From SAR324 cluster bacterium REDSEA-S27_B3 (GTDB lineage: Bacteria > SAR324 > NAC60-12), in NCBI GenBank assembly GCA_001627865.1, contig LUQO01000041.1:6284-70283 (forward strand): a stretch of DNA of 64,000 bases. The letters run 5' to 3'. This document shows, piece after piece, positions 1-64,000 of the stretch. The translations under genes were made by a program, and so were the position numbers. The notes under the pieces were generated by a model. It had not been told where the DNA came from. It made no database searches and saw only the letters and a list, made by a program, of their open reading frames with translations. Position 1 is the stretch's first letter, and each line of letters begins with the position of its first letter.

Positions 1-229
1 ACACGTCACGAAGCCCCCACTTTTCCTTAAGTTGTTCTTCCAACTCCATTAACTCCGCATCCTCCCCTTTGACATGAATCGTAATGGTTCCGTTTTGTCG
101 CGATTCGTTAAGAATATTAATCACCCGGGAACGGTTGATACCCAAACGCTTGGCGATATCGCCTTGAGTCATTCCGGTTTTGTAGTAGTACCATGAAGCT
201 CTTGAGGCAAACTTCTTCTGGTCTCGCAT
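1..229 (-). CDS. SorC/DeoR-type sugar-binding transcriptional regulator, N-terminal HTH portion (gene continues past position 1)
   Basis: Own reverse-strand translation from ATG at 229-227: MRDQKKFASRASWYYYKTGMTQGDIAKRLGINRSRVINILNESRQNGTITIHVKGED... The YY..G.TQ..IA..LGI.RS.V motif is typical of the SorC/CggR HTH. The frame is open to the window edge. Confidence 0.55.
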   Translation of the reverse strand, partial: MRDQKKFASRASWYYYKTGMTQGDIAKRLGINRSRVINILNESRQNGTITIHVKGEDAELMELEEQLKEKWGLRDV

Positions 230-587
230 TGCTGTATTCATTTTTTTTATAGTGATATTAGGTTTTACTTTTTTGTGGCCATACCTCGTAAATCTATCAC
301 AAAACGATAAAACAAATGTTCGTCTTTGTGGATGGTACAATAGATTAAAAGATGGACACAATACTTTTATTAATAAAAATTACATTTGTAATAAGCCTAT
401 CATTGATTGATTCAAATTGTAAACATCAAACAATATTATAAAAGTTCATTATGCCTGTTTTGACTATTTCATGATGATTGCATACACTAATTGTAGTTAT
501 GCGGACAAATTATTGGTAGTCCCGGAAACAACTCTGACTTGAAGAGTAAAGAAAAGGCATGGAATGCGAATCAGTCAAGGATAGACA

Positions 588-2399
588 ATGACCACACTAA
601 ATGAGACAATTTACGACGAAAGTAAAATACTCACGCTTTCTTCCCTCGAACATATCCGTTTGCGCCCCGGCATGTACATTGGCCGCCTGGGTAACGGTTC
701 CCATCCCAGTGACGGCATTTATGTGCTGCTGAAAGAAATTGTTGATAACTCGATCGATGAATTTATCATGGGCTTTGGCAAACGCATCGACATCCGCATT
801 GACAATGGTGCTGTAAATATCCGTGATTTCGGGCGCGGAATTCCACTTGGGAAGGTGGTTGAATGTGTTTCAATCATCAACACCGGCGCAAAATACAATG
901 ATGAAGTTTTTCAATTCAGTGTGGGCCTGAACGGTGTGGGTACAAAAGCAGTCAACGCGCTTTCAGAATCTTTTGAGGTTTCTTCCTATCGTGAAAAGAA
1001 ACAGTTTTCGGCACGGTTTAAATCTGGAGAATTGGAAACTAAACCGATTACTCAAGATACCAATCAAAGCAACGGCACTAAAATCAGTTTCACTCCGGAT
1101 ACAAAACTTTTTCCAAATTACAGCTATGACCTCGGCACAATCCGGAAACAACTCTGGAATTATGCCTACCTTAACCGGAAACTGACAATCACCTTAAACG
1201 GTGAAAAGTTTAAATCGGAAAATGGACTGCTGGATTTACTTAATGAAGAAGTAAATGACTCGAATCTTTATCAAATCGTTCACTGCCAATCCGGACAGTT
1301 GGAAATGGCATTTACACACACTGAACGATACGGTGAGGAATATTACAGCTACGTCAACGGCCATCACACAAACGACGGAGGCACCCACCTTTCAGCTTTT
1401 CGTGAAGGAATCCTCAAGGGCGTAAACCAGTTTTTCAATTCAAGTTTTGAAGGTCCGGATGTGAGAGATGGAATTGTCGGTGCAGTAGCCATCAAGCTGC
1501 AGGAACCGGTATTTGAATCTCAAACCAAAAATAAATTAGGAAACTCGGATCTGCGCTCGTGGCTGATGCCACTTGTTCGCGACACCTTTGTGGATTTTCT
1601 GTATAAACATCCGGAAGTAGCAGAACCGCTTAAGCAGAAAATACAGGCAAATGAGCGAATCCGCAAGGAACTGAACAATGTGAAGAAAGCTGCCAGGGAC
1701 AATGCAAAAAAATCCGCGTTGACAATTCCTAATCTAAAAGACTGCAAATATCATCTTGGGGATAAACACCAATCTGCAGAGGAAAGCACTGTATTTATCA
1801 CAGAAGGAGTCTCAGCCGGCGGCAGCATGATCAGCGCGCGTGATGTTTATACTCAGGCAGTATTCTGTCTCAAGGGCAAACCGCTAAACTGTCACGGACA
1901 AGGGAAAGAAGCGCTTTACAAAAATCTGGAGCTGTACAATGTGATGAAAGCCCTTGGAATTGAGGATTCAGTTGAAGATTTGCGTTACAATAAGGTCGTG
2001 ATTGCAACAGATGCTGATGTGGATGGACTGCATATTCGCAATTTGCTGCTTACCTTCTTTCTGCAATATTATGAACCGCTTGTTTTGCAGGGACATATTT
2101 ACATTCTTGAAACACCGCTCTTTCGTGTGCGTAATCAGAAAAACACCCTTTATTGTTACAATGAGAATGAAAAAGATGTGGCATTTGAAAAATTGCAAAA
2201 CGGAACTCATTTTGAGATTACACGCTTCAAGGGGCTTGGTGAGATTTCACCAAAAGAATTTGGACAGTTTATAGGAGAAAACATGCGGGCAGTTCCTGTT
2301 GGTGTTGAACATACCCACGAAATTCCGGATTTACTGAACTTTTACATGGGGAATAATACTGCGGACCGTCGTCAATACATCATGGATAATCTTGTTTGA
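588..2399 (+). CDS. parE: Type IIA DNA topoisomerase subunit B. The short 603-aa form is more consistent with topoisomerase IV ParE than with GyrB.
   Basis: GHKL ATPase motifs (LKEIVDNSIDE, DFGRGIP, GLNGVGTKAVNALS), Toprim motifs (FITEGVSAGGS, IATDADVDGLHIR) and a C-terminal RFKGLGE motif. Confidence 0.75.
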   Translation: MTTLNETIYDESKILTLSSLEHIRLRPGMYIGRLGNGSHPSDGIYVLLKEIVDNSIDEFIMGFGKRIDIRIDNGAVNIRDFGRGIPLGKVVECVSIINTGAKYNDEVFQFSVGLNGVGTKAVNALSESFEVSSYREKKQFSARFKSGELETKPITQDTNQSNGTKISFTPDTKLFPNYSYDLGTIRKQLWNYAYLNRKLTITLNGEKFKSENGLLDLLNEEVNDSNLYQIVHCQSGQLEMAFTHTERYGEEYYSYVNGHHTNDGGTHLSAFREGILKGVNQFFNSSFEGPDVRDGIVGAVAIKLQEPVFESQTKNKLGNSDLRSWLMPLVRDTFVDFLYKHPEVAEPLKQKIQANERIRKELNNVKKAARDNAKKSALTIPNLKDCKYHLGDKHQSAEESTVFITEGVSAGGSMISARDVYTQAVFCLKGKPLNCHGQGKEALYKNLELYNVMKALGIEDSVEDLRYNKVVIATDADVDGLHIRNLLLTFFLQYYEPLVLQGHIYILETPLFRVRNQKNTLYCYNENEKDVAFEKLQNGTHFEITRFKGLGEISPKEFGQFIGENMRAVPVGVEHTHEIPDLLNFYMGNNTADRRQYIMDNLV

Positions 2400-2540
2400 C
2401 ACCCATCAAATGTTTCATACAGAGGCACATAAACTGCACAATATTACCAGAGACAAAGGCTTTTACCTGCTCTAAAGACTGAAGCAAATTGATTGCAGGT
2501 AAAATTACAATCTATAAACACCAATTGCTGAGCATTACTG

Positions 2541-2840
2541 ATGTTGGGATTTGATGCAGAGAACGATGACGCAATTTTTCATACATCAAAGTTTATTGAA
2601 GATGTACCATTACTGATAATTGCAGAAATTGGTCGAACCCAGATTTCTGTACAAAAAGTACTGAATCTGAAAAAAGGCAACATGGTGGAATTTAATAAAA
2701 TTGTAGGTGAGCCAATGGATGTTGTTGTAGGTGGTAGACTAATGGCACGAGGAGAAATAGTGGTGGTAAACGAGCGTTACGGTGTACGGATCAGTGAGGT
2801 CACACGTCCGGATGAAAAAATTGGCGCGCGTCGCGAGTAA
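2541..2840 (+). CDS. fliN: FliN-like flagellar motor switch / SpoA-domain protein
   Basis: The C-terminal 80 aa are colinear with the FliN core: AEIGRTQISVQKVLNLKKGNMVEFNKIVGEPMDVVVGGRLMARGEIVVVNERYGVRISEV. Confidence 0.75.
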   Translation: MLGFDAENDDAIFHTSKFIEDVPLLIIAEIGRTQISVQKVLNLKKGNMVEFNKIVGEPMDVVVGGRLMARGEIVVVNERYGVRISEVTRPDEKIGARRE

Positions 2841-2855
2841 AGCAAACTTCCTGAA

Positions 2856-3473
2856 TTATTCTTCCTCTTTGTAAAACTGATTATAGAAAGCAACAGCCTG
2901 AGTCCGATTGTCCACCTGAGCTTTTTCATAAATATTTTTCAGGTGAAATTTGACAGTGTTTGTAGAGATTTCAAAAATTTTTGCAATTTTCCTGTTGGAA
3001 TGACCTTGTGCCAAAACTTCAAGTATATCAAGTTCTCTTGCAGTCAGACTTGAGATGCGATCATTAGTTTTAGCATGATGTTTTTCAAAGGGGAAAATAC
3101 TGTTTCCCTGTCCCACCTGACAGATTACATCAATCAAACCTTCAGGCGGTTTTGATTTTGAGTAAAACCCTGCACCGCCCAGTGAGCGCACCTGCCTTGA
3201 AACATTGGCTCCGCTGTAAACCACCACTCTGATTGAGCTTTCACGTTCACGAAGATTGGTGAGTACCTGCCGTCCGTCAGAAAAAGGCATCTTCCAGCCT
3301 ATGATTCCCACATCAAAACTCACGCGATCCACAAGTTCCATAAACAATTCACCATCAGTTGCTGTTGCACGCACATTAAAACGCTCATCCTGCTTGAACA
3401 TTTCGGTCAATCCTTTGACGAGCAGAGAATTCTTGTCCGCGATAACAAGATTTATAGGAGAATCTGTTGACAT
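2856..3473 (-). CDS. NarL/FixJ (LuxR-type HTH) response regulator with an atypical receiver domain lacking the phospho-acceptor Asp
   Basis: N-terminal CheY-like fold (LVIADKNSLL ... VGIIGWKMP ... VVVYS ... YSKSK). C-terminal LuxR HTH (LTARELDILEVLAQGHSNRKIAKIFEISTNTVKFHLKNIYEK). Confidence 0.8.
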   Translation of the reverse strand: MSTDSPINLVIADKNSLLVKGLTEMFKQDERFNVRATATDGELFMELVDRVSFDVGIIGWKMPFSDGRQVLTNLRERESSIRVVVYSGANVSRQVRSLGGAGFYSKSKPPEGLIDVICQVGQGNSIFPFEKHHAKTNDRISSLTARELDILEVLAQGHSNRKIAKIFEISTNTVKFHLKNIYEKAQVDNRTQAVAFYNQFYKEEE

Positions 3474-3602
3474 GAGTTTCCAGGAAGCAGGGGCAGCATA
3501 ATAACCATTATGCAGTCTTTTAATCTTTGCTGCTAACTATCCCTAATTCCACGGAAACGTTCCAGCTTTTTCATAACTGGAAGTTTGGAAAGAATTTTGT
3601 AA

Positions 3603-4271
3603 TCAGGTATTTTTTATCTTTTCACGGAGAAGCTTAACATTTTCCGCGACACTGTTCTTGTCGTTAAAAACTGCCGAACCGGCAACAAAAGCGTTTGCTC
3701 CCGCGCCAATAACTTCATTGACAGTTTCAACATTGACTCCGCCATCCACTTCTAAATCTGCAGATGAACCGCATTGGTCAAGCATTTCACGCAGCTTTTG
3801 AATTTTGGCTGTGCAGGAATGAATGTATGATTGTCCGCCAAATCCGGGATTGACTGACATCACCAGCACCAGATCCACTTCAGAGATGATTTCATCCAAA
3901 GTGTTCGCAGGTGTAGAAGGGTTGATGCTGACACCGGCACGAACATCTAAATTTTGAATCTGCTGGAGAGATCGATGCAGGTGAGGACAGGTCTCCTGGT
4001 GAACAGTAATTATATCTGCCCCGGCTTTGGCAAAATCTTCAATATAGCGTTCCGGATTCTCAATCATAAGGTGTACATCCAGCGGCAGTTTAGTCACAGG
4101 ACGCAAAGCCTTGACTATCAACGGGCCAATGGTAATGTTCGGGACAAAATGTCCGTCCATCACATCAACATGGATATAATCTACACCAGCCTCTTCAGCT
4201 TCTCTCACTTGTTCTCCTAAAAATGCGAAATTCGCCGAAAGTATTGAAGGGGAAATTTTAACCGAGTTCAC
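3603..4271 (-). CDS. rpe: Ribulose-phosphate 3-epimerase
   Basis: Canonical motifs: [34 protein letters not shown]. It is the last enzyme gene of the cbb operon. Confidence 0.92.
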
Positions 4272-4391
4272 TGTAAATTCCTTATTAAAAGTATGGAGTT
4301 ACGAAACACCAGGACTATGTCATTAACGCCAGAAGACATTTGAAAACATAGTTTAGGTATTTCTTGTGGTAAAAATTATACGTTTTTTTAA

Positions 4392-6716
4392 TTAGCTAGT
4401 CAAAGAAGCAAAAAGGGTCGGCAGTTTTTCAGGCAAACGCTGAACATTATCAATGATGGTGTAATGGTTTTGTCCGAAGATTCTTTGTACGTAATGATCA
4501 GCGCTTGGGTCGAGCGTAAGACAATATGACAAGATGCCTTGGGTATGCAATTCCTCAACAGCTTTTTTTGCATCCAAGCGCAGGTGCTGTGGATCCCTTT
4601 CATCAATATCAGAAGGCGCTCCATCTGTCACGATCAGCAGCATTTTTCGTTTTTCAGTACGACGCGACAGGTGATGTCCGGCATGACGCATGGCTGCACC
4701 CATGCGAGTTGATAAACCGCCCTGCATCCCCGCAAGCCGTCCCTTGGCTTCATCATCGAATGCCTGATCGAAGCGTTTAAGGCGATAGTAACGCACATCA
4801 TGTCGGCCGTCTGAGGCAAATCCGTGGATGGCAAAAGCATCACCGATTCCTGAAATTGCAGTGGAAACCAAAGCACTTGCTTCCCGTGTCAGTTCCAGAA
4901 CCGTCTTCTCTAGTCCTGCTAAAATTTCATTAGTTGATTCAGAGAGGTCAAGCAAAATGATGATTGCCAGATCACGGCTATTGATCACATTCTTAAAAGT
5001 AATTCTAGTATCCGGTTGTCGCCCCATGCGAATGTCAGTCATGGCTTCCACAGCCGCATTAATGTCAATTTCATCACCATCTTCCAACTTGCGTTGACGA
5101 ATCATGCCCTCCGGACGCAGGCGGTCAACAATTTGTTTTATACGGGAAGTAATCGGCTTATGCTCCATTAAAATCTGCTCAATGTCGTCCGTGTTGCCCA
5201 AGGGATAACCCCGCTCATAAACTGTCGCCCAGTCCGGTCGGTGCAGTTGTACCTTGTAATCCCATTCCGGATAATGATAAGGGTCACTGATCTGCTCCTT
5301 GCCCTCCATCTGGTTAAAACTTATTCCCTGATCCTCATAAGGAAAAAGTTCCGTAGGCAAAGTCCAGATCTCCTGCGCGTCATCTCCAGCAGTTTCAACA
5401 TCCAGTTCATTGACGAATTCCATCAGGCTGACTCGCTTTCGCAACTGCCGACGGTTGGCTGGCACATATTCCACATCGTCATACCAGGCAAATTCATCAA
5501 AGTCCCAAATAAAGCGGTTGTCATCTCTGTAGGGAATACGGATACCTTCCAGCAGCCGCAGACTGGGAACCTCCTTGCGTGCCGCCAGTTCATTAAAAAT
5601 CTCCAAACCTAAGTTCCAGGAAAATTGCGGATTATTTTTGTTGGACTCAATGTCAGTATGGAATCTGTTCGCAATTTCATCCATTGCATGATCATTTGAC
5701 TGGAAGGAACTGTCCAGCAAAGCTACGGCTAAACGTTCCAGCAATGGAACAGCGGCATGTTCAGGGTGATCATTGTATTGACAATGCAGAGTGCGCCATA
5801 ATTTTAAAAGGCCAGGAAAATCCTGTATTGCGCAATACTCAACCCTGGCGTCCTCGGCAAAACCAACAAAGAATCTTTGTGCCGGGGACAAGTGTTCTGC
5901 TGAAATTGGTTGGCGGGTATAGACCAGATGAGCGGCCATGTGCGCGGCAATTGCACGATAAAGATCGATTCCTTTCACCATAATATCACCCACTGCATCA
6001 GGCAGGTGGAGAACACGAGCCTCGAGATATGGACGGAAGCCGATGTGACTCGTGTCGGCAGGGCGTAAAAAGAAATCTCTGGCCCATAAAGCACGCAAAT
6101 AGAAATTCAGTTTACGCTGACAGTTTATAAAAAGAGTACCTCCGCGTTCTTTTTTCAGGATCGCCCGGCTGTCTTCAGTCTTCAGACCAAAATAGGCAAC
6201 TTGCCCGGGAAGATCCCGCCGGTAAGCCTCAGCGCCAAAATCCGACCAGCGACGCAGGCCGGACAAAGTGAGCTTTGAGAGTAAGTCATCAATGCAGCCC
6301 AGCATGGGGCGTAACCCGCGTGGAGCCTTAGCAGTTAAGCGATGGATCAGGCTGAGATACCCGCGCAACAGTTCGTGGTCTCCAAGTCTGCGGGAAGCAG
6401 CAGGCAGGGTGGAAAACAATAAAGAAATTACCTCTCCCGAAGTCATTGAGGTAAGCTTCATGGCAGAGGCAACACATTCCCGAATGATATCCTCGCCGCA
6501 CTCCTTGGTTACAGCTGGAATGTTTTCAATATAGCTGACAACAATATCAGCTCCACGTCCCAGTTCACATAGAACTCGGGCACCCTCAAGATAATCCTGA
6601 AGACCGGCTGGAGACATGTAGCGGCCTGCTTCATGAAACGCAGCATCCAGAGTTTCTTTCAGCTCGGGTGCAGTCTGTTCCAGGCGCTCCCTGTAGTCAT
6701 CAAGCTGGATGCTCAT
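4392..6716 (-). CDS. cbbO: RuBisCO activation protein CbbO (NorD-like, C-terminal von Willebrand factor A domain)
   Basis: 774 aa, immediately downstream of cbbQ. The C-terminal VWA domain has the MIDAS motif LLDLSESTN. Confidence 0.85.
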   Translation of the reverse strand: MSIQLDDYRERLEQTAPELKETLDAAFHEAGRYMSPAGLQDYLEGARVLCELGRGADIVVSYIENIPAVTKECGEDIIRECVASAMKLTSMTSGEVISLLFSTLPAASRRLGDHELLRGYLSLIHRLTAKAPRGLRPMLGCIDDLLSKLTLSGLRRWSDFGAEAYRRDLPGQVAYFGLKTEDSRAILKKERGGTLFINCQRKLNFYLRALWARDFFLRPADTSHIGFRPYLEARVLHLPDAVGDIMVKGIDLYRAIAAHMAAHLVYTRQPISAEHLSPAQRFFVGFAEDARVEYCAIQDFPGLLKLWRTLHCQYNDHPEHAAVPLLERLAVALLDSSFQSNDHAMDEIANRFHTDIESNKNNPQFSWNLGLEIFNELAARKEVPSLRLLEGIRIPYRDDNRFIWDFDEFAWYDDVEYVPANRRQLRKRVSLMEFVNELDVETAGDDAQEIWTLPTELFPYEDQGISFNQMEGKEQISDPYHYPEWDYKVQLHRPDWATVYERGYPLGNTDDIEQILMEHKPITSRIKQIVDRLRPEGMIRQRKLEDGDEIDINAAVEAMTDIRMGRQPDTRITFKNVINSRDLAIIILLDLSESTNEILAGLEKTVLELTREASALVSTAISGIGDAFAIHGFASDGRHDVRYYRLKRFDQAFDDEAKGRLAGMQGGLSTRMGAAMRHAGHHLSRRTEKRKMLLIVTDGAPSDIDERDPQHLRLDAKKAVEELHTQGILSYCLTLDPSADHYVQRIFGQNHYTIIDNVQRLPEKLPTLFASLTS

Positions 6717-6740
6717 GCGCCTACCTCTGTTAGTGTAGTA

Positions 6741-7544
6741 TTAGTCGAAGAAAGTATGAACTGCAGCATCAAGGGTATCACGCATGTCCGGATCATCTGT
6801 CAATGGACGCACCAGGGTCAGGCGGCAAGCCGCAATCGGTTCAATACCCTTGCTGATTAACTGGCCTGCATAAACCAGTAAGCGTGTGGACATGCCTTCA
6901 TCCAGTCCATGACCTTTCAAGTTGCGCGAGCGCATTGCAACCTGCACAAGTTTATTTGCCATGTCTTCACTGACACCGGATTCGCGAGTCACTATTTCTG
7001 CTTCAATTTCCGGTTCCGGATAATCAAAATCGAGCGCTCCGAATCGCTGTTTAGTGGATTGTTTGAGATCTTTCATCAGGCTTTGATATCCGGGATTGTA
7101 CGAAATCACCAGATGAAAGTCAGGGTGTGCTTTGACCAGTTCGCCTTTTTTATCCAGCGGCAGTTCACGGCGATGGTCTGTCAGAGGATGAATGACCACG
7201 GTAGTATCCTGCCGTGCTTCCACCACTTCATCCAGGTAGCAGAGTGCCCCCATGCGGGTAGCCCGAGTCAGTGGACCGTCTTGCCAACGGGTTCCGTCCT
7301 TATCCAAAAGAAACCTGCCTACCAAATCCGAAGCAGTCATATCTTCATTGCAGGCAACCGTAATCAGAGGACGACCTTGTTTCCAGGCCATGTATTCCAC
7401 AAATCGTGACTTCCCGCATCCAGTAGGCCCCTTCAGCATCATGGGCATCTTTGCTTCTGAGGCGGCTTCAAATAATTCCACCTCATCGGCGATTGGACGA
7501 TAATAAGGTTCTTCAGATACCAAATATTGGGCTGCTTCGTCCAT
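6741..7544 (-). CDS. cbbQ: RuBisCO activase CbbQ (MoxR-class AAA+ ATPase, NirQ/NorQ family)
   Basis: Walker A GPTGCGKS, Walker B LCYLDEV, 267 aa, located between cbbS and cbbO. Confidence 0.9.
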
Positions 7545-7568
7545 ACAATTACGTAACGTCGTAACAGT

Positions 7569-7922
7569 TTAACGAGGAGCCCGGTAAATTACCATGTTCG
7601 CTCCCTGACTCTGCTTGTAATTGTCATAACCGATGAGCCGCACATGGTGCGAAGGATTGGCCTTGTGACACATTTCGGTTTCGTTCAAAATGCGATCTAC
7701 ATCAGTCTCGCCAAACATCGGCAATTTCCACATGTACCAATAATGATCAAAAGCATTTTCCGGCTCAGTATGTTCAATAGCCGGATTCCAGCCTTTTGAT
7801 ACAATGTATTCTACCTGTTTGCGGATCGCATCACTGTCCATCTCAGGAAGGTAAGAAAACGTTTCAAATTTTCTGCTGGCAGGATCAGACAGTCGTGATT
7901 GATAATCTTGTACTTCACTCAT
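7569..7922 (-). CDS. cbbS: RuBisCO small subunit
   Basis: 117 aa with [15 protein letters not shown] and [11 protein letters not shown] motifs, directly downstream of cbbL. Confidence 0.92.
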
Positions 7923-8011
7923 AAGTTATACCTGGATTTAAATGTTGATTAACTCCAGCCAAGCTTCAGTCTTTCGACAGCCACCTGGACTAGTTAAATA
8001 ATACGGATTGC

Positions 8012-9433
8012 TCAGCTGTGTTTAATATCAAGTTTGTCCACAGTGTCGAATTCAAATTTAATTTCCTTCCATGTTTCCATAGCAGTTTTCAGTTCAGGAC
8101 TGGATTTAGCGGCATTGGTCAAAATATCCTTACCTTCCTTTTCAATCTCACGTCCCTGGTTGCGCGCCTCAACACAGGCCTCAAGTGCCACACGGTTGGC
8201 TGCTGCTCCGGCTGCATTACCCCATGGATGTCCCAGGGTGCCCCCGCCAAACTGGAGGACTGCATCATCTCCGAAAATGGAAACCAACGCAGGCATGTGC
8301 CACACATGAATTCCTCCTGATGCAACCGCGAATACACCAGGCATCGAACCCCAATCCTGATCGAAGAAGATACCACGAGAACGATCTTCCTTGATATAGG
8401 AATCCCTTAACAAATCTATCCAACCCAGGGTTGCCTCACGATCTCCTTCAAGTTTACCAACTACTGTACCGGTATGAAGATGATCTCCTCCGGATAAACG
8501 GAGGGCTTTGGCGAGTACACGAAAATGAATGCCATGACTCGGATTGCGGTCAAGTACCGCGTGCATGGCTCTGTGGATATGCAGCAAAATTCCATTGTCG
8601 GCACACCACTGCGCAATTCCGGTGTTAGCACAAAAACCTCCGGTTAAGTAGTCATGCATGATAATCGGGGCGCCAATCTCCTTTGCATGCTCCGCACGTT
8701 TATACATTTCTTCCGGAGTCGGAGCAGTCACGTTTAGATAATGTCCCTTACGCTCGCCTGTCTCTTCCTCAGCTTTGTTGATTGCGTCCATAACAAAATC
8801 AAAACGCTGACGCCATCGCATAAAGGGCTGAGAGTTGACGTTTTCATCATCTTTTGTAAAGTCAAGACCTCCACGCAAGCATTCATAAACAGCACGTCCG
8901 TAATTCTTTGCAGAAAGTCCTAGCTTGGGCTTTATTGTACATCCCAGCAAAGGACGTCCATATTTGTTCATGATATCGCGCTCAACCTGAATTCCATGAG
9001 GCGGCCCATTGCAGGTCTTTACATAAGCAATTGGGAATCGCACATCCTCAAGCCGCAAGGCGCGAATTGCCTTGAATCCAAAAACATTTCCGACCAGGGA
9101 AGTAAAGACATTAACCACAGAACCTTCCTCGAACAAATCAATCGGATAAGCTACAAAAGCATAGTATGCCTCATCATCTCCAGGGACATCTTCAATGGCA
9201 TAGGCCCTACCTTTGTAGTAATCCAGGTCTGTCAACAGATCTGTCCATACGGTGGTCCATGTGCCTGTGGATGATTCCGCAGCTACTGCCGCCGCTGCTT
9301 CTTCTCGGGGAACACCGGGCTGCGGAGTGATTTTGAAACATGCCAGAATATCAGTTTCACTTGGAACGTATTCCGGCATCCAATAAGTCTCACGGTATTC
9401 CTTAACACCGGCACTATAAGTTTTTTTCGACAT
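8012..9433 (-). CDS. cbbL: RuBisCO large subunit, form I (green-type, IA-like)
   Basis: 473 aa. Catalytic motifs are intact: [19 protein letters not shown] (carbamylated Lys plus metal ligands), [35 protein letters not shown]. Confidence 0.97.
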
Positions 9434-9469
9434 ATAACTCTTTTATTGAGGTGAGTGTTGAAAATAAGT

Positions 9470-10534
9470 TTAATTGATTTTTTGATCCAGTTCGCCAGAA
9501 CTATAACGCTGTGCCATTGCCGCCAAAGGTAATGGTTTTAACTTTGAAGCATTCCCAGCTGTCCCAAAAGATTCATAACGTAATTCACAAACCTTCTGCA
9601 TGGCATCAGTTGCTGGTTTTGTAAACTTGCGTGGATCAAACTCAGTTTTCTTTTCAAGCAAAACTTTCCGTACCTGACCGGAAATTGCCATGCGGCAGTC
9701 TGTATCAATGTTCACTTTTCTGACTCCATGCTTGATGCCTTCAACAATTTCATCCACAGGGGTGCCCCATGTTTGAGGCATTTCTCCTCCATTTTCATTT
9801 ATTATATCCTGCAGTTCCTGTGGAACAGAACTCGACCCATGCATAACCATGTGCAGGCTGGGAAGCCTTTTATTGATTGCTTTTACCACATTCAGGGCAA
9901 GTATATCTCCATCAGGTTTGCGGGTAAACTTGTAAGCACCATGAGATGTCCCAATTGCCACAGCAAGCGCATCCACTTGTGTTTTACTGACAAAATCTGT
10001 TGCCTGATCAGGATCAGTCAGCAGTAGATCCTGAGATAATTTTCCTTCAAACCCGTGTCCGTCTTCTTTTTCACCTTCGCCGGTCTCCAGTGAGCCAAGG
10101 CAGCCAAGTTCACCTTCAACAGATACACCGATTTTGTGGGCAACTTCTGTTACTTTGGAGCTGATCCCAACATTGTATTCATAAGACGCGGGAGTTTTTG
10201 CGTCTTCTTCCAAAGACCCATCCATCATCACGCTTGTGAAATTGTTTGCCATTGCTGAAAGACAGGTATCAAAATTATTGCCATGATCCTGGTGAATACA
10301 AATGGGAATGTCCGGATACATTTCTACCGCCGCAACAAACAGATGACGCAAAAAAATATCACCAGCATACGAACGTGCTCCGCGACTTGCCTGTAAAATC
10401 ACCGGTGAATCGGTATCTTGTGCTGCTTGCATGATAGCTTGTATTTGCTCCATGTTATTTACGTTGAAAGCTGGAACTCCATAGCTGTTTTCCGCAGCAT
10501 GATCCAGCAGTTGTCTTAATGAAATCAAGGCCAT
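9470..10534 (-). CDS. fba: Class II fructose/sedoheptulose-bisphosphate aldolase (Calvin-cycle CbbA type)
   Basis: 354 aa. Motifs: [37 protein letters not shown]. Confidence 0.9.
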
Positions 10535-10655
10535 AATAATTACTCTGTTCAGGATTAATTTAAAAGAATCAGTGATATGATTCAGATTATTAGTTACTCT
10601 TTTGTTTCAAACGACCAGCTGTGCTGTTGAGATGATGTAACATCAGATAATGTAT

Positions 10656-12644
10656 TTAATTACTCTTCAGAGCTTCCTTTGCCGTAGAAACAACTTTTTC
10701 TGTGGTTATCTCAAAATGCTTGAAGAGATCATTTCCAGGAGCAGAAGCACCAAAAGTGCTCATGCCGACGAATTTTCCATTTGTACCAATGTATTTACCC
10801 CAACTCTGCTCAACCGCAGCTTCCACAATTACAACCGGAACTCCAGGTTGCAGTACCTGATTCCTGTAGTCCTGAGTTTGTGTTTCAAATTTCTCAAGGC
10901 ATGGGATTGAAACAACAGCCGCAGAAATTCCCTCCTGCTTGAGCAAATCACTTGCTTCTACCGCTAAAGAAACCTCAGAACCGGAAGCCAGCAGGGTAAT
11001 ATCCCGCTGAGCTTCTGTATCTGACAAAATGTATCCGCCTTTAGCGCTTAAATTTTCGTCTGTATGCTCTTTTCTCAAGCATGGCAGTCCTTGACGGGAG
11101 AGAGACAGTATCGAAGGCGTTGCATTTGTTTCCAGTGCGGCAGCCCAGCATTCGGCTGTTTCAACAATATCGCATGGTCTGTAAACATTTAAATTCGGAA
11201 TTGCCCTAAGGCTGGCAAGGTGTTCCACAGGCTGGTGAGTGGGCCCATCTTCTCCCAAACCGATTGAATCATGTGTCATCACATAAATTACACGCTGCTG
11301 CATCAAGGCTGAAAGTCGAATTGCAGGCCTGCAGTAATCAGTAAAGATCAAAAAAGTTCCGCCATAAGGAATGAAACCTCCATGCAGAGCAATACCATTC
11401 ATGGCCGCAGCCATTCCATGCTCCCTAACGCCATAGTGAATGTAGCTACCGCTAAACTTGCCGGTAGCAACAGTTTGTTGCGTTTTGGCCTTAGTCAAAT
11501 TTGATCCGGTCAAGTCTGCTGAACCTCCGGCCAACTCCGGAATCACTTCGGCTAACACATTCAGAGTTTCCTGGCTTGCTTTACGGGAAGCCATTTTTGT
11601 TTTTTCTTCCGTGTGATTACGCTTAAAATTAAGCAGGGAAGATTCCCAATGCATGGGTAGTCTTCCGGAAATGAGGCGATCAAATTCATCCTTTTGTCCG
11701 GACTCATCCAGACGATTCTTCCAGGCTTTCACTTTATCACCATGCATTGCGCCAATTCTCCGCCACGCGCTGCCAACCGCCTGTGGAATTTCAAAAGGCT
11801 GATGCGGCCAATTCAGGCTTTCACGTGTAGCAACTATTTCTTCTTCGCCGAGTGGTGCTCCATGTGTCGCGGCGGTTCCGGCTTTGTTAGGAGAACCAAA
11901 ACCAATTGTGGTTTTACAGGCAATTAAAGACGGCTTGTCCAAAGAATCACGGGACTGGTTTATGGCCTGCTCAATTGCTTCCGGATCATGTCCGTCGCAA
12001 CTGGAAACATGCCAGCCGCAGGCTTCAAAACGCATCAGTTGATCGTCATTGACAGCAAGGTCTGTTGAACCGTCGATTGAAATTCCGTTATCGTCAAACA
12101 GTACTATCAATTTGCTAAGTCCCAAATGCCCCGCGAATGATGCTGCTTCGTGACTGATTCCTTCCATAAGACATCCATCACCTGCAATCACATAAGTGTA
12201 ATGATCAACAATGTCGCTGCCAAATCTTTCCGCAAGCATGCGTTCAGCCAATGCCATTCCTGCGGCATTCGCCAATCCTTGACCAAGCGGACCTGTTGTG
12301 GTTTCAATTCCTGCTCCATGTCCAAATTCAGGATGTCCGGCAGTTCTTGATCCCAACTGTCGGAAATTTTTAATTTCATCCAAACTGAAATCACTGTATC
12401 CGTTCAGATGAAGCAGGGCATAAAGAAGCATTGAGCCATGTCCTGCGGACAAAATTAAACGGTCCCTGTCAGGCCAGTCCGGATCACTTGCGCTAAAATT
12501 CAGAAATCGGGAGTACAAAACAGTAGCCACATCTGCCATGCCCATCGGCATCCCAGGGTGTCCCGAATTTGCTTTCTGTACCGCATCCGCGGCTAAAAAA
12601 CGCAGTGCGTTCGCCATTTCCTGATGGCTTGGTGAAGAAGTCAT
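10656..12644 (-). CDS. tkt: Transketolase
   Basis: 662 aa. TPP-binding motifs SGHPG, GHGS, GPLGQG, GDGCLMEGIS and THDSIGLGEDGPTHQP. Confidence 0.95.
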   Translation of the reverse strand: MTSSPSHQEMANALRFLAADAVQKANSGHPGMPMGMADVATVLYSRFLNFSASDPDWPDRDRLILSAGHGSMLLYALLHLNGYSDFSLDEIKNFRQLGSRTAGHPEFGHGAGIETTTGPLGQGLANAAGMALAERMLAERFGSDIVDHYTYVIAGDGCLMEGISHEAASFAGHLGLSKLIVLFDDNGISIDGSTDLAVNDDQLMRFEACGWHVSSCDGHDPEAIEQAINQSRDSLDKPSLIACKTTIGFGSPNKAGTAATHGAPLGEEEIVATRESLNWPHQPFEIPQAVGSAWRRIGAMHGDKVKAWKNRLDESGQKDEFDRLISGRLPMHWESSLLNFKRNHTEEKTKMASRKASQETLNVLAEVIPELAGGSADLTGSNLTKAKTQQTVATGKFSGSYIHYGVREHGMAAAMNGIALHGGFIPYGGTFLIFTDYCRPAIRLSALMQQRVIYVMTHDSIGLGEDGPTHQPVEHLASLRAIPNLNVYRPCDIVETAECWAAALETNATPSILSLSRQGLPCLRKEHTDENLSAKGGYILSDTEAQRDITLLASGSEVSLAVEASDLLKQEGISAAVVSIPCLEKFETQTQDYRNQVLQPGVPVVIVEAAVEQSWGKYIGTNGKFVGMSTFGASAPGNDLFKHFEITTEKVVSTAKEALKSN

Positions 12645-12720
12645 AGTTCCTATATTTTTGAAATGTTTAATGAATATATGTTACAGTTTTCATCATCTCT
12701 CAATTCAATTTGTCATGAAT

Positions 12721-13659
12721 TTATATTGCATGATGTCCCAACGCGGCCTTAACCATGTGATAGGCTACCAGAAGTTGGGTCAGCATAAGAGGATGACTTA
12801 TGATATTAATTTTTTCCAATTCTTCAATGGAACGTGTATTTTCTCGCAAATGCTGCGCTTCCGGGATAAGTCCCCATAATAATTCCTCAATCTTGCTCGC
12901 ACGATGTGTTTCAATACTTCCGTGTATATCCAGGATATCAACCGGTTTGCCGTCTCTATCCCGAGCCAAATCAAGAGAAATACCTGTGCTAACTCCAACA
13001 TCCAGCAAAGAGGTCAGGTCAGGATGAGGCAAAGTTGGTCTTAAGGTGTGCTTAACATTTAGTGCCGGACCAATCTCATCTTCCTTACCCTGTGGCCGAT
13101 AAAACTGAATGGCCATATCAGCAAATGTTCGCTGAGGCTGGATAAAGGCCGGACTGTCATCTTTACGTTTTTCCAGAGACGCCAGCACTTGTTCTTCTGT
13201 GTATCCACGTTTGGTTGTATCTCTTATTACTTTCCAGCGGACACGCAGCTCTTCTTCCGGATCCAAATATATTTTTACATCATAGTTGTTACGCATTGTC
13301 CTGGTGCTGAATCCCAGCAATCCTTCAACAACCACATAAGGTTTTGGTTCAATATACTGAGCAGCCTGGAATGTACCGTCGTGATGACTGTAAACAGGTT
13401 TGATAATCGCTTGTCCGTTGCGCAAACTTATCAGATCTTTTTCAATAATATCCAGATAGTTGCATTTAGGATCCAGTGCGGATGTTCCATTTTCTGCACG
13501 TTGAGCACGATTGTACTTGTGATAATCATCAGTACAAATTGTAACAACTTGTTCTTTACCGAGGATTTCCGCAACTCCGGCAGCAAGCGTGGTTTTGCCT
13601 GCAGCAGAATCTCCTACAATCCCGAGAATGATCGGGCGATCAACACGGTTTTTCGGCAT
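12721..13659 (-). CDS. prk: Phosphoribulokinase, resembling the cyanobacterial/plant/archaeal (class II) lineage rather than the proteobacterial CbbP type
   Basis: 312 aa. P-loop GIVGDSAAGKTT, then TICTDDYH and ALDP; colinear with cyanobacterial PRK as recalled from memory. It sits in the cbb operon. Confidence 0.85.
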   Translation of the reverse strand: MPKNRVDRPIILGIVGDSAAGKTTLAAGVAEILGKEQVVTICTDDYHKYNRAQRAENGTSALDPKCNYLDIIEKDLISLRNGQAIIKPVYSHHDGTFQAAQYIEPKPYVVVEGLLGFSTRTMRNNYDVKIYLDPEEELRVRWKVIRDTTKRGYTEEQVLASLEKRKDDSPAFIQPQRTFADMAIQFYRPQGKEDEIGPALNVKHTLRPTLPHPDLTSLLDVGVSTGISLDLARDRDGKPVDILDIHGSIETHRASKIEELLWGLIPEAQHLRENTRSIEELEKINIISHPLMLTQLLVAYHMVKAALGHHAI

Positions 13660-13768
13660 GTTTCTTCTCGTTTAATGATCTGGTTTCAAATAGTAAAAAA
13701 AATAAATGACTTGAAGCAAGGCAAAATCCAAATTTTTCCTTAAATTTCTTCCTGAGAGTTATGTTGGT

Positions 13769-14728
13769 TCAGCGGCTGTGCCAGTTAGTCAGAGATACCA
13801 TTTCTTTTGTTGTTCCCGTCAGAATCAGGGTTTCTGTACGGAAATAGTGTTTTGCGCTTTTAACACCGCTGAAAAGCAGTCCGGATGTTATGCCAGTTGC
13901 ACAAAAATGAACATCTTCTGATCCAATCAATTCATCTCGATCATACCAGCGGCTGGTATCAATACCGGCTTCCCTGACTCGTACAATCTCTGTGGCAAGC
14001 TGTGGATCCATTCGTCCCATGAATTCACCTCCCATAGCACGAATCGCGCAGGCAGAAAGGATCCCTTCCGGAGTTCCACCGGTTCCCATCAGCACATCTA
14101 TTTCAGAATCGGGCATTACTGCCATCAATGCGCCTGCCACATCTCCGGCAGGATAGAGGGACACTCGTGCTCCTGCCTGGTATATTTCTTCCACGAGATT
14201 TCTGTGTCTTGGTTTATCCAAAACAAAAACTGTTATACTTTCTAAATCTTTCTCAAGCAGCTTGGCCACGGTACGCAGTTTTTTCTCCGTACTCCAATCC
14301 ATTTTAATCTTTCCTCTGGTCTCCGCGGGGGCAGAGAATTTTTCCATATAAAACGCTGGCCCGGGATCAAACATGGTTCCTTTTGGAGATATAGCTATAA
14401 CTGACATGGCGTTTGTCTGTCCTTCAGCCAAATAAGTTGTTCCCTCTACGGGATCAACAGCAATGTCAAGATGATTTGAAGTAGTCGCGTCTCCAAATAC
14501 TTCCCCATTGTACATTTTAGGGGCATCGTCTTTTTCACCCTCACCAATAACCACGGTGCCGTTCAGTTTTAATTCCTTCAAGGACGACCGCATTGCTTCA
14601 ACTGCCGCATTGTCTCCCCCTTTTTTATCTCCCCGTCCGATCCATTTGTAGGATGCAAGAGCGGCTCTTTCAGTGACTTTGCGCAGCAAGTAAGGAAATA
14701 TTAAATCGTGGGTGTCCACGCTTTCCAT
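13769..14728 (-). CDS. glpX: Class II fructose-1,6-bisphosphatase (GlpX type; likely FBPase/SBPase of the cycle)
   Basis: Motifs VTERAALASYKWIGRGDKK, VVIGEGEKDDAP and DPVEGT. I place the start at the internal ATG (MESVDTHD...) by comparison with the GlpX N-terminus; the ORF track extends to a GTG at 14791. Confidence 0.88.
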   Translation of the reverse strand: MESVDTHDLIFPYLLRKVTERAALASYKWIGRGDKKGGDNAAVEAMRSSLKELKLNGTVVIGEGEKDDAPKMYNGEVFGDATTSNHLDIAVDPVEGTTYLAEGQTNAMSVIAISPKGTMFDPGPAFYMEKFSAPAETRGKIKMDWSTEKKLRTVAKLLEKDLESITVFVLDKPRHRNLVEEIYQAGARVSLYPAGDVAGALMAVMPDSEIDVLMGTGGTPEGILSACAIRAMGGEFMGRMDPQLATEIVRVREAGIDTSRWYDRDELIGSEDVHFCATGITSGLLFSGVKSAKHYFRTETLILTGTTKEMVSLTNWHSR

Positions 14729-14840
14729 TTCAGTTTTTTCAAAAAATATTGTGAAAAGTTGTGCTTGGCGTAAATGGTACTTTAACACCAATGATATGAA
14801 AACACTCTAAAAGGTGGGTGGTTAAATTCTTATAAGTGGG

Positions 14841-14868
14841 ACAAAACTACCCGAAAGGGTAGTTTTGT
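14841..14868 (-). terminator. Intrinsic (rho-independent) terminator after purD, separating the pur and cbb transcription units
   Basis: The minus-strand RNA reads ACAAAACUACCC-UUUC-GGGUAGUUUUGU. This is a perfect 12-bp palindrome with a GC core (CUACCC/GGGUAG), a U-tract on the 3-prime side and an A-tract on the 5-prime side. It lies 9 nt after the purD stop codon. Confidence 0.6.
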
Positions 14869-14876
14869 AAAAATGA

Positions 14877-16139
14877 CTATAAGTTCAATGCCTTAGCAGC
14901 AATATCAGTGCGAAAATGTTTGCCTTCAAAACTTATTTCTTCCATCAGCCCATAAGAATGCTTTCTTGCTTCAGCAATGTCTGCGCCTTGAGCAGTAACA
15001 CCAAAAACACGGCCTCCGTTTGTTACAAGCTGTTCATTACTGAGTGCCGTGCCTGCGTGAAAAATCTGTGTGTTGCCTGTGAAAGATTGAGGTAGTGTTA
15101 TCGGAAGTCCTTTGGTGGGCGGTCCGGGGTAGCCCGGTGCAGCCGCGATCACACACACAGAAGCTCCCGGTTTCCATGATAAATCAATTTCGTGAAGCCG
15201 TTTTTCCACTACAGCCAACATTACTTCTGCTAAATCATTTTCCAATCTTGGCAAAATAACCTGTGCTTCAGGATCGCCGAAACGCACATTGAACTCAATC
15301 ACTATTGGTCCATTTCCCGTGAGCATCAGCCCCGCGTAAAGTATGCCGCTGTAAGGTTTTCCTTCGGCTGCCAATCCTTGCGCCACAGGTCTGAGAATAC
15401 GTCTCTCTATCTCAGGCAGCCATTTTTCAAGATGTGGTACAGGAGAATACGCTCCCATGCCTCCTGTATTTGGCCCACGATCATCGTCAAAAACAGGTTT
15501 GTGATCTTGTGAAGGAACCATCGGCAATACTGTCTCACCATCAACAAAAGCCAAAACTGTCATTTCCTCTCCAAATAAACATTCCTCAATCACAACCTTT
15601 GTTCCGGAGTCACCAAAAACCTTGTCCAGCATGGCTGCTTTCAATGCTGCTTCAGCTTGTTCAATTGTTTCTGCCACAGTCACACCCTTGCCTGCTGCCA
15701 GACCATCAGCTTTGATCACAATCGGTGTGCCTATCTCATTTACGTAATTCAACGCCTGCTGATAATCATCATGTTCCAAGTATGATGCAGTGGGAACATT
15801 GAACCGTTCCATAACTTTTTTAGCATATGCTTTACTTCCCTCCAAGCGGGCAGATTCGAGGTTCGGACCAAAAATTGACAAGTTTCTTTTTTCAAAAACA
15901 TCCACAATTCCAAGACTCAAAGGATCTTCCGGACCAACCACAGTTAAATCAATCCTGTTGGTTTCCGCGAAATCAGCTAATTCCTGAATCTTGTTGGCCT
16001 GTATCGTCACACATTCAGCTAATGCTTTAATTCCGGGATTCCCGGGAGCACAAAAAATCTTGTGCTTGGTATTATCCGATTTGAACTTCCAGACCAATGC
16101 GTGCTCGCGGCCACCACCGCCAATAACCAAAATTTTCAT
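14877..16139 (-). CDS. purD: Phosphoribosylamine-glycine ligase
   Basis: 420 aa. ATP-grasp fold, N-terminal MKILVIGGGGREHAL, and GPNTGGMGAYSP. Confidence 0.95.
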   Translation of the reverse strand: MKILVIGGGGREHALVWKFKSDNTKHKIFCAPGNPGIKALAECVTIQANKIQELADFAETNRIDLTVVGPEDPLSLGIVDVFEKRNLSIFGPNLESARLEGSKAYAKKVMERFNVPTASYLEHDDYQQALNYVNEIGTPIVIKADGLAAGKGVTVAETIEQAEAALKAAMLDKVFGDSGTKVVIEECLFGEEMTVLAFVDGETVLPMVPSQDHKPVFDDDRGPNTGGMGAYSPVPHLEKWLPEIERRILRPVAQGLAAEGKPYSGILYAGLMLTGNGPIVIEFNVRFGDPEAQVILPRLENDLAEVMLAVVEKRLHEIDLSWKPGASVCVIAAAPGYPGPPTKGLPITLPQSFTGNTQIFHAGTALSNEQLVTNGGRVFGVTAQGADIAEARKHSYGLMEEISFEGKHFRTDIAAKALNL

Positions 16140-16715
16140 TTACATTTCCTGTTGTAATTGCTGAATTGCCCGCGGCAGCAATTTGTGCTCAACCTGATGA
16201 ATTTTTTCTGACAAAGATTCCTCGGTATCATCCGCATTTACCTTCACTTTCTGCTGCAAATATATTTGCCCTGTGTCCATTCCCTCATCTACAAAATGCA
16301 CAGTAACTCCGGTTTCATTTACCTTTGCCCTCCATGCCTGGCCGATGGCGTCCTTACCCGGAAACGAAGGCAGCAGTGAAGGATGCAAATTAATCATCCG
16401 GCCTTCCAACTGTTCCAGTAAAACAGGGCCAACAAGACGCATGTAGCCTGCGAGCACAACAAGATCTATTTTGGCTTGATCCAGCTTTTCGCCAATTGCG
16501 GATTCAAAAGCATTTTTGTCTTTAAAATCCGCAGGGCGAAAAATGAAACTCTGAATATTACGATTGTTAAGATGTTCTACAACAGGGGCATCCGGACGAT
16601 CGCAGACTGCCAGTTCAAGGGTGACACCTTGAAGGTTGCCTGAAAGAATTGCATCGTGAATTGCCAGCAAATTAGAACCGCGACCTGAGGCAAAAACCGC
16701 AATCCTCATGCTCAT
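16140..16715 (-). CDS. purN: Phosphoribosylglycinamide formyltransferase
   Basis: Motifs [26 protein letters not shown] and [11 protein letters not shown]. The ATG at 16715 overlaps the purM stop as ATGA. ATGs at 16724 and 16709 are alternative starts. Confidence 0.88.
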
Positions 16716-17653
16716 CTCCAGCATACTTCAGTTTTATTCCCGGAAACAATCTGCCCAGGATACAGTTCTTCATCCGGAAGTCTGCTTATTTTCCGGAGCA
16801 AAGAAAATACCGGCAATTCCGGCCATGAGTTCTTCATTATTTCAGCCGAAGGGACAAAACCATCACTGGTGTTTACCGGAAGCATTCGAGGGACATTCCC
16901 GGGAAGACCGCCTCCTGTGATATGCGACATGCCGCGTATTTCAATTTTTTTCAATAATTTCAAAATCGGCTTCACGTAAATTCTGGTGGGAGTAAGCAGC
17001 GCTTCCGCCAAAGTTTCATTTGTTCCGGACAATTTCTGATTCAGGTTCAGACTCTCCTGTTCAATTATTCTATTTACCAGTGAAAAACCGTTGCTGTGAA
17101 TTCCATTGGACGGTAATCCCAGCAAAACATCACCTGCCTCAATCCTGCTTCCATCTATCAGTTTTTCTTTCTCTACCACACCAACCGCGAAACCGGCAAG
17201 GTCATATTCTTCATCTTCATACATTCCCGGCATTTCAGCAGTTTCTCCTCCAAGCAATGCGGCACCTGACTGAATGCAGCCTTCGCTGATTCCGCCAACA
17301 ATACTTTCAACTTGCTCCGGAAGCAACTTCCCGCAGGCAAGATAGTCCAGAAAAAACAGCGGTTCAGCGCCCTGTACCAGAATATCATTCACACACATGG
17401 CCACCAGATCAATACCGATGCTGTCGTGACGGTCCAGCTCAAATGCCAGTTTTAGTTTTGTACCAACCCCATCTGTTCCAGAAACCAGTACAGGATTTTT
17501 GTAACCGGATTTTTCCAGTGAAAATAATCCTCCGAAACCTCCAAGACCACTCATTACTTCCGGACGCAGTGTTCTTTTTGCCAGAGGTTTCAGCTTTTGA
17601 ACAGCCTCATCTGCGGCTGCTAAATCAACTCCGGCTTTCTTGTATGCTTTCAA
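16712..17653 (-). CDS. purM: Phosphoribosylformylglycinamidine cyclo-ligase (AIR synthase), unusually short at the C-terminus
   Basis: Motifs [50 protein letters not shown]. 313 aa, ending about 35 aa short of canonical PurM (see findings). Confidence 0.85.
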
Positions 17654-17717
17654 TTTTGCTATGTCCTGGAGTATTTAAGGTCTTCTGAAAAATGAAAATA
17701 AGATTTTTAGAGGAAAT

Positions 17718-19067
17718 TCAACAAGTATTTGTGGGATAGTTGCCGCTAAAACAGGCCAGACAGTGCCCGCGGTTTTTTGAGGAATCATTTCTGTCAGTCG
17801 CAGAAATCATTCCCTTTTCGGACAGAAAATGCAGTGAGTCAGCTCCTATTTTTTCACAAATTTCTTCAGGCGTTTTTGTTGCCGAAATTAGTTCCATGCG
17901 CCTTGCAGTATCAATCCCATACAAGCAGGGAAACATAATCGGCGGGGATGTGACGCGCATGTGTACCTCAGTGGCACCGGCATTTTTAAGAATTTCAACT
18001 ATACGTCCACTGGTTGTACCACGCACAATTGAATCATCTACCAGAATCACACGTTTTCCTTCTACTGCCTGACGCACAACACTCAGCTTCATGCGCACAC
18101 CTTTGCGTCGTAACTCCTGGTCAGGCTGGATAAATGTACGCCCCACATAACGGTTTTTCATCATCCCAAGTTCGTAGGGATATCCGGATTCCTCTGCATA
18201 ACCTATAGCCGCGGCCAGTCCTGAATCAGGGACTCCTATCACAACATCTGCTTCAGTTGGCATTTCACGGCATATTTGACGACCTAATTCTTTTCGAACT
18301 TTGTGTACGCTGTTCTCGTCTATTTCACTGTCGGGACGCGCAAAATAGATATATTCAAATGAACAAATCGAACGGGGATTTGGCTCAACGAATGAACTTG
18401 AGTGCAACCCGTCCTTGTCAATCACCAGCATTTCACCCGGTTCAATTTCCCGCACAAACTTTGCCCCGCAAACATCATGAGCGCAGGTTTCTGATGCTAC
18501 CAGCCAGCCATCATCAAGCTTTCCCAGTGATAAAGGGTGAAAACCTCGCGGATCCTGAGCTGCTACCAGCTGTGTTTCAGTCATGAACAAAAGTGCATAC
18601 GCCCCTTCTATTCGCCTGAAGGCTTCCTGAACTGCTTTTCTGATGGGCGGTCCGGCACGCGCGATCAGATGAGGAATAACTTCGGTGTCACTGTTTGTCT
18701 GAAAAATCGAACCTTGCCGTTCCAGATCAGTACGCAGACTCCTGGCATTTACCAGATTACCGTTGTGTGCTATCGCGACTTGACCGCCTGTATAGCGAAA
18801 CACCAGCGGCTGCGCGTTCAGTAATCCGCTGTCACCGGTGGTTGTGTAGCGTACATGTCCAATTCCGATATTTCCATTAAGCTGATTATGCTGATCCTGC
18901 CCAAATGCTTCAGTAACAAGACCAGCGCCGCGATGCGTGTGAAATTTTGTTCCATCTGATACGCAAATTCCGGCGCTCTCCTGCCCGCGATGTTGCAACG
19001 AATGCAGTCCGAAATAAGTCAATTCCGCCGCCTGGGGATGATTAAAGACCCCTAATATTCCACACAT
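17718..19067 (-). CDS. purF: Amidophosphoribosyltransferase
   Basis: N-terminal nucleophile MCGILGV, LQHRGQESAGI, the PRPP loop VILVDDSIVRGTT, and C-terminal Cys ligands (CLACFSGNYP). Confidence 0.95.
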   Translation of the reverse strand: MCGILGVFNHPQAAELTYFGLHSLQHRGQESAGICVSDGTKFHTHRGAGLVTEAFGQDQHNQLNGNIGIGHVRYTTTGDSGLLNAQPLVFRYTGGQVAIAHNGNLVNARSLRTDLERQGSIFQTNSDTEVIPHLIARAGPPIRKAVQEAFRRIEGAYALLFMTETQLVAAQDPRGFHPLSLGKLDDGWLVASETCAHDVCGAKFVREIEPGEMLVIDKDGLHSSSFVEPNPRSICSFEYIYFARPDSEIDENSVHKVRKELGRQICREMPTEADVVIGVPDSGLAAAIGYAEESGYPYELGMMKNRYVGRTFIQPDQELRRKGVRMKLSVVRQAVEGKRVILVDDSIVRGTTSGRIVEILKNAGATEVHMRVTSPPIMFPCLYGIDTARRMELISATKTPEEICEKIGADSLHFLSEKGMISATDRNDSSKNRGHCLACFSGNYPTNTC

Positions 19068-19173
19068 CTAAAAGTTCAAAAAAAGGTGATGACTATGCAA
19101 AAAGAAAAAAACGACCTCATTTGTTATTTTCTCGAAAGTAGTAATCCTTTAATTCAGACACTTACAGGATTCT

Positions 19174-19200
19174 GGATTCTCGCTTTTGCGGGAATGACAC
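19174..19200. repeat. REP-like palindromic element (family GTCATTCCCGC...GCGGGAATGAC), copy 1
   Basis: ggattctcgcttttgcgggaatgacac lies in the purL-purF intergenic gap. It shares the gcgggaatgac arm with the copies at 37994-38019 and 40318-40343. Confidence 0.6.
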
Positions 19201-19239
19201 TTTTACTAAACAATTAAAATCTAACTGTATATAAAAAAA

Positions 19240-21489
19240 TTAAACGGAAAATTCCATTTCCATTGCGATGGCATTTTGCCATAAATCCCTGAGCAGATTC
19301 AATTCTGAGTATATAATCTTAGTGCCGTTAAAAGAGATTTCAAAACGCTCTTTAACCACCTTACCAATTTGCACACAAGGTACCTTGTACTGCAACATCG
19401 AGGAAACAATTTCTGATTCTTTTTCCTCGGAAACACTCAACAATATTCTGGATTGAGACTCGCTGAACAATACCACATCAGGACGCAAATCACTTTTCAG
19501 AACTACTGAAATTCCCATTTGTTCAGTACAGGATGTCAGCAATGCCAAAGAAAGTCCTCCATGTGAAAGATCATGCGCGGAAACAACATTGCCCCGGCGG
19601 ATGTTTTCCAGAACCGCCTGCTGCAGCTGCCGCTCCTTTTCCAAGTCCAGTTCCGGAGGCATACCGCTGATTTTCCCTGTTTGCATTTGCTGATAGGCGC
19701 CGCCTCCCAATTCTTCTTTAGTCTCACCCAACAGAAATAAAACATCTCCGGACTTTTGAAAAAACTGGGAGGTAGTGTAAGCATTGTCTTCAATCAGCCC
19801 CACAGCACCTACAACCGGAGTTGGATAAACTGCTTCCCCTTCGGTTTCATTGTAGAGACTGACGTTTCCTCCCACAACAGGCAAATTCAAATAACTGCAT
19901 GCCTCAGACATTCCGGAAACAGCTTGTTCCAGCTGCCAGAATATTTCCGGTTTTTCCGGATTTCCAAAATTCAAACCGTCTGTAATAGCCAACGGTCTTC
20001 CTCCGGAACAAACCACATTTCGCGCTGCTTCCGCAACAGCGCAACGTCCTCCTGTTTTAGGATCAAGAAATACATAGCGGGAATTGCCGTCAATACTCAT
20101 GGCCAATGATTTGTTTGTACCCTCCACTCTTACTACTGCCGCGTCCGACCCGGGACGTACCGATGTGTTGGTGCGTACCATGAAATCATATTGCTGATAA
20201 ACCCATGATTTTGAAGCTAATTCCGGAGTCTGAATCAATAGTTTGAAAACGTCAGTCAAATCTTCAGGAACATCCCAGTCAAGTCCGGACTCCTTCTGTC
20301 TATTAAGCACAGTTTCCGGAATTATTGATTCCCGCTGATAAACCGGAGTTGAACCGCAAACCGCTACCAAAGACAGTTCCGCTGCTGCCACACCATGATG
20401 ATTCAGTCGCAAAACCGGTTCTTCAATCACTTGTCCGACTGTAACAGCAGGCACATCCCACTTTTTGCAGATAGAAAAAATCTCTTCCTCTCTTCCAGGA
20501 TTTGCCACAAACAGCATCCTTTCCTGAGATTCAGAAAGCATTATTTCATAAGCAGACATATTTTCGGCACGCTGCGGAACCAAATCCAAATTCAGTTCCA
20601 TCCCCATGCCTCCTTTATATGACATTTCGGTGCTGGAACAAGTAAGCCCTGCCGCACCCATATCCTGAACACTGTATAAGGCTCCGCTTTGATAAACTTC
20701 AAGGCAGGCTTCAATCAGTAATTTGCCCATGAACGGATCACCTACCTGCACCGCGGGACGTTTTTCGTCTGAGTCCTCATTAAGTTCTTCCGAGGCAAAG
20801 GTCGCTCCATGGATTCCGTCTCTACCGGTGGATGCGCCCACATAAATCACAGATTTTCCGGCCCCTTCCGCCCTTCCATGCTGAAGCTGATCATGCCGCA
20901 AAACCCCCACACCCATGGCGTTGACCAAGGGATTGCCGGTGTAACATTGATCAAAACACACTTCACCTCCCACGGTAGGAACTCCGATACAGTTTCCGTA
21001 TCCCGCGATTCCAGCTACAACATGGCCGAATAGGTAGCGTGTCCTCTTTGCGGCAGCATTTCCGGAAAGCGGTCCGAAGCGTAAAGAATTGAGCACAGCA
21101 ATCGGTCGTGCGCCCATGGAAAATATGTCCCTTAAAATCCCTCCTACCCCTGTTGCAGCGCCTTGATACGGTTCAATAGCGGACGGATGATTGTGGCTTT
21201 CAACTTTGAAGACAACAGCATATCCGTCGCCAATATCGACCACACCTGCTCCTTCTCCCGGTCCCTGCAAAACATCCGGGCCATCCACAGGAAAAAGGGA
21301 AAGCAGAGGTTTTGAGTTTTTATAGGAACAATGCTCTGACCACATTACCCCGAAAATGCCGGTTTCGGTGAGATTTGGTTTTCTTCCCAGCAATTCCACC
21401 ACACTTGAGTATTCCTCATCATTGAGACCCATTTGACGGTATATTTTTTCACTTTGAATTTGGTCATTGGTGGGCTCTGTGGTGTGCAT
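19240..21489 (-). CDS. purL: Phosphoribosylformylglycinamidine synthase subunit II
   Basis: 749 aa. Motifs [15 protein letters not shown], and duplicated PurM-like domains. Confidence 0.95.
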
Positions 21490-21535
21490 TGAGGAATTCT
21501 TTAATCAGTATTGTTCGCTATGGTATGACAATTTT

Positions 21536-22204
21536 TTACGTTCTCATCATTAATGATTCAAAGAGAATTCGTCCGTCGGAGCTTCCCATCCATTCTGCCA
21601 TGGCACGTTCCGGATGCGGCATCATCCCCAGTACATTTCCTTTGCTGTTGGAAATCCCCGCAATTCCGGCAAGAGAGCCGTTAGGATTGTTTCCGGAATA
21701 GCGAAAAACAATTTGTGCGTTATCTTCCAGTTTCCGGAGTGTATCAGTATCACAGGTGTAATTGCCTTCGCCATGCGCGATCGGCAGTCGGATCTGCTTT
21801 GCTCCACGGCTGTATCCGGAAGTGAAACAGATATCAGTGTTGACAACTTCAAGGTTGACCGTGTCACATATGAAACGAAGTCCGGAGTTGCGGTGCAATG
21901 CTCCGGGGAGAAGACCGCATTCAGTCAGTATTTGGAAACCGTTGCAAATTCCGAGAATGTAAACTCCGGAATCTGCTGCACGACGCAGGGCTTTCAGTAC
22001 AGGCGCTTGCGAAGCCAAAGCTCCCGCACGCAATGCGTCTCCGTAAGAAAATCCTCCCGGCAGCAAAACCGCGTCATATCCCTCCAATGACTCACTGGTG
22101 TACCAAAGATATTCTGCTTCCATTCCTTCCACGGAGTTTGCCGCCTTGTAAAGATCAGAATCGCAGTTTGATCCGGGAAAAACAATCACCGCGCAGCGCA
22201 TCAT
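21536..22204 (-). CDS. purQ: Phosphoribosylformylglycinamidine synthase glutaminase subunit
   Basis: 222 aa. FPGSNCD, the nucleophile motif GICNGFQ, and MPHPER. The start overlaps the purS stop by 4 nt. Confidence 0.9.
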   Translation of the reverse strand: MMRCAVIVFPGSNCDSDLYKAANSVEGMEAEYLWYTSESLEGYDAVLLPGGFSYGDALRAGALASQAPVLKALRRAADSGVYILGICNGFQILTECGLLPGALHRNSGLRFICDTVNLEVVNTDICFTSGYSRGAKQIRLPIAHGEGNYTCDTDTLRKLEDNAQIVFRYSGNNPNGSLAGIAGISNSKGNVLGMMPHPERAMAEWMGSSDGRILFESLMMRT

Positions 22205-22449
22205 TCCTCTACAATTTCAAAGCTGTAATCTTCAATTACTGAATTGACAAGCAGTGACTCACACATTTCGCCCAGACGGGATTCTGCTTTGTTTGAATCG
22301 TTCTCTTCCAGCCAGACTTCAATTGATTTTCCAATTCGCACATTCTTTGCTTCATTGAAACCAAGGCTCTGCAATGAGTGCAGTACAGCCTGACCCTGAG
22401 GGTCAAGCACATCCTGTTTGAGGGAAACTGTTACAATTCCTTTGAGCAT
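22201..22449 (-). CDS. purS: Phosphoribosylformylglycinamidine synthase subunit PurS
   Basis: 82 aa with the VLDPQG motif, positioned between purC and purQ. Confidence 0.85.
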   Translation of the reverse strand: MLKGIVTVSLKQDVLDPQGQAVLHSLQSLGFNEAKNVRIGKSIEVWLEENDSNKAESRLGEMCESLLVNSVIEDYSFEIVEE

Positions 22450-22471
22450 GAAAAAGTTTAAAATATTTTTT

Positions 22472-23179
22472 TTAAATTGAGTTCAGTCGCCGCAAAACTT
22501 CAGCATAGGCGTCAGTTACACCACCCAGATCACGACGAAAACGGTCCTTGTCCAACTTTTCCTGTGTTTCCGCGTCCCAGAATCTGCAGGTATCCGGAGA
22601 AATTTCATCTGCCAGCAATAACTGGCCGGAAGCATCACGTCCAAATTCCAGCTTGAAATCAACCAATAATAATCCACGCGGCTCCAGCAAATTCAGTAAA
22701 TGGTTGTTGACCTCCAATGCTTTTTTCCGGAGTATTTCAAGATCAGACTCTGTTGCTAAACCAAGTGTTTGAATGTGAACATCAGCCAGCATTGGATCAC
22801 CCAGATCATCGTTTTTAAAATAAAACTCCACAATAGGTTCCGGCATTTTTCGTCCTTCTTCCCAGCCAATACGTTTGCTTAATGAACCTGCAGCAATGTT
22901 TCTGGTTACAACTTCCAACGGAACAATATCCACACGCCTTACCAACTGTTCTGTGTTTGAAATTTTTTTAACAAAGTGACTTTCTATTCCCTGTTCTTTG
23001 AGATAACTGAAAAAGTATGAAGAAATTTCATTATTTAACTGACCTTTTCCTTCCAGTTTCTCAAATTTTTCACCATTGAACGCAGTAGTATCGTTTTTGT
23101 AGGCAACCCGAATTATTTCCGGATTTTCTGTGGTATAAATTATTTTTGCCTTACCTTCGTAAAGTATGTTTTCCATCAT
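22472..23179 (-). CDS. purC: SAICAR synthetase
   Basis: 235 aa. YEGKAK, PLEVVTRN and LADEISPDTCRFWD. Confidence 0.95.
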   Translation of the reverse strand: MMENILYEGKAKIIYTTENPEIIRVAYKNDTTAFNGEKFEKLEGKGQLNNEISSYFFSYLKEQGIESHFVKKISNTEQLVRRVDIVPLEVVTRNIAAGSLSKRIGWEEGRKMPEPIVEFYFKNDDLGDPMLADVHIQTLGLATESDLEILRKKALEVNNHLLNLLEPRGLLLVDFKLEFGRDASGQLLLADEISPDTCRFWDAETQEKLDKDRFRRDLGGVTDAYAEVLRRLNSI

Positions 23180-23297
23180 TGCAGTTTTAGTTCGTGGTTG
23201 CTTTTTCTAAGACATTAAATGTGACGGAAACAACAAAAGCATCCCTCACAGGAAATAGTACTTTTGATACGTTTTCAAGATTAGTGTCTGTGAATAA

Positions 23298-24458
23298 TCA
23301 AAGCATCCGGGTTAGCAGTGACTCTTCCCAAATACCCAGCTTGATCAGAGATTTCAGCAAGGTGTCCGGAGACTCTGAAACAAAATTGAGGTGTCCCATT
23401 TTACGTCCAGTACGGGTTTCCTGCTTTCCGTATAGATGCAGTTTTGCTTCCGGAGGCAAGTGTTTCAGTTTTTTCAACAGCAAAGGTAAATGCTGACCCA
23501 AAATGTTGAGCATAACAGCAGATTGACATGTATCTGTTAATCCAAGCGGTAAATTTGTTATAGCCCTTATGTGCTGTTCAAACTGAGATGTGGCACAGGC
23601 GTTTTGTGTAAAGTGTCCTGAATTATGTGGACGCGGAGCCAGTTCGTTTACAACTAATTCCCCATCTGCCAGAACAAACATTTCTATGCAAAGCACCCCT
23701 TTGAGATCCAGTCCCTCCGCAACTTGCTTAGCTATAATTTGTGCCTGTTCCGCAACAGCTGGAATTAACCTAGCAGGAATGCGGCTGATGATCAGTATAT
23801 TTTTTTGATGCAAATTTTCAGCGACAGGAAAACAACGAACCTCGCCAAGACGATTACGTGCAACTATCACAGAAACTTCCTTTTCAAACGGAACATATTG
23901 TTCTGCAACAATCTCTGTGTCCGCATCATGCAGCTCGTTAAATGCATGAGGTATTTGCTCACTGCCTGAAACCAGAACCTGCCCCTTGCCGTCGTACCCG
24001 CCTGTGGCTGTTTTGAGAATCAACTTGTCAAACTGCTCGAAAGCCTGGGACAGATGATTTACAGTACTGATTTTTTTATAGGGAGCAATGGGGATTTTAA
24101 GGCGCTCAAGGAATGCTTTTTCTTTAAGGCGATTTTGTGAAATCCGCAGAATTTGGCTGCCCTGGGGAAGATCGACTCTTTCCTCAAGCCAGGCAACTGC
24201 GTGCGCATCCACATTTTCGAATTCGAATGTTACAACTTTGCAAGAATCAGCAAGCACCGTAAGCGCATGGCGGTCATCATAGTTTGCTGTAATTTGTTCC
24301 GCGCCGGCAAGAGCCGCGGGGCAGTTTGGATTTGGATCAAGCACCATGAAACGAAAGCTCATCGCATGACCGGCAAGCACCAGCATTTGTGCCAACTGGC
24401 CTCCACCAAGGATTCCAATTAAGGCTCCCGGCTGCAAAGGCTCCGGAACAGAATTCAT
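23298..24458 (-). CDS. purK: N5-carboxyaminoimidazole ribonucleotide synthase
   Basis: 386 aa. ATP-grasp fold, [11 protein letters not shown] and [12 protein letters not shown]. It overlaps purE by 4 nt. Confidence 0.9.
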
Positions 24459-24955
24459 GGCAATTCTGCTTCCAGTACCGTCTTCCGGATTCGTTCACGC
24501 CTTCTTTTCAAGCGTTTACGCAGTTCGGGATCATGATTGGCAAGAATTTGTGCGGCAAGCAATCCCGCATTATGCGCCCCCGCGCCTCCTATGGCCAGTG
24601 TCCCTACCGGAACACCACGCGGCATTTGCACAATTGATAACAGGGAATCCTGACCGCTGAGAGCAAAGGTTTTTATTGGAACTCCAATTACAGGAAGCAG
24701 TGTTTGAGCAGCAACCATTCCCGGAAGATGAGCCGCACCTCCGGCACCGGCAATTATGATGTTTAAACCACGATCTTCAGCCTGTGACGAGTAAGCTGCC
24801 ATCCATTCAGGGGTTCTGTGGGCAGAAACAACTCGTTTTTCGTAACTGATGTTTAATTCATCCAGCACATCACATGCTTCCTTCATCGTTTCCCAATCAG
24901 AAGTACTGCCCATTATAACGCCTACCAATGGGGAGTCATTTTTTTTCTGAACCAT
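24455..24955 (-). CDS. purE: N5-CAIR mutase (class I PurE)
   Basis: 166 aa. [16 protein letters not shown] and [10 protein letters not shown]. Confidence 0.95.
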
Positions 24956-25133
24956 TATTTTTCTGTTTTAAAAAATTTCAAAATTCTAAAAACTAATTCA
25001 CTCATGTGAAACTTCTTCGTGATTATTTTTTTAGGATAAGCAGCTTTGAACTAATTGAAGATTGTGTAAATGAATTGGGAAATTCTGTCACAACTAACTG
25101 TAACAATATAATAAATTACAGTTCTTTATGTGT

Positions 25134-26321
25134 TCATTTTAATCCATAGAATTCTGCTAAGCGTTCAAATCCCGGACGGGAATTATCGATGGTAGCAGTT
25201 TCACAGCAAAGCGAAATACGAAAATGTCCAGAACCGCCAAAACCTGCGCCTGGAACAAGTAAAATATTTTCCTGTTGTGCCCTTTTCACAAACGCAACGT
25301 CATCCGGCTCTGGAGATTTGGGGAAAATATAAAAAGCGCCTTGAGGTTTTACTGCTTCAAATCCCAACTCTGTAAGCATTGACAAAAGCCTGTCACGTAA
25401 TTGTTGATAAATAGAAATATCAACACGTGCTTTACCCAGCATAGGCAGAATTTTTTGCATCATTGCAGGAGCATTGACGAAACCCAAAATTCGGTTGCAC
25501 AGCACCAATGCTTCTCGCAGTTCCTGCTTTTCTATCACTTCAGGATGAACTGCGATGTAGCCTATGCGTTCTCCGGGAAGCCCTAAATCTTTGGAGTGTG
25601 AATTAACTAAAATCGTATTTGCATAGCTCAGGAACGCATTGCTGTTTTTCAATCCGTCATAGACCAGATAGCGATAAATATCATCGGAGACCAAATAAAT
25701 CGGATGACCGAACTCTCTCTCTTTGCGTAGCAGTAACTGCCCTAATTCATCCAATGTTTGCTGTGAATAAACCGCGCCTGTAGGATTATTAGGACTATTG
25801 ATTAAAACTATCTTTGTCTTCTTTGTCAGGTTTTCTTCAATTAAATCAAGGTCTGGTTGAAACTCAGAAGTTGTTTTAGCTATGGTCAGCAAACCTCCAT
25901 TATTTCGAACGTATGTGCCATACTCCACAAAATATGGAGCAAATGTCAGCACCTCATCTCCCGGATCTAGCAATGCCTTGAACACAACATTCAAGCCGCC
26001 TCCTGCACCGGCACACATTACCACATCCTCCATTTCAAAAGGATAACCGGTTTCTTCACGCATTATTCCGGCAACAAATTCACGTGTTTCCGGGAATCCG
26101 GCGTTCGGCATATAGCGGTGCATCCCTTTTGTTGGATTATTCAGTAAGTTGAGCAGTGCCGCATGAACTTGTTCCGGAGGTTCAAGGATGGGATTGCCAA
26201 GAGAAAAATCAAATACATTATCTGCCCCATACTCAGCCTTGAGACGTGCTCCTTCCTCAAACATTTGTCTGATCCAGGAACCTTTCTTCATTATTTCACT
26301 TATGGAATACGAAATGGCCAT
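25134..26321 (-). CDS. Class I/II PLP-dependent aminotransferase (aspartate/aromatic-type)
   Basis: 395 aa. NSPNNPTG, and SHSKDLGLPGERIGY (PLP lysine context). Confidence 0.8.
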   Translation of the reverse strand: MAISYSISEIMKKGSWIRQMFEEGARLKAEYGADNVFDFSLGNPILEPPEQVHAALLNLLNNPTKGMHRYMPNAGFPETREFVAGIMREETGYPFEMEDVVMCAGAGGGLNVVFKALLDPGDEVLTFAPYFVEYGTYVRNNGGLLTIAKTTSEFQPDLDLIEENLTKKTKIVLINSPNNPTGAVYSQQTLDELGQLLLRKEREFGHPIYLVSDDIYRYLVYDGLKNSNAFLSYANTILVNSHSKDLGLPGERIGYIAVHPEVIEKQELREALVLCNRILGFVNAPAMMQKILPMLGKARVDISIYQQLRDRLLSMLTELGFEAVKPQGAFYIFPKSPEPDDVAFVKRAQQENILLVPGAGFGGSGHFRISLCCETATIDNSRPGFERLAEFYGLK

Positions 26322-26434
26322 TGGACTACTTTAAATATGGCAGGAAAATCTCCTGAAAACCGGAGATTAGATTACTTGAATTTTTGATGAAGATTTCAGA
26401 CAGATTATGCAGGATTCTGTCATGAAGGAATTTG

Positions 26435-27550
26435 TCAGGAAAAAAGATTTTTTATTGATTCGACAAAGTTTTCCCGTATCGGATTGCTTTCTTCATCACA
26501 GCAATCATCAAATTCTTTCAGCAAATCATTTTGCCGCGCAGATAATTTTGTCGGAGTTTCCACTACAACTCTCACGTGCAAATCTCCTCTTTGGCTGCTT
26601 CTCAACTGCGCGATGCCCTGGTTTTTTAATCTGAAGATTTTGTGAGTTTGTGTACCTGCAGGAATTTTCAGCCGGGCTTTACCTTCCAAAGTTGGAACCT
26701 CAAGATCACTCCCAAGTGTTGCTTGAGCAAAACTGATCGGTACTTCGCAATAGATGTCTGCACCGTCTCTTTCAAAAAGTGAATGTTCTTTGACACGTAA
26801 AACTATGTAAAGATCACCACTTGATCCTCCATTTGCTCCGTGCTCTCCTTCTCCGGTTAGTTTGATCCTTGATCCGGAATCAACTCCGGCAGGGATATTA
26901 ACTCTGATACGTTTTGTTTTGGAAACGCGTGTTCTTCCATGGCAAGTCTTGCATGGTCTGGCAATTGTTTTACCACGCCCGCCGCAGCTGCTGCATGTAG
27001 TAGCAACACTGAAAAATCCCTGCTGAACCCGTTGCTGTCCTGTACCTCCGCAAGAACCGCAAATCCTTATATCTTTTTCAGATTCTGCTCCAAGACCACT
27101 GCATGCGTCACACGTTTCCATTCGAGGAACATCAATTTCATTTGAAGTGCCAAAAGCAGCATCTTCAAAAGAAATTTCCATATTATACTGCAGATCTGAT
27201 CCACGCTCACCTCTGCTGGACGCGCCCCCTCCTGTACCGCCGAAGAATTCACTGAAAATATCTCCGAAAACATCACCGAATCCTCCTGCGCCGGCGCCGC
27301 CAAATCCACCCATTCCGCTTCCCAAGCCTTCAGCGGCATGTCCGAACTGATCATAGCGCGCGCGTTTTTCTCTGTCTCCAAGCACCTCGAAAGCTTCTGA
27401 AGCTTCCTTAAAATTTTCTTCTGCTTTTTTATCTCCGGGATTGCGATCTGGATGATGTTTCATGGCGACCTTACGGTACGCTTTTTTGAGTTCATCTTCT
27501 GAAGCGTTACGGGACACACCCAGCACTTCATAATAATCGCGTTTTGCCAT
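26435..27550 (-). CDS. dnaJ: Molecular chaperone DnaJ
   Basis: J-domain with HPD (KHHPDRNPG), a G/F-rich linker, and four CxxCxGxG zinc motifs. Confidence 0.95.
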
Positions 27551-27628
27551 GAAAATTCGTTAAGGGCTTACAGGTTCATTGTGCAAGCTTCAGTTATATC
27601 GTGATTTCTTCCTTTCACTAAAATCTGC

Positions 27629-29554
27629 TTACTTTTTTACTTCTTCAAAATCCGCGTCAACGATATCATCTTCTTCTTTTGCGGATTTTTCTTCACCGGC
27701 TGAAGTTTCTTCACCTCCCTCTGATGAATCATCACCTTCGGGTTTTGCCTGTTGCTGACTGTATAACATTTCTGCCATTTTGTGCGAGGCCTGACTTAAG
27801 GCTTCAATATCACTTTTAATGGCATCAACATCATCTGTTTCAATGCTCTTCTTCAATTGTTCAGTACAAGCTTCAATTTTCGATTTATCTTCTTCCGACA
27901 GCTTATCACCAAGTTCACTTACGGATTTTTCGGTACTGTAAATCAAGGTTTCAGCCTGGTTTTTCACATCAACACTTTCCCGCTTGGCCTTATCCTCATC
28001 CGCAAACTGTTCTGCTTCATTGATCATTTTCTCTACATCTTCTTCAGAAAGTCCACCTGAAGATTCAATTTTTATCGCCTGTTCTTTCCCGGTTCCCATG
28101 TCTTTGGCGCTGACGTGAACAATTCCGTTTGCGTCTATATCAAAAGTTACCTCAATTTGGGGTACACCACGTGGTGCTGGCGGGATGCCTACCAATTCAA
28201 AACGCCCGAGCGTCTTGTTGTCGGGTGACATTTCCCTTTCACCCTGCAAAACATGAATGCTGACAGCAGGCTGGTTGTCTGCTGCGGTTGAGAAAGTCTG
28301 ACTTTTTCGTGTGGGAATGGTAGTGTTGCGCTCGATCAACCTGGTCATCACATTTCCAAGGGTTTCAATACCAAGCGAAAGTGGTGTTACATCCAGCAGT
28401 AAAACATCCTTCACATCACCTTTAAGTACTCCGCCCTGAATTGCAGCTCCAATTGCCACAACTTCATCAGGATTCACACCTTTGTGCGGCTCTTTACCAA
28501 AGAAGTCCTTGACTGTCTCCTGGACCTTAGGCATTCGCGTCATTCCTCCAACCAGTATCACTTCATTGATATCCTTGGATGTGCATCCCGCGTCTTTTAA
28601 GGCTTTGTGGCAGGGATCAATTAAGCGCTTTACAAGATCGTCCACCAGTGATTCAAACTTGGCACGTGTAATTTTAATGTTAAGGTGTTTTGGTCCGGAC
28701 GCATCGGCGGTAATAAAGGGTAAATTTACATCTGTTTCTGAACTGGATGACAATTCATGCTTGGCTTTTTCAGCAGCCTCCTTAAGACGTTGAAGCGCCA
28801 TTTTGTCTTCACGCAAATCGATCCCGCTGTCTTTTTTGAACTCTTCCGCAAAAAAACCTATAAGCCGATTATCAAAGTCATCACCGCCAAGAAATGTGTC
28901 GCCATTGGTGGCTTTCACATCAAAAACACCCTCGCCTATTTCCAAAATAGAAATATCAAAAGTACCGCCACCCAGATCAAAAACTGCAATTTTCTCATCA
29001 TGCTTTTTATCCAGACCATAAGCCATTGCCGCGGCAGTTGGTTCGTTTATGATGCGGAGTACTTCAAGTCCGGCAATTTTCCCCGCATCCTTGGTAGCCT
29101 GACGTTGAGCGTCACTGAAATAAGCAGGTACGGTAATCACAGCTTCATCAACTGATTCCCCCAGATATTCCTCAACTGTCTGTTTCATTTTCTGCAAAAC
29201 GGAAGCAGATATTTCCTGAGGCGTATAGTTTTTACCATCCACTTTCACACAAGCCAGATTTTGATTTCCTTTTACAATTTCGTAAGAAACCATCTCTTGC
29301 GTGTGTTTAACTTCAGCAGATTTCAGTTCCTGCCCCATTAAGCGCTTAATTGAATAAATTGTACGCTGAGGGTTTGTAACAGCCTGGCGTTTAGCAACCT
29401 GTCCTATCAAGCGTTCACCTTCATCATTAAATGCGACCATAGATGGTGTTGTGCGTGTTCCTTCCGCATTTTGTATGACTTTAGGGTCACCGCCCTCCAT
29501 GATACTTACACATGAATTTGTGGTTCCTAAATCTATGCCTATGACTTTTCCCAT
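27629..29554 (-). CDS. dnaK: Molecular chaperone DnaK (Hsp70)
   Basis: 641 aa. [17 protein letters not shown] and [11 protein letters not shown]. Confidence 0.98.
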
Positions 29555-29659
29555 AATTGTTCTCCTTGTTCTTTTTTGAATTCGTCTTTGAGATAAATTT
29601 CTGATCTACCTCAAAATGTTATAAATAAAAAATTGTAAATGTTTATTCTGCTGAAAAAC

Positions 29660-30268
29660 TCAGCTTTTTCCGGACACACGGACCATTGCCGGACGAATGA
29701 TACGGTCGTGCAGGAGATATCCTCCAAGACATTCCTCCACAACATGATTTTCAGGGACAGACTCTGACTGCACTAAACCAACAGCCTGGTGGATGTTGGG
29801 ATCAAATATTTCTCCCACAGTGTTTACTCTGGATACTCCGAACTTTTCAAAAACTTCATGTGTCATTTTGCTGACCATCTCCAGACCCTCTATCATGCTG
29901 TCAAAATCCTTATTTTCACTCTTTGCGTGCGAGATTGCTCGTTCAAGGTTGTCCAGAGAAGGAAGCAGTTCTTTGATCAGGTCCATATTAAAATATTTGA
30001 ACCGATCAGTATTTTCTCGAATCATTCGCTTTTTATAATTTTCAAATTCCGCATTTACTCTTAGGTAACGTTCCTCCATATTCTGAGCACGGGAGCGTTC
30101 CTTTTCCAGAACATCTTCCTCCACAGTTTCAGATTCTGTCTGATCTTCTTTAGCTGCGGAAATTTCCTCAGCAGATTCTTCTTCTGGAGTCTCTACTTTG
30201 TTCTCTTCTTTGGGTTTTATATCTTTCTGCTTTTTAACAGCAGGTTCTTTCTTTTTTCTGGTACTCAT
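29660..30268 (-). CDS. grpE: Nucleotide exchange factor GrpE
   Basis: 202 aa. Acidic N-terminus, RVNAEFENYKKR, and FDPNIHQAV. Confidence 0.9.
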   Translation of the reverse strand: MSTRKKKEPAVKKQKDIKPKEENKVETPEEESAEEISAAKEDQTESETVEEDVLEKERSRAQNMEERYLRVNAEFENYKKRMIRENTDRFKYFNMDLIKELLPSLDNLERAISHAKSENKDFDSMIEGLEMVSKMTHEVFEKFGVSRVNTVGEIFDPNIHQAVGLVQSESVPENHVVEECLGGYLLHDRIIRPAMVRVSGKS

Positions 30269-30284
30269 TTTGTCTTTTATTCAG

Positions 30285-31370
30285 TCAGTCGTAAGACTGC
30301 TCGCTGATAGTTTTGGACAGCAATTTTGCTGTATAATCAACTGTTGATATTATGTGTTTATAATTCATACTGGTTGGACCCACAACTCCTATGGAACCTA
30401 AAACATTTTTCTTGTTCCGATAACTGGCTGTGATAAGTGAGCATCTTTGCAATTGCTTATAGTCATTTTCAATGCCGATAAATATATGCACACCTTTATG
30501 CTTCATTGATTCATCAAGTATTTTAAGCAATGCGGTTTTCTGATCAAATGCGTCAATCAAGGAGCGAACTGAAGACTGTTCATGAAAATGTGAATCCAAA
30601 AGCAGGTTCATCTGCCCTTCAATGAACATTTCTCCAGGTTGATTCAAATCAAAGGCTTTTTTCCCCAACCTGACCGCGTGAGCCAAAAGATCGTGGTAAC
30701 GGTGACGGTCACTCACAATGCTTTGGTGAATGCCATCCCGTATTTCCTGCATGGAATGATTTTTAAACTCTTCGTTCAGGAAAGCGGTTACTGAGTTGAG
30801 AAATTCCTGTGAATGGCTCTCCTTGACAAAAATGATCTTATCACGCACCACGCCGGCTTTTGTAACAAGAATTACTAAGATCCTGTCTTCACTTATTTTT
30901 ATTAATTCAATGCGCTGAAGACGACTGACTTCCGCCTTGGGAGTACTGACCACACAGGCAAATTTTGTAAGATCTGCCAGTAAGTGTACAGTCTCTGCCA
31001 AAATATGCTCTACCTGAGAACCACGGCCATTTGAAACCGGAGAAAATTTCTGTTTAATCTGGTCTGGAACTGTGGTTGGCTCGGATAAGGAATTTACGTA
31101 AAATCTGTAAGCCTTGTCGGTGGGTACGCGTCCTGCTGAGGTGTGAGTCTGAATCAGAAAACCGGATTCAGCAAGGTCAGACATTATGTTCCGGATGGTT
31201 GCCGGGGAGAGCTTAAATTCTATTGATTTTGAAAGTGTTCGTGATCCTACTGGTTCTGAAAATTCTATATAATTTTCTATTATGCTTTGGAGTACTATAC
31301 GTGCACGCTCGTTTAACGCCTGGTTTTCGTGTACTCCTTTATTCCCGGTGCCTGTCACCCTAATTCTCAA
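30285..31370 (-). CDS. hrcA: Heat-inducible transcription repressor HrcA
   Basis: LNERARIVLQSIIENYIEFSEPVGSRTLS is the winged-helix N-terminus. It is the first gene of hrcA-grpE-dnaK-dnaJ with a CIRCE element just upstream. The start is ambiguous (TTG at 31370 or GTG at 31358). Confidence 0.88.
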   Translation of the reverse strand: MRIRVTGTGNKGVHENQALNERARIVLQSIIENYIEFSEPVGSRTLSKSIEFKLSPATIRNIMSDLAESGFLIQTHTSAGRVPTDKAYRFYVNSLSEPTTVPDQIKQKFSPVSNGRGSQVEHILAETVHLLADLTKFACVVSTPKAEVSRLQRIELIKISEDRILVILVTKAGVVRDKIIFVKESHSQEFLNSVTAFLNEEFKNHSMQEIRDGIHQSIVSDRHRYHDLLAHAVRLGKKAFDLNQPGEMFIEGQMNLLLDSHFHEQSSVRSLIDAFDQKTALLKILDESMKHKGVHIFIGIENDYKQLQRCSLITASYRNKKNVLGSIGVVGPTSMNYKHIISTVDYTAKLLSKTISEQSYD

Positions 31371-31400
31371 AAGATAACCTCCATGTAAATATATAAATTA

Positions 31401-31427
31401 TTAGCACTCGTTAATGAATAGTGCTAA
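31401..31427. promoter_or_regulatory. CIRCE operator (HrcA binding site)
   Basis: TTAGCACTC-gttaatgaa-TAGTGCTAA matches the TTAGCACTC-N9-GAGTGCTAA consensus in 17 of 18 arm positions. It lies 30 nt upstream of hrcA. Confidence 0.9.
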
Positions 31428-31428
31428 T

Positions 31429-31456
31429 AATTTACAATATATGTGGAATAAGTCAA
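31429..31456 (-). promoter_or_regulatory. Putative sigma70-type promoter of the hrcA operon
   Basis: The minus strand reads TTGACT, 16 nt, TAAATT, immediately followed by the CIRCE element. Confidence 0.4.
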
Positions 31457-31573
31457 GCCTAAGAAAAGCATAAGATTAATATTTATCGCAAAATATGCCT
31501 GGCTGGATAAACGAAAATATAAATCATTGCCTTTACAATTTTGATAATCAAATATAAAGCATTTATGTATCGG

Positions 31574-31930
31574 TCAGAAAATTTTTCCTGAATCGCGGGA
31601 TTTTATGAACAGTTCAATCAGGCTTCGATATTTTTTTTCAAGCTCTTCCTGTTCTTTAAATGATTGAATTTTTATAAGTTTTAGTTTTTCATCCTGCAAC
31701 TGAAATGTGGAAATATGACTTAGAATCCAGCCGTCTTTTGTTAATTCAACAAAAAACATTTTTTCAGATTCACCTTCAGTTTGCGCCTCATGGCTGAAAC
31801 GAACTACTATTTTTCCTCGCTGCTCACCTGTCCAATAATGAACAAAGCCGAGTTCCGGATGTTCAAAATCACCTTCTACCACACTGGGCCAGTTCTCTTT
31901 GATCTTCTCTTCTGAAATCTTATTCATCAA
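31574..31930 (-). CDS. Hypothetical protein (118 aa)
   Basis: Non-overlapping ORF 14 nt downstream of the 394-aa membrane protein gene. I recognise no motif. Confidence 0.45.
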   Translation of the reverse strand: MMNKISEEKIKENWPSVVEGDFEHPELGFVHYWTGEQRGKIVVRFSHEAQTEGESEKMFFVELTKDGWILSHISTFQLQDEKLKLIKIQSFKEQEELEKKYRSLIELFIKSRDSGKIF

Positions 31931-31944
31931 ATACTGAAAAATTC

Positions 31945-33129
31945 TTAGCCATAAAGTAATTTCCGGGCACTTAAACGTGTTTCAAAATCAGAAAATCTAT
32001 AAACTGCCCTGTCCATTAAATAATGTAAAAATCCTGTTGCTATTCCAATTCCCACTAATAATATGAACCAGTTAGAGTTTTCCAGCAATTCCATTAGGGA
32101 AGGGAAAAAAATCTCACTGTATCGTGTGCCGGCAGATGCTGCTTCAATTTCAAAAAACGGAGTAAGAATGACGGAGAGGGTGCAGAGTAAAAGCAGCACA
32201 ATCCAGGGGTTTCGAAATTTCACAGATGAAGTTATTTTCAGCAGACTTTTTTCTGCAGTCGTGTACTGGCTAATATCATTCCCTCCCATGTGGGTGGCCA
32301 AACCCAGAGCGGCCATCCAATGCTGAAGTGTCCAGAGCATTAAAAACTGAAACGGCTCAAACTGGAAAGCGCCTGTTACCATGATCCCCACACCCAGAAT
32401 ATATAATATCCGGGGAAGTCCTGACTTGTTTAGCCATGCGTTTCTAATCATGATCATGGTAATCGCGAGAACCAGCAAAGTTCCCAAACGCAGAATCAAG
32501 GGAATAACTTCATTTCCCCAATCCATCGACAGCAAAGGTAAAATCTGCTTTTCCTGCAAAAACGACGTCCCATGCAGAAGTTCCGCAATCAAAACCAATA
32601 AGAAGCCTGCTCCCCAGCAAAAGAAGCGGTCCTGCCGATTAGATGATGTGGCGGTTTCAGGATTCGATCTGTGATGAAAAAGCCTGAGCATTCCATAGTG
32701 TTGTGCCGCAAAATGATGCATTCCCCAGATGAAATCCAGCAGCAGCAGACCGAGAATACGTAATGGGACTGAAACCGGTAAAACCGTCTCAGGCATGAGC
32801 AGCACAACAATGACACTGATACCAAGGATTAGGGGAAAAAACACAAAACGCCAAGGCTGATTTGCACATACATTACGGTAAGCCCGAGTACCCCATGCCA
32901 GATAGAATGAGCTGAAACGATGTGCAATCCAGAAAAGAAACACTCCTGCAATGTAAAACATTTCAAGTGCAGGCTGGTGACTGAATGTAAAAAACAGCAA
33001 CCCCAGCCACACTCCGGAGTGCAGCCAGAATAAATCCCATGCAGGTGATCTTACCCAGCAGTCTGTGTTGAGCTTAATTGTTTTAAATGGAGGATAAGGG
33101 AGAATTTGTCGGAAAGGAGTGAATATCAT
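31945..33129 (-). CDS. Polytopic membrane protein of unknown function with clustered His motifs
   Basis: 394 aa with about 9-10 hydrophobic spans. His clusters: WIAHRFSS, WGMHHFAAQHYGMLRLFHHR, LQHWMAALGLATH. Confidence 0.6.
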   Translation of the reverse strand: MIFTPFRQILPYPPFKTIKLNTDCWVRSPAWDLFWLHSGVWLGLLFFTFSHQPALEMFYIAGVFLFWIAHRFSSFYLAWGTRAYRNVCANQPWRFVFFPLILGISVIVVLLMPETVLPVSVPLRILGLLLLDFIWGMHHFAAQHYGMLRLFHHRSNPETATSSNRQDRFFCWGAGFLLVLIAELLHGTSFLQEKQILPLLSMDWGNEVIPLILRLGTLLVLAITMIMIRNAWLNKSGLPRILYILGVGIMVTGAFQFEPFQFLMLWTLQHWMAALGLATHMGGNDISQYTTAEKSLLKITSSVKFRNPWIVLLLLCTLSVILTPFFEIEAASAGTRYSEIFFPSLMELLENSNWFILLVGIGIATGFLHYLMDRAVYRFSDFETRLSARKLLYG

Positions 33130-33324
33130 TAACTGATGAAAAGATTGGTGGTACTGTTTTACAGATTATTTTAGCGGCTTAATTTTCACATAATTTTCTG
33201 AAAGGCTCAAGCAAGGCGAAAATGTTTTCGTAAGGACAGCTTTTAACATTTTCATCAAAAATAACTTGCAGATGAGAGAAATATTCAACATGCTGTCACT
33301 CAGTTTTTTTCATAGGAAAGAAAA

Positions 33325-33759
33325 ATGCCAAATTATTTTGCTTACGGATCAAATATGAGCGCCCAGCGTATGAGGGTAAGACTTGGGTGGTCTCCATTTC
33401 GCTATGGAGTAATCCTGAAGGATTACGTGATGATCTTTAACAAACAATCCAATGATGGAGGGAAAGCGAACATTCAGTATTCTCCCGGACACAAAGTGGA
33501 AGGCATAATTTATCATGTTTATGAGGATGATCTGTTGAAACTAGACCATTTCGAAGGTGTAGCAGACAGTCATTACAAACGTCAGCAAATAAAAGTACAT
33601 AATGGTAATGCAAGTGCCATTTCCGCAATAACCTACATAGCGCTTAAAACAGGAGCTGTTTCTGCTCCTACAGAGGAATACTTGAATCACATTCTTGAAG
33701 GTAAGGAATTCCTCAGTCCTGCATATTTTGCAAATTTGGCAGCAACAGAAACAATATAA
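33325..33759 (+). CDS. Gamma-glutamylcyclotransferase-like (AIG2/GGACT family) protein
   Basis: N-terminal YFAYGSNM motif, then LDHFEG. 144 aa. Confidence 0.75.
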   Translation: MPNYFAYGSNMSAQRMRVRLGWSPFRYGVILKDYVMIFNKQSNDGGKANIQYSPGHKVEGIIYHVYEDDLLKLDHFEGVADSHYKRQQIKVHNGNASAISAITYIALKTGAVSAPTEEYLNHILEGKEFLSPAYFANLAATETI

Positions 33760-33777
33760 CTGCATTCCTGAAAATAA

Positions 33778-34785
33778 ATGTCTATCACAGTTCCTGAAGA
33801 TATTTCTTTTGATCAGGACGGAAAATACATCTCCTGCCTGAAAATACCGCACTCCACCAACACTTCCGGTTGGGGTTCGTTATTGATGCCTTTAGTTGTC
33901 ATCCGTAATGGTAAGGGTAAGACAGTTCTCTTTATCGGAGGTAATCATGGCGACGAATACGAAGGACCGATTGCCTTGCGGAAACTGGCAAATGAACTCA
34001 ATCCGCAGGATATACAGGGACAGGTAATCATTGTGCCTTATCTGAATTTTCCGGCGGTTCTGGAGGGCAAAAGATTATCTCCGGTGGATGATCTGAATAT
34101 GAACAGATCATTCCCGGGAGATGCAAACGGCTCAATGACTTTGAAGATTGCTGACTTTGTTTATCAGGAACTGGTGATGAGAAGTGACGTGGTAGTGGAT
34201 TTACATTCCGGAGGAAGTTCCATGATTTTTGAGCCTTGCGCGGTGATACATCACCTGGATGATTTGCAGCAGATGAAGGAAACAGTTTCCGCCGCACGCA
34301 GTTTTGGCGCACCGGTCAGTCTTGTGCTTCGAGAGCTTGACAGTCAAGGCATGCTGGATACTGTTGTGGAGGAGTCCGGAAAAATATTCGTTTCCACGGA
34401 ACTCGGCGGCGGCGGATTTGTATCACCGCGAACGCTCTGCATTGCTGAAAATGGAATCAGGAACATTCTCAGCCATTTTGAAATCCTGCCCATGAATGAT
34501 GAAACAGCTCCGGGAACTCGTTTTATGGAAACACCTGATTCAGGAGGCTACCTGATGGCGCCCTGCGAAGGACTGTATGAACCGTTGATTGAACTGGGAG
34601 AGAATGTCAAAAAAGGTCAGCTGATCGGCCGTATACACAGTTTGACTGAAATTGACTCCCCAACAGTTGAAATTCATTCTCAAATCGAAGGTATGCTTGT
34701 CACTCGTGCTGGACGCGCCCCTGTCAGACACTGGGACACTATTGCAGTAATTGCCACTGATTTTGATGTTTCAGTATATGAGTAA
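33778..34785 (+). CDS. Succinylglutamate desuccinylase/aspartoacylase-family zinc deacylase (DoeB-like)
   Basis: 335 aa. GGNHGDEYEG zinc motif, then DLHSGG. It starts 18 nt after the GGCT-like gene. Confidence 0.72.
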   Translation: MSITVPEDISFDQDGKYISCLKIPHSTNTSGWGSLLMPLVVIRNGKGKTVLFIGGNHGDEYEGPIALRKLANELNPQDIQGQVIIVPYLNFPAVLEGKRLSPVDDLNMNRSFPGDANGSMTLKIADFVYQELVMRSDVVVDLHSGGSSMIFEPCAVIHHLDDLQQMKETVSAARSFGAPVSLVLRELDSQGMLDTVVEESGKIFVSTELGGGGFVSPRTLCIAENGIRNILSHFEILPMNDETAPGTRFMETPDSGGYLMAPCEGLYEPLIELGENVKKGQLIGRIHSLTEIDSPTVEIHSQIEGMLVTRAGRAPVRHWDTIAVIATDFDVSVYE

Positions 34786-34803
34786 AGGACTGTTGATGCT
34801 TAT

Positions 34804-35193
34804 CTACTGAAAGCGGTCAGGATGATAAGACTGCTCCCATTCACAGCGTTTATCCCAGTCATTGCGTGAAGCGCATGGAATGGGAAGAGGACGGTAATTA
34901 CAGTAATAGTTCTCTCCTTCGGGAAGTCCTGAAGCAAGCGGTACTTTGTAAGTACGACCGTCCGCAAAAGTTGCCCAGAATCCCCATGATGTTGTCCTCA
35001 ATCTGTTAAGCTTAACTTTTCGTGACGGTGAAATGTGCTGATAATATGGTTCGGTAAAAACCAGTGCACATAGTTCCATTACTCGCTGCTGACTACCTGT
35101 GGGATAACTATAATTGGTGTCCGTACTGCTGCAACCGATGCTGAAAAGCATTAACAAAACGCTTCCCAATAAATTATTTTTTATTGCCGTCAT
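34804..35193 (-). CDS. Putative lipoprotein (129 aa), Cys/Trp/Tyr-rich
   Basis: Signal peptide with lipobox LFSIGC. No recognisable domain. Confidence 0.5.
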   Translation of the reverse strand: MTAIKNNLLGSVLLMLFSIGCSSTDTNYSYPTGSQQRVMELCALVFTEPYYQHISPSRKVKLNRLRTTSWGFWATFADGRTYKVPLASGLPEGENYYCNYRPLPIPCASRNDWDKRCEWEQSYHPDRFQ

Positions 35194-35313
35194 TATCTGA
35201 AAGTTAAAATAATTAATAATCTATTTATTCTCATTAATATCAATGTTTTATATGCATTAATGACAAATCAATATGCTTACAATCACTTTGGAGTCATACA
35301 AAATGCATACAAA

Positions 35314-36014
35314 TTAATCTTCTTTGTTTTTTGCTGAGAGTAGTCCGGTTACAGCAACCGGGGCAAGCACGTTGAACTGTATAATATTTTTCAGTTCAGG
35401 GTGAGTATTGACATATTTGCGGATGCGTTTTGCAACCTTTGGCGCGACGGTTTTGAGGTAGTTTGGGTCAACCATGTAGGCTCGGATTGCCTCAGCAAAA
35501 AGTTCTCTAGGGGCTTTCTTTTTTGGATAACCCCCCATCAACTCGTGTTCCGGAGGCAAAATGTCTTTTGGCCGAACCTTACCTTGACCAAACAGGGGAT
35601 TATTAAAATCATTATAGATTTTTAGCAGGTCTTTTTTATCCCCTTTGTAGATATTTGCCCCGCCACTTCATCTATAATGTGTGCTGCTTCATGGGCTAAA
35701 ACAGTAGGGACATCATCTAGGGGGACATCATCAGCAATTCTTATTCTCCAACCAAGATTTTCTGCACCATGAGCGAGTGCTTGACGTTCCCTTTCAGCAG
35801 GGTCTTTTATTTTCTCAATTCTGGCTTTGGTCTTAATGTCGGGATATTTCCAAAGCTGGTCTACCTTGCCTGAACTTCCGCCTAATAAGGATCGTGGTAC
35901 GCGATCAATTCTTCCGGCCAAGGAAGAGGCGGCTGATTTGATATCCACTTTAGAAAGTCCTTTGCCCACTCCGCCCTGGCTTTTGCGTCGTCGTCCTGCC
36001 AGGGATCTTGGCAT
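35314..36014 (-). pseudogene. HExxH zincin-like protein split into two frames at an A6 run. It is either a frameshifted pseudogene or a -1 frameshift gene.
   Basis: ORF 35622-36014 (...VLAHEAAHIIDEVAGQISTKGIKKTC*) and ORF 35314-35559 are in different frames. The downstream frame stays open upstream to 35667 and joins at ATA AAA AAG (35639-35631). A third overlapping frame (35882-36175) hints at further decay. Confidence 0.5.
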
Positions 36015-36234
36015 GATTGGGTCTCCTTCAATGGTTTCGAGGAGTCTTCCTTCTGAGTCGGTTTTTGGGCTTTTGGGGTAGTCTTCATGGAATGCTCTCT
36101 GGGGATAAAGGTTGGGGTCAGGATTTGCTGGAATTCCTTTAGAATTATACTCTGAATGGGGTAACAGATGGACAAATAATTTGCGTTTAATTACACCTGA
36201 CCCTTATTGTCCGTTGATAATAATGAGGTATGTT

Positions 36235-36319
36235 TGGTGCGAGAAGGGGGACTCGAACCCCCACACCTTGCGGCACAAGATCCTAAATCTTGCGTGTCTA
36301 CCAGTTCCACCACTCTCGC
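36235..36319 (-). tRNA. tRNA-Leu (anticodon UAG)
   Basis: Reverse complement: GCGAGAG-TG-GTG-GAACTGGTAGA-CAC-G-CAAGA-TTTAGGA-TCTTG-TGCCGCAAGGTGT-GGGGG-TTCGAGT-CCCCC-TTCTCGC-ACCA. It folds as a cloverleaf with a long variable arm and an encoded CCA. Confidence 0.95.
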
Positions 36320-36371
36320 AGTCATTACATGATAACACTTTGTCATGAAAAAGTCGATTTATTCCCTGCTT

Positions 36372-36797
36372 TCAATCATTATTGGTAGAACGATTCTGGA
36401 TGCTGAACTGGTATTGCATTTTCACTTTTTCTTTTCCGGAATTGCCCCACATCAAACAGTAATAAGCCCTCTTTTCCGGTTTAAAAGTATGCTCAAGTTC
36501 AGCGACTGAATCTTCCTTCAGCGCGAATAATTTATCACCCTGATCATGATAGTGGAGGTTAAATGAAACCAGATCCTCTGAACTGAAACTGTATTTGAGC
36601 TGCTGAGTTCCTTTGATATCAAGACACTTTTCAAAATATCGTTTCGGTGGAAGAGTAATCGCAACTTTTTCCTCGGTTTTATCAGACAAATTGTGCGGCA
36701 TCATCCCGTCATTCTTTTTCTCTACCCAGATAGTGAAAAAATAGAGAATTAAACCGGCAATTGAAAACGAGATTGCATAGCGTTTGAAAACATCCAT
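36372..36797 (-). CDS. Hypothetical membrane-anchored protein (141 aa)
   Basis: N-terminal TM segment (AISFSIAGLILYFFTIW). No recognised motif. Confidence 0.45.
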   Translation of the reverse strand: MDVFKRYAISFSIAGLILYFFTIWVEKKNDGMMPHNLSDKTEEKVAITLPPKRYFEKCLDIKGTQQLKYSFSSEDLVSFNLHYHDQGDKLFALKEDSVAELEHTFKPEKRAYYCLMWGNSGKEKVKMQYQFSIQNRSTNND

Positions 36798-36871
36798 TAA
36801 GGGTCATTATTAGAGAGAAGAGGAGAAAATTCCGGAGCAGTGTTTAACAGGCCGCTGAGGATCCAGTAAAA

Positions 36872-37468
36872 TTATAGCGGATTTTTGCTTAAAAAGTCAT
36901 CGATAAACATATCAAGGCGTGTCTCAACCTTGTTTTCAACAACTATATCTGAATACTGTTTTGTGGGCTTAATATATTCAAAAAAAACCGGGCGAACAAA
37001 CCTGAGAAATTGATGCAGACTGTATTCAGCGGTTACATCGTAGTCGTTGATGTCTCTAATGCACCTGCGGCAGACTGCAACATCCAGAGGTGACTCCATG
37101 TAAAAAGAAAATGAAAGCAATTCTCTGATTGTTGGATAAAGCAAAACATGCAGTCCTTCTATTATCAAAAATTCCTGAGGAGCAATATCTGTAAAACAAG
37201 ATTCTCGCTTTCCGGTTTCATAGCCAAAATGAGGCATTTGCACTGACTCACCTGAGTGCAGCAATTCTAAATGCTGATGGAAAAGATCAAAATCGAATGC
37301 CTGGGGGGAGTCAAAATCATATTGGTCATTTGGAATATGATCCGGTCGATCCTTGTAGTAACAGTCCAGGGGGAGCACCGCGGTTTTATCAGGCAAGCGC
37401 TCCACAAGTAATTTGGTAAAAAGTGTCTTTCCGCATCCGGAGCCGCCGGTAACGGCAATTATTTTCAC
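36872..37468 (-). CDS. udk: Uridine kinase/PRK-family P-loop nucleoside kinase
   Basis: P-loop IAVTGGSGCGKTLF, LPLDCYY and FLIIEGLH. The GTG start overlaps the upstream stop as GTGA. Confidence 0.65.
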   Translation of the reverse strand: MKIIAVTGGSGCGKTLFTKLLVERLPDKTAVLPLDCYYKDRPDHIPNDQYDFDSPQAFDFDLFHQHLELLHSGESVQMPHFGYETGKRESCFTDIAPQEFLIIEGLHVLLYPTIRELLSFSFYMESPLDVAVCRRCIRDINDYDVTAEYSLHQFLRFVRPVFFEYIKPTKQYSDIVVENKVETRLDMFIDDFLSKNPL

Positions 37469-37905
37469 TTTTCTTCCGCCCCCACAAATATGCTTTTATC
37501 TTTTAAAGCATCTAACTTACGGGTTTCACCGCTTTCCAATTCATCGGCAATATCCATCACAGTTAAATATCGTTCTAGAGGGATAAATTTCTTTTTGGCA
37601 AGCGCTTCTTTTTTCTGACGCAGCTTTTCCTGTTCCAGAAAGTCCCAGACATGGATAAGCTTCCCTTCGCGTGTTACGCTGATTTCCCGTATTTCCTTTT
37701 CTGAAAATCCTGATTTCATTGCCGCGTCAAGCAGAGCCTGCATTTCATTCACAAATTTCTGTCTTTCTCTTTCGGCCTTAACTGCTTTTTCATCCTGCTC
37801 AGCATAACTTTGAGCAAAAATTTGTTGATTGGTCATAACCGGAAGATTCCAGACGAAGAATCCTCCAAGCAAAAAAAGCAGAAACAGAATTCGATGCATC
37901 AGCAT
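37465..37905 (-). CDS. Hypothetical secreted coiled-coil protein (146 aa)
   Basis: N-terminal signal-like segment; the remainder is Lys/Glu-rich. Confidence 0.45.
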   Translation of the reverse strand: MLMHRILFLLFLLGGFFVWNLPVMTNQQIFAQSYAEQDEKAVKAERERQKFVNEMQALLDAAMKSGFSEKEIREISVTREGKLIHVWDFLEQEKLRQKKEALAKKKFIPLERYLTVMDIADELESGETRKLDALKDKSIFVGAEEK

Positions 37906-37941
37906 TTTGTTGAGTATGAATTATGCATTATCGTAAAAAGT

Positions 37942-38019
37942 TGTCTTTCCCGCGAAAGCCGGGAGCCAGAAACTTGTAAGTGTCTGAAATAATGGATTCC
38001 CGCTTTCGCGGGAATGACA
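37942..38019. repeat. Inverted pair of REP-like elements (family GTCATTCCCGC...GCGGGAATGAC)
   Basis: tgtctttcccgcgaaagccgggagcc (37942-37967) and ggattcccgctttcgcgggaatgaca (37994-38019) face each other in opposite orientation across a 26-nt spacer. Confidence 0.6.
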
Positions 38020-38219
38020 AACGAGATTGTAATTTTGAGATTTTAGGTATGCATTCTGTCTTTTAGCCTCTCTACAAAGTATGGTAAGCCAACATATGAA
38101 AGTAATTATGCAAGCCTTGAGCAAAATCTATCCTGTGTTTACGGTCACAATTGAAAATTACAGTTAGTCTTTCACTTGATCAGATTTTAATGCCTGTAAC
38201 CATTTTATAATATTTTTCA

Positions 38220-38801
38220 GTGATTCCAAAATCAGCAATCGTTCAATTCAGTATATTCCTGCTGCTCCTGCTGCCAATTATGATCGGAGCATGTACAAAT
38301 GATGTACAAATCCGCAAATCAGCATTGCGTTACTTTAATGACGGCAACTCTGCATTGAAACATCGGGATTATCAGGCCGCAATCTGGAACTATCAGAAGG
38401 CAATCAGTTTAGACAGTGAATCTCCGAATTTTCATTACAACCTGGGTTTAACCTACTACGAAATAGGCAACTACCAGGAATCAATTGATTCCTTCAAACG
38501 TGTTGAAATGCTTGTCCCAAACCAATCAGACACATATTACAACCTGGCGCTTGCCTACAATAAAGTTTCTGACAGCCGCATGGCAGATATTTATTACAAT
38601 CGCTACCAGGATATGCTGAGCTTGAGAAAGGCTCAGCAAAGGCTGGAGGAAGTCAGGAAGGAGCAGGAAAGAGAAGCAAAAATTTCTGCGTCTGAATCCA
38701 AAAAGAATGTGCTGAAAAGAAGCACACCGGTTTCCTCAAAAAAATCCCGCCCTAATAAAAAGTCAAAAAAAGGAAAATCCGAAATCCCCAAATGGGAATA
38801 A
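38220..38801 (+). CDS. TPR-repeat lipoprotein
   Basis: Lipobox IMIGAC, three TPR-like units (AIWNYQKAISLD, YNLGLTYYEIGNYQESI, YYNLALAY) and a basic C-terminal tail. GTG start. Confidence 0.65.
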   Translation: MIPKSAIVQFSIFLLLLLPIMIGACTNDVQIRKSALRYFNDGNSALKHRDYQAAIWNYQKAISLDSESPNFHYNLGLTYYEIGNYQESIDSFKRVEMLVPNQSDTYYNLALAYNKVSDSRMADIYYNRYQDMLSLRKAQQRLEEVRKEQEREAKISASESKKNVLKRSTPVSSKKSRPNKKSKKGKSEIPKWE

Positions 38802-38997
38802 ATATTAAAATCAGGTACACTCCTGCATTTCTTTAACACATTCTGCTGAAAGTCACTGCAGAAATTTCTACTGCTGAACCATATTTCATTATTGCCCCCT
38901 GCACGCACCACAGAATCCTTGAGTCTTTGAGAATGAAAAGCTACCATTGAAACGGCTTCATTCATGTCCTTCCATAACTTAATAAAGTAAGCATTAA

Positions 38998-40197
38998 ATG
39001 AGTTTGACGCAGCAAAAGTATCTACATCAATTTGACCTGAAATATGGCTGTAATCCTCATCAAAAACCTGCGGCGATACACTCACTTGCTGATCACGGAT
39101 TGCCTTTCAAAGTGCTGAATGGTCAACCCGGTTACATCAATTTAATGGATGCTCTCAACGCCTGGCTGCTGGTGCATGAGCTTGACCAGGTTCTGGAGCT
39201 TCCTTCAGCAGCATCATTCAAGCATGTAAGTCCGGCAGGAGCAGCAGTCAGTGTGCCGCTGGATGATACTTTGGCTGATGTTTACGGCTGTAAAAACCAG
39301 GACCTTTCACCACTTGCCACAGCATACATCAGAGCGCGTGGGGCAGATCCTTTATCGTCTTTTGGTGATTTTATCGCACTCAGCAGAAAAGTTGATGTTT
39401 ACACTGCCGATGTTATCCGGAAAACGGTGTCTGACGGAATTATTGCACCCGGATATGAAGATGACGCTTTCAAATTGATCAAGGAAAAGAAGGCGGGTAA
39501 ATATGTTATTTTACAGGCTGATCCAGAATATGAGGCTCACGAACTTGAATACAGGGAGATTGGCGGAGTAGTCTTTTCTCAATTGAGGAACACTATTCAA
39601 ATTAATCAGAAATCGCTGTTATCGAAAATCGTAACCAAAACAAAAGAGATTCCTGCAGAGGCAGTACGCGATTTGATCCTGGCTTCAATTACACTTAAAT
39701 ATACTCAGTCTAATTCAGTAGGCTATGCCCTGGATGGACAGATGATAGGCATTGGCGCGGGACAGCAAAGCCGTGTTGACTGCACAAAACTGGCTGGACG
39801 AAAAGCTGAAACATGGTTTTTTAGGCAGCATCCTCAAGTTATGCAGCTTCCATTTCAGGAAAATATCAGCAACGTTGAACGAACGAATGCCCGCATTATG
39901 TATATAGAAGGCGGAATGACAGCACCGGAACTGAGGGCCTGGCAAAAACTGTTTTCTTCTCAGGTAGAATTACTTTCAACAGAAGAAAAAGGGCAATGGC
40001 TTTCCGAACTCAATGGAGTCAGTTTGTCTTCAGACGCTTTTTTCCCGTTTCGTGACAACATTGACCAGGCATCTAAACGAGGAGTAAGTTTTATTGCTCA
40101 GCCTGGAGGAAGCAGCCGAGACGAAGAGGTAATTGCCGCGGCAGATGAATACGGAATGGTGATGTCTTTCTCCGGAATACGTCTCTTTCATCATTGA
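38998..40197 (+). CDS. purH: AICAR formyltransferase-domain protein (PurH-like, without the IMP cyclohydrolase/MGS domain)
   Basis: 399 aa. LKYGCNPHQ, FKHVSPAG, GIGAGQQSRVD, and a C-terminal FIAQPGGSSRD. Confidence 0.78.
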   Translation: MSLTQQKYLHQFDLKYGCNPHQKPAAIHSLADHGLPFKVLNGQPGYINLMDALNAWLLVHELDQVLELPSAASFKHVSPAGAAVSVPLDDTLADVYGCKNQDLSPLATAYIRARGADPLSSFGDFIALSRKVDVYTADVIRKTVSDGIIAPGYEDDAFKLIKEKKAGKYVILQADPEYEAHELEYREIGGVVFSQLRNTIQINQKSLLSKIVTKTKEIPAEAVRDLILASITLKYTQSNSVGYALDGQMIGIGAGQQSRVDCTKLAGRKAETWFFRQHPQVMQLPFQENISNVERTNARIMYIEGGMTAPELRAWQKLFSSQVELLSTEEKGQWLSELNGVSLSSDAFFPFRDNIDQASKRGVSFIAQPGGSSRDEEVIAAADEYGMVMSFSGIRLFHH

Positions 40198-40317
40198 ACT
40201 TTTTTCGGGATTTCAGTTTCTTGACTAATACTGGAATCTTAATTTCATTCAGCATGAACAACATATATTTGCTTAAAATTGATGACGATATGATAAGTCA
40301 ATATATCTACCTTGTAT

Positions 40318-40343
40318 GTCATTCCCGCTTTCGTGTTAATGAC
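40318..40343. repeat. REP-like palindromic element, degenerate copy
   Basis: gtcattcccgctttcgtgttaatgac. The left arm is identical to the family; the right arm is diverged. Confidence 0.5.
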
Positions 40344-40387
40344 ATGTTTTATTATATTTCATCAATCTTGATAAATATTTTTCAATA

Positions 40388-42085
40388 ATGAGCAAAAGTA
40401 AGTCATCCCCTTCACCCGCGACAGATTTTATCCGCAATATCATCCGTGAAGATTTAGCTTCAGGAAAACATCAGCGCCTTGTGACTCGTTTTCCTCCGGA
40501 ACCAAATGGACACCTGCACATTGGCCACGCAAAATCAATTCAACTGAATTTTGGCACCGCGGAGGAATTTAACGGAATCTGCTTCATGCGTTTTGATGAC
40601 ACAAACCCGCTGCAAGAGGAAGAAGAGTATGTAGATGGTATTTTACGAGATGTGCGCTGGATGGGTTACGACTGGGACGAAAGGCTTACACATGCCTCAG
40701 ATTATTTTGAACAGCTTTACGAGTTTGCTGAGGAGTTGATAAAAATAAGCAAAGCTTATGTTGAAAGTCAGAACGCTGAACAAATCAGGGAAACACGCGG
40801 AACCCTGACTGAGCCAGGAAAGAACAGCCCATTCCGAGAGAGAAGCGTTGATGAAAATCTAAAACTTTTCAGGAAAATGCGTGCAGGTGAGTTTGAAGAC
40901 GGCGCCCATGTTTTGCGTGCAAAAATTGACATGGCTTCACCGAATATAAATATGCGTGATCCGGTGCTTTACCGTATCCGTAAAGTCTCTCATCAGCGTA
41001 CGGCTGACAATTGGTGCATTTATCCCCTTTATGATTTCACTCACGGTTTGTCTGACGCACTGGAGGGTGTAACCCATTCTCTCTGTACACTTGAATTTGA
41101 AGACCATCGTCCATTATATGACTGGATTCTGGCTGAGGTCAGTGCACCATGTATTCCCCGTCAAATAGAATTCTCGCGGCTTAATCTTGGCTACACTGTA
41201 CTCAGCAAACGAAAACTGATACAGCTTGTTGAAGAAGGCCATGTGGAAGGTTGGGATGATCCGCGCATGCTGACTCTGTCCGGTTTGAGGCGACGAGGCT
41301 TTCCTGCTTCGGCTTTGCGTTTGTTTTGCGAGCGAATCGGCATTTCTAAAAGTGAAAACAATATCGAGATGAGCGTGCTGGAAGATTGTGCGCGTGAAGT
41401 ACTTGACAAATCAGCCCCTCGTGCGATGGGGGTTTTGAGGCCGTTGAAAGTTATTATTACAAATTATCCGGAAGATCAGACAGAAGAATTTGAACCGGCA
41501 AGGCATCCAAAAAATCCTGAAATGGGAACACGTATAGTTCCTTTTTCAAGAGAAATTTTCATTGACCATGACGATTTTCGTGAAGATCCTCCTCCCAAAT
41601 TTTTCAGACTGAGTCCCGGAAAAGAAGTCCGACTGCGATACGCCTACGTAATCCGCTGCGCTGAGGTGATTTATGACAAATCAGGCAAGGTGATTGAACT
41701 GCGCTGCACATACGATCCTGCCACACGCTCCGGTGCAAAAGCGGAAGGACGAAAAGTAAAGGGCATTATTCACTGGGTTTCAGCGAGACATTCAGTTCCG
41801 GTGGAAGTTCGTTTATACGACCGCCTGTTCTCGAAACCGATTCCCGGAAAAGATGATCCGGAAGGAAATTTCCTCAATGACATCAATCCGGATTCAATTG
41901 AAATTATTTCTGACTGCCAGGTTGAGCCTGGATTAACAGCAGCAAACACACAGGAAGTTTATCAGTTCGAAAGAGTGGGCTATTTTTGTCCTGATTCAAA
42001 AGATTCACGCCCGGATGCATTGGTATTTAACCGTACAGTAACCCTGAGAGATACCTGGGCCAGGCTGGAGCAGGATCAAACCTGA
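40388..42085 (+). CDS. glnS: Glutamine--tRNA ligase
   Basis: 565 aa. [14 protein letters not shown] (HIGH motif), VLSKRKL (KMSKS-type motif), and GlnRS-type C-terminal beta-barrels. Confidence 0.93.
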
Positions 42086-42108
42086 CAAAATCGTGAGACA
42101 CGAAGCAG

Positions 42109-43362
42109 ATGTTTTTTTCCAGATCACATCGACTTTTGATTTTTGTGCTTTCCGTACCTGCATTTTTCTTTTTTGTTTCCTCAACAGGATCATCGGTTGT
42201 CTGGGCTTATGATGACGCGCCGGAAATCTATCATTCCTATCTCAATCAGGAAAATTTTCTTGATATTAAATCCTACCAGTTCCATAAATTAAAAGAAGAA
42301 GAATGGTATGAAAGTCAGGGAGGATGGCGTCTGTCCGGTGGAAGCATGGGGCTGGACCTCCTTTATACAGATCTGGAAGTACGACTGCCTTATCAGCTTG
42401 GAGAGGAAGCTACTGTTTATTTTAAAGCATGGCAGGAAGAATTTTATGAAATTAAACCCTTCCGGTATCTGGTGGAAGTTGAATGGCGTGCAGTCAAGCA
42501 GGTCGGGTTATCTTTTCTCGGAATGCCGGAATATGACAAGCGCAAAGCCGATCAGGGCGGAAGCATTACGTGGGGGAAAAGACCATGGAATTACCTTAGA
42601 TTCCAGCAGTTATTCCAGGATCTTTATTATAACGAAAAGAATTTTTACGATACTTCATATTATTCACCGCATCCTGTCGAAAATCATCTTGAAGGCGCGT
42701 TCAGCTGGAATAACTGGCGAGGCCGCTTCAGTTATGTGCTGGACAAACCATTCAAACAGGTATTTCCAAAACAGGAGCTGACATTTACATATAAAAGCAA
42801 AGACAGCAGGGCAACACTGGATTACCACTATGGAGAACAACGGCTGGCCGGTCTGAGCTGTCGCAGCTTCGATATTCAAAAACGCCGGGAAATAAAAAAT
42901 CCTTCCGAATCTTCTTCTCCCGATAACCGGCAACAGCAGCTGCTTTACACATCAACAGATTTGTATTGGCTTCATCCTCTGAGCGCGGAAATGCATGGAA
43001 CAATTGGATTGCGTGAAGACCGTTTTCGCAATTTGTTCAGGCAGCTGGATTTGGCTTATGATAATTACGATTTTCATTTGTGGACATTGCAGCTTTACGG
43101 AATTCTCCGTCACAAAACTGCTGCGGACAGATACCGTGAATATGCCCTGTATGCCGCAGACACTGACAAAGTAACCGATTATCACAGTGCTGAAAGGGAA
43201 GATAAAGCACGGAGAAAACCTGAAGTCAAATTTCGCGTGAGCTGGGATTTACAGAATTCAGCCAATCAGTCCGCCCTGATGTTCACAACCAGCTGGAATC
43301 TGGATGATTTTTTCAACGACTTCTGGGATGGCGGAAACATTTCTTACCAGAAAACTTTTTAG
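42109..43362 (+). CDS. Hypothetical exported protein, possibly an outer-membrane beta-barrel
   Basis: Signal peptide (LLIFVLSVPAFFFFVSS), aromatic-rich with alternating hydrophobic patterns, and a C-terminal ...ISYQKTF with terminal Phe. Confidence 0.5.
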   Translation: MFFSRSHRLLIFVLSVPAFFFFVSSTGSSVVWAYDDAPEIYHSYLNQENFLDIKSYQFHKLKEEEWYESQGGWRLSGGSMGLDLLYTDLEVRLPYQLGEEATVYFKAWQEEFYEIKPFRYLVEVEWRAVKQVGLSFLGMPEYDKRKADQGGSITWGKRPWNYLRFQQLFQDLYYNEKNFYDTSYYSPHPVENHLEGAFSWNNWRGRFSYVLDKPFKQVFPKQELTFTYKSKDSRATLDYHYGEQRLAGLSCRSFDIQKRREIKNPSESSSPDNRQQQLLYTSTDLYWLHPLSAEMHGTIGLREDRFRNLFRQLDLAYDNYDFHLWTLQLYGILRHKTAADRYREYALYAADTDKVTDYHSAEREDKARRKPEVKFRVSWDLQNSANQSALMFTTSWNLDDFFNDFWDGGNISYQKTF

Positions 43363-43507
43363 CTGATAACATTCCTTTTATGCACTATCATTTCTTGCTT
43401 TAGGAAAAACTGTTTCCACCTTCAGGAACAGCTAAACCCAACCTTAAACTCTGATATGCCTAGACACCCAGCAACCACTGGAACAAATTAATCTTTTGAG
43501 TAAAACC

Positions 43508-44899
43508 ATGAGCATTGAAAATTTTGACCAAATACAGAACTTCGATAACGAAAACTTCGTGCATCCCTGGGAGAGCATGAAAGATTTCGGCTGCAACACC
43601 CGCACGTTTGCTGAAAGCGCAGAGGGGATCTACCTCTACGACGAAAAAGGCCAGAAGCTGATTGACGGGCCCGGCGGCATGTGGTGCGTGCAGATTGGCT
43701 ACGGACGCAAGGAGATGGCCGAGGCGATTGCCGAACAAGTCCTCAAGATGCCGTACTACTCGCCGTGGAACATGAGTGCGTCGCCGAGCGCGGTGCTGGC
43801 CAACAAGCTGGCCGAGTTGGCTCCGGGAGACCTGAACCACGTCTTCTTCACGACCTGTGGCTCCACCGCCGTGGACACCGCCATCCGCTTCGTGCAGTTT
43901 TACAACAACGTGCGGGGGTTCCCCCGGAAGAAGCGGATCATCTCGCGGGAAAAAGCCTACCACGGCAGCACCTACCTGAGTGCTTCACTCTGCGGCAAGG
44001 CCCGTGACAAGGACTGGCTGGACACCGCGCACGAGCTGGTGCATTTTCTCCCGGATGTCAACCCCAGCCGCCGCCCGGAAGGGATGAGCACGGAGGCATT
44101 TTTGGAGGAAAAGGTCGCCGACCTCGAAACGGCGATCCAGACGCTCGGCACAGAGAACGTCGGAGCCTTCATCGCCGAGCCGGTGCTGGCCTCCGGAGGA
44201 GTGATCGTCCCGCCCGCAGGCTACCACCAACGCTGCCTGGAGATCTGCCGTAAGCACGACGTGCTGTACATCTCCGATGAGGTCGTGACGGGGTTTGGCC
44301 GTTTGGGGCACTGGTTTGCGTCCAAGGAGGTTTTCGGCATCGAGCCGGATTTGATCACCTGCGCCAAGGGGTTGACTTCCGGCTATGTGCCGATGGGCGC
44401 TTGTCTTATCTCCGATCGCATTTTCAGGGAAATCTCCGGAGAACGCTCGCAGGGCGCGTCCTTCAGCAACGGCTACACCTACTCCGGACATCCAGTGGCC
44501 GCTGCCGCTGGGCTCAAGAACTTGGAGATCATCGAAAACGAGGGACTGCTGGAGCATGTCCGCGAAATCTCGCCGTACTTTCAACAGCGGCTCCGGGAAC
44601 TGCGGAAACTGCCGCTGGTGGGCAACACCCGTGGCGTCGGGCTGGTTGGCTGCATTGAAGGCCGCATCGTGGACCCGGACAATCCGGACGCACTGGCAAT
44701 GGACGTTGCGATGGGTTCCCGCATTGACAAGCACTGTCAGGCGTTGGGGCTGATAGTACGTCCGCTCCTGAACATGTGCGTGTTCTCGCCCCCGCTGATC
44801 ATAACTGTAGAACAAATTGATGAGATGTTCAACATACTTGAGCAGGGAATCCTCCGGGCCACGGAGGACTTGCGCCAGGAAGGTTTGTGGAAAGGATAA
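43508..44899 (+). CDS. Class III (omega) PLP aminotransferase, putrescine/beta-alanine:pyruvate-type
   Basis: GGMWCVQIGYGR, YHGSTY, ISDEVVTGFGRLG, and CAKGLTSGY (PLP lysine). The ATG at 43508 is preferred over the TTG at 43496. Confidence 0.88.
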   Translation: MSIENFDQIQNFDNENFVHPWESMKDFGCNTRTFAESAEGIYLYDEKGQKLIDGPGGMWCVQIGYGRKEMAEAIAEQVLKMPYYSPWNMSASPSAVLANKLAELAPGDLNHVFFTTCGSTAVDTAIRFVQFYNNVRGFPRKKRIISREKAYHGSTYLSASLCGKARDKDWLDTAHELVHFLPDVNPSRRPEGMSTEAFLEEKVADLETAIQTLGTENVGAFIAEPVLASGGVIVPPAGYHQRCLEICRKHDVLYISDEVVTGFGRLGHWFASKEVFGIEPDLITCAKGLTSGYVPMGACLISDRIFREISGERSQGASFSNGYTYSGHPVAAAAGLKNLEIIENEGLLEHVREISPYFQQRLRELRKLPLVGNTRGVGLVGCIEGRIVDPDNPDALAMDVAMGSRIDKHCQALGLIVRPLLNMCVFSPPLIITVEQIDEMFNILEQGILRATEDLRQEGLWKG

Positions 44900-46985
44900 T
44901 CCAGGATGACACAACGCGATCCCCGTTACGACATTCTCTTTGAGCAGGTGCCAATTGGTCCGGTGACGGCCCGCAACCGCTTTTACCAGGTTCCGCACTG
45001 TAACGGTATGGGCCATGTACGCCCAAACACGCTTGCTGCCATGCGTGGGATCAAGGCCGAGGGCGGCTGGGCGGTGGTCTGTACTGAGGAGGTGGAAATT
45101 CATGCCAATTCCGACAACGGCCTAGCAGCGGAAGGACGGCTCTGGGACGATGGCGACATTCCAGCACTGGCGAAAATGGCGGCAGCAGTGCATGAGCATG
45201 GAGCGCTCGCCGGAATCGAACTCGTTCACGGTGGCTATTCCAGCGCCAATCACTATAGCCGCATCCCGCCGATTGCCCCCAGCGTGGCCTCCGTCAATTC
45301 CTACGATCCGGTGCAGGCACGGGCGATGACCAAGGCCGACATCCGTGATTTTCGCAAATGGCACCGTCAGGCGGCGTTGCGGGGCAAGCAGGCGGGCTTC
45401 GATCTCGTTTATGTCTATGCCGGGCACAACCTGACGCTGCTGATGCACTTCCTCTCCCGCCGCTTCAACCAGCGCACGGACGAATACGGCGGCTCGCTGG
45501 AAAACCGCGTGCGCCTCTTCCGGGAAGTGCTGGAGGAGACCAAGGAGGCCGTGGGCGACCGCTGTGCCGTCGCGGTGCGTTTTGCTGTGGATGAATTGCT
45601 TGGTCCCAAGGGCATCACCGCTGAGAACGAAGGCCGGGAGGTCATCGAGATGCTGGCGGAACTGCCGGACCTCTGGGACGTGAACATCAGCGAATGGGAG
45701 AACGACTCAGCGACCTCGCGCTTTGAGAAAGAAGGCTATCAGGAGCCATACATCGGCTTCGTCAAATCGCTCACCTCCAAGCCCGTGGTGGGCGTGGGAC
45801 GCTACACCTCCCCGGACACGATGGTTTCGCTTATCCAGCGCGGAGTGATGGACCTGATCGGTGCGGCGCGGCCCTCGATTGCCGACCCGTTCCTGCCCAA
45901 GAAAATCGAGGAGGGGCGGCTTGATGAAATCCGGGAGTGCATCGGCTGCAACATCTGTGTGGCGGGAGACTGGCTGGCGGTGCCGATGCGCTGCACGCAG
46001 AACCCCACGATGGGCGAGGAGTGGCGGCGCGGCTGGCACCCGGAACACATCGAGCCGAGTAGAAGCGACGAAGGCGTGCTGGTCGTGGGCGGCGGGCCTG
46101 CCGGGCTGGAATGCGCCCTCGCGCTCGGCCAGCGCGGCTACCGTGTGATGCTGGCGGAAGCGTCCGAGGAACTCGGCGGACGGGTCAGCCGGGAAAGCCG
46201 ACTGCCCGGACTCGCCGAGTGGGGGCGTGTGCGAGACTATCGGGCGACACTGCTGGAGAAGCAGGAAAACGTCACGCTGTATCGCGGCAGCAAGCTGAGC
46301 GCAGAGGACATTCTGGAGTTCAGCGCGAAAGACCAATTCGGATTCTCCCATGTGTTGCTCGCGACCGGAGCAACGTGGCGGCGGGATGGCATTGCCCGCG
46401 AACACCGCGAGCCGATTCTCGGATTGGATCACATGACGGTGCTGACCCCGGACGATCTGATGGACGGAGTTTCCGCAAGCGGGAACGTCGTGATTTTTGA
46501 CGACGAGCATTACTACATGGGCGGGGTGTTGGCCGAAAAACTGCGGCTCGACGTCCATGAGGTTCGGCTGGTCACTCCGGCTCCGGACATTTCCAACTGG
46601 ACGCACCACACGATGGAGCAAGGGCGCATCCAAACGCGGCTGCTGGAACTCGGCGTGGAGCTTGCGCCGCAGCACAACCTTGTCTCCGTGCATTCCGGAG
46701 AGGTTGAGTTGGCCTGTGTCTTCACGGATCGGCGCACGCGCCACGTCTGCGACACCTTGGTGCTGGTCACGGAACGTCTGCCCAACAACACCCTCTACCA
46801 CCAATTGCAGTCCAATCCGGAAGGACTCGCTCAAGCTGGGATCAAGACGCTACGGTGCATTGGCGATTGCTTTGCGCCCGGAATCATTGCCGCCGCCGTG
46901 CATTCCGGGCACCTCGCCGCCCGCGAGCTTGAAGCAGAGGCTCCCGGCGAAGTGCCGTTCCTGCGCGAGCGCGTGGTTGTTTTAA
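43555..46985. other. GC-rich compositional block (about 57-68% GC in hand-counted lines) embedded in about 40% GC DNA
   Basis: Hand counts per 60 nt: 43441-43500 24; 43501-43560 19; 43561-43620 34; 43801-43860 36; 46921-46980 41; 46981-47040 16. Confidence 0.7.
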
Positions 46986-46996
46986 ATGAAATCTGA
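44906..46996 (+). CDS. Trimethylamine/dimethylamine/histamine-dehydrogenase-family iron-sulfur flavoprotein
   Basis: 696 aa, colinear with TMADH as recalled: RNRFYQVPHC (Cys for 6-S-cysteinyl-FMN), RTDEYGGSLENR, CIGCNICV...CTQN (4Fe-4S ligands), and VVGGGPAGLE (ADP-binding fold). Confidence 0.85.
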   Translation: MTQRDPRYDILFEQVPIGPVTARNRFYQVPHCNGMGHVRPNTLAAMRGIKAEGGWAVVCTEEVEIHANSDNGLAAEGRLWDDGDIPALAKMAAAVHEHGALAGIELVHGGYSSANHYSRIPPIAPSVASVNSYDPVQARAMTKADIRDFRKWHRQAALRGKQAGFDLVYVYAGHNLTLLMHFLSRRFNQRTDEYGGSLENRVRLFREVLEETKEAVGDRCAVAVRFAVDELLGPKGITAENEGREVIEMLAELPDLWDVNISEWENDSATSRFEKEGYQEPYIGFVKSLTSKPVVGVGRYTSPDTMVSLIQRGVMDLIGAARPSIADPFLPKKIEEGRLDEIRECIGCNICVAGDWLAVPMRCTQNPTMGEEWRRGWHPEHIEPSRSDEGVLVVGGGPAGLECALALGQRGYRVMLAEASEELGGRVSRESRLPGLAEWGRVRDYRATLLEKQENVTLYRGSKLSAEDILEFSAKDQFGFSHVLLATGATWRRDGIAREHREPILGLDHMTVLTPDDLMDGVSASGNVVIFDDEHYYMGGVLAEKLRLDVHEVRLVTPAPDISNWTHHTMEQGRIQTRLLELGVELAPQHNLVSVHSGEVELACVFTDRRTRHVCDTLVLVTERLPNNTLYHQLQSNPEGLAQAGIKTLRCIGDCFAPGIIAAAVHSGHLAARELEAEAPGEVPFLRERVVVLNEI

Positions 46997-47086
46997 CATT
47001 TTCAAAGAAACTGAATTCATCAGAAAAAATATTGGTGTCGATAGTTAATCTGAATTACTATGTATTAATTTGCCAAAAGGAGATTT

Positions 47087-48091
47087 ATGAAAACAGTGGG
47101 TGACGGTGCTTTCCGCAGGGAAGATTTACATAGCCGCTCAAATGACATGACCTTTTCAGGTGCGCTCAGTTTTCTGCGACGCAAGTATTCCCGTGACTTA
47201 ACAGGGGTGGATGTTGCAGTGACAGGTATTCCTTATGATTGTGCCACCAGTAATCGCCCAGGAGCCCGCTTCGGACCTCGTGGAATTAGAGCAGCCTCTA
47301 CAGAGATTGCCTCACTGGATGCTTTCCCCTTTAATTTCGACCCCTTCGAACATCTGGCCGTAGTTGATTATGGAGATGTGTGGCTGGATTACGGATACCC
47401 GCAGCATGTTGTGGAGAAGGTGGAAAAACATGCCGACACAATCCTGAAGCAGGGCACCTCGATGCTGAGCTTCGGGGGAGATCACTTCATCACCTATCCT
47501 TTGCTGCGTGCACATCACAAGGTACATGGACCTCTCTCACTGATACACTTTGACGCGCATTCAGACACGTGGGATGACGACGGCAACAGGCTGGATCATG
47601 GCTCCATGTTCCTGAGGGCGGCACGGGAGGGGATTGTGGTTCCGGAGAAATCTGTGCAAATCGGAATCAGAACACAAAATTATTGCACACAGGGCTTCAA
47701 CATTCTGTATGCCCCATGGGTACATACTAACGGAGTGCAGGCTGTGATTGACAGTATTCACAAATTCGTTTCACCGGATGATCCTGTTTATATTACTTTT
47801 GATATTGACTGCCTCGACCCTGCTTTTGCCCCAGGAACCGGGACTCCTGTTGTAGGAGGTTTGAGCACCACACAGGTTTTGCCGATACTGCAATCCCTTG
47901 GTGACCTCAATTTGATTGGAATGGATATTGTTGAGGTGGCACCGGCTTACGACCATGCGGAAATCACTGCTTTGGCGGCTTCTGCCATTGGCTACAACTA
48001 CCTGTGCCTGCTGGCGCAAAAGAAGGGGGCGCAGGCAAAGTACATTGGAACCCGGCTTGATGAAACCCCTAGCGGCTTTGCCTCAGGCTGA
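47087..48091 (+). CDS. speB: Agmatinase/guanidino-acid ureohydrolase (arginase family)
   Basis: Mn-binding motifs GGDH, HFDAHSD and TFDIDCLDP. 334 aa. Confidence 0.85.
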   Translation: MKTVGDGAFRREDLHSRSNDMTFSGALSFLRRKYSRDLTGVDVAVTGIPYDCATSNRPGARFGPRGIRAASTEIASLDAFPFNFDPFEHLAVVDYGDVWLDYGYPQHVVEKVEKHADTILKQGTSMLSFGGDHFITYPLLRAHHKVHGPLSLIHFDAHSDTWDDDGNRLDHGSMFLRAAREGIVVPEKSVQIGIRTQNYCTQGFNILYAPWVHTNGVQAVIDSIHKFVSPDDPVYITFDIDCLDPAFAPGTGTPVVGGLSTTQVLPILQSLGDLNLIGMDIVEVAPAYDHAEITALAASAIGYNYLCLLAQKKGAQAKYIGTRLDETPSGFASG

Positions 48092-48155
48092 TCAGAAGTC
48101 GGCCTTGACCACTTATAACAATTCCAAGTTGAGGCAGGTCCACGCTGGTATTCGT

Positions 48156-48887
48156 TCAGGGCAGGGGCAGCTTGGCCATTCGTCCACCGTCCACCGTGTA
48201 AACCTGTCCGGTCACAAAGGACGCCGCATCTGATGCCAGCCAGGCAACAAGTTCGGCGACCTCTTCCGGACTTCCCGTGCGCCCAACAGGGTGGATATGA
48301 CCGGTGTCTTTACGGAACTGTTCCGGATTTGGCATGGAGTTGATGAAATCGATGTTGAGATCAGTATCAATCCAGCCCGGAGCCACCGCATTGCAACGAA
48401 TGCCTTCCGGGCCGTGATCCACCGCAACAGCACGTGTGAGCCCGTGTAATCCTGCCTTGGACGCACAGTATGCGGGATGCCGGGGATTCGATCCCAGCCC
48501 CTCAATGGAACCGATGTTGACAATCGCCCCGTGTCCACGCAACAGCGGAAGGGAGTGTTTGATCAAGAGAAACGGTGCACGCAGATTTACCGACAATGTG
48601 CGTTCCCAGTCCTCCAGAGGCATTTCCTCCACAGTACCCTCCAGCATCATGCCCGCGTTGTTTACCAGAATGTCGAGTCGTCCAGCCTTTTCCTTCAGTT
48701 GCGTTATAACTGCTTCGGGCGCCTCTGGATCAGCAAGGTCAACCAAAATGGTCTCAAAATCGTTAGCACGTTGCCTTTGCGCGGTAAACACGCGAATGTC
48801 ATCCTCCGCAAACCGTTGGGCACATGCGAGGCCAATACCACTGCGCCCGCCCGTCACCAGTGCCACCTTTTGCAGCGTTTTGCTCAT
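48156..48887 (-). CDS. Short-chain dehydrogenase/reductase
   Basis: [16 protein letters not shown] and YCASKAG. The start is set at MSKTLQK, whose ATG overlaps the upstream SDR stop as ATGA (48884-48887). Confidence 0.85.
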
Positions 48888-49636
48888 GCGACAGCCTTCC
48901 CGCCGTTTACCTCTACCAACGCGCCACACATGTAGCGTGACTTTTCGGAGGCCAGAAACAGCACCACATCGGCTATGTCCTCCGGTTCTGCAATACGACC
49001 GAGCGGCACGGACTGATTCAACTCCAAAATCGCACGATCCGGGTCAAGCCCACGAATCTCAAATCCCGACCTGATCATAGGGGTGTTGACTTCATTGGGA
49101 CATACGGCATTGACACGGATTCCTTGATGAGCATGATCCTTGCCCAGACACTGAGTCAGCGAGGCAAGCGCAGCCTTGGTCATGCAGTAAAGCGGATGGT
49201 TCTGCCCAGGATATACACCCCAGCACGAAGCGACGTTGACAATTGCTCCTCCGCCGTTTTCCTCCAGCAAAGGTATCGCTGCACGGCAGATACGGAACGG
49301 TGCTTCGATATTGACCGACACTGAGAGCCGGAAATCCTCATCGCTGGCTTCCGTCACAGGACCACGTCGTATGATTCCGGCGTTGTTGATGACTATGTCC
49401 AGTCCACCCAGCACCTCAGCCGCCTGCTGGGGCAAGGTATCACAATAATCCGGATCGGTTAAATCCCCAGGAAGCATATCGTCGCTGACAACTCCATCAG
49501 CGTGTTGATCGACTCCCACAACGAATGCTCCAGACGCGGTCAGTGCCTTTACGATGGCCTGCCCTATTCCACCGGCAGCTCCGGTAACCAAGGCCTTTTT
49601 CCCGGAAAGATCAGCAAAGTCCGTCTCTGTTTTCAT
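48884..49636 (-). CDS. Short-chain dehydrogenase/reductase
   Basis: [15 protein letters not shown] and YCMTKAA. 250 aa. Confidence 0.85.
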
Positions 49637-49775
49637 AAAGCTACTGTCAGCAAATTAAATTATTGAAATTCAAAATAACTTTTGGACAATTCTCAATACT
49701 GACCCAAACTCACCATATATGGTCCTGCATTACCCACCGTTAGAGGGCTGTGGTGAGTAGAAAGTGTTCGATTCA

Positions 49776-50675
49776 TCAAGAATCATCCAGAGATTTTCTG
49801 CCGGCCAATGCCTCAAAAGTGTCAATAAGCAGGCGTCCCTGCTGAATTTCATGAACACGCAGAACAGACACACCCTGCCAGAGAGCAATGCCGGAAACTA
49901 AAGCACAGGGAATATCCCTTTCGGTAAAACTTAATCTGCGTCCGTTTGAAACTTCAGCCAAGAATGACTTTCTTGAAGGCCCAAGCAACAATGGTAAATC
50001 AAATTCATGCAATTCCGAAATTCTGCGTATGACCTCAAAACTGTATTTTGCATGACCGCTGATAAAAAAACCCATTCCCGGATCAATCACAATCTGACTT
50101 CTGTCAATCCCCAAGGACTCAGCATATTTGATACGTTCACTGAAAAAGTTCCGGAGCGTGTCCAGCACATCCCGGTATTCAGTTTGATCACGTGTTGTTC
50201 GTGGAGAAGCATCCTTAGAGTACATCATAACCACAGGCGCCTGATATTGCGCGATCACTCCCGCCATTTCCTTGTCGGCACGCAGAGCGCTTACATCATT
50301 TACAGCATCTGCCCCTGCTGCCAGTGACTTTCGAGCAACCTCTGCCTTCCATGTGTCCACGGAAATCCAGATATCACTTTCCTTGCGTATTGCCTGAATC
50401 AGTGGGATAACCCTTCGCAGTTCTTCCTCCAGTGGTACTTCCATACTGTCTGGTCCGGAAGACTCGCCGCCTATGTCCAGCCAGTCAGCGCCGTCCTCTA
50501 TAATTTTCCTGGCCTGGGACATTCCGTCTTCGAATTGGAAAAAGCTGGATCCGTCAGAAAATGAATCCGGAGTGGGATTCAGTATGCCCATCAGGCGAGG
50601 TCGGTCCAGGTTCAAAGTTTTTGCTCCGGAAACAAGTGTACGCGGGGGCAGTTCAAAAGGTGCGTAATCCATCAT
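49776..50675 (-). CDS. folP: Dihydropteroate synthase
   Basis: MGILNPTPDSFSDG, DIGGESSGP and VNDVSA. 299 aa. Confidence 0.9.
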   Translation of the reverse strand: MMDYAPFELPPRTLVSGAKTLNLDRPRLMGILNPTPDSFSDGSSFFQFEDGMSQARKIIEDGADWLDIGGESSGPDSMEVPLEEELRRVIPLIQAIRKESDIWISVDTWKAEVARKSLAAGADAVNDVSALRADKEMAGVIAQYQAPVVMMYSKDASPRTTRDQTEYRDVLDTLRNFFSERIKYAESLGIDRSQIVIDPGMGFFISGHAKYSFEVIRRISELHEFDLPLLLGPSRKSFLAEVSNGRRLSFTERDIPCALVSGIALWQGVSVLRVHEIQQGRLLIDTFEALAGRKSLDDS

Positions 50676-50772
50676 TATGTATTGGGTTTATTTGCCAAAT
50701 TGTAGAAAAAATGGTACTCCATTACTGTGACATTTTCCAAAAAAACTTAAATCCAAACCTGAACATTCAAAG

Positions 50773-51669
50773 ATGCTGACTTCCGGACCCGGAAAATTTC
50801 TTGCTCCAACATCACTTGGGGCAGGATATGCTATTGCCAAAATGCTTTCACTGAGAGCGCTTGACGCAGAGCTGGCAATCGCCCAGGATTTTTTTTACCA
50901 GTTCCTGGCGGGAGTTTTGCTGGGTTTCGCGCTGCGTCCTGTGGCAAGTATGATATACTGGAAACGTTTAAGTTCGATCATTGTATTCTCATTGTTTTTA
51001 ATTACACTTGGTCCGCTTGGGCAAACTTTCAGGCATCTGCTCTGGGGAACTCCTTTAAATGATGCTTTCTGGTCATTAATTATTCCGGAAGCAACTACCG
51101 CAATTTTCGTGGGAATACTCGTGACATTTCTGCTTCCCAGCAGTCATCAGGTGATAAGTCCGGGGTTTCTCTGGCGAAGACTGAAACAGGAGATCAACAT
51201 CTCCGGAACAATCAAGGTGCTGGGTTGCGGTTTAATTTACATGCTTTTATTTATAATTCTGCAAATCACATTTGATGAAAGTTTTGCCGCGCCATTCTGG
51301 ACGGAGCGTTTGACGGAGATATTGCACCAGCCTCCGTTATTACCGCAGTTAAAAGTCCTGCTTTTGTGGACTCAAGGCATTCTCAATACTTTGATACTGT
51401 TGCCTTTTTTCCTGGTTTTTTTTCGAGAGAAAGTTGAGCTGATTGTTGTGCTTGGTTCCCTGACATTTGTGGTGGCAGATTTTGCTCCGGCTTTTGCGAA
51501 TTTTCAGCGAATTGAACCGCTGCTTCTGCTGGACCAGGTATTCGTGGGATTCTGCCTGCAGTTTCTGTTTGTAACCGCAGCAGTTTTTTGTTTTGGACGT
51601 AATCAGCAAAAACAGCAGCGTAATACTTTTTCTGAGAAACCCCTATCAAATAAATATAAAAACGAATAA
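50773..51669 (+). CDS. Hypothetical polytopic membrane protein (298 aa)
   Basis: Multiple hydrophobic spans. It ends 3 nt before the next aminotransferase gene. Confidence 0.5.
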   Translation: MLTSGPGKFLAPTSLGAGYAIAKMLSLRALDAELAIAQDFFYQFLAGVLLGFALRPVASMIYWKRLSSIIVFSLFLITLGPLGQTFRHLLWGTPLNDAFWSLIIPEATTAIFVGILVTFLLPSSHQVISPGFLWRRLKQEINISGTIKVLGCGLIYMLLFIILQITFDESFAAPFWTERLTEILHQPPLLPQLKVLLLWTQGILNTLILLPFFLVFFREKVELIVVLGSLTFVVADFAPAFANFQRIEPLLLLDQVFVGFCLQFLFVTAAVFCFGRNQQKQQRNTFSEKPLSNKYKNE

Positions 51670-51672
51670 CAA

Positions 51673-52971
51673 ATGAGTTTATTTGCAGAACGAAATTACC
51701 GGATTGACACGGAGAACGCCTTCAAAGTAGGTCCGCATATTGTGCGTGTGGAACAGCAGAAAGGCGAGGTTATCAAGTTGAATCTGGGTGAGCCTGATTT
51801 TGCTGTTCCAAAGCATATAAAGGATGAAATCAAACGCCAGTTGGACTTGGATAATACTAACTACTGTGATCCCAAAGGACTGTTTTCTTTGCGTGAGGCT
51901 ATCAGCAGCCAGATCAATCAGACAAGAGGACTGAAAACAAATCCGGAACAGGTGGTGGTGTTCCCCGGAGGCAAGCCCTCGATTGGACTGGCACAACAGG
52001 TTTACTGTGAGTCGGGTGATGAAGTTATCTATCCAAGTCCGGGATTCCCGATTTATGAATCGTTCATCCGCTATGTCGGTGCTGTTCCTGTTCCCCTGCA
52101 TCTGGAAGAGGCAGCCAACTTCACCTTTTCTCCGGATCAACTCGCAGACAAGATCACTCACAAAACAAAGCTGATTTACCTCAATTTCCCCTCCAACCCA
52201 ACCGGAGGAGTTGCCACGCGAAAACAGATAGAGGAATTTGCCAATGTCATTCTTGAACACTGTCGGCCTGATATGCGTGTTTATTCAGATGAAATATATG
52301 AAAACATCATTTTTGACGGACAGCAGCACTACTCAATTTCTTCAGTTCCCAGCATGTCGGAACGTACGATCATCGCCAGCGGATTCTCAAAAAGCTATGC
52401 ATGGACAGGCGGAAGAATCGGCTATGCTGTTTTCCCCACAATTGAAGAAGCAGATGTTTTAAAAAAACTAAACATCAATTATTTCTCCTGTGTCCCTCCT
52501 TACAATCAGGAAGCAGCACGGGAAGCGCTTGAAAATCCATTGTCGAAGCAGGCAGTGAAAAAGATGGTGGACACTTTTGAAACACGGCGAAATCTGATCT
52601 GGAAGCAAATCAACCAAATCCCGGGAATCTGCTGCCAGAAGCCCGGAGGAGCATTTTACTTGTTTCCAAATATTTCTGGTATCTGCGAATATTTAGATTT
52701 GATTGAAAAGCATCAGCACCTTCCCATAGAAGAACAGAGTTCTCCGGCTAACCTGTTTCAGATGTTTGCCTTGTACGGGCATCAGGTTGCAGTACTGGAC
52801 CGTAAATCATTTGGACAAATAGGTGCTGAAGGAAAACACTTTCTGCGTCTTTCAATAGCCTCAGAGCAGTCTCTGCTTGAAGAAGGTGTGCTCCGCATAA
52901 AAAATGCCGCGGAAGACATTTCCGGACTGGACAAATTTCTGAGGCAGCGTCCGGACCTTAAATCAACTTGA
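51673..52971 (+). CDS. Class I/II PLP-dependent aminotransferase
   Basis: 432 aa. LNLGEPDF, NFPSNPTG, and SGFSKSYAWTGGRIGY (PLP lysine). Confidence 0.82.
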   Translation: MSLFAERNYRIDTENAFKVGPHIVRVEQQKGEVIKLNLGEPDFAVPKHIKDEIKRQLDLDNTNYCDPKGLFSLREAISSQINQTRGLKTNPEQVVVFPGGKPSIGLAQQVYCESGDEVIYPSPGFPIYESFIRYVGAVPVPLHLEEAANFTFSPDQLADKITHKTKLIYLNFPSNPTGGVATRKQIEEFANVILEHCRPDMRVYSDEIYENIIFDGQQHYSISSVPSMSERTIIASGFSKSYAWTGGRIGYAVFPTIEEADVLKKLNINYFSCVPPYNQEAAREALENPLSKQAVKKMVDTFETRRNLIWKQINQIPGICCQKPGGAFYLFPNISGICEYLDLIEKHQHLPIEEQSSPANLFQMFALYGHQVAVLDRKSFGQIGAEGKHFLRLSIASEQSLLEEGVLRIKNAAEDISGLDKFLRQRPDLKST

Positions 52972-53122
52972 TCTTAAAGCTAAATTTATCAGTGATTTAT
53001 GGATGAGTATTGTTTGTCCGTAAAAATGTAGAAAATAAGGACAATTTCAATCTGAGGTTTCTGAACTCTTTTTTGTTTGCACTCAGGAAGGAACTTTTTA
53101 AAAACAAATATTAAAAAAAATT

Positions 53123-54532
53123 GTGCAGGAAACACATCATTATGACATCGTTGTAATTGGCTCCGGACCAGCAGGAGAGAAAGCGGCGATGCAGGCCAGC
53201 AAACTCAAAAAACAGGTCGCCTTGATCGAGAAACAGCCGCGCCTTGGCGGAGCCTCACTCCATACCGGCACAGTGCCCTCAAAATCTTTGCGTGAAACTG
53301 TGATACACCTTGCACTTTTGCGTCAGCAGACTCATGGAATTGACATTAAATTTAAAGAGAATCTGACCACGCAGGAATTGATGTATCGCAAGGAAATGGT
53401 GATCCAGGACCAGGAAAGCTCGCTGCGACGTAACTTTGAAAAAAACCATATCATCGTAATCGAGGGGACACCACATTTTCTGACACCCTCCAGTCTGGAA
53501 ATTCATCCGGCGGATGCAAGTGAAAAATATGAAATCACAACAGATTACACAATCATCGCCACAGGATCATCCCCCCGCCGACCAAAATGGGCGCCTTTTG
53601 ATAATGAATGCGTCTTTGATTCCGACACTATCCTTGAAATAAAGCATCTGCCCAAAAAAGTGACCATAATTGGCGCAGGTGTGATCGGCTGTGAATATGC
53701 CTCAATCTTTTCAAAAATGGGTATCCGTGTGAACCTGATTGCGCGAAACCGCAACATTCTCCCCTTCGTGGACTGTCAGATTGTGGAAAATTTGATGTAC
53801 CAGATGCGCAATCAACGCGTCACACTGCGTCTGGGAGAAAATGTAGAAGACATTGAAAAAATAAATTCTGACGAAGTGCATGTAAAACTGGAAAGCAACA
53901 AAATCCTGCCATGCTCAACCGTGATGGTCGCCGCAGGTAGATTTGCCAATTCCGGAGGAATGAGCCTGGATAAGGTGGGAATTCAATTGGGTAATAACGG
54001 ACTGATCAAAACTAACGCAAATTTCCAGACAGCACAGCCAAACATCTACGCGGTAGGCGATGTGATCGGTTTTCCCGGTTTGGCGTCCACTTCCATTACA
54101 CAAGCACGGATTGCCGTTCTACATGCTTTTGGTCAGCTTGAATCAGAGAAAATGCCAAGGGAACTTCCGCTTGGAATCTGGACCATCCCTGCTGTTTCGA
54201 TGGTTGGAAAGACAGAGGAGGAATTAACTGATGCCTGCATTCCCTATGAAATCGGCATTGCCCATTTCAAGGAACTTTCCCGTGCGCACATCATGGCTGA
54301 AGAGGAAGGAATCCTGAAATTGCTTTTTGATCCGGAAACACTCAAAATCCTGGGTATCCACATCATCGGACCTCATGCCACCGAACTGATTCATCTGGGT
54401 CATTCCGTGATGCACTTCGAGGGGACCATCAATTACTTTATGAACACTGTCTTCAACTCACCCACGCTTGATGAAGCCTACCGCGTTGCCGCCTTCAACG
54501 GAATGAACCGTCTCGATCACGAATCGCTCTGA
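53123..54532 (+). CDS. sthA: Soluble pyridine nucleotide transhydrogenase (SthA-like flavoprotein disulfide-reductase family member without the redox disulfide)
   Basis: Colinear with E. coli SthA as recalled: VVIGSGPAGEKAA, GTVPSKSLRE (no CxxxxC), IIGAGVIGCEYASIF, YAVGDVIGFPGLAS, and NTVFNSPTLDEAYRVAA. GTG start. Confidence 0.82.
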   Translation: MQETHHYDIVVIGSGPAGEKAAMQASKLKKQVALIEKQPRLGGASLHTGTVPSKSLRETVIHLALLRQQTHGIDIKFKENLTTQELMYRKEMVIQDQESSLRRNFEKNHIIVIEGTPHFLTPSSLEIHPADASEKYEITTDYTIIATGSSPRRPKWAPFDNECVFDSDTILEIKHLPKKVTIIGAGVIGCEYASIFSKMGIRVNLIARNRNILPFVDCQIVENLMYQMRNQRVTLRLGENVEDIEKINSDEVHVKLESNKILPCSTVMVAAGRFANSGGMSLDKVGIQLGNNGLIKTNANFQTAQPNIYAVGDVIGFPGLASTSITQARIAVLHAFGQLESEKMPRELPLGIWTIPAVSMVGKTEEELTDACIPYEIGIAHFKELSRAHIMAEEEGILKLLFDPETLKILGIHIIGPHATELIHLGHSVMHFEGTINYFMNTVFNSPTLDEAYRVAAFNGMNRLDHESL

Positions 54533-54636
54533 CTCCTGCGTCTTTAAAAAATTCCTGATTCGATTTTGTAGAAATAAGACTTGTGTCCAATCACTTAACC
54601 ACAAATTAACCATAAATAGTGAATCCTGAAAAAAAA

Positions 54637-54678
54637 GTGTCATTCCGGGCGAAGCAAAGCGAAGTCCCAGAATGACAC
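54637..54678. repeat. REP-like palindrome (related variant) between convergent genes
   Basis: gtgtcattccgggcgaagcaaagcgaagtcccagaatgacac. The outer arms gtgtcattc/gaatgacac are complementary. Confidence 0.5.
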
Positions 54679-54688
54679 GAAGGTGGAT

Positions 54689-55687
54689 TTATGAAGTGAA
54701 TGTTTTTCGGTAGGCAAATAAAGCTGCGGAGCCGCCGGTGTGCAGGAAGACCACATTTTCATCTTTGCGGAAATGCCCCTTGCGGATAAGGTCAATCAGT
54801 CCGGCCATTGCTTTTCCGGAATAGACAGGATCCAACAGAATACCTTCTTCACGTGCCAGTAATCCAACTGCTTCAAGCATGCCTTCAGTAGGCAGACCAT
54901 ATCCGGGCCCAACATAGTCTCCATAGGCAACAACTGCTTCACTACTAACACTTCCAGGAATTCCCAGGAATTCCGCTGTTTCCTTTGCAAGATTAAACAC
55001 CTTTTTCTCTTGTGCCTGCTTTTCCGCGCCAACGCATATTCCCAACACCGGGATGCCGCTTCGTGTTCCTTCCATGCCTGTTACCAGTCCGGACTGTGTT
55101 CCAGCGCTTCCGGTGGCAGTAATCAGATGATCAACATTCAGTCCACGATCGTTGAGCTGTCCCACCAGTTCCATCGCGCAATTTACATATCCGAGGGCGC
55201 CTGTGGGATTTGAGCCTCCGCCAGGAATAATGTAAGGGTTCCCTCCTTTTTTTCTAACTTCCTGTGCTTTTTCTTCCATAACGGCATCCATGTCTGTTCC
55301 TGCCGGAACTACCTGAATCGATGCCCCAAAAATTCGATCAAGCAGGACATTGCCATTTTCCAGATAGTCCGGATCATCGCTGCCTGTACGGTGTTCCAGC
55401 AAAATTTCGCAACGCAGCCCCAATTTTGCTGAAATGGCCGCAGTTTGGCGTACGTGGTTTGATTGTGTAGCGCCCTGTGTGATGATCGTGTCTGCCTTTT
55501 TATGCAACGCGTCACCAATCAGAAACTCAAGTTTGCGTGTTTTGTTTCCACCGGTAGCAAGTCCGGTGCAATCGTCTCTTTTTATAAAAATCTGTGGTCC
55601 ACCCAGCAGTTTGCTCAACTTTTCCAGGGGTTCAAGAGGAGTCGGCAGATGAGCAAAATGAATACGTGGGAATCGTGAAATGTGCAT
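54689..55687 (-). CDS. D-cysteine desulfhydrase / ACC deaminase-family PLP enzyme
   Basis: 332 aa. [11 protein letters not shown] (PLP lysine) and HTGG. Confidence 0.8.
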
Positions 55688-55744
55688 ATTGTTTTCAAGG
55701 TTGTGATTTTCCTGAAATTGGAATCAAGTTAAACTAAAATAATG

Positions 55745-56536
55745 TTATTCTACTTTAAGCAGTCCCAGCACCTGTTCATGTAATTCCTTTGATGCCGCAG
55801 CAACAACACAACCATCCCAGGTATCACCAAAAGTACTGCTGCCCTGCCAGTCAGTGATCACGCCTCCTGCTGACTGGATCACCGGCACAAGCGCCATCAC
55901 ATCATATATTTTCAGGTCAGCCTCTACCACCAAATCTATATATCCGGAGGCAAGCAGTCCATAGCTGTAACAATCTCCACCGAATCTGGAAAGTTTTACA
56001 CGTGTGGCAAGCCTGTCATACAGAGGTTTTTGTTTACTGCTGAACATACCCGGGTCTGCGCTGTAGAGAATTGCTTTTTCAATATTTTGCTTTTCAGAAG
56101 CCTTGCAGACAACTTTTATTTCACCAGATTGTTCTGAAAAATAAAAACATTCTTTTCCGCTTAAAGAAAACCAGCGCTCCCTCAAAATCGGCATATCGAT
56201 AATTCCGAGATATGGAACATTGTGTTCAAGCAGGGAAATAAGTGTACCAAAAATCGGCATTCCGGCCACGAAACTTCGGGTTCCGTCAATTGGATCAATC
56301 ACCCATTTCCATCTGCTCCCAGTATTTTGATAGCCGTGCTCTTCTCCCAGAATATCATGTTCAGGATACTTTTCTGTGATCATCTCACGCAATACTGTTT
56401 CCGCAAGACGATCCGCAACTGTAACCGGGCTGCTGTCAGGTTTATCCTCAACAGTAAAATCTGCGCGAAAATATTTTCGAATCACATTTCCGGACGCGTC
56501 CGCCAGTTCATGTGCAAATTGCACGAAATCAGACAT
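55745..56536 (-). CDS. Inositol monophosphatase-family phosphatase (HisN-like histidinol-phosphatase candidate)
   Basis: ILGEE, WVIDPIDGT and WDGCVVAAA-type motifs. 263 aa. Confidence 0.72.
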   Translation of the reverse strand: MSDFVQFAHELADASGNVIRKYFRADFTVEDKPDSSPVTVADRLAETVLREMITEKYPEHDILGEEHGYQNTGSRWKWVIDPIDGTRSFVAGMPIFGTLISLLEHNVPYLGIIDMPILRERWFSLSGKECFYFSEQSGEIKVVCKASEKQNIEKAILYSADPGMFSSKQKPLYDRLATRVKLSRFGGDCYSYGLLASGYIDLVVEADLKIYDVMALVPVIQSAGGVITDWQGSSTFGDTWDGCVVAAASKELHEQVLGLLKVE

Positions 56537-56574
56537 CAGGTTTGATGAGTCGAACTAATTTCTAGAGAGGACTA

Positions 56575-57888
56575 TCATGAAGATTTTGCGGTGACAGTTG
56601 GGTCCTTTTCCAGCTCCTCAACCATTGCCTTAAGGAAGAAGAAAAAAGTCTGCAGAATGGAATACACCGGCACAGCCAGCAGCGCGCCTGCTATTCCGGC
56701 CACGTGTTCCCCTGTGACAAGCGCAAACACAATCAGCGCCGGATGTATATGCGCGGCCGTACCCATGATTTTAGGATTGAGGAAATTACCTTCAATAAAG
56801 TGAATCAGCAAAATCCAGAGTAGCGCCATAAAGCCTGTACCAAATGAAATCGTCAGCCCCATGATCACGATCGGGATACTGGACAGTATTGTACCAAAAA
56901 TTGGAATCAATGAAAAAACCATTGCCACTAAACCGAGTGTGAACGCGAAGGGAACACCGATTATCACCAATCCAATAAAGGTCAGGACACCGTTGACTAA
57001 ACAAATCAACAATTGTCCACGAACCACCCCATTCAATCCTTTATCCAGACTTTTGAGCAGATTGCTGTATCTTTCATGATACTGCTGAGGTACAAGTGAG
57101 CGCCAGAATGATAAAATACGATCTGTGTCAACAAGTATAAATGCTGCCACCATAAAAGTTAAAAACAGGGTGAACACGGATCCAACCACATTTGAAATCA
57201 GCTGACGTCCAAAGCCAAGAAAACGAACCATATCAGCTTTAACGCGGTTAACTCCTTCCTCTGCCAGCATAGACATTCTGGTTTTCATGTCCAGAGGTTC
57301 TTTTGGATTTTCTTCAAATCCGCTTTCACCACCGTTTTTCCTGTGAGGAACAACTTCAATTCTGTCAGAATCAAGCCCACGTATTTCGTATGTATAGTTG
57401 TTCAGAATTTTCATCAATTCGCCGTTTTCAATCTGGACATGCTCAACTTTCTTGTCTGGTTCCTGTGTTTCAACAGTTGGTAGAGGTTCCTCCACGGCTG
57501 GTTCTGGCAAGAGTGAAGTGAAGTAATTAATTTTTTCATCTAAAACAGGCCCCCACTCTTCGGACAATTTGGTTACCGCTTTGGGGAATTCCTGAATCAT
57601 ACGCCCCATTTCAGCAGAGACATTTGGCACAACATAACTTCCTCCTCCGATCAATACGAGCAATATCACCAGATACACAAGCAGTACCGCCACACCGCGC
57701 GAAATACTGTAGGAACGGAATTTTCTATGGTGAAGTTTGTCTATCACCGGCGCAAGCACATAAGCCAGGAATCCTGCCAGCAAAAATGGAAAGAGGATTT
57801 TGTTTAAAAACAAAATGATTCCAAACAGCGTCCCGAGCAAAATCAGGATAACCAGAGTTCGTCCTCGATGTCCGAGAAATTTTAGCAT
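56575..57888 (-). CDS. AI-2E family (PerM/UPF0118) transporter
   Basis: 437 aa with about 8 TM spans, and a large loop insertion between TM3 and TM4. Confidence 0.75.
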   Translation of the reverse strand: MLKFLGHRGRTLVILILLGTLFGIILFLNKILFPFLLAGFLAYVLAPVIDKLHHRKFRSYSISRGVAVLLVYLVILLVLIGGGSYVVPNVSAEMGRMIQEFPKAVTKLSEEWGPVLDEKINYFTSLLPEPAVEEPLPTVETQEPDKKVEHVQIENGELMKILNNYTYEIRGLDSDRIEVVPHRKNGGESGFEENPKEPLDMKTRMSMLAEEGVNRVKADMVRFLGFGRQLISNVVGSVFTLFLTFMVAAFILVDTDRILSFWRSLVPQQYHERYSNLLKSLDKGLNGVVRGQLLICLVNGVLTFIGLVIIGVPFAFTLGLVAMVFSLIPIFGTILSSIPIVIMGLTISFGTGFMALLWILLIHFIEGNFLNPKIMGTAAHIHPALIVFALVTGEHVAGIAGALLAVPVYSILQTFFFFLKAMVEELEKDPTVTAKSS

Positions 57889-57979
57889 TATTAAAATTGT
57901 AAGAGATTTTTTAGCAGATAAAGATAGATTCCAGACAACCCACGATAGTCATTTCAGCGGATTTTTCAAGCTATTTCAG

Positions 57980-59632
57980 CTATTCCCTTTGTGTTCCAAG
58001 CATGGGGCTGGGTTGATAATGACGCAGCAGATACAGGAGAGTGTTGCCCAGAACCTTCCGGCTGTATCCTGGCATTACTATACTGGAAACTGAACCGAGC
58101 CTTAAGGCTTCTTCAGGATTCAGCAGTTCCTGTTCATATCTCTCGGTCAGTTTTGCCATTGCTTTATCCCGGACAATCGCAGCTTCATGTTCATCCATTC
58201 CGGAATCAAGACTTTGCTGAAAGTTCGATAGAATTTCACGATATTCATCTTTATAAACAAACTGTCGTCCAGCCGGACCCATCACCGCGATTCTGGCGCT
58301 TGGCAGGGCAAACACAAAATCCGCGCCGACATGATAGCTGTTCCAGGCGCAATATGCTCCGCCGAAAGCATTCCTCACAATCAAGGTCAACCGAGGCACA
58401 CGCAGGTCCACAATTGAATCCAGCAGTTCACGGCCTGCCTGAACAACTCCGGCACGTTCCTGCTCAGAGCCCGGAGCATAGCCGCTAACATCTTCAAGAA
58501 ATATAACTGGAATATTATAGAGGTTGCAGAAACGGATGAACTTTGCTCCCTTCCTGGATGATTCAGTATCTATATTTCCCGAAGCAAAAGCACTGTTATT
58601 GGCAATGAAGCCCACCACATGTCCACCCATCCTGCCAAAAGCAGTGATCAGTTGTTTTGCCCGAACTTCCTGAATTTGAAAATAATCACCATAATCCACA
58701 AGCTGCTGCAGGAACAGCCGCATATCAAAAGGGGTGTTGAATCCTGAAACCGGATTAGTAAATGTTTTGTGCAGCAAAACTGCCTCTTCCTCAACATACT
58801 CATCCAATGATAGTGAGGTTGAACGAAACGGAGCTGCAGAGTGGTTATTATCCGGAAGATAGCTCAACAGCCGCAGCGCTGTCCTCAGCGCCCCCAACTC
58901 ATCAGGAGCAGTCAGATCAACCACCCCGCTTTTGCTGTGTACTTTTGGTCCCCCCAGTTCATCCGCGGTTATATCTTCACCAAGCGCCTCACGCACAACA
59001 TTTGGACCGGTTAAGCCAAAAAAAGTATTTTCAGGCTGAATCAGGAAAGACCCCTGTCTTGGCAGGTACGCTCCTCCGCCGGCATTGTAACCGAACATCA
59101 GCAGAATTGACGGCACAACTCCGCTGATTTTCCTCATTGCCGCAAAAGCTTCAGAATATCCGTCCAGTCCTCCAACTCCCGCGGGAACAAAGGCGCCGGC
59201 GGAATCGTTCATTCCTATCAATGGAATTCCATGCTCACCGGCCATTAAAATCTGGCGGGCCAGTTTTGCTCCGTTTGTAGCATCAATCGAGCCCGCACGA
59301 ACAGTGAAATCATGTCCGTAAATCGCCACGTCGCGTCCGTCTATGTCCAGAATTCCTGTAACAATTCCTGCACCGTCCAGTTCTGAGCCCCAGTTCTGGA
59401 AAGTTATGTGCGGTTCTGCTGAAGTTAAAACCTTGATGCGCTCCCAAACAGTCATGCGGCCCTTGTTGTGCTGAACACGCACCCGTGATTCACCACCGCC
59501 CTTCAACGGTTTTTCCAGCAGTTCTTCACCCCGCTGGAGCATCCTGTCATATAGCGTCTCAGGGGTTTCTTCCGCAGATTGTTTTTCTGATGATTTTGGA
59601 TCCAATGGATTGTCTAGGCTGAGTTTTACCAC
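57980..59632 (-). CDS. Acyl-CoA carboxylase carboxyltransferase (beta) subunit
   Basis: 550 aa with duplicated crotonase-like carboxyltransferase halves: [18 protein letters not shown], and [13 protein letters not shown]. Confidence 0.83.
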
Positions 59633-59809
59633 TTGTTTTGTATCACAACAGTTGACGCGGTTCTCTTAATCAGCAAGAAGAAGTATTCCACACAAAAACA
59701 CTGCTGACTAAATCAGGCAATCAGAACTTTAATCCCAAATTACTCGCAAAGCAAGTTAAACTATAGCACTTAAGATTTTATTTAATTTACTGAATTGTAT
59801 TGAAAACAA

Positions 59810-60748
59810 ATGAGCATAGTATTTTTGGGAACCCCGGAATGGGCCATCCCTTCTCTCAAAGCAATCATTGAATCCGGAAATGAAGTAAGCGCAGTTATCA
59901 CTCAACCGGACCGTCCGCTTGGACGAAAAAGACAGCTTACTCCGTCGCCTGTAAAACAATTCGCGCTGGAACATAATCTGACAGTATTTGCACCGGAAAA
60001 GGCAGGAAGTCCGGAAATGCTGGAACAGGTGCGCTCTTTGTCTCCGGAAATGATTATAGTCTGCGCGTACGGACAAATTCTATCTCAGCAGTTCCTGGAT
60101 ATTCCAAAGATCGGCTGCCTCAATCTCCATTTTTCCTTTTTGCCAAAGCTTCGCGGAGCATCTCCGGTGCAGTCAGCAATTGCTTCCGGATTTAAAGCAA
60201 CCGGCGTGTCACTGCAAAAAATGGTATTGCGTCTTGATTCAGGACCTTTGGCTGCATCTTCCGAAGAGGTTGAAATTCTTCCGGATCACACAACCCCTCT
60301 GCTGGGAGCAATGCTGGCGGAAATCGGCGGTAAATTGATTGCTGATAATTTGACAAACTTACTAAATGAGAAATTCACTATGAATGAGCAAAATGAGGCG
60401 GATGCGACTTACTGCGGAATAATTAAAAAGGAGGATGGACACGTAAACTGGAAAGCAGATACAGCTGTTGATATTGAAAGAAAGCTGCGTGCGTATACCC
60501 CATGGCCGGGAATATTCAGTTTTTGCCGAGAAAATGATAAAACCGAAAACAACAAGAGGCTTCAGTTTACAAAAGTCGAAGTTGTGCAAGGCAACTTTAA
60601 ACCTGGGGAAATATATCCAGGAATGATTGTTGGAGCATACACAGACGGTTTAAAAATATTGACTATCAAGCCTGAAGGTAAAAATGAAATGGATGCAGAT
60701 TCATTTTTACGCGGAAATTCTCAAATTTTGGGGTCCGTATTGAGGTAA
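59810..60748 (+). CDS. fmt: Methionyl-tRNA formyltransferase
   Basis: MSIVFLGTPEWA, NLHFSFLPKLRGASPVQ and a C-terminal OB-like domain. 312 aa. Confidence 0.93.
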   Translation: MSIVFLGTPEWAIPSLKAIIESGNEVSAVITQPDRPLGRKRQLTPSPVKQFALEHNLTVFAPEKAGSPEMLEQVRSLSPEMIIVCAYGQILSQQFLDIPKIGCLNLHFSFLPKLRGASPVQSAIASGFKATGVSLQKMVLRLDSGPLAASSEEVEILPDHTTPLLGAMLAEIGGKLIADNLTNLLNEKFTMNEQNEADATYCGIIKKEDGHVNWKADTAVDIERKLRAYTPWPGIFSFCRENDKTENNKRLQFTKVEVVQGNFKPGEIYPGMIVGAYTDGLKILTIKPEGKNEMDADSFLRGNSQILGSVLR

Positions 60749-60973
60749 TCAAAAAATACGGAGTTTCAAATAAGGCAGGATTTATTGGCTGAATTTCAGA
60801 AAATAACAGCCATTTTAATTTAAAACGCGCAGTGACTGAAATGGCAGATGCCGGTCCTAAAAACCGGCCCTGTCTATGCAAGTCATGCCTGCGCGTCATA
60901 TAAGAATAAATGAAAGAATGTTGTGTGCAGGAAGAAACATTAATAAATGATTCTTCATAATATCCCATTTACT

Positions 60974-61180
60974 CTAATCACAACTTTTGTCAAGCCACTG
61001 CTTGTTTTCATTAATACAGTGCCATTGAGAAGTTGTTGTGAATATTAAACTATTCCCTTTTATAGATTTTTTATTTTCATAAAAACCTAATGCACCGGGA
61101 CCTGAAGTTCCATCTGTCGTCCCACAACTAACAACCATCCATGTCGCCATCATTATTACTAATAATAATAGCTTATTCAT
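60974..61180 (-). CDS. Small putative lipoprotein (68 aa)
   Basis: Signal peptide with lipobox MVVSC. Confidence 0.4.
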   Translation of the reverse strand: MNKLLLLVIMMATWMVVSCGTTDGTSGPGALGFYENKKSIKGNSLIFTTTSQWHCINENKQWLDKSCD

Positions 61181-61212
61181 CTATACTCCTTTTATTTATG
61201 TTAATAAAAACA

Positions 61213-61230
61213 TTATCAATCACAGCTGTT
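61213..61230 (+). repeat. Left copy of an imperfect direct repeat flanking the AT-rich region
   Basis: ttatcaat-c-acagctgtt here versus ttatcaat-at-acagctgtt at 62123-62141. Confidence 0.5.
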
Positions 61231-61782
61231 CATTCTAAACATTCCGGATGATAATGCGGAAAAAGTTCTAAACGAACAAAATGGCTTCAATCAAGAGCCT
61301 AATTTCGGTAAACATTACCGTATTAAATAGACTGAAGCCAACCCTGTATCAGCATTATAAGGCAAATCCACGGCTTATTAATATCATCAGCAAAATATAT
61401 ACCACTTATTATATGTAGTTGATAATATGTATTATTATTAAATATTTATAAAGATTATTTACCAGTAAATAAATAAATACAATGGTGATTATTATACGAT
61501 TTTGTTAATAATGAATTCTTTGTATTTCTATAAATAATGAAAGTTATCTACATATTCCTGGTGTTATTATTAACTATTCATTTGAAGCATTGAAGATCTG
61601 GATTATGATTATGATTTTATACGGCAAAAGTAAAAATTAATGGTTATATCTTTATGTTTATTCCAAATCATACACGGTTTATTTTTGCCATTTCAAATAT
61701 ATGATATTGGGAAAGATATAAGCATAACCATGCCTAATGATGTTGTGGCATAAATTTAAAAAAAATTGACTGTCTTAAACAA

Positions 61783-61811
61783 TGATATAATATATATTAA
61801 TTCAAATAGCT
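61783..61811 (+). repeat. 29-nt direct repeat, copy 1 (tgatataatatatattaattcaaatagct), preceded by TTGACT at 61766-61771
   Basis: 27 of 29 positions are identical to 61941-61969. Confidence 0.6.
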
Positions 61812-61927
61812 TAAAACTTTAACCCTGAAATAGTTTGCTTTAACCATTATATATATTTTATAAATATTCCAATCTCAATTCTCTAAATGTCATATTTCTT
61901 TTCATTTACTATACCTCAAAATACCTA

Positions 61928-61956
61928 TTGACAATTATTTTGATACTATATATATT
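61928..61956 (+). promoter_or_regulatory. Near-consensus sigma70-type promoter overlapping repeat copy 2
   Basis: TTGACA (61928-61933), a 17-nt spacer, then TATATT (61951-61956). It lies about 270 nt upstream of the metallophosphoesterase ATG. Confidence 0.4.
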
Positions 61957-61969
61957 AATTCAAATAGCT
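61941..61969 (+). repeat. 29-nt direct repeat, copy 2 (tgatactatatatattaattcaaatagct)
   Basis: 27 of 29 positions are identical to 61783-61811. The copies are spaced 158 nt apart. Confidence 0.6.
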
Positions 61970-62122
61970 GAATACCTTGTTTTTAATAAAACTGACTCTT
62001 TATGCTATTAAGTAAAATCTGTAATTTTCCTTTCGACTATTTTCAATATTACCTGTTTCTTTTAATATACTATCTTCAAATATAATACAATCTTTTTATG
62101 CACTTTCTGGAAGTTAGATTAC

Positions 62123-62141
62123 TTATCAATATACAGCTGTT
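62123..62141 (+). repeat. Right copy of an imperfect direct repeat flanking the AT-rich region
   Basis: It shares identical 8-nt and 9-nt blocks with 61213-61230. Confidence 0.5.
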
Positions 62142-62228
62142 TTGTAAAAGAAAGGAGCATGCAAGACGGTTTTGTTTTTTTCAAAGTTTCAATCTGAAAT
62201 CATTTAATAGAATCTCGATAATTCCTCT

Positions 62229-63020
62229 ATGAAAATAATACAGATCACAGACACACATTTGATGTCGCGAGGGACTGAGCTGCACGGACTCAATCCCTGT
62301 ATACGTCTAGAAGCGTGTGTTGCCAATATCAATGAGAATCACTCTGACGCGGAAATGTGTATCATCACTGGTGACCTGACTGAACGTGGTGATATTGGCG
62401 CATACCAAGATTTTTACGAGATTATAGGGCGTCTGTCTATACCTTGTCACCCTCTGATTGGGAATCATGATCATCGAGAAAAATTTTGTAAAATATTTCC
62501 TAATGTACCACGAGATGAGCATGGATTTGTTCAACAGAAGCTGCAAACTCCGGTTGGCCGTTTTCTGCTGCTTGATACAGTGGAAGATGGAGCAAACTGG
62601 GGTTCATTTTGTGAAAAGCGTGGTGATTGGCTCCGGAATGAATTGGATAAATCCGGGAATGAACCTGTTTACCTGTTCATGCACCATCCTCCTTTTGAGA
62701 TCGGCATTCCTGTCCTGGATGACATTAACCTACGTGATGACTCACTGCGAATACACCAAATCCTGAGTAATTATACAAACATAAAGCACATCTTCTTTGG
62801 GCATGTCCATCGTCCTGTATGCGGAAGCTGGTATGGCATTCCTTTCAGCACAATGTACGGCACGAATCATCAGGTGCAGCTTGATTTAAATGCGAAAGAC
62901 TATTTCCCTCACACTCATGAACCTCCGACGTATTGCGTGATTTTTATTGAATCTGAACAGACGACCGTTCATATTCATAACTATCTTGATGATTCGCTTT
63001 ACAAGAGAATTTCATTCTGA
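62229..63020 (+). CDS. Metallophosphoesterase (CpdA/GpdQ-like phosphodiesterase)
   Basis: ITDTHL, ITGDLTERGD, GNHD, and HHPP...GHVH motifs. 263 aa. Confidence 0.75.
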   Translation: MKIIQITDTHLMSRGTELHGLNPCIRLEACVANINENHSDAEMCIITGDLTERGDIGAYQDFYEIIGRLSIPCHPLIGNHDHREKFCKIFPNVPRDEHGFVQQKLQTPVGRFLLLDTVEDGANWGSFCEKRGDWLRNELDKSGNEPVYLFMHHPPFEIGIPVLDDINLRDDSLRIHQILSNYTNIKHIFFGHVHRPVCGSWYGIPFSTMYGTNHQVQLDLNAKDYFPHTHEPPTYCVIFIESEQTTVHIHNYLDDSLYKRISF

Positions 63021-63091
63021 AATGTCATTGCTGAGTCAAAGTAATATCTGACTGTTATAAAAATAAAAGATTCAGAGTTTCATAAGCTACT

Positions 63092-63967
63092 ATGAAATTA
63101 CAGAATTTCAAAAGGCACTTTGTATCAACTCCCCTTGGTAAAATTTTTTGCCGTTCACATGGCAGTGGTCCGGCGCTGCTTTTACTTCATGGATATCCCC
63201 AAACACATTTAATGTGGCATAAAACTGCCCCTTCTTTATCAGAACACTTTACCGTTATTTCAGCAGACCTGAGGGGTTATGGTGACAGCATGGCACCGGC
63301 AAGTGATGACAAGCACCAAACGTATTCCAAGCGTTCAATGGCAGAGGATATGATTCATGTAATGGATTATTTCAGCTTTGATGAGTTTTTTGTAGCCGGA
63401 CACGATCGAGGCGGACGAGTCGCTCACAGAATGGCAAAAGATTACCGGGACAGGGTAAAGGCCATCAGTGTTCTTGATATATGTCCCACGCTTGATATGT
63501 ACGAAGCAACCGATATGAAATTCGCTCAAAGTTATTTTCACTGGTTTTTCCTTATTCAACCAAAAGGTTTGCCGGAGCAAATGATTGAAAATGACCCCAA
63601 AAAATGGATGGATTACTGTTTGAATAAGTGGTCAGGCGGCCACCAGTTTGGTGAGATCGAAAAGGCATACTTGACTGCTTTTCAAAATCCTCAACGCATC
63701 CACGCAAGCTGTGAGGATTACAGAGCTGCTGCATCAATTGATCTGGAACATGACCGTTCAGACAGGAATGAGATGCTGGATATCCCAATCCAGGTGTTGT
63801 GGGGATCAAAAGGTGTAGTCGGCAGACAATTTAAGCCCTTGGAAATATGGCAAAAATACACTACATGTAAAGTTGAAGGACTGGCACTTGAATCAGGACA
63901 TTTCATTCCTGAAGAAATACCGCTGGAAACAATAAAAGAATTAACTGATTTCTTTTCATCAATTTAA
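63092..63967 (+). CDS. Alpha/beta hydrolase, haloacetate dehalogenase/epoxide hydrolase-like
   Basis: LLLHGYPQTHLMW, DLRGYGDS, GHDRGG (Asp nucleophile context), and SGHFIPEE. 291 aa. Confidence 0.78.
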   Translation: MKLQNFKRHFVSTPLGKIFCRSHGSGPALLLLHGYPQTHLMWHKTAPSLSEHFTVISADLRGYGDSMAPASDDKHQTYSKRSMAEDMIHVMDYFSFDEFFVAGHDRGGRVAHRMAKDYRDRVKAISVLDICPTLDMYEATDMKFAQSYFHWFFLIQPKGLPEQMIENDPKKWMDYCLNKWSGGHQFGEIEKAYLTAFQNPQRIHASCEDYRAAASIDLEHDRSDRNEMLDIPIQVLWGSKGVVGRQFKPLEIWQKYTTCKVEGLALESGHFIPEEIPLETIKELTDFFSSI

Positions 63968-64000
63968 TATTACTGTAAGTTTTCATATGAGTTTTCACTG

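Follow-up and report, generated by a model that had tools for sequence, protein, structure and literature searches.

Probable in situ allelic replacement of two amine-catabolism genes in a marine SAR324 population by DNA of a distant 60%-GC lineage

In situ xenologous (orthologous) gene displacement in mosaic operons was reportedly described by Koonin, Omelchenko and colleagues in the early 2000s; a gene is swapped at the same position for a distant orthologue, its neighbors and function are kept, and its phylogeny becomes incongruent. Mosaic genes produced by homeologous recombination are known from the penicillin-binding-protein genes of Streptococcus pneumoniae and from penA of Neisseria, with crossovers inside genes, a DNA divergence between alleles of as much as about 20% and no mobile-element signature. 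In classical genomic islands and integrative elements, a block of deviating composition occupies a variable slot of the chromosome, and marine flexible genomic islands, replacement or additive, are said by Rodriguez-Valera and colleagues to be exchanged by recombination in conserved flanks. The locus described here, from a SAR324 bacterium of the Red Sea, shares these features with the first three systems, and we consider it very probable that its most conspicuous part, a GC-rich block, arose by in situ allelic (xenologous) replacement.

By the window we mean the whole 64-kb stretch of DNA that was analyzed; the SAR324 metagenome-assembled genomes of the same REDSEA series (LUQI, LUQM and LUQS; PRJNA289734, from samples of 500 m depth) have a GC content of 42.9% (PMC4932879). 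The original prediction, made from the letters of the window, was of a sharply bounded GC-rich block of about 3.4 kb, and this is borne out by sliding GC, GC3 and tetranucleotide distance. In 300-nt windows, GC is 0.39–0.47 over 43,250–43,699, 0.59–0.71 over 43,550–46,999 and 0.44–0.48 beyond. The block of donor-type DNA (43,556–46,977, forward strand), delimited from GC and GC3 profiles, informative sites, tetranucleotides and identity to the high-GC contig L020 discussed below, spans nearly all of an aminotransferase and a flavoprotein gene and has 61.6% GC, compared with 43.8 ± 2.4% (maximum 48.7) in the other 3.4-kb windows of the stretch, taken outside 40–50 kb (z of about 7). Measured against the rest of the window, the block has a tetranucleotide distance of 0.0505, vs. 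0.0148 ± 0.0033 (maximum 0.0297) for host windows of 3.4 kb. GC3 reaches 0.77 in the aminotransferase and 0.75 in the flavoprotein gene, and is 0.39–0.45 in purH-like, glnS, folP and hyp417, a gene for a protein of 417 residues. Long antisense open reading frames are present across the block as predicted (43,985–45,103, 45,707–46,834 and 43,460–43,963), none with a match in a Pfam scan. The prediction that no integrase, transposase or flanking repeat would be seen also stood, as Pfam and NCBIfam scans of all open reading frames between 38,998 and 51,669 revealed no integrase, recombinase or transposase and a repeat search found no pair bracketing both block edges. No tRNA lies near the block, the sole one in the window being at 36,235–36,319, and a search for known RNA families returned nothing relevant.

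The first gene (43,508–44,899, forward strand) encodes a class-III omega-aminotransferase of 463 residues, as indicated by matches to PF00202 (E 7e-84, 282 bits, cutoff 30.5), to NCBIfam PRK07036 (696 bits, cutoff 618) and to the structures PDB 3i5t (E 1.5e-154) and 6gwi, a putrescine aminotransferase (E 1e-101); in sequence it resembles the putrescine/polyamine:pyruvate transaminases. The second (44,906–46,996, forward strand) encodes an amine dehydrogenase of 696 residues belonging to the histamine-dehydrogenase/trimethylamine-dehydrogenase family. It aligns over residues 7–688 with the histamine dehydrogenase PDB 3k30 (E 2.5e-239), hence at full length, and the conserved motifs VPHCNGMG and CIGCNICV...RCTQNP place in it the flavin-binding cysteine and the C-x2-C-x2-C...C iron-sulfur (4Fe-4S) cysteines common to that family. 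The substrates of the two enzymes may be polyamines, agmatine or other biogenic amines. The dN/dS of the pair relative to L020 is about 0.08 (aminotransferase, dN 0.033 and dS 0.41; dehydrogenase, dS 0.46), which, together with the intact cofactor motifs, indicates that both genes are functional.

Since the source is metagenome-assembled, a block of this kind could be an assembly or binning chimera in which SAR324 DNA was fused to that of a high-GC organism via shared homologous genes, and L104, a contig from this population, indeed breaks inside the block into unrelated DNA of 22–39% GC. A chimeric assembly, which the original prediction had kept as an option, is nevertheless rejected. Both 401-nt junction segments recur at 99.3–100% identity in no fewer than 15 contigs of NCBI, ENA and JGI assemblies; these contigs come from at least three independent projects and different assemblers, are 99.7–99.96% identical and carry SNPs between them. 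Moreover, the block matches the known high-GC lineage at only about 90%, and at the joins the window and L020 are identical over just 8–11 bases, too short to mislead k-mer assemblers. Among the contigs found, the window's version of the block was present in no other context, and its exact proteins occur in SAR324 context only. A scan of a genome collection did not recover the window's own species at 100%, and the species representative had no match to the block. The junction and context data leave an artifactual origin a vanishingly small probability.

The block lies in a slot between hyp417 (42,109–43,362, forward strand), a lineage-specific hypothetical gene without a Pfam or NCBIfam match that is syntenic in all SAR324 loci examined (62–84% amino acid identity), and the dihydropteroate synthase gene folP (49,776–50,675, reverse strand; TIGR01496, 266 bits), likewise syntenic in SAR324 loci. 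Here the gene pair is also found in the SAR324 loci L021, L106, L108, L153, L018, L022, L019 and L111, where the resident pairs have a near-host GC3 of 0.34–0.58 vs. 0.27–0.43 in their flanks. These same-slot orthologues support the earlier suggestion of recombination into pre-existing homologs. As in flexible genomic islands, the gene content of the slot varies, with at least five versions across SAR324, and in many lineages (L113–L121, L124–L127, L144 and L147) it is empty, with hyp417 followed directly by folP. Such empty slots would suit the simple insertion, by illegitimate recombination, of two foreign genes as a cassette into a site without resident homologues, all the more as the slot does gain and lose genes. 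An example is the pair of SDR-family oxidoreductase genes at 48,156–49,636 (reverse strand, GC3 0.55–0.58), an insertion specific to the window lineage and absent from every other SAR324 version examined. We nonetheless regard plain insertion of the block as quite improbable, given that all nearest relatives by flanks possess the pair and that the sequences to either side of the block are homologs of those that flank resident pairs. Downstream, this applies to the intergenic DNA and the forward-strand agmatinase-family ureohydrolase gene (62–94% to L108 and L153), and upstream to a remnant, decayed and AT-rich, of the 3′ part of an MTTB-family methyltransferase gene (43,374–43,499, forward strand); the closing codons GTT GTT and the region around the stop are also of resident type.

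Neither neighboring set of genes appears to have traveled with the block. The agmatinase-family gene (47,087–48,091, forward strand; PRK02190, 456 bits) is the resident SAR324 allele, its DNA being closest to L021, L108 and L153 (0.77–0.94) and separated from L020 by a dS of 1.41, which excludes it from the transfer. For the first SDR gene, the best outside matches are 87% in a short contig, followed by 78–79% in MAGs of Arenicellales and Pseudomonadota, and this Arenicellales-like affinity rules out a common donor for the block and the SDR pair.

By contrast with the flanks, which are nearest to L021 and L108 (glnS, 85–87%; hyp417, 82–84%), the gene pair of the window is nearest to L020 (contig CAZQXS010000002 of GCA_964597275.1), a member of a 60%-GC lineage. 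Both products are 94% identical to those of L020, the DNA is about 90% identical, dS is 0.41–0.46, and in neighbor-joining trees the two pairs are sisters; trees and identity matrices thus show that the phylogeny of the pair conflicts with that of its flanks. Among the SAR324 loci other than the window, pair identity follows flank identity: for glnS, hyp417, the aminotransferase and the dehydrogenase, respectively, L021 and L108 share 95, 94, 95 and 95%, and L018 and L022 share 96, 96, 97 and 97%. DNA identity between the window and L020 amounts to 0.85–1.0 only between about 43,600 and 46,950, outside of which the window matches its SAR324 relatives, and inside the block donor-type informative sites number 15–25 per 100 nt vs. 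0–6 of resident type. The composition agrees as well. GC3 of the pair is 0.78–0.81 in L020 vs. 0.75–0.77 in the window and 0.40 in the host, and the tetranucleotide Pearson r of the block is 0.89 to native L020 genes and −0.03 to the host.

In L020 the pair is part of an amine-catabolism cluster (MTTB, aminotransferase, dehydrogenase, binding protein, ureohydrolase, ABC transporter and Rieske oxygenase) situated after mutL on at least ten contigs, a genomic context other than that in SAR324. The cluster has the composition of its genome (GC3 0.74–0.86, vs. 0.75 for mutL and 0.84 for PrkA). It is common to the 60%-GC lineage and SAR324 at 82–91% amino acid identity, while MutL of L020 is only 54–56% identical to the SAR324 MutLs, which are 71–97% identical among themselves. 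Another set of high-GC contigs, L171–L175 (hyp417 homologue, 47%), could not be linked to the L020 lineage, with which it has no sequence in common. Searching 5.8 billion proteins with the aminotransferase for a closer donor returned nothing between 94% and 100% identity, and a nearest sampled donor relative at a dS of about 0.43 counts against the replacement account. So does the distance of the nearest host relative (hyp417, 84%): metagenome contigs contain nothing between 84% and 100% for this gene, so the event is not bracketed more tightly and the resident allele is read from relatives.

The composition alone might have been reached vertically, through local GC enrichment by codon-usage selection or GC-biased gene conversion, and in all SAR324 lineages GC3 of the cluster genes does exceed that of the flanks, by 0.04 to 0.16. 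We consider this extremely unlikely, however, as enrichment would have had to produce about 90% DNA identity to a 60%-GC lineage together with its tetranucleotide signature, and protein trees that group the block with that lineage and not with the flank relatives. The synonymous differences from SAR324 alleles coincide with the states of L020, the neighboring agmatinase gene, which belongs to the same pathway, shows no enrichment, and the steps are abrupt, the right one occurring within about 10 nt.

Both edges were located by maximum chi-square on informative sites of donor vs. resident type, and both fall inside coding sequences, as had been predicted. On the right, the breakpoint lies between the donor-type site 46,966 and the resident-type site 46,978, 6–10 codons before the window's stop; the crossover interval GAGCGCGTGGT (46,967–46,977, forward strand; chi-square 207.7) is identical in the window, L020 and the resident allele L153. 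The remaining 3′ tail of the flavoprotein gene (46,978–46,996, forward strand) is of resident type by alignment with L018, L019, L108, L153 and L020: the genes of the four SAR324 loci end in ...GTGGTTGTTTGA and that of L020 in ...GTGGTGGTGGAAGGG. The tail matches the resident alleles in GTT GTT, and their stop codon TGA is TTA here, which adds LNEI up to a new stop. On the left, the breakpoint lies between the resident-type site 43,552 and the donor-type site 43,561, in aminotransferase codons 15–18, and the interval AACTTCGT (43,553–43,560, forward strand; chi-square 47.5) does not differ between the window and alleles of donor or resident type. This junction is less sharply defined. Within the coding sequence just three resident-type sites stand against one donor-type site, so that the real uncertainty is about 43,490–43,561, and codons 1–40 are mosaic (81% to L020), with several states unique to the window. 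In addition, the first 17 codons, which encode a peptide rich in N, F, E, D, Q and I, have 31% GC in the window and 41% in L020; being AT-rich even in the 60%-GC relative, they indicate that the left GC step is partly a matter of amino acid composition. The breakpoints thus lie within sequence homologous between donor and resident, albeit with weak support on the left, and the joins are identical stretches of 8 nt (left) and 11 nt (right) at the ends of that homology, donor-type identity ending within a few bases of it.

The left edge might alternatively be a deletion scar instead of a crossover, if a larger donor fragment including MTTB had been acquired and later trimmed. An MTTB gene precedes the aminotransferase in fuller versions of the cluster, and the remnant, whose counterpart in the alignment is the final ~125 nt of the L021 and L020 MTTB genes, is about equally far from both (64% to L021 and 53% to L020 over 43,452–43,500, lower further upstream); the CC before the ATG matches L020 and not the resident alleles. 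Yet the remnant has about 40% GC and is at least 45% diverged from L020, whereas the block has diverged from L020 by only 32–35% at synonymous sites, which still have 76% GC. Had a neutral remnant been transferred along with the block, its decay should not exceed that of synonymous sites, which makes later trimming very unlikely.

Cumulatively, our findings argue strongly for in situ replacement: orthologues at the same locus, phylogenetic conflict, donor composition and breakpoints within homology are all found together. The ancestor of this Red Sea SAR324 population would have carried an omega-aminotransferase and a histamine-dehydrogenase-family gene between hyp417 and the agmatinase-family gene, upstream of folP. 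DNA of the 60%-GC lineage, distant from SAR324 and bearing the orthologous pair within its larger amine-catabolism cluster, probably recombined with the resident pair; as donor and recipient are homologous in these two genes only, replacement extended across almost the whole ~3.42-kb homologous stretch. The joins would have formed in AACTTCGT (aminotransferase codons 16–18) and GAGCGCGTGGT (3–6 codons before the resident dehydrogenase stop), and the gene ends, intergenic DNA and neighbors would have stayed resident and AT-rich. Purifying selection still acts on the replaced genes, which are fixed in the population, and their synonymous sites have moved just slightly to the AT bias of the host. 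We infer that the exchange was either RecA-type homeologous recombination or a homology-facilitated joining event at microhomology, and the way in which the DNA entered is equally inferred. Donor-type and resident-type alleles are 78–80% identical, with longest identical runs of 20–41 nt; classical homologous recombination works poorly on such a substrate, which counts against the account.

The event had been taken to be very recent, a claim that the data do not support. The closest sampled donor relative is at a dS of 0.41–0.46, the block is fixed in the population with polymorphism at least that of the flanks (3.8 vs. 0.5–7 segregating sites per kb), and relative to the donor relative there is a net AT-ward shift (171 vs. 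119 sites). We consider it unlikely that the event recurs and that the slot between hyp417 and folP serves as a lasting channel through which marine SAR324 and a deep-branching sister lineage of 60% GC exchange genes. If it did, recombination would operate across about 20% DNA divergence at 8–11-nt microhomologies, and barriers to homeologous recombination would be unusually weak in these uncultured lineages. Recurrent introgression across SAR324 was dismissed, since outside the window the tracking of flank identity by pair identity indicates vertical inheritance.

Literature searches returned no description of this block. It opens no new biological question. It offers an unusually well-resolved natural case of horizontal transfer by replacement, not addition, in which the recipient locus, the relatives' resident alleles, the donor lineage and both crossovers can be read from public data on uncultured marine bacteria. 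Abrupt compositional steps inside genes of metagenome-assembled genomes are thus not necessarily chimeras, composition-based binning can miss or mis-bin such blocks, and core-like catabolic genes in SAR324 appear exchangeable across a 17-point GC gap.

Compared with the described systems, the locus differs from classical genomic islands in that it is devoid of integrase, transposase, tRNA target and flanking direct repeats, its edges lie inside genes and its content is orthologous to that of relatives at the same place. Unlike flexible genomic islands, the event used the cargo genes, and not conserved flanks, as homology. The mosaic penicillin-binding-protein and penA genes had congeneric donors of similar GC and were driven by antibiotic selection, whereas here the donor has a MutL only 54–56% identical and 60% vs. 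43% GC, and no selective advantage is evident between orthologues that are 83–88% identical. In situ xenologous displacement is the known kind to which the block belongs, as a clean example of recombinational gene transfer that holds no surprise; relative to the displacements in mosaic operons, it has an identified donor lineage, both junctions mapped to 8–11 nt in coding sequence and a 17-point GC contrast that is almost un-ameliorated.

The GC jump first counted by hand was borne out by a composition profile in 300-nt windows, in which GC is 0.39–0.47 up to ~43,700, 0.54–0.71 at 43,550–47,000 and 0.44–0.48 immediately 3′. Overall, the block at 43,560–46,980 has 61.6% GC, against a mean of 43.8% (sd 2.4, max 48.7) for all 3.4-kb windows outside 40–50 kb. 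Its codons are GC3-rich, as originally noted, with GC3 of 0.77 in the class-III omega-aminotransferase gene (43,508–44,899) and 0.75 in the gene for a histamine-dehydrogenase-family flavoprotein (44,906–46,996; the dehydrogenase). GC3 is 0.39–0.45 for the purH-like gene, glnS, hyp417 (a 417-aa hypothetical gene) and folP, with values in between downstream, 0.51 for an agmatinase-family gene and 0.55–0.58 for two SDR genes. The tetranucleotide distance of the block from the remainder of the window is 0.0505 (same-size host windows, 0.0148 ± 0.0033). Moreover, its tetranucleotide usage correlates with that of native genes of the high-GC contig L020 (r = 0.89; host, r = −0.03). Long antisense ORFs were present in the block, without family match. 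Also as originally noted, neither an integrase or transposase nor a repeat pair bracketing the block edges was found, and there was no tRNA gene near the block. Further along, a gene-free spacer of roughly 1 kb (61190–62229, 26% GC) holds ATATATATTAATTCAAATAGCT twice, from near 61,789 and from near 61,949.

The suspicion that the block was a chimeric assembly was rejected, since both junctions recur, with SNP differences, in 15 loci from several projects (NCBI Red Sea MAGs, ENA assemblies of at least two submission sets and two JGI metagenomes). All 15 carry both 401-nt junction segments at 99.3–100% identity and are 99.7–99.96% identical to the window over 14 kb, with scattered SNPs, and thus represent independent samples of one population. 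The identical aminotransferase occurs on no fewer than 22 contigs and the identical flavoprotein on 8, with the same neighbours on all. The MAGs SAR324 cluster deltaproteobacterium REDSEA-S09_B3, S21_B5 and S45_B3 originate from a depth of 500 m and have a GC content of 42.9% (PMC4932879). A contig of the same population, L104 (LUME01003111.1), matches window 41601–45256 with a 69-nt in-frame deletion (window 44383–44451) and changes to unrelated AT-rich DNA (22–39% GC) at 45256, inside the block; this metagenome contig is itself probably chimeric.

Many MAGs of SAR324, Lambdaproteobacteria and Deltaproteobacteria, as well as a single-cell genome and metagenome contigs, share the gene order purH-like, (GST), glnS, hyp417, ..., folP. 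Between hyp417 and folP (window 43363–49775; loci L105–L160) lies a hypervariable slot, of which no fewer than five versions differing in gene content occur across SAR324: empty; only an inverted agmatinase-family gene; aminotransferase and agmatinase; aminotransferase, dehydrogenase and agmatinase(+); and a full nine-gene amine-catabolism cluster (MTTB methyltransferase, aminotransferase, dehydrogenase, binding protein, ureohydrolase, ABC transporter, Rieske oxygenase). In locus L017, a transposase-like HTH_29/HTH_32 ORF follows the aminotransferase gene. In every SAR324 locus with both genes, the resident aminotransferase and dehydrogenase have GC3 of 0.34–0.58, just 0.04–0.16 over their own flanks. 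Identities for glnS, hyp417, aminotransferase and dehydrogenase are 95, 94, 95 and 95% between L021 and L108, 96, 96, 97 and 97% between L018 and L022, and 86, 84, 89 and 89% between L021 and L018. As pair identity follows flank identity among these resident loci, the pair is normally passed on together with its locus; as pair and flanks otherwise diverge in step, there is no support for recurrent introgression across SAR324.

The closest non-identical aminotransferases form a tight group at 93–94% aa identity, with none found in the range from 94% to 100%, and SAR324 sequences come next (≤85%). The 94% group is encoded on 60%-GC contigs, such as L020 (CAZQXS010000002, labelled ‘uncultured Pseudomonadota bacterium’), where the full cluster is located after mutL, an arrangement shared by ten or more contigs of several projects. 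Native GC3 there equals that of the cluster (mutL 0.75, PrkA 0.84; cluster 0.74–0.86). The best outside matches of this lineage's MutL are SAR324 MutLs, at only 54–56% identity vs 71–97% among SAR324 MutLs themselves, which makes this high-GC lineage a deep rather than a close relative of SAR324. The window pair and that of the 60%-GC lineage share 94% aa and 89–90% nt identity (dS 0.41 and 0.46, dN 0.033). In neighbour-joining trees, the window pair is sister to this lineage, while the window flanks are closest to L021 and L108. The nine-gene clusters of L020 (8404–19868) and L021 (7743–19236) are 82–91% identical in aa throughout, yet MutL is ~55% identical; therefore, the whole cluster crossed between the 60%-GC lineage and SAR324 earlier. 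Marine metagenome contigs L171–L175, with a high GC of 0.56–0.59, encode a 47%-identical homologue of the 417-aa protein specific to SAR324, L173 being from the same metagenome as the SAR324 locus L132. These contigs might belong to the donor lineage; no sequence overlap between them and L020 was found.

Sliding identity to L020 is 0.85–1.0 at ~43,600–46,950 and collapses outside, where the window resembles SAR324 loci. Inside the block, sites agreeing with L020 against resident alleles number 15–25 per 100 nt and the reverse 0–6; the two classes are about equal at 43,400–43,599, and the ratio flips after 47,000. Maximum chi-square placed the left join between 43,552 and 43,561 (47) and the right join between 46,966 and 46,978 (208), in agreement with the edges originally noted inside the two genes. 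On the right, the window is donor-type through CTGCGCGAGCGCGTGGT and then resident-type GTT GTT, with the crossover interval being the shared stretch GAGCGCGTGGT (46,967–46,977). The resident stop TGA is TTA in the window, so the protein is extended by LNEI. The intergenic region and agmatinase gene 3′ of this join are 62–94% identical to L108 and L153; the agmatinase gene was considered as part of the transfer but is a resident allele. The two SDR-family oxidoreductase genes (48156–49636, minus strand), which adjoin each other, occur in the slot of the window's lineage only, and the nearest outside homologues of the first gene are at 87% (a short contig) and then 78–79% (Arenicellales and Pseudomonadota MAGs); this SDR pair is a second, independent foreign insertion from another source. 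The left crossover interval, AACTTCGT (43,553–43,560), is backed by a handful of sites only. Aminotransferase codons 1–40 are 81% identical to the donor type, vs 91% for the rest, and mix donor-like, resident-like (IQNFDN, MKD, ESAEG) and unique states. Since codons 1–17 are AT-rich in the 60%-GC lineage as well (41% GC), the left step inside the gene is partly due to the encoded peptide. Upstream, the AT-rich intergenic stretch 43,374–43,499 is what is left, in decayed form, of the final ~125 nt of an MTTB-family methyltransferase gene; full clusters (L021, L020) have this gene ahead of the aminotransferase.

The replacement was less recent than the ‘very recent’ event first proposed, given dS of ~0.43 to the nearest sampled donor relative, a block that is fixed in the population and polymorphic, and differences from that relative that lean to A/T in the window (171 vs 119). 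Among seven copies (window, L001, L002, L004–L007; 38000–52000), polymorphism is spread very unevenly: segregating sites per kb are 3.8 in the block, 0.5 in purH-glnS-hyp417, 9.2 in agmatinase-SDR and 7 beyond folP. Block GC3 has dropped from ~0.79 to just ~0.76 (host level ~0.40), so that, measured by amelioration, residence has been short. The event falls on the long branch that follows divergence from L021-/L108-like lineages; a search for a closer host relative found none. With dN/dS of ~0.08 and intact motifs, the replaced genes are predicted to be functional: the alignment of the dehydrogenase to histamine dehydrogenase 3K30 is full-length (E 2.5e-239), with the flavin-cysteine and iron-sulfur motifs retained, and the aminotransferase is similar to putrescine/polyamine:pyruvate transaminases. 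Judging from family membership, the pair and the agmatinase-family gene most likely serve catabolism of polyamines or other biogenic amines.

Cumulatively, the idea of a replacement into pre-existing homologs is supported, as SAR324 loci hold a low-GC pair in the slot and the window's copy is sister to that of the 60%-GC lineage. Most simply, a donor-type pair would have overwritten the low-GC resident one by recombination in which the two sets of homologous genes themselves supplied the homology. Donor and recipient differ around the pair: upstream, MTTB in the donor contrasts with an MTTB remnant in the recipient, and downstream, a binding-protein gene contrasts with agmatinase(+); the exchanged tract therefore reaches the limits of homology on both sides, which is why its edges lie just inside the genes, with host-like termini and spacers. 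Keeping in mind that donor-type and resident-type alleles are 78–80% identical, with longest identical runs of 20–41 nt at most, we infer that the exchange was homeologous or finished by microhomology joins. The block is a new and well-resolved case of in-situ xenologous displacement.
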